The notes under the pieces were generated by a model that did no database searches, had not been told where the DNA came from, and was given only the letters and a program-made list of their open reading frames with translations. From a virus (Duplodnaviria > Heunggongvirae > Uroviricota > Caudoviricetes): DNA of 8,372 bases. Positions within the stretch are counted from its first letter, which is position 1; every line of letters starts with the position of its first letter. The translations under genes were made by a program, and so were the position numbers. Positions 1 to 8,372 of the stretch are shown piece by piece. The stretch lies in the IMG/VR virus record IMGVR_UViG_2648501110_000007; one strand, given 5' to 3'.

Positions 1-95
1 GGGGAGGAAGGAAACTACCGGATGGAAAGAGTCCCCCTAAAGCAGACTGACAGACATCACAAATCCCCGGGTGGGGATTTGTGTATAAGAGACAG
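1..95. other. Leader segment with no lambda-U-like coding frame; its last 19 nt (77-95, ATTTGTGTATAAGAGACAG) resemble a Tn5/IS50 terminal end. Possible edge of an IS4-family element or a chimeric junction.
   Basis: The U frame has an in-frame TGA at 48-50 and no recognisable U similarity upstream of 96. 79-95 matches the 3' 17 nt of the Tn5 mosaic end (AGATGTGTATAAGAGACAG); 77-95 matches the ME and the IS50 outside end at 17/19 each. The reverse complement contains TTATACACA, the DnaA-box-like core of the IS50 outside end. The interior does not match IS50 as I recall it. Confidence 0.35.
58..83. repeat. Perfect 11-bp inverted repeat CACAAATCCCC / GGGGATTTGTG separated by a 4-nt spacer (GGGT)
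   Basis: Direct reading: 58-68 is the exact reverse complement of 73-83. It overlaps the Tn5-like terminal sequence and is not followed by a T-tract on either strand. Confidence 0.8.
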
Positions 96-212
96 GCACT
101 GGCAGGGATGATTACCACGATGGTTCAGCAGGGCTATGACTATCGTCGTGATGACGATATGGCGTTATGGAGCTCTGCAGATTTGACTTATTCCATTACA
201 TACGAGATGTGA
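96..212 (+). pseudogene. U: Tail terminator protein U, C-terminal fragment only (5'-truncated)
   Basis: Translation [38 protein letters not shown] closely matches the C-terminus of lambda gpU (131 aa, from memory). Stop TGA at 210-212, 7 nt before the V start. Upstream the frame hits TGA at 48-50; the only in-frame ATG before the conserved GYDYRR block is at 108. Confidence 0.6.
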
Positions 213-219
213 GGACGAT

Positions 220-972
220 ATGCCAACACCAAATCCCCTGGCGCCGGTAAAAGGTGCCGGTACCACTCTGTGGGTTTACACCGGCAAGGGTGATGCTTAT
301 GCAAACCCGTTGTCAGATGATGACTGGCAGCGACTGGCTAAGGTGAAGGATCTGACGCCGGGCGAGATGACGGCAGAATCCTACGATGATAACTACCTGG
401 ATGATGAAGACGCGGACTGGAGCGCGACCGGGCAGGGGCAGAAGTCTGCAGGAGATACCAGTTTTACGCTGGCCTGGAAACCGGGAGAAGAAGGTCAGAA
501 AGGGCTTATAGGCTGGTTTGAAAGCGGGGATGTGCGGGCCTATAAAATCCGTTTCCCGAACGGCACGGTGGATGTGTTCCGTGGCTGGGTCAGCAGTATC
601 GGTAAGGCCGTAACGGCGAAGGAAGTGATCACCCGTACGGTGAAAGTGACCAACGTGGGTAAACCTTCCGTGGCGGAAGAACGCAGCGAAATTACGCCGG
701 CCACTGCAATTAAGGTGACACCGACATCCGGTACCGTGGAAAAAGGAAAAACAACCACCCTGACTGTTTCTTTTGAGCCGGAAAGTGCAACCGACAAGAC
801 GTTCAGAGCGGTTTCCGCCGATCCGTCAACGGGAACCATTGCTGTGAAAGATATGGTGATCACTGTGACGGGGGTTAAGGCTGGAAAAGTGAGTATCCCC
901 GTGATTTCCGGTAATGGTCAGTTTGCCACGGTAGCTGAAGTCACCGTTACTGAAGCAGGCGCTGCAGGGTAA
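220..972 (+). CDS. V: Major tail tube protein V, with C-terminal Ig-like (Big_2-type) domain
   Basis: 250-aa ORF that aligns along its length with lambda gpV (e.g. [61 protein letters not shown]). GAGGA lies 4 nt upstream of ATG 220. The C-terminal ~90 aa is Thr/Val-rich, like the lambda gpV Ig-like domain. Confidence 0.95.
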
Positions 973-985
973 ACGGAGGTCATAC

Positions 986-1417
986 ATGTTTCTGAAAACA
1001 GAACAATTTGAATATAACGGTGTGTCTGTCACGCTTTCCGAATTGTCTGCGCTGCAGCGTATTGAGCATCTTGCCCTCCTGAAACGGCGTGCAGAACAGG
1101 CAGAATCCAGCGGCAACCTGCAGGTAAGCGTGGAAGATCTCGTCAGAACCGGCGCGTTTCTGGTGGCGATGTCCCTGTGGCATAACCATCCGCAGAAAAC
1201 GGGGTCACCGTCAATGAATGAGGCTGTGATGCAGATTGAGCAGGAAGTCCTGACCACCTGGCCTGCTGATGCCATTGCCCGGGCGGAAGATGTGGTGTTG
1301 CGTCTGTCCGGGATGAGCGGGCCTGTTCATGTGGATACGGATATTACCGAAGTGGCGAAAAATAACGCGCTGACTGATGATGATTTTTCTGCGGGAAAGT
1401 CTTCGACGGCGAGCTGA
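986..1417 (+). CDS. G: Tail assembly chaperone G
   Basis: 143-aa ORF similar to lambda gpG (MFLKTE..., TLSELSALQRIEHLAL, RTGAFLVAMSLWHNHPQKT, SMNEAVMQIEQEVLTTWP). GGAGG at 975-979, 6 nt before ATG 986. Frame ends ...FSAGKSSTAS*. Confidence 0.92.
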   Translation: MFLKTEQFEYNGVSVTLSELSALQRIEHLALLKRRAEQAESSGNLQVSVEDLVRTGAFLVAMSLWHNHPQKTGSPSMNEAVMQIEQEVLTTWPADAIARAEDVVLRLSGMSGPVHVDTDITEVAKNNALTDDDFSAGKSSTAS

Positions 1418-1857
1418 ATTTTGCCCTCAGACTGGCGCGTGAGATGGGGAGGCCTGACTGGCGCGCCATGCTTGCCGGGATGACATCCACCGAATATGCC
1501 GACTGGCGACATTTTTACCGCATGCATTATTTTCACGATACCCAGCTGGATATGCATTTTTCCGGGCTGACGTACGCTGTACTCAGCCTGTTTTTTTGCG
1601 ATCCGGATATGCATCCCTCTGATTTCAGTCTGCTTGTCCCCCGGCATGAGGAAGAGCAGGTGGAGAGGCCGGATGAGGACAAAATGCTGATGCAGAAAGC
1701 GGCAGGACTTGCCGGAGGCGTCCGGTTCGGTGGGGACGGAGGGCGCGATATTTTATCGTCTGCGGATGTGGCGGATGTCATGGTGGATGATGCCGCATTA
1801 ATGATGGCTTCAGCGGGGATTTCCGGAGGTGTGAGATATGTCCCAGCCGGTTGGTGA
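986..1857 (+). CDS. T: Tail assembly chaperone G-T fusion, made by programmed -1 ribosomal frameshift at the slippery heptamer GGGAAAG (1393-1399); the T-frame portion runs 1399-1857
   Basis: G_GGA_AAG sits in the G zero frame 6 codons before the G stop. The -1 frame is open from 1399 (VFDGELNFALRLAREMGRPDWRAMLAGM...) to TGA 1855-1857 and matches lambda gpT. The ORF-track entry 1444..1857 is the 3' part of this frame. This mirrors the established lambda G/GT frameshift. Confidence 0.85.
1393..1399 (+). other. -1 programmed frameshift slippery site (GGGAAAG)
   Basis: Heptamer in the correct register (codons GGA AAG in the G frame), with the T frame open downstream. Confidence 0.8.
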
Positions 1858-4417
1858 TCTTGTTATTGACCTTAGTCTGGATGCGGTCCGTTTCGATGAG
1901 CAGATGAGCCGGGTAAGGCGTCATTTTTCAGGTCTGGATACCGACGCCAGAAAAACCGCCAGTGCTGTTGAACAGGGCCTGAGCCGCCAGGCGCTGGCTG
2001 CACAAAAAGCCGGGATTTCCGTCGGGCAGTATAAAGCGGCCATGCGAACCCTGCCCGCACAGTTTACGGATATCGCCACGCAGCTTGCCGGTGGTCAGAA
2101 TCCCTGGCTGATCCTGCTGCAACAGGGCGGTCAGGTGAAGGACTCCTTCGGCGGGATGATCCCCATGTTCAGGGGGCTTGCCGGTGCGATCACCCTGCCG
2201 ATGGTCGGGGTCACCTCGCTGGCGGTGGCGACAGGTGCGCTGGCGTACGCCTGGTACCAGGGGGATTCCACGCTTTCAGCGTTTAATAAAACCCTGGTTC
2301 TTTCCGGTAATCAGTCCGGACTGACTGCCGATCGCATGCTGACGCTCTCCAGAGCCGGACAGGCCGCAGGGCTGACGTTTAACCAGGCGAGTGAGTCACT
2401 GGCAGCCCTGGTGAATGCCGGTGTGCGTGGTGGTGAACAGTTTGATGCCATCAACCAGAGTGTCGCGCGTTTTGCTTCTGCATCCGGTGTGGAGGTGGAC
2501 AAGGTTGCAGAGGCTTTCGGAAAACTGACCACCGACCCGACGTCGGGGCTGATGGCGATGGCGCGCCAGTTCCGTAACGTGACGGCAGAGCAGATTGCGT
2601 ATGTTGCGCAGCTGCAGCGTTCCGGTGATGAGGCCGGGGCCTTACAGGCGGCGAACGATATCGCCACGAAAGGCTTTGATGAGCAGACCCGTCGCCTGAA
2701 AGAAAACATGGGGACACTGGAGACCTGGGCGGATAAAACCGGGAAGGCATTCAAATCGATGTGGGATGCCATTCTGGATATCGGTCGTCCTGAGTCCTCA
2801 GCGGATATGCTCGCCAGTGCGCAGAAGGCATTTGATGAGGCGGATAAAAAATGGCAGTGGTACCAGAGCCGGAGCCAGCGCCGCGGTAAAACCTCTTCTT
2901 TCCGGGCCAACCTTCAGGGCGCATGGAATGACCGGGAAAATGCCCGGCTGGGGCTGGCAGCGGCCACGCTGCAGTCGGATATGGAAAAAGCCGGTGAACT
3001 GGCCGCCAGGGACCGGGCCGAACGGGACGCATCACAGCTGAAGTATACCGGAGAGGCGCAGAAGGGGTATGAGCGTCTGCTGACGTCGCTGGAGAAATAT
3101 ACCGCCCGTCAGGAAGAACTGAATAAGGCCCTGAAAGACGGGAAAATCCTGCAGGCGGATTACAACACGCTGATGGCGGCGGCGAAAAAGGATTATGAAT
3201 CGACGCTGAAAAAGCCGAAGTCGTCAGGAGTCAAAGTGTCAGCCGGTGAGCGTCAGGAAGACCAGGCGCATGCTGCCCTGCTGGCGCTTGAAACCGAGCT
3301 CCGGACGCTGGAAAAACACAGCGGTGCGAATGAGAAAATCAGCCAGCAGCGTCGCGATTTATGGAAAGCGGAAAATCAGTATGCGGTCCTGAAAGAGGCA
3401 GCCACGAAACGGCAGTTATCTGAGCAGGAAAAATCCCTGCTGACCCATGAGAAAGAGACGCTGGAGTACAAACGCCAGCTGGCTGAGCTGGGAGACAAAG
3501 TTGAACACCAGAAACGGCTGAATGAGCTGGCACAGCAGGCTGCGCGGTTTGAGCAGCAGCAGGGCGCGAAGCAGGCGGCAATCAGTGCCCAGGCGCGGGG
3601 CCTCACCGACCGTCAGGCGCAGTGGGAGTCGGAAGAGCAGCACCTTCGTGACGTGTACGGTGATAATCCGGATGCGCTGGCGAAGGCCACATCTGCACTG
3701 AAGAACACCTGGTCTGCGGAGGAGCAGCTTCGTGGAAGCTGGATGGCCGGTCTGAAGTCCGGCTGGGGCGAGTGGGCAGAAAGTGCGACGGACAGTTTTT
3801 CGCAGGTTAAAAGCGTGGCCACGCAGACCTTTGACGGTATTGCACAGAATATGGCAGCGATGCTGACCGGCAGTGAGCAGAACTGGCGCAGCTTCACCCG
3901 TTCCGTGCTGTCCATGATGACAGAAATTCTGCTTAAGCAGGCAATGGTGGGGATTGTCGGGAGTATCGGTAGCGCCATTGGCGGGGCTGTTGGTGGCGGC
4001 GCATCCGCATCAGGCGGTACAGCCATTCAGGCAGCTGCGGCGAAATTCCATTTTGCGACCGGAGGATTTACGGGAACCGGCGGCAAATATGAGCCAGCGG
4101 GGATTGTTCACCGTGGTGAGTTTGTCTTCACGAAGGAGGCAACCAGCCGGATTGGCGTGGGGAATCTTTACCGGCTTATGCGCGGCTATGCCACCGGCGG
4201 TTATGTCGGTACACCGGGCAGTCTGGCGGACAGCCGGTCGCAGGCGTCCGGGAAGTTTGAGCAGAATAACCATGTGGTGATTAACAACGACGGCACGAAC
4301 GGGCAGATAGGACCACAGGCGCTGAAGGCGGTGTATGACATGGCCCGCAAGGGTGCCCGTGATGAAATTCAGACACAGATGCGTGATGGTGGCCTGTTCT
4401 CCGGAGGTGGACGATGA
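1838..4417 (+). CDS. H: Tail tape measure protein H
   Basis: 859-aa ORF. N-terminal ~300 aa and C-terminal ~350 aa are very similar to lambda gpH (e.g. PVGDLV.DLSLDA.RFDEQM.RVRRHFSG, FTRSVLSMMTEILLKQAMVGIVGSIGSAIGGAVGGGASASGG, GQIGP.ALKAVYDMARKGARDEIQTQMRDGGLFSGGGR). Central region is long, charged and helical. GGAGG lies 8 nt before ATG 1838. Start overlaps the T-frame end. Confidence 0.96.
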   Translation: MSQPVGDLVIDLSLDAVRFDEQMSRVRRHFSGLDTDARKTASAVEQGLSRQALAAQKAGISVGQYKAAMRTLPAQFTDIATQLAGGQNPWLILLQQGGQVKDSFGGMIPMFRGLAGAITLPMVGVTSLAVATGALAYAWYQGDSTLSAFNKTLVLSGNQSGLTADRMLTLSRAGQAAGLTFNQASESLAALVNAGVRGGEQFDAINQSVARFASASGVEVDKVAEAFGKLTTDPTSGLMAMARQFRNVTAEQIAYVAQLQRSGDEAGALQAANDIATKGFDEQTRRLKENMGTLETWADKTGKAFKSMWDAILDIGRPESSADMLASAQKAFDEADKKWQWYQSRSQRRGKTSSFRANLQGAWNDRENARLGLAAATLQSDMEKAGELAARDRAERDASQLKYTGEAQKGYERLLTSLEKYTARQEELNKALKDGKILQADYNTLMAAAKKDYESTLKKPKSSGVKVSAGERQEDQAHAALLALETELRTLEKHSGANEKISQQRRDLWKAENQYAVLKEAATKRQLSEQEKSLLTHEKETLEYKRQLAELGDKVEHQKRLNELAQQAARFEQQQGAKQAAISAQARGLTDRQAQWESEEQHLRDVYGDNPDALAKATSALKNTWSAEEQLRGSWMAGLKSGWGEWAESATDSFSQVKSVATQTFDGIAQNMAAMLTGSEQNWRSFTRSVLSMMTEILLKQAMVGIVGSIGSAIGGAVGGGASASGGTAIQAAAAKFHFATGGFTGTGGKYEPAGIVHRGEFVFTKEATSRIGVGNLYRLMRGYATGGYVGTPGSLADSRSQASGKFEQNNHVVINNDGTNGQIGPQALKAVYDMARKGARDEIQTQMRDGGLFSGGGR

Positions 4418-4743
4418 AAACCTTCCGCTGGAAAGTGAAACCCGGGATGGATGTGACATCGGCCCCTTCCGTAAGAAAGGTGCGCTTTGGTGATGGCTAT
4501 TCCCAGCGAGCGCCTGCCGGGCTGAATGCCAACCTGAAAACGTACAGCGTGACGCTTTCTGTCCCCCGCGAGGAGGCCACGGCACTGGAGTCGTTTCTGG
4601 AAGAGCACGGGGGCTGGAAAGCCTTTCTGTGGACGCCGCCTTATGACTGGCGGCAGATAAAGGTGACCTGCGCAAAATGGACATCGCGGGTCAGTATGCT
4701 ACGTGTTGAGTTCAGCGCAGAGTTTGAACAGGTGGTGAACTGA
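4414..4743 (+). CDS. M: Tail tip assembly protein M
   Basis: 109-aa ORF nearly identical to lambda gpM (MKTFRWKVKPGMDV...RVEFSAEFEQVVN). ATGA overlap with the H stop. Confidence 0.95.
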   Translation: MKTFRWKVKPGMDVTSAPSVRKVRFGDGYSQRAPAGLNANLKTYSVTLSVPREEATALESFLEEHGGWKAFLWTPPYDWRQIKVTCAKWTSRVSMLRVEFSAEFEQVVN

Positions 4744-5441
4744 TGCAGGATATCCGGCAGGAAACACTGAATGAATGCACCCGTGCGGAGCAGTCGGCCA
4801 GCGTGGTGCTCTGGGAAATCGACCTGACAGAGGTCGGTGGAGAACGTTATTTTTTCTGTAATGAGCAGAACGAAAAAGGTGAGCCGGTCACCTGGCAGGG
4901 GCGACAGTATCAGCCGTATCCCATTCAGGGGAGCGGTTTTGAACTGAATGGCAAAGGCACCAGTACGCGCCCCACGCTGACGGTTTCTAACCTGTACGGT
5001 ATGGTCACCGGGATGGCGGAAGATATGCAGAGTCTGGTCGGCGGAACGGTGGTCCGGCGTAAGGTTTACGCCCGTTTTCTGGATGCGGTGAACTTCGTCA
5101 ACGGAAACAGTTACGCCGATCCGGAGCAGGAGGTGATCAGCCGCTGGCGCATCGAGCAGTGCAGCGAACTGAGCGCGGTGAGTGCCTCTTTTGTACTGTC
5201 CACGCCGACGGAAACGGACGGTGCCGTTTTTCCGGGGCGCATCATGCTGGCCAACACCTGCACCTGGACCTATCGCGGTGACGAGTGCGGTTATCACGGT
5301 CCGGCGGTCGCGGATGAATATGATCAGCCGACGTCCGATATCACGAAGGATAAATGCAGCAAATGCCTGAGCGGCTGTAAGTTTCGCAATAACGTCGGCA
5401 ACTTTGGCGGCTTCCTTTCCATTAACAAACTTTCGCAGTGA
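4743..5441 (+). CDS. L: Tail tip assembly protein L (C-terminal cysteine cluster, Fe-S binding)
   Basis: 232-aa ORF nearly identical to lambda gpL. TGATG overlap with the M stop. C-terminal Cys pattern C-x-W-x5-E-C ... C-x2-C-x3-C, which in lambda gpL ligates an iron-sulfur cluster. Confidence 0.95.
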   Translation: MQDIRQETLNECTRAEQSASVVLWEIDLTEVGGERYFFCNEQNEKGEPVTWQGRQYQPYPIQGSGFELNGKGTSTRPTLTVSNLYGMVTGMAEDMQSLVGGTVVRRKVYARFLDAVNFVNGNSYADPEQEVISRWRIEQCSELSAVSASFVLSTPTETDGAVFPGRIMLANTCTWTYRGDECGYHGPAVADEYDQPTSDITKDKCSKCLSGCKFRNNVGNFGGFLSINKLSQ

Positions 5442-5446
5442 ATCCC

Positions 5447-6190
5447 ATGACAGAGACAGAATCAGCGATTCTGGCGCACGCCCGGCGATGTGCGCCAGCG
5501 GAGTCGTGCGGCTTCGTGGTGAGAACACCGGAGGGGGAAAGATATTTTCCCTGCGTGAATATCTCTGGTGAGCCGGAGGCGTATTTCCGGATGTCGCCGG
5601 AGGACTGGCTGAGTGCAGAAATGCAGGGAGAGATTGTGGCGCTGGTCCACAGCCACCCCGGTGGTCTGCCCTGGCTGAGTGAGGCCGACCGGCGGCTGCA
5701 GGTGCAGAGTGATTTGCCGTGGTGGCTGGTCTGCCGGGGGGCGATTCATAAATTCCGCTGTGTGCCGCATCTCACCGGGCGGCGCTTTGAGCACGGGGTG
5801 ACGGACTGTTACACGCTGTTCCGGGACGCTTACCATCTGGCGGGAATTGAGATGCCGGATTTTCATCGCGGGGATGACTGGTGGCGTCACGGCCAGAATC
5901 TCTATCTGGATAATATGGAGGCAACGGGGTTGTATCAGGTGCCGTTGTCAGCGGCCCAGCCGGGCGATGTGCTGCTGTGCTGTTTTGGTTCATCGGTGCC
6001 GAATCATGCCGCCATTTACTGTGGCGACGGCGAGCTGCTGCACCATATTCCTGAACAACTGAGTAAACGAGAGAGGTACACCGACAAATGGCAGCGACGC
6101 ACACACTCCCTCTGGCGTCACCGGGCATGGCACGCATCTGCCTTTACGGGGATTTGCAACGATTTGGTCGCCGTATCGACCTTCGTGTGA
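5447..6190 (+). CDS. K: Tail tip assembly protein K, two-domain: N-terminal JAB/MPN (JAMM) domain plus C-terminal NlpC/P60-like domain. Start uncertain (GTG 5438, ATG 5447, or internal ATG 5591 as in the classical lambda annotation).
   Basis: ORF is open from the L stop to 6190. JAMM motif H-S-H-x7-S-x2-D at 5648-5686 with an upstream E-x-C-G (5501-5512). NlpC/P60-like Cys in GVTDCYTLF (5807-5809) and His in NHAAIYCG. Internal ATG 5591 has GGAGG 11 nt upstream and corresponds to the classical 199-aa lambda K start. Confidence 0.85.
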   Translation: MTETESAILAHARRCAPAESCGFVVRTPEGERYFPCVNISGEPEAYFRMSPEDWLSAEMQGEIVALVHSHPGGLPWLSEADRRLQVQSDLPWWLVCRGAIHKFRCVPHLTGRRFEHGVTDCYTLFRDAYHLAGIEMPDFHRGDDWWRHGQNLYLDNMEATGLYQVPLSAAQPGDVLLCCFGSSVPNHAAIYCGDGELLHHIPEQLSKRERYTDKWQRRTHSLWRHRAWHASAFTGICNDLVAVSTFV

Positions 6191-6735
6191 AAACGGGGGC
6201 TGAAGCCATCCGGGCACTGGCCACACAGCTCCCGGTGTTTCGTCAGAAACTGAATGAGGGCTGGTATCAGGTGCGCATTGCCGGGCGTGATGCAGGCGAA
6301 AACGAATTATCTGCCCGTCTTAATGAGCCGCTGGCAAATGGTGCCGTGATCCACATCGTACCGCGTCTGGCGGGAGCTAAAAGTGGCGGTGTGTTTCAGG
6401 TGGTGCTTGGGGCGGCGCTGATTGCGGTGGCATGGTGGAACCCTGTGGGCTGGCTGGGGGCCGCGGCTGTATCGGGCATGTATGCGGCAGGGGCCAGTAT
6501 GATCCTGGGCGGAGTGGCGCAGATGCTGGCACCGAAAGCCAGGACGCCCACGGCAGCCAGTACAGATAACGGCAAACAGAACACCTATTTCTCCTCACTG
6601 GATAACATGGTTGCCCAGGGCAATGTTCTGCCTGTTCTGTACGGTGAAATGCGCGTGGGGTCACGTGTGGTTTCTCAGGAGATCAGCACGGCAGACGAAG
6701 GGGATGGTGGTCAGGTTGTGGTGATTGGTCGCTGA
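6088..6735 (+). CDS. I: Tail tip assembly protein I (N-terminal ubiquitin-like/beta-grasp domain)
   Basis: 215-aa ORF similar to lambda gpI at both ends (MAATHTLPLASPGMARICLYGDLQRFGRRIDLRV... and ...NGKQNTYFSSLDNMVAQGNVLPVLYGEMRVGSRVVSQEISTADEGDGGQVVVIGR). Starts 103 nt inside the 3' end of K in another frame, as in lambda. GAGAGG upstream. Confidence 0.92.
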   Translation: MAATHTLPLASPGMARICLYGDLQRFGRRIDLRVKTGAEAIRALATQLPVFRQKLNEGWYQVRIAGRDAGENELSARLNEPLANGAVIHIVPRLAGAKSGGVFQVVLGAALIAVAWWNPVGWLGAAAVSGMYAAGASMILGGVAQMLAPKARTPTAASTDNGKQNTYFSSLDNMVAQGNVLPVLYGEMRVGSRVVSQEISTADEGDGGQVVVIGR

Positions 6736-6753
6736 TGCAAAATGTTTTATGTG

Positions 6754-6780
6754 AAACCGCCTCCGGGCGGTTTTATCGTT
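6754..6780 (+). terminator. Terminator-like hairpin in the I-J intergenic spacer: AAACCGCC-TCCG-GGCGGTTT followed by TTTTATCGTTT
   Basis: Direct reading: 5-bp GC stem (CCGCC/GGCGG) extended by A:T pairs, 4-nt loop, T-rich tail. It lies between the I stop (6735) and the J Shine-Dalgarno/ATG (6796). The stem is short, so as a terminator it would be weak. Confidence 0.3.
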
Positions 6781-6795
6781 TATGGAGCGTGAGGA

Positions 6796-8372
6796 ATGGG
6801 TAAAGGCAGCAGTAAGGGGCATACCCCGCGCGAAGCGAAGGACAACCTGAAGTCCACGCAGCTGCTGAGTGTGATCGATGCCATCAGCGAAGGGCCGGTT
6901 GAAGGTCCGGTGGATGGATTAAAAAGCGTGCTGCTGAACAGTACGCCGGTGCTGGACAGTGAGGGGAATACCAATATATCCGGCGTCACGGTGGTGTTCC
7001 GGGCCGGTGAGCAGGAGCAGACACCGCCGGAGGGATTTGAATCCTCCGGCTCCGAGACGGTGCTCGGTACAGAAGTGAAATATGACACGCCGATCACCCG
7101 CGCCATCACGTCGGCAAACATCGACCGACTGCGCCTGACCTTCGGTGTGCAGGCACTGGTGGAAACCACCTCAAAGGGGGACCGGAATCCGTCGGAAGTT
7201 CGCCTGCTGGTTCAGATACAGCGTAATGGTGGCTGGGTGACGGAAAAAGACATCACCATTAAGGGCAAAACCACCTCGCAGTATCTGGCCTCGGTGGTGG
7301 TGGATAACCTGCCGCCGCGCCCGTTTAATATCCGGATGCGCAGAATGACGCCGGACAGCACCACAGACCAGCTGCAGAACAAAACGCTCTGGTCGTCATA
7401 CACCGAAATCATCGATGTGAAACAGGGCTACCCGAACACGGCACTGGTCGGCGTAAAGGTGGATTCGGAGCAGTTCGGCAGCCAGCAGGTGAGCCGTAAT
7501 TATCATCTTCGCGGGCGTATTCTGCAGGTGCCGTCGAACTATAACCCGCAGACGCGGCAATACAGCGGTATCTGGGACGGAACGTTAAAACCGGCATACA
7601 GCAACAACCCGGCCTGGTGTCTGTGGGATATGCTGACCCACCCGCGCTACGGCATGGGGAAACGTCTTGGTGCGGCGGATGTGGATAAATGGGCGCTGTA
7701 TGTCATCGGCCAGTACTGCGACCAGTCGGTGCCGGACGGCTTTGGCGGCACGGAGCCGCGCATTACCTGTAATGCGTACCTGACCACACAGCGTAAGGCG
7801 TGGGATGTGCTCAGTGATTTCTGCTCGGCGATGCGCTGTATGCCGGTATGGAACGGGCAGACGCTGACGTTCGTGCAGGACCGACCATCAGATAAGGTGT
7901 GGACCTATAACCGCAGTAATGTGGTGATGCCGGATGATGGTGCGCCGTTCCGCTACAGCTTCAGCGCCCTGAAGGACCGCCATAATGCCGTTGAGGTGAA
8001 CTGGATTGACCCGAATAACGGCTGGGAGACGGCGACAGAGCTTGTTGAAGATACGCAGGCCATTGCCCGTTACGGCCGTAATGTCACGAAGATGGATGCC
8101 TTTGGTTGTACCAGTCGGGGGCAGGCACACCGAGCCGGGCTGTGGCTGATTAAAACGGAACTGCTGGAAACGCAGACCGTGGATTTCAGCGTGGGCGCAG
8201 AAGGGCTTCGCCATGTGCCGGGCGATGTTATTGAAATCTGCGATGATGACTATGCCGGTATCAGCATCGGTGGTCGCGTGCTGGCGGTGAACAGCCAGAC
8301 CCGGACGCTGACGCTCGACCGTGAAATCACGCTGCCATCCTCCGGCACCACGCTGATAAGCCTGGTTGACGG
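6796..8372 (+). CDS. J: Tail tip / central tail fibre protein J (host specificity), N-terminal 525 codons; 3'-partial, continues past window end
   Basis: Frame is open from ATG 6796 to the window end. Translation MGKGSSKGHTPREAKDNLKSTQLLSVIDAISEGP...LQVPSNYNPQTRQYSGIWDG...VDFSVGAEGLRHVPGDVIEICDDDYAGIS... is near-identical to the lambda gpJ N-terminus. GAGG lies 5 nt upstream of the ATG. Missing from the ORF track because there is no stop in the window. Confidence 0.95.
   Translation, partial: MGKGSSKGHTPREAKDNLKSTQLLSVIDAISEGPVEGPVDGLKSVLLNSTPVLDSEGNTNISGVTVVFRAGEQEQTPPEGFESSGSETVLGTEVKYDTPITRAITSANIDRLRLTFGVQALVETTSKGDRNPSEVRLLVQIQRNGGWVTEKDITIKGKTTSQYLASVVVDNLPPRPFNIRMRRMTPDSTTDQLQNKTLWSSYTEIIDVKQGYPNTALVGVKVDSEQFGSQQVSRNYHLRGRILQVPSNYNPQTRQYSGIWDGTLKPAYSNNPAWCLWDMLTHPRYGMGKRLGAADVDKWALYVIGQYCDQSVPDGFGGTEPRITCNAYLTTQRKAWDVLSDFCSAMRCMPVWNGQTLTFVQDRPSDKVWTYNRSNVVMPDDGAPFRYSFSALKDRHNAVEVNWIDPNNGWETATELVEDTQAIARYGRNVTKMDAFGCTSRGQAHRAGLWLIKTELLETQTVDFSVGAEGLRHVPGDVIEICDDDYAGISIGGRVLAVNSQTRTLTLDREITLPSSGTTLISLVD

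Follow-up and report, generated by a model that had tools for sequence, protein, structure and literature searches.

Near the left end of this lambda-like tail gene cluster, the sequence of the tail terminator gene U breaks off, and the question that the locus raises is what the 95 nucleotides in front of the remnant are and how they came to be joined to it. The window, by which we mean the whole stretch of DNA that was analyzed, is the complete draft contig JHSP01000177.1 of assembly GCA_001266025.1 and has a length of 8372 bp. Its left edge lies 95 nt inside the multicopy insertion sequence (IS) ISEc13, and its right edge lies within gene J. The features to which the text refers are the following:

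1 to 95, minus strand: last 95 nt of ISEc13 at its transposase-proximal (outside-end-like) end; identical to ISEc13 copies at 95 of 95 positions
58 to 83, no strand assigned: perfect 11-bp palindrome internal to ISEc13, CACAAATCCCC / GGGGATTTGTG, with a 4-nt loop; from fold and repeat scan
77 to 95, minus strand: 19-bp terminal inverted repeat of ISEc13, reading CTGTCTCTTATACACAAAT on the minus strand; 17/19 to the Tn5 mosaic end
81 to 212, plus strand: 43-codon open reading frame (ORF) with its GTG in the IS tip, in frame into the U remnant; from the mechanical ORF list
96 to 103, plus strand: 8-bp target GCACTGGC, expected to be duplicated at the other junction; from the direct repeats of complete copies
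96 to 212, plus strand: 3' remnant of the tail terminator gene U, codons 94 to 131 and stop; from identity and Pfam
104 to 107, plus strand: AGGG, right arm of the target motif CCCCT-N8-AGGGG; from 35 unique flanks
220 to 8372, plus strand: lambda-like tail module V, G, T, tape measure H, M, L, K, I, and 5' part of J; from ORFs and Pfam

Origin of bases 1 to 95

A BLAST search of bases 1 to 400 against 5426 complete E. coli genomes returned matches to U and V in the thousands, many of them 100% identical and all of them starting from nt 96. None of these U/V matches covered bases 1 to 95 in the same place beside U. Alignments to U from phage records began at nt 95 or 96 and never further left. 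The original prediction had placed the end of U homology at nt 96, and this was confirmed, as all E. coli and phage homologues begin there, apart from a few that begin at nt 95.

Taken by themselves, bases 1 to 95 were present in 1608 of the 5426 complete E. coli genomes, at up to 31 places per genome and on chromosomes as well as plasmids, and the best match was at least 99% identical in 558 records. They also occur on plasmids of Escherichia, Shigella, Salmonella, and Klebsiella; when species-representative genomes were scanned, none matched the IS end. Bases 1 to 95 are 100% identical to the ends of annotated ISEc13 copies, and the gene downstream of their equivalent is annotated by NCBI PGAP as "IS4-like element ISEc13 family transposase." ISEc13 ends sit beside unrelated chromosomal or plasmid genes, for example, agp and ybaY, and the element occupies about 30 places in EPEC E2348/69. 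Going by sequence identity, bases 1 to 95 are the end of the catalogued E. coli element ISEc13, and their presence next to U is an ordinary gene disruption, of a kind already known.

Complete ISEc13 is 1550 bp long and has the ends CTGTCTCTTGATCAGATCT and CTGTCTCTTATACACAAAT. Window nt 95 aligns with the last IS base in loci L001, L007, and L008, and in the alignment U resumes at nt 96 with zero gap behind this tip. Across the visible 95 nt, which are all that can be judged out of 1550, the window does not differ from the ISEc13 reference. Its site in U is new among the 5426 complete E. coli genomes, and the right-hand ISEc13-U junction was absent from all of them. The 457-amino-acid (aa) transposase gene of L001 begins 70 nt to the left of the equivalent of window nt 1, the transposase ATG lying about 166 nt from the ISEc13 tip in full copies. 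Bases 1 to 95 represent the tip and part of the untranslated leader/promoter region, with the body of the element and its transposase gene to the left, off the contig, on the minus strand. The window copy may be nonintact, its transposase gene being located beyond the contig.

A degenerate ISEc13 copy of 1445 bp was noticed beside an IS481 remnant in O157:H7, O121, and other strains (L002, positions 1651 to 3095; L006; L009). The transposase is broken up into two ORFs, but the end of the copy retains 100% identity with bases 1 to 95 of the window. The two complete copies (L002 and L006) are without matching direct repeats. At the O157:H7 locus L002, espL2 is found beyond the IS481 remnant.

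Relationship of ISEc13 to the IS50 subgroup

The terminal segment at 77 to 95, ATTTGTGTATAAGAGACAG, differs from the Tn5 mosaic end, CTGTCTCTTATACACATCT, at 2 of 19 positions. No other site in the window comes within three mismatches of the mosaic end, and no such site occurred in 200 shuffles. The agreement is one of 17/19 rather than exact, and the flanking 76 nt are ISEc13 sequence. By eye, the segment also agrees at 17 of 19 positions, again short of identity, with the IS50 outside end, CTGACTCTTATACACAAGT. The terminus is thus Tn5/IS50-end-like, as had been claimed.

Members of the IS50 subgroup share the terminal consensus CW------Y---CA-A--W- and a single unframeshifted DDE transposase with the signature Y-(2)-R-(3)-E-(6)-K; they measure 1350 to 1550 bp and generate a target site duplication of 8 to 9 bp (PMC2266710). 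The reverse complement of 76 to 95, CTGTCTCTTATACACAAATC, fits every specified position of the subgroup consensus. Reference copies of ISEc13 are 1550 bp long, the window copy being cut by the contig end. The transposase of the reference copy L001 (457 aa) can be aligned along its entire length with structures of the Tn5 transposase (E = 6e-84). It also matches the Pfam families Tnp_DNA_bind and DDE_Tnp_1, with Dimer_Tnp_Tn5 slightly under the family cutoff, and it carries D93, D193, and E323 as well as Y316-R319-E323-K330. In size, ends, signature, and duplication length, ISEc13 fits the IS50 subgroup of the IS4 family as delimited in PMC2266710. One of the explanations offered at the outset, an IS4-family, Tn5-like insertion truncating U, is therefore upheld, given that bases 1 to 95 are an ISEc13 end and that the transposase of this element matches that of Tn5.

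Target site preference of ISEc13

To describe the sites that the element occupies, 35 unique outward flanks of ISEc13-type ends were compiled from IMG/VR as well as from records of E. coli and of plasmids (L001, L007, L008, and L010 to L033), 24 of them at the window-type end and 11 at the other end. The 35 flanks yielded the target consensus CCCCT-N8-AGGGG with an 8-bp duplication. Counted outward from the tip, positions +10 to +13 were occupied by G in 27 to 29 of the 35 flanks, and position +9 was occupied by A in 18. GGG occurred within +9 to +14 in 28 of 35 flanks, compared to 4.5% at random positions of the same loci. Among eight complete ISEc13-type copies with matching flanks, seven had direct repeats of 8 bp and one had a repeat of 9 bp. 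The 9-bp target duplication that had been expected for the window must be revised to 8 bp for ISEc13 on the basis of these copies.

The intact site in U reads tCCCT GCACTGGC AGGGat and forms a perfect 8-bp stem with a 4-nt loop; the flank in the window opens exactly with GCACTGGC AGGG. Targets of ISEc13 are often terminator-like hairpin stems, for example, in L001, L007, and L008; several of them are perfect, with the loop at the center of the duplication.

One further locus, GCCCCT-GCATAAAC-AGGGGC, carries ISEc13 in opposite orientations at about position 1509 of L014 and at about positions 5087 to 6637 of L025, and it was also seen in L018 and L029. The flanks of L014 and L025 are identical at 291 of 300 positions. 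The occupation of one phage locus in opposite orientations argues that preferred sites are hit repeatedly and independently.

No account of the target consensus was found in the searchable literature, which mentions ISEc13 only in passing; ISfinder may record it. We put forward tentatively that ISEc13 could be an unusually site-selective Tn5 relative, which would recognize inverted CCCCT/AGGGG arms 8 bp apart, often in the form of hairpin stems, and could insert in both orientations. If this preference is indeed undescribed, codons 92 to 98 of U (CCCT-GCACTGGC-AGGG) would constitute a predictable hot spot for prophage inactivation, and ISEc13 would offer a natural model for the reading of target DNA by a Tn5-type transposase. 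As a by-product of the analysis, the sharp target consensus would be only mildly new.

Insertion of ISEc13 into gene U

Very probably, a copy of ISEc13 transposed into gene U of a lambda-like E. coli prophage. By homology to Tn5, a transposase dimer would synapse the two 19-bp ends, excise the element, and join its 3' ends to the staggered target. In the case of U, the target would have been cut at GCACTGGC (codons 94 to 96), with an 8-bp stagger between the CCCT and AGGG arms, and gap repair would have duplicated these 8 bp. A simple insertion would put GATCCCTGCACTGGC of U against the other IS end; the sequence would read ...TCCGCGATCCCTGCACTGGC and then CTGTCTCTTGATCAGATCT, i.e., TCCGCGATCCCTGCACTGGC joined to CTGTCTCTTGATCAGATCTCC. 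The destruction of U can be read directly from the window; that the event was a simple insertion, with the other half of U adjacent to the element, we infer.

The reciprocal junction, consisting of the U 5' part, GCACTGGC, and CTGTCTCTTGATCAG, was searched for in several collections. It was absent from IMG/VR (9-bp, gapped, and 8-bp patterns), from species-representative genomes (9-bp duplication pattern), and from JGI metagenomes (8- or 9-bp pattern). It should be noted that the 9-bp and gapped patterns assume a duplication of 9 bp, which is wrong for ISEc13. When a synthetic 240-nt junction between the U 5' part and the IS was compared with the complete E. coli genomes, no place was covered by 80% or more. 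Read-through fusions predicted from U(1-96) and the IS, one of 103 aa and eight allele variants of 119 aa, were not on record in an exact look-up. Used as the query of a homology search, the 119-aa fusion retrieved U proteins and U fused to other sequences but no fusion to ISEc13.

This failure to find the reciprocal junction in any collection, or as a fusion protein, is also what would be expected if the IS-U junction were the scar of an ISEc13-mediated rearrangement, whether by adjacent deletion, inversion, or recombination between IS copies. The U 5' part, perhaps together with head genes, would then be deleted or located elsewhere. That rearranged copies exist is indicated by the complete copies L017 and L024 and by the degenerate copy of L002 and L006, all without matching direct repeats. 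However, the right flank in the window begins exactly with the consensus target, as it should after a primary insertion, and a later change at the far end would leave this flank unaltered. Moreover, the missing junction is weak evidence because the searched collections exclude the other contigs of the source assembly. We consider a rearrangement unlikely and favor transposition of ISEc13 into U.

Authenticity of the junction

A second contig, IMGVR_UViG_2711768074_000009 (L005), contains the identical junction with 119 nt of the IS and has a different far end. Over the first 3750 nt, a single position distinguishes it from the window, and the remaining 85 of the 86 differences are clustered between 3751 and 5527, a segment that takes in the 3' part of the tape-measure gene along with M and L. 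L005 therefore derives from another strain, which inherited the insertion and in which a segment of the tail genes was later exchanged; the segment from 3751 to 5527 is a recombination patch in otherwise near-identical prophages. Another contig from the same IMG genome as L005, L027, shows an ISEc13 end at a different insertion, without the U 5' part.

Alignment of the IS tip with U revealed no shared sequence that would be able to mislead an assembler. Together with the independent assembly and with a target that fits the preference of the element, this indicates that the IS-U junction is real.

This IS end was present on 21 IMG/VR contigs, and 14 of these have one of their own ends 77 to 119 nt inside it, as is typical of short-read assemblies that break at a repeat. 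The window begins 95 nt inside the IS because ISEc13 is multicopy and a short-read assembly could not extend through it. Since contigs break at the repeat, the missing U 5' part and the missing transposase gene reflect limits of the assembly and are not evidence of absence; the U 5' part may well be on another contig. The observation that only about 39 codons of U are visible was correct insofar as U is disrupted, but the shortness of the stub is partly due to the contig ending inside a multicopy IS.

The resemblance of 77 to 95 to the mosaic end (17/19) and its position near a contig end would also suit an assembly chimera or a library artifact, in which a Nextera/Tn5 mosaic-end adapter or a mini-Tn5 had been joined to phage DNA. 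Against this, both mismatches fall at adapter-proximal positions, the 76 nt upstream match a natural chromosomal IS at 100% rather than an adapter or vector, a different assembly of a different strain shares the junction, and the target obeys the insertion preference of ISEc13 itself. A Nextera or EZ-Tn5 adapter was rejected, as the exact 19-nt mosaic end is absent (two mismatches) and the upstream IS is present in about 1600 genomes. The library or adapter origin considered in the original prediction is very improbable, with 76 nt of IS upstream and the junction reproduced by an independent assembly.

A mosaic breakpoint between two phage modules, with bases 1 to 95 as ordinary phage DNA, would accord with the mosaic nature of lambdoid prophages and with the mosaic patch downstream at 3751 to 5527, but it is next to inconceivable and was rejected, because bases 1 to 95 match no phage record adjacent to U and are identical to the IS end beside agp, ybaY, and plasmid loci.

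Gene U remnant and tail module

Aligned with the intact prophage L003, bases 96 to 212 comprise codons 94 to 131 and the stop codon of a 131-aa U, with 100% identity to the corresponding part of U in many E. coli prophages. The remnant matches the Pfam family Phage_tail_U (PF06141) at profile positions 96 to 130 of 130 only (E = 1e-13), not over its full length. An intact U homologue (P0001) covers positions 1 to 130 of PF06141 (E = 2.8e-61) and matches lambda gpU (PDB 1Z1Z) with an E value of 3e-69. In lambda-type tails, U is the terminator and provides the surface to which the head is joined. With U split after about residue 96 of 131, we predict that the prophage cannot make a functional tail terminator alone.

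A stop codon in the U frame had been reported at 48 to 50, and a TGA is indeed present there. The accompanying statement that no ORF reads into U has to be withdrawn, as the 43-codon ORF from the GTG at position 81 does so in frame. It encodes VYKRQ followed by U residues 94 to 131, the GTG being supplied by the IS tip. This ORF is uncalled in the source assembly, its product is not on record as a protein, and it is without convincing ribosome-binding spacing. It is probably not expressed.

Downstream, V, G, T, H, M, L, K, and I are apparently intact and collinear with those of an intact prophage, at 97% identity. The intactness of these tail genes suggests that the insertion is recent compared to gene decay or that the module has been kept by exchange. 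A slippery heptamer, GGGAAAG, was found at 1393 to 1399, near the end of the G homologue (986 to 1417) and ahead of the T homologue (1444 to 1857); its sequence and position agree with the -1 frameshift between G and T that is conserved in tail assembly chaperones. Gene J (tail tip), at 6796 to 8372, is cut by the contig end. Most E. coli genomes contain J more than once (median, 3 places per genome), so that the contig probably stops at a repeat on either side.

A number of U proteins in the databases (P0043, P0067, P0077, P0106, and P0122) turn to unrelated sequence after residues about 70 to 95, and P0122, in which U is fused to foreign sequence, is encoded in 58 contigs. From these foreign continuations it appears that U genes of E. 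coli prophages have been disrupted repeatedly at other sites.

Palindromes at the ends of ISEc13

The inverted repeat at 58 to 68 and 73 to 83 is perfect over 11 nt, with a predicted folding energy of about -18 kcal/mol (z = -3.6). It lies 13 to 38 nt from the ISEc13 tip, between the terminal repeat, whose inner 7 nt it shares, and the transposase leader. All of the ISEc13 copies that were inspected have it, and it bears no relation to U. The original prediction was accurate in describing it as perfect; as a feature linked to the junction it does not stand, since it is internal to ISEc13.

Variants of 94 to 96% identity retain the stem except for one or two substitutions, as does a relative of 72% identity that resides on a Salmonella IncX1 plasmid (L030). 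Three types of substitution were seen. Two of them would permit a G.U pair on the minus (transposase-sense) strand and give a mismatch on the plus strand; with the third, pairing is lost on either strand. A consensus scan did not call an intrinsic terminator at the palindrome, and no sigma-70-like promoter was called anywhere in ISEc13. In transcripts that enter ISEc13 from outside, the palindrome would form an RNA hairpin on the transposase-sense strand. Its position and the two G.U-compatible substitutions give a weak hint of such a role.

The far end of the element, CTGTCTCTTGATCAGATCT (L001, positions 1546 to 1580), lies within a perfect 13-bp palindrome, GTCTCTTGATCAG/CTGATCAAGAGAC, which holds most of the terminal repeat. 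This far end is identical to the IS50 inside end. Any function of the palindromes at the two ISEc13 ends would be putative.

Implications for annotation and comparison with known systems

For annotation, the prophage should be marked as having a disrupted U and as defective for tail completion unless a coresident lambdoid prophage supplies U. The start of the contig should be taken for the boundary of an IS repeat rather than for a prophage end. In addition, sequences that nearly match the Tn5 mosaic end in enterobacterial assemblies are not necessarily adapter contamination, given that natural ISEc13 ends agree with it at 17 of 19 positions.

IS insertions are common in the late genes of E. 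coli prophages. The window resembles those cryptic lambdoid prophages of E. coli that are disrupted by an IS in that one late structural gene is broken up and the adjoining tail genes are intact; only the element and the site differ.

Another IS4-family element, IS231A, reportedly prefers GGG(N)5CCC targets. Like ISEc13, it selects short G/C-rich inverted arms that flank the staggered cut. Insertion specificity of IS231A and a duplication of 10 to 12 bp are on record (PMC2266710). The two elements differ in subgroup, in the sequence and spacing of the arms, and in the duplication, which is longer in IS231A.

In comparison with IS50/Tn5, ISEc13 has a transposase of the same fold family and a different body sequence. 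In both elements, the stop codon of the transposase gene lies inside the far terminal repeat. We know of no IS50 equivalent of the 11-bp palindrome just inside the ISEc13 end. The duplication made by ISEc13 is mostly 8 bp, in contrast to 9 bp in IS50/Tn5, and its preference for CCCCT-N8-AGGGG is much stronger than the weak target consensus of Tn5.

Follow-up and report, generated by a model that had tools for sequence, protein, structure and literature searches.

We conclude with high confidence that the window analysed here, a stretch of 8,372 nucleotides of viral DNA (Caudoviricetes), carries, as part of a lambdoid prophage, a copy of the site at which phage lambda makes its programmed -1 ribosomal frameshift from G to GT. 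The G/GT site is already known as a textbook case of ratio-setting by low-level frameshifting, and this copy adds nothing new biologically; the value of the feature is mainly one of annotation. What we read from the sequence itself is the geometry of the site, the homology of both halves of the fusion, the conservation of the site at the nucleotide level and the apparent lack of an independent start for T.

The site lies in a tail module whose gene order (V-G-T-H-M-L-K-I-J) and spacing are those of lambda (NC_001416, 8.7-17.1 kb). The genes of the window are the following:

96-212, plus strand: C-terminal end of U, last 39 codons only.
220..972, plus strand: V, major tail tube protein, by Pfam Phage_TTP_12 (1.3e-69) and Big_2 and by lambda-like gene order.
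986..1417, plus strand: G, tail assembly chaperone, the zero-frame product of 143 aa, from the ORF list and PF06894 Phage_TAC_2 (5.9e-50).
1399..1857, plus strand: T segment, 152 codons that would be read after the slip, by PF06223 Phage_tail_T (1e-14), with its stop at 1855-1857.
1838..4417, plus strand: H, tape measure protein, by Pfam TMP_2 (9e-69) and Tape_meas_lam_C and by lambda-like gene order.
4414-4743, plus strand: M, from the ORF list.
4743-5441, plus strand: L, from the ORF list.
5438/5447-6190, plus strand: K, from the ORF list.
6088-6735, plus strand: I, from the ORF list.
Right end of the window, plus strand: first part of J, which runs past the window edge.

The overlapping G/T pair of ORFs thus sits between the major tail tube gene V and the tape measure gene H, the first 20 nt of which overlap the end of T. 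A Shine-Dalgarno scan placed a GGAGG 11 nt 5′ of the G ATG. The nearest phage records to the 900-1950 segment are Stx2a-converting phages (95%), and among complete E. coli genomes the nearest are at about 97% over 96-8372. Rfam returned two matches over the whole window, both at chance level (E 0.2-0.5, far under the gathering score) and neither of them near the slip site. The K/I overlap was considered as a second frameshift, since I lies in the -1 frame with respect to K and one 399-position PHROG covers both; it was rejected because the overlap holds no slippery motif in register and I has a GAGG of its own.

Two features define the site:

1393..1399, plus strand: slippery heptamer G_GGA_AAG, in the G register, identical to that of lambda and conserved.
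1384..1417, plus strand: stretch of 34 nt open in both frames, from a walk through the frames.

With G starting at 986, base 1393 is a third codon base, and the zero frame runs GC[G GGA AAG] TCT TCG ACG GCG AGC TGA, which gives the heptamer the X_XXY_YYZ phasing. Its AAG (1397-1399) stands 6 codons 5′ of the G stop at 1415-1417, the two being separated by five sense codons (S S T A S). A TGA at 1381-1383 blocks the -1 frame, which is then open from 1384 to the stop at 1855-1857. Both frames are open together over 1384-1417 only; therefore, a productive shift must fall there, and the heptamer is inside. The offset of the T frame, (1399-986) mod 3, equals 2, and the fusion written as join(986..1399,1399..1857) amounts to 138 + 152 = 290 aa. 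The ATG-initiated ORF 1444..1857 (137 aa) of the mechanical ORF list shares its frame with the post-slip reading. A first-pass annotation had described GGGAAAG in register with G, six codons before the G stop, a -1 frame open to 1857 and a fusion of ~290 aa; each of these particulars agrees with the coordinates found here. Shifts of +1 or -2 were also considered and rejected; the +1 frame runs on for no more than 8 codons after the G stop before it closes.

The heptamer taken by itself was not used as evidence, because the window holds two copies of GGGAAAG against 1.19 expected, and at least two copies occurred in 64 of 200 shuffles; register, position and conservation were used instead. The other copy, at 5535, does not fall in the register of K. 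All plus-strand genes of the window together contain four XXXYYYZ heptamers in register, and a long -1 ORF (152 codons) follows only the one in G, the other three running into a stop after 1, 3 and 15 codons. What stands above chance is the combination of register with a long -1 ORF, rather than the bare heptamer, and the site is also conserved in the same column across divergent relatives.

Both halves of the putative fusion are homologous to their lambda counterparts. G shares 67% identity with lambda gpG, and the -1 product, from its first residue on, is 71% identical to lambda T. When the DNA is aligned with that of lambda, the linker at the C-terminal end of G is divergent and gapped, and near-identity sets in exactly from TTTCTGCGGGAAAG onward, a switch that we read as the signature expected when selection passes over to the -1 frame at the point of slippage. 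Base for base, the heptamer and the nucleotides on either side of it match the experimentally established G_GGA_AAG site of lambda. PHROG 32165 ("minor tail protein", 290 positions) is matched contiguously, by G at its positions 1-142 (6e-68) and then by the -1 product at 140-290 (7e-107); therefore, the junction of the fusion family falls exactly at the slip site. The alignment with lambda G-T had been suggested as a check on the first-pass annotation, and its outcome, together with the Phage_tail_T match (1e-14), bears out both the gpT-like nature of the extension and the correspondence with the lambda site.

Conservation among relatives follows the same pattern. Of the close relatives for which the data are complete, 92 of 92 have GGGAAAG in register. 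Over a wider set of 273 related loci, T is in the -1 frame in 272 and A_AAG occupies the same column in 269, as part of GGAAAAG (171 loci), GGGAAAG (94), AAAAAAG (2), AGAAAAG (1) or GGCAAAG (1); three further loci carry G_GGA_AAA directly before the stop. The sole exception to the -1 arrangement, L048, has an intact heptamer and a 1-nt deletion in T, 115 nt downstream, so that copies can evidently decay while the heptamer persists. A divergent comparison set of 10 phage records has a motif at the same place in 10/10: GGGAAAG in phage 21, A_AAA_AAG in VT1-Sakai and ASU11, and G_GAA_AAG in the remaining seven (N15, mEp043, Kp4865-4, phi80, mEp460, cdtI and Providencia PSTCR8lys). A-A-A-G is invariant at columns 10-13 of the ungapped alignment, and the A_AAG column is likewise invariant in 39 distinct sequences from divergent clades. 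The position of the slip site is thus conserved across homologues, although the linker that surrounds it diverges. The GenBank record of N15 has a misc_feature at the homologous position, "slippery sequence for -1 translational frameshift", and the record of phage 21 has a joined GT CDS. A search of genome contigs for taxonomic breadth returned mostly exact lambda DNA in unrelated assemblies, that is, contamination, and is uninformative for conservation.

The main question for annotation concerns the ORF that the mechanical list reports inside T and the codon that opens it:

1444..1446, plus strand: ATG opening the mechanical ORF 1444..1857, best read as an internal Met of GT.

According to one alternative, T would be a standalone gene of 137 aa started at this ATG, and the heptamer would be incidental. 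The ORF does exist, PGAP labels the equivalent ATG ORF "phage tail assembly protein T" in the close relative E. coli Z1323HEC0016, and the lambda RefSeq record keeps T as a separate CDS. We nevertheless regard a standalone T as very improbable. In the -1 frame the protein sequence is already conserved from the slip site on, 15 codons upstream of ATG1444, and these 15 codons encode VFDGELNFALRLARE, which is conserved across relatives; the matches to Phage_tail_T and to the PHROG likewise begin 5′ of Met1444. In six of 11 diverse relatives the column of Met1444 holds Phe. The 22 nt before ATG1444 contain no Shine-Dalgarno motif, whereas G, H and M each carry GGAGG at the usual distance. Other starts do not offer themselves: ATG, GTG and TTG are all absent from the -1 frame between 1384 and 1443, and the GTG formed at the slip site, which was the historical start of T in lambda, is GTC here. 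In lambda itself, according to experiments (Levin 1993, via PMC5009743 and PMC3296357), the T sequence is made only as GT.

Because of the conservation upstream in the -1 frame, the change of Met to Phe in 6/11 relatives, the lack of a Shine-Dalgarno motif before ATG1444 and the contiguous match to PHROG 32165, 1444..1857 is best read as not being a standalone gene, T probably being produced solely as the C-terminal portion of the 290-aa GT. The first-pass annotation had come to the same view of this ORF, and no independent start is apparent in the sequence. The correct gene model would then be G (986..1417) plus GT, join(986..1399,1399..1857), without a standalone 137-aa "T". Since PGAP and the lambda RefSeq record both give T a separate CDS, automated tracks will keep showing this artefact.

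The mechanism that we propose is that of lambda. Most ribosomes on G would stop at 1415-1417 and yield the 143-aa chaperone gpG, and a small fraction would slip back one base on G_GGA_AAG (1393-1399), the P-site tRNA-Gly re-pairing from GGA to GGG and the A-site tRNA-Lys from AAG to AAA. The slipped ribosomes would read the -1 frame to 1857 and produce GT, a fusion of 290 aa. As with the homologous proteins of lambda, the G part would bind the tape measure protein H and the T part would recruit V, the tail tube protein; the frequency of slipping would set a G:GT ratio of ~30:1, needed for tail assembly. The slip itself, its rate of ~4% and the roles as chaperones are here inferred from lambda.

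For lambda, this scheme is established in the literature. The site was established by Levin 1993 (as cited in PMC5009743, PMC3296357 and PMC7618472). Its -1 frameshift gives gpG:gpGT at ~30:1, with G binding H and T binding V (PMC5009743), and both products are needed for tail assembly (Xu 2013, 2014, via PMC5009743). Virions contain neither gpG nor gpGT, and a changed ratio blocks tail assembly (PMC5009743, PMC3296357, PMC7618472). G_GGA_AAG is described as intrinsically highly shift-prone in E. coli (PMC5009743). The shift at GGGAAAG is put at ~4% and depends on tRNA-Lys modification (PMC3296357, PMC7618472), namely on the mnm5s2U34 of the single tRNA-Lys (PMC5009743, PMC3296357, PMC7618472). 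The primary work on the lambda system (Levin, Hendrix & Casjens 1993; Xu, Hendrix & Duda 2004, 2013, 2014; Maynard 2012) is given here as these papers report it.

Slippage of the transcript rather than of the ribosome, i.e., stuttering of the RNA polymerase, would lead to a -1 product of equal size, and some phages and IS elements take this route, as described in a review (PMC5009743). The longest homopolymer at the site is only 3 nt (GGG, AAA). Productive transcriptional slippage requires long runs of A or T. What the relatives conserve is the codon register A_AAG and not the length of a run, and in lambda the shift is dependent on tRNA-Lys modification (PMC3296357). We consider transcriptional slippage extremely unlikely.

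It is also conceivable that the rate of the -1 shift is tuned by a conserved mRNA structure 5-7 nt downstream of the heptamer, for which the window offers one candidate:

1407..1477, plus strand: candidate mRNA stem-loop, uncertain, with an outer stem 1407-1414/1470-1477 and inner stems 1433-1448/1453-1468.

In a fold of the 81 nt after the heptamer, the predicted stem-loop begins 7 nt 3′ of it, and such spacing is typical for 3′ stimulators by the spacer range given in a review (PMC5009743). The fold of the window has a minimum free energy of -35.1 kcal/mol and z -2.2 against dinucleotide shuffles; lambda folds alike, with z -3.2. Among 27 representatives, the same hairpin topology was predicted in the lambda-type and N15/phi80-type clades. 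On the same kind of shuffle, lambda-type members score z of about -1 to -3.5 and N15/phi80-type members about -1.8 to -4.7, most of the latter falling between -3.0 and -4.7, compared with a mean of -0.4 in control windows. RNAalifold and pair counts (11 + 39 sequences) revealed several pairs that change on both sides, often via synonymous changes in the 3′ arm; for example, a G-C becomes A-U at columns 22/90 via a synonymous GCC-to-GCT.

Against this, a null of synonymous recodings with the protein fixed leaves the window at z -1.1, which is not significant, 18 of 150 recodings folding as well. The same null gives the N15-type relatives a moderately significant z of about -1.5 to -3.8. Among the 27 representatives, the mEp460/cdtI and Providencia-type clades lack the hairpin, though they keep the slip site. 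Covariation measures robust to phylogeny are borderline (6/500 and 41/500), and per-codon synonymous identity shows no special conservation at the synonymous sites of the 3′ arm. The self-complementarity comes largely from the conserved peptide LAR...RAML. According to the review (PMC5009743), the lambda G/GT site has no stimulatory signals. We did not adopt the hairpin because it is suggestive in N15-type phages yet not significant for this window.

It is doubtful, although still conceivable, that in the lambda/N15/phi80 group a three-tier stem-loop tunes the slip and is partly kept by synonymous changes in MLAGM that compensate amino-acid changes of the 5′ arm. If this were true, the G/GT frameshift of these phages would not be free of a stimulator as is currently stated. 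A possible modulation of the rate by the hairpin, which is stronger in the N15-type relatives, is the sole point here for recoding specialists.

The state of the prophage bears on whether the site is in use. Window positions 1-95 lie outside the tail module and end in GTGTATAAGAGACAG, which we take to be a Tn5-end-like terminal repeat. These 95 nt match at 100% a sequence that occurs in more than 1,400 E. coli genomes and also in many plasmids of Escherichia, Shigella and Salmonella; in O157:H7 this sequence adjoins transposase genes of the IS4/Tn5 family. We read window 1-95 as the end of an IS4/Tn5-family element that interrupts U at 95/96. Homology to U begins at 96, and the U frame, followed further upstream, meets a stop; therefore, U is interrupted or truncated. 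The prophage may have lost the ability to build tails, and its frameshift site may be out of use at present.

The slip site could be intact mechanically and idle biologically, a heptamer inherited in a defective prophage and not currently selected. The end of the IS4/Tn5-family element abuts only the last 39 codons of the tail-terminator gene U, and the relative L048 shows a decayed T next to an intact heptamer. On the other hand, the reading frames of V, G, T, H, M, L, K and I show no interruption and that of J stays open up to the window edge, and a recent IS insertion would alter neither the identity of the frameshift element nor its working once transcribed. Recombination with incoming phages can also rescue intact modules from defective prophages. 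We regard an idle site as a possibility to be taken seriously, although the less probable one, and continue to describe the locus as a copy of the lambda frameshift site.

Among known systems, lambda is the closest. The two loci have the identical G_GGA_AAG, in both cases 6 codons before the G stop and leading into the -1 frame, and they have in common the V-G-T-H order, the protein families and the flanking nucleotides. They differ in the C-terminal linker of G, which is divergent and 3 aa longer here; in the stretch open in both frames, 34 nt here and 64 nt in lambda; in the first -1 codon, GTC here and GTG in lambda; and in the tail of T, 8 aa longer here, GT being 290 aa against 279 aa (the lambda length was counted from alignments).

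N15 (gp14/gp15), phi80, mEp043 and cdtI have the same Phage_TAC_2/Phage_tail_T pair, a -1 shift and a slip site in the same column. Their G_GAA_AAG, however, departs from the strict XXXYYYZ pattern, and perfect re-pairing is limited to the A-site A_AAG; they have Phe at the position of the Met of ATG1444, and the predicted downstream hairpin is stronger in them.

The dnaX gene of E. coli (tau/gamma, A_AAA_AAG) is also a bacterial case of a -1 slip at an A_AAG A-site codon, with a single tRNA-Lys (mnm5s2UUU) and two products in a fixed ratio, as set out in the review (PMC5009743). It differs in that dnaX shifts at ~50-80% and requires an upstream Shine-Dalgarno-like element and a 3′ stem-loop, and in that the shifted product is the shorter one. 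At the G/GT site an upstream Shine-Dalgarno-like element of the dnaX kind is absent, and the 3′ stimulator is a candidate only.

Finally, the tail chaperones of HK97, P2 (E/E′), Mu (-2), TP901-1, SPP1 and mycobacteriophages belong to protein families that are unrelated or very distant, with different slip sequences and sometimes a different direction of the shift (+1 or -2). They nevertheless have in common with the locus described here the architecture of two overlapping ORFs, likewise placed between the tail tube and tape measure genes and joined by a low-level shift, as the review presents them (PMC5009743; further papers are PMC4493119 and PMC6316719).

The heptamer GGGAAAG (G_GGA_AAG, window 1393-1399), at which the G frame would slip by -1 to give the GT fusion, is replaced by variants in some of the related G/GT loci compared with the window: G_GGA_AAA, with TAG directly 3′, in L110-L112, G_GCA_AAG in L241 and A_GAA_AAG in L247. 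The A-site A_AAR is the only element common to all these slip motifs, variants included, which suggests that the conserved core of the site is slippage of the A-site tRNA-Lys. The close relative L048 keeps GGGAAAG intact (at L048 2908), and its T segment, i.e., the -1 frame part of GT, has lost one base (GGCGACA to GGCACA) approximately 115 nt 3′ of the heptamer, leaving the remaining T out of frame. Either this copy is decaying or the assembly contains an error.

Annotation of T in public records is inconsistent. It is a separate CDS in the lambda RefSeq record NC_001416 (L001 1416-1850) and, by PGAP, in NZ_CP148382 (L002 2849-3262), starting at a GTG at the slip site in the former and at an internal ATG in the latter; for N15 and for phage 21, it is the frameshift product itself that is annotated.

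Folding predicts a three-tier stem-loop at window 1407-1477, 5-7 nt 3′ of the slip site, which displays some compensatory changes through synonymous codons. This candidate hairpin is strongest among N15-type loci (L096, L224, L243, L247), where it was significant against synonymous recoding (z about -1.5 to -3.8); in the window the same comparison was not significant (z -1.1). Separately, in both the window and its close relatives, a control segment within T, 120 nt after the slip site (window ~1519-1602), has a more stable fold than its synonymous recodings (z about -3), a signal larger than that of the candidate hairpin. It could reflect chance among 81 control tests, or local structure.

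The scan of genome contigs also returned L084-L091, together with the fragments L093 and L094, which match phage lambda at 100% identity across as much as 3.9 kb. They carry the labels Neobacillus, Oceanobacillus, Pseudomonas, Shewanella, Kitasatospora, Chromatium and a Chromatiales MAG, and several are ~48.4-48.5 kb long, the size of the lambda genome, with low-coverage labels. They look like lambda DNA contamination of those assemblies.

The left end of the window has the following features:
1-95, IS4/Tn5-family insertion sequence terminus, junction at 95/96
61-80, small hairpin AAATCCCC/GGGGATTT in this end
81-95, terminal repeat ...GTGTATAAGAGACAG in this end, which we take to be Tn5-end-like
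96-212, remnant (last 39 codons) of the tail-terminator gene U, adjoining the insertion sequence end

Over 1,400 E. coli genomes contain identical copies of 1-95, as do plasmids of Escherichia, Shigella and Salmonella. Since this end abuts the last 39 U codons, U is interrupted or truncated, and the prophage is probably tail-defective.

In the right half of the window, K and I overlap:
5438/5447-6190, K ORF, 247-250 aa
6088-6190, K/I overlap, 103 nt, I in the -1 frame relative to K

No in-register slippery motif was found in this overlap and I has GAGG upstream; a second programmed frameshift here is therefore unlikely. PHROG 28576 (399 positions, unknown function) matches K at 1-204 and I at 187-393, as if a K-I fusion had been annotated in some records. 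K is 247 aa by PGAP in a relative, whereas the lambda RefSeq K (L001 5577-6176) has only 199 aa, against 247-250 aa in the window, and ~148 nt 3′ of L are left unannotated before it; the start in the lambda record is probably an internal codon. In lambda, as in the window, I overlaps K and lies in the -1 frame relative to it.

Follow-up and report, generated by a model that had tools for sequence, protein, structure and literature searches.

[quoted passage not shown]

We analyzed an 8,372-nucleotide stretch of phage DNA (hereafter the window) and found that its gene K is best explained, with high confidence, as encoding a single 247-aa, two-peptidase protein that starts at ATG 5447 and is a probable tail-tip maturation peptidase, the shorter 199-aa form being an annotation artefact. 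On the sequence evidence, the N-terminal half of K is a complete, predicted JAB/JAMM zinc metallopeptidase domain (E19, H68, H70, S78, and D81). The 199-aa K known from phage lambda is the artefact of a one-base omission and is neither a biological short form nor the result of a programmed frameshift. The long form of K is already known, and its finding in the window re-derives it correctly. What is added here is the explicit demonstration that the omission of one base truncates the reference lambda K.

The window, 8.4 kb long, comprises the tail genes of a lambdoid phage or prophage. They run in the order V (220-972), G (986-1417, followed by the T frame), H (1838-4417), M (4414-4743), L, K, and I, followed by the start of J. 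Gene L (4743..5441, plus strand; stop TGA at 5439-5441) encodes a minor tail/hub protein of 232 aa that scores 337.6 bits against Pfam Phage_tail_L. Full-length K (5447..6190, plus strand) comprises 247 codons and the stop TGA at 6188-6190, with the JAB/JAMM domain followed by the NlpC/P60 domain, and gene I (6088..6735, plus strand), which encodes ubiquitin-like N-terminal and plug domains, overlaps the end of K in another frame. The region around K is 97% identical to phage mEp460 and ~96% identical to lambda, and both the gene position and the identity (96% to lambda over L-K-I) place K as the lambda gpK/TAPK tail-tip assembly protein. Elsewhere in the window, gene G contains the slippery heptamer G GGA AAG in phase at 1393-1399, with the T ORF (1444-1857) downstream in the -1 frame, so that the classical programmed frameshift producing gpG/gpGT is conserved.

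The case for the long form begins with the N-terminal 48 codons of K (5447..5590, plus strand), which are absent from the classical 199-aa lambda K and contribute a helix (residues 3-15) and two strands (residues 21-27 and 30-36) to the JAB fold. When the two forms were compared with the Pfam Prok-JAB profile (PF14464; gathering cut-off, 25 bits), only the long one passed the threshold: the 247-aa form scored 51.8 bits over profile positions 4-103 of 114, whereas the 199-aa form scored 22.7 bits over positions 64-103 only. Furthermore, the 48-residue extension by itself matched profile positions 3-41 (E = 3.5e-5). The JAMM motif, E-xn-H-S/T-H-x7-S-x2-D, was defined with AfJAMM residues E22, H67, H69, S77, and D80, the Glu being the general acid-base catalyst (PMC300881); it is complete in the 247-aa form, and its Glu is missing from the 199-aa form. 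The E-x-C-G element that the initial annotation had located at 5501-5512 (plus strand) is indeed present as E19-S-C-G22, and conservation and the motif definition point to E19 as the predicted catalytic Glu, equivalent to AfJAMM E22. The zinc-ligand part of the motif, H68-S-H70-x7-S78-x2-D81, was likewise recovered by motif and conservation, although its true span is 5648..5689 (plus strand) and the end given earlier, 5686, fell one codon short. A start at 5591 would, as had been argued, remove part of the fold, since the 199-aa form is without the Glu and a third of the JAB fold.

Structural comparisons point in the same direction. The solved JAB-like structure 2kks matches K by sequence over residues 7-105. 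An AF2 model of K had a mean pLDDT of 86 (93-95 over residues 1-40), and its top PDB match in Foldseek was P. furiosus JAMM1 (5ld9; E = 2.4e-5, TM(target) 0.66, 108 aligned columns, rmsd 2.4), with Rpn11, CSN5, and 2kks also matching the N-terminal half. Judged by the model and these matches, K is predicted to have the MPN fold.

Is the open frame upstream of 5591 more than an accident? Searching 1.84 billion cluster representatives (50%-identity) exhaustively with HMMER yielded 2,751 K relatives, and the distant set examined here comprised 98 full-length representatives (215-290 aa) with less than 62% identity to the query. The extension was present in all 98, with every alignment starting at query residue 19 or earlier (median 5.5). 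E19 was kept in 97 of these proteins, G22, N38, H68, H70, and D81 in every one, and S78 in 91, with Thr in six more. The N-terminal part is also conserved at the protein level in loci of 48-50% identity from Phytobacter, Atlantibacter, Rahnella, Erwinia, Hafnia, Enterobacter, Pantoea, and Pseudocitrobacter, and likewise in a Xanthomonas K locus of 44% identity. For pairs with unsaturated dS, the Nei-Gojobori dN/dS of codons 2-48 was 0.08-0.46, compared with 0.10-0.18 for the rest of K, the extension being somewhat higher in several pairs. These values indicate that the extension encodes protein and is under purifying selection, if a little more weakly constrained than the remainder of K. By the profile match, the dN/dS, and the alignment in 98/98 representatives, the open frame is more than chance. 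Of the two alternatives put forward initially, the one in which the long form is the real product has held up: profile coverage, motif, structure model, conservation, and RefSeq annotation agree.

Two further observations concern K and its homologues. Cysteines C15 (5489-5491), C21 (5507-5509), and C36 (5552-5554) lie in the K extension; beyond the JAMM motif, C21 is kept in 92/98 and C36 in 62/98 distant homologues, and N38 is invariant. A structural disulfide and a metal site are both possibilities for the conserved cysteines, and AfJAMM carries a disulfide elsewhere in the fold (PMC300881). In addition, at three loci in the E. coli ECMA0423 and Shigella SFBU1023 chromosomes (L056, L057, and L061), K aligns to lambda with 41-71 gap openings over 2 kb, which looks like uncorrected long-read indel error and not real pseudogenization.

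The C-terminal half of K carries an NlpC/P60 (C40) papain-like peptidase domain (residues 111-224; 5777..6118, plus strand). Pfam NLPC_P60 (PF00877; cut-off, 23 bits) matched K with 47.8 bits over its full length (profile positions 1-105 of 105). The predicted catalytic residues C121 (5807-5809), H187 (6005-6007), and H199 (6041-6043), all on the plus strand, are each kept in 97/98 representatives, and the profile match together with the conserved Cys-His-His triad assigns K to the NlpC/P60 family. Foldseek also matched this half to the NlpC/P60 catalytic domains of MepS and of the C. difficile autolysin Acd.

Where does K start? Read directly from the sequence, the frame of K continues uninterrupted from the L stop to TGA 6188-6190, and the arrangement described in the initial annotation is all there: the L-K junction (5438..5449, plus strand) consists of GTG 5438-5440 overlapping the L stop (GTGA), a 5-nt spacer, and ATG 5447. 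The sizes given at that stage need a slight correction. The open upstream frame, put at about 50 codons, counts exactly 48 from the ATG, and the product from ATG 5447 is 247 aa long, not 248, while a start at GTG 5438 would give 250 aa. GTG 5438 was considered as the K start and rejected because it is not conserved; it occurs only where the L stop is TGA, and in lambda and mEp460, where that stop is TAA, the codon reads GTA. The mEp460 record, the re-sequenced lambda PV340536, and the PGAP annotation of E. coli all start K at the equivalent of ATG 5447, and in several distant enterobacterial loci, the stop of the L homologue overlaps the K start ATG as TGATG. On this comparison of sequences, the conserved start of K is ATG 5447, not GTG 5438. 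The anti-SD pairing upstream of ATG 5447 is -0.5 kcal/mol, i.e., there is no recognizable Shine-Dalgarno, and a search of the L-K junction for a promoter or terminator found none. Because ATG 5447 is without a Shine-Dalgarno of its own, K is probably translated by the re-initiation of ribosomes terminating on L. Ribosomes finishing L would re-initiate 5 bases on, at ATG 5447, and would produce K as one 247-aa protein with two peptidase domains.

Could the internal ATG give rise to a second product? ATG 5591 (Met49), together with GGAGG at 5575-5579 (the pair spanning 5575..5593, plus strand), is, as the initial annotation had recognized, the classical start of the 199-aa lambda K. If both were used, a full-length JAB + NlpC/P60 protein would be accompanied by a 199-aa, NlpC/P60-only isoform, and the strong anti-SD match before ATG 5591 (-9.5 kcal/mol) and the retention of GGAGG + ATG in most members of the close lambda clade speak for this. 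However, the spacing of 10-11 nt between GGAGG and the ATG exceeds the 3-6 nt of the other tail genes in the window, and GGAGG is explained by the codons of the conserved P-E-A/E residues. The pair was found only in the close lambda clade, farther homologues having neither element, and even nearby the two elements occur separately: loci L024 (CTG) and L032 (ATC) of the close clade keep GGAGG without a start codon, and Citrobacter homologues keep the Met without GGAGG. Among the 98 distant representatives, residue 49 is Met in 12, Ile in 65, Leu in 13, and Val in 5, so that I, L, or V stands there in 83. Moreover, the short product would, in the structure model, carry a broken half JAB domain. 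The proposal that both forms are made is therefore without comparative support, and we consider two isoforms improbable. A conserved second K product is not supported, while some leaky initiation may occur in lambda-clade phages.

It is more improbable still that only the classical 199-aa K is made, with the upstream 48 codons forming an untranslated spacer that is open by chance. A spacer of that kind would have to match the Prok-JAB profile on its own, be under purifying selection, house a near-invariant predicted catalytic Glu, and, in the model, fold as the core of the JAB domain. The presence of a Shine-Dalgarno before ATG 5591, with none recognizable before ATG 5447, would suit this reading, as would the historical lambda annotation copied into the DE3 and lambda imm21 records, but that annotation was based on a frame-shifted sequence.

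The single 247-aa K is consistent with what we found at the reference sequence itself. The 1982 lambda reference, J02459/NC_001416, is without one G (window position 5581, lambda ~14266) just upstream of the internal ATG; at the junction, the reference reads GGAGGC-TATTTCCGTATG and the window reads GGAGGCGTATTTCCGGATG. One extra G is the sole difference from NC_001416 over the 230-nt junction in four independent records of lambda or its derivatives (PV340536, lambda imm21 OM418625, DE3 EU078592, and KT232076). A 41-nt probe without the G matched four records (J02459, NC_001416, one UNVERIFIED record, and one isolate with reference-identical coordinates), and the probe with the G matched 64 phage records. 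Among 5,426 complete E. coli genomes, the version without the G had no match, and the version with it was present at 5,242 places in 3,453 genomes, in features named C40 family peptidase.

Furthermore, a scan of one genome per species revealed ~25 low-coverage lambda contigs in assemblies of unrelated bacteria, all of which carry the G, and nine of these contigs are identical to the reference over the 2016-nt L-K-I region save for that single gap. The contigs are evidently laboratory or spike-in contamination and serve as independent re-sequencings of lambda. The contaminated assemblies include Pseudomonas, Shewanella, Neobacillus, Chromatium, Bradyrhizobium, Leeuwenhoekiella, and Kitasatospora (loci L011, L013-L022, L019, L030, L031, L033, L034, and others), and some of the contigs are ~48.4-48.5 kb long. 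A G insertion at 14266 is presumably also listed in a commercial supplier's lambda sequence notes.

The omission explains the history of the shorter K. Without the G, the first 45 codons run into the wrong frame and stop, and in NC_001416 the N-terminal part appears as a separate 76-codon ORF overlapping the K start. With the N-terminal 48 codons thus out of frame, the 1982 annotators took the next ATG with GGAGG before it. The identification of ATG 5591 as the origin of the classical annotation stands, but the start was not a free choice, as the reference sequence was frame-shifted by the missing G. That the gap is real in lambda, with K produced through a programmed +1/-1 ribosomal frameshift or consisting of two separate polypeptides, has a negligible chance of being right, since, for all that lambda does have programmed frameshifting in G/T and that the 76-codon ORF overlaps the K start, the G is in every independent lambda sequence examined (PV340536, LC730321, KT232076, the imm21/imm434 hybrids, DE3, and more than nine contaminant contigs), the remaining records without it are the UNVERIFIED one and the one with reference-identical coordinates, and the complete E. 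coli genomes hold no such copy. As a candidate site for a programmed frameshift in K, GGGAAAG at 5535 was rejected; its phase is wrong, and a count of two such heptamers in the window is no more than chance would give (64/200 shuffles).

The two forms of K coexist in the databases. In the E. coli genomes of RefSeq, the long CDS is the one called by PGAP (WP_000194779; 744 nt, its start 5 nt beyond L), and it is also called in mEp460, re-sequenced lambda, and many phage records. Other records that contain the G copy the 199-aa annotation (DE3, lambda imm21), and one has a 211-aa form. In the protein collection, clusters of 242-249 aa hold ~54,000 member sequences compared with ~11,000 in the 199-aa clusters, and about one fifth of the automated gene calls pick the 199-aa form. 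The UniProt entry for lambda K is, we assume, the one of 199 aa.

In the literature, lambda K was listed among the JAMM proteins in 2003 (PMC300881), and an article of 2006, with reference to 2003 work, described the JAB + NlpC/P60 architecture of K-family proteins (PMC1779556). A 2020 review treated gpK as 'residues 52-182 out of 199', with one peptidase domain only (PMC7291167). Our literature search, which was of partial coverage, found no paper stating the K start site or the missing base. The significance of the result is mainly one of curation: the most-used lambda entries, J02459/NC_001416, carry the truncated K, and analyses relying on them see the NlpC/P60 domain only. For expressing, modeling, or mutating gpK, the 247-aa form is the appropriate one. 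For the window itself, nothing is new, as current pipelines already call the long CDS.

What might a protein with these two domains do during tail assembly? gpK is required for tail assembly and was not found in lambda virions by mass spectrometry or cryo-EM. Its absence from virions makes the role of a virion-borne cell-wall hydrolase unlikely, and gpK probably targets a protein of the tail tip under assembly. By analogy with other JAMM enzymes, and in line with an earlier prediction, K probably acts in tail-tip assembly as a non-structural maturation peptidase. A published prediction names the ubiquitin-like domain of gpI as the target of processing by K (PMC1779556), and gpI is resolved in the lambda tip only from residue 135. 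[quoted passage not shown] Against cleavage of gpI by K stands the finding that, in E. coli producing the F-pyocin gpI homologue by itself, host proteases took off the N-terminal region of that protein.

The most likely substrate of K would be the ubiquitin-like N-terminal domain of gpI, which in the window ends ...PRLAGAKSGG, and we infer that the full JAMM active site agrees with the removal of this domain by K, as predicted in 2006. More tentatively, and with somewhat less than even confidence, we suggest from these analogies that the intact JAMM domain may be the protease of a tail-tip proteolytic checkpoint, cleaving the gpI ubiquitin-like domain after the conserved ...AGAKSGG so that the tip accepts the tape measure and the tube. 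If true, virion assembly would include a deubiquitinase-like step encoded by the phage and carried out by a JAMM domain that is invisible in the reference 199-aa entry. It is in testing the processing of the gpI ubiquitin-like domain by K that the long form matters most, because the short form is without the catalytic Glu and a third of the JAB fold.

Gene I has an annotation problem opposite to that of K. The K/I overlap (6088-6190) contains candidate I starts at 6088, 6127, and 6187. In diverged homologues, I starts at the equivalent of ATG 6127, 57 nt ahead of the K stop. Members of the lambda clade possess, besides this codon, ATG 6088, which is the classical I start and has a Shine-Dalgarno, whereas PGAP, mEp460, and PV340536 start I at GTG 6187. 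Pfam Lambda_tail_I matches gene I with 85.6 bits, the match beginning at residue 14, which corresponds to ATG 6127. A start at GTG 6187 cuts 20-33 residues off the ubiquitin-like domain, as a result of which the Lambda_tail_I match begins only at profile position 26.

Among known systems, the closest is lambda gpK itself (tail tip assembly protein K; TAPK family, Iyer, Burroughs and Aravind 2006). The window K shares 96% amino acid identity with the K of re-sequenced lambda over all 247 residues, and the two have the same L-K-I-J order, the same JAB + NlpC/P60 architecture, and the same overlap of K with gene I. The lambda reference entry NP_040598 (199 aa) differs from the window K only through the truncation caused by the 1-nt omission. 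Unlike lambda, the window has a TGA as the L stop, which creates the extra, non-conserved GTG at 5438.

The N-terminal half resembles the prokaryotic JAMM/MPN+ peptidases that remove ubiquitin-like proteins (AfJAMM; P. furiosus JAMM1, 5ld9/5lda; Haloferax desampylase), with which K shares the same complete motif at near-AfJAMM spacing. PfJAMM1, which removes the ubiquitin-like SAMP2, is the best structural match of the K model, and desampylase gives a weak NCBIfam match over K residues 3-114. On the other hand, K is fused to a C-terminal NlpC/P60 domain and lies in a phage tail module without an E1-like partner, and its activity is a predicted one. With the E. coli MepS-type C40 peptidases, K shares the full PF00877 profile, the Cys-His-His triad, and the fold, but it differs from these hydrolases in that gpK is not in virions. 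Finally, the gpK homologue PA0639 of the F-pyocin, which is a tailocin and not a phage, is an essential non-structural tip maturation factor, to which the window K can be likened by description.
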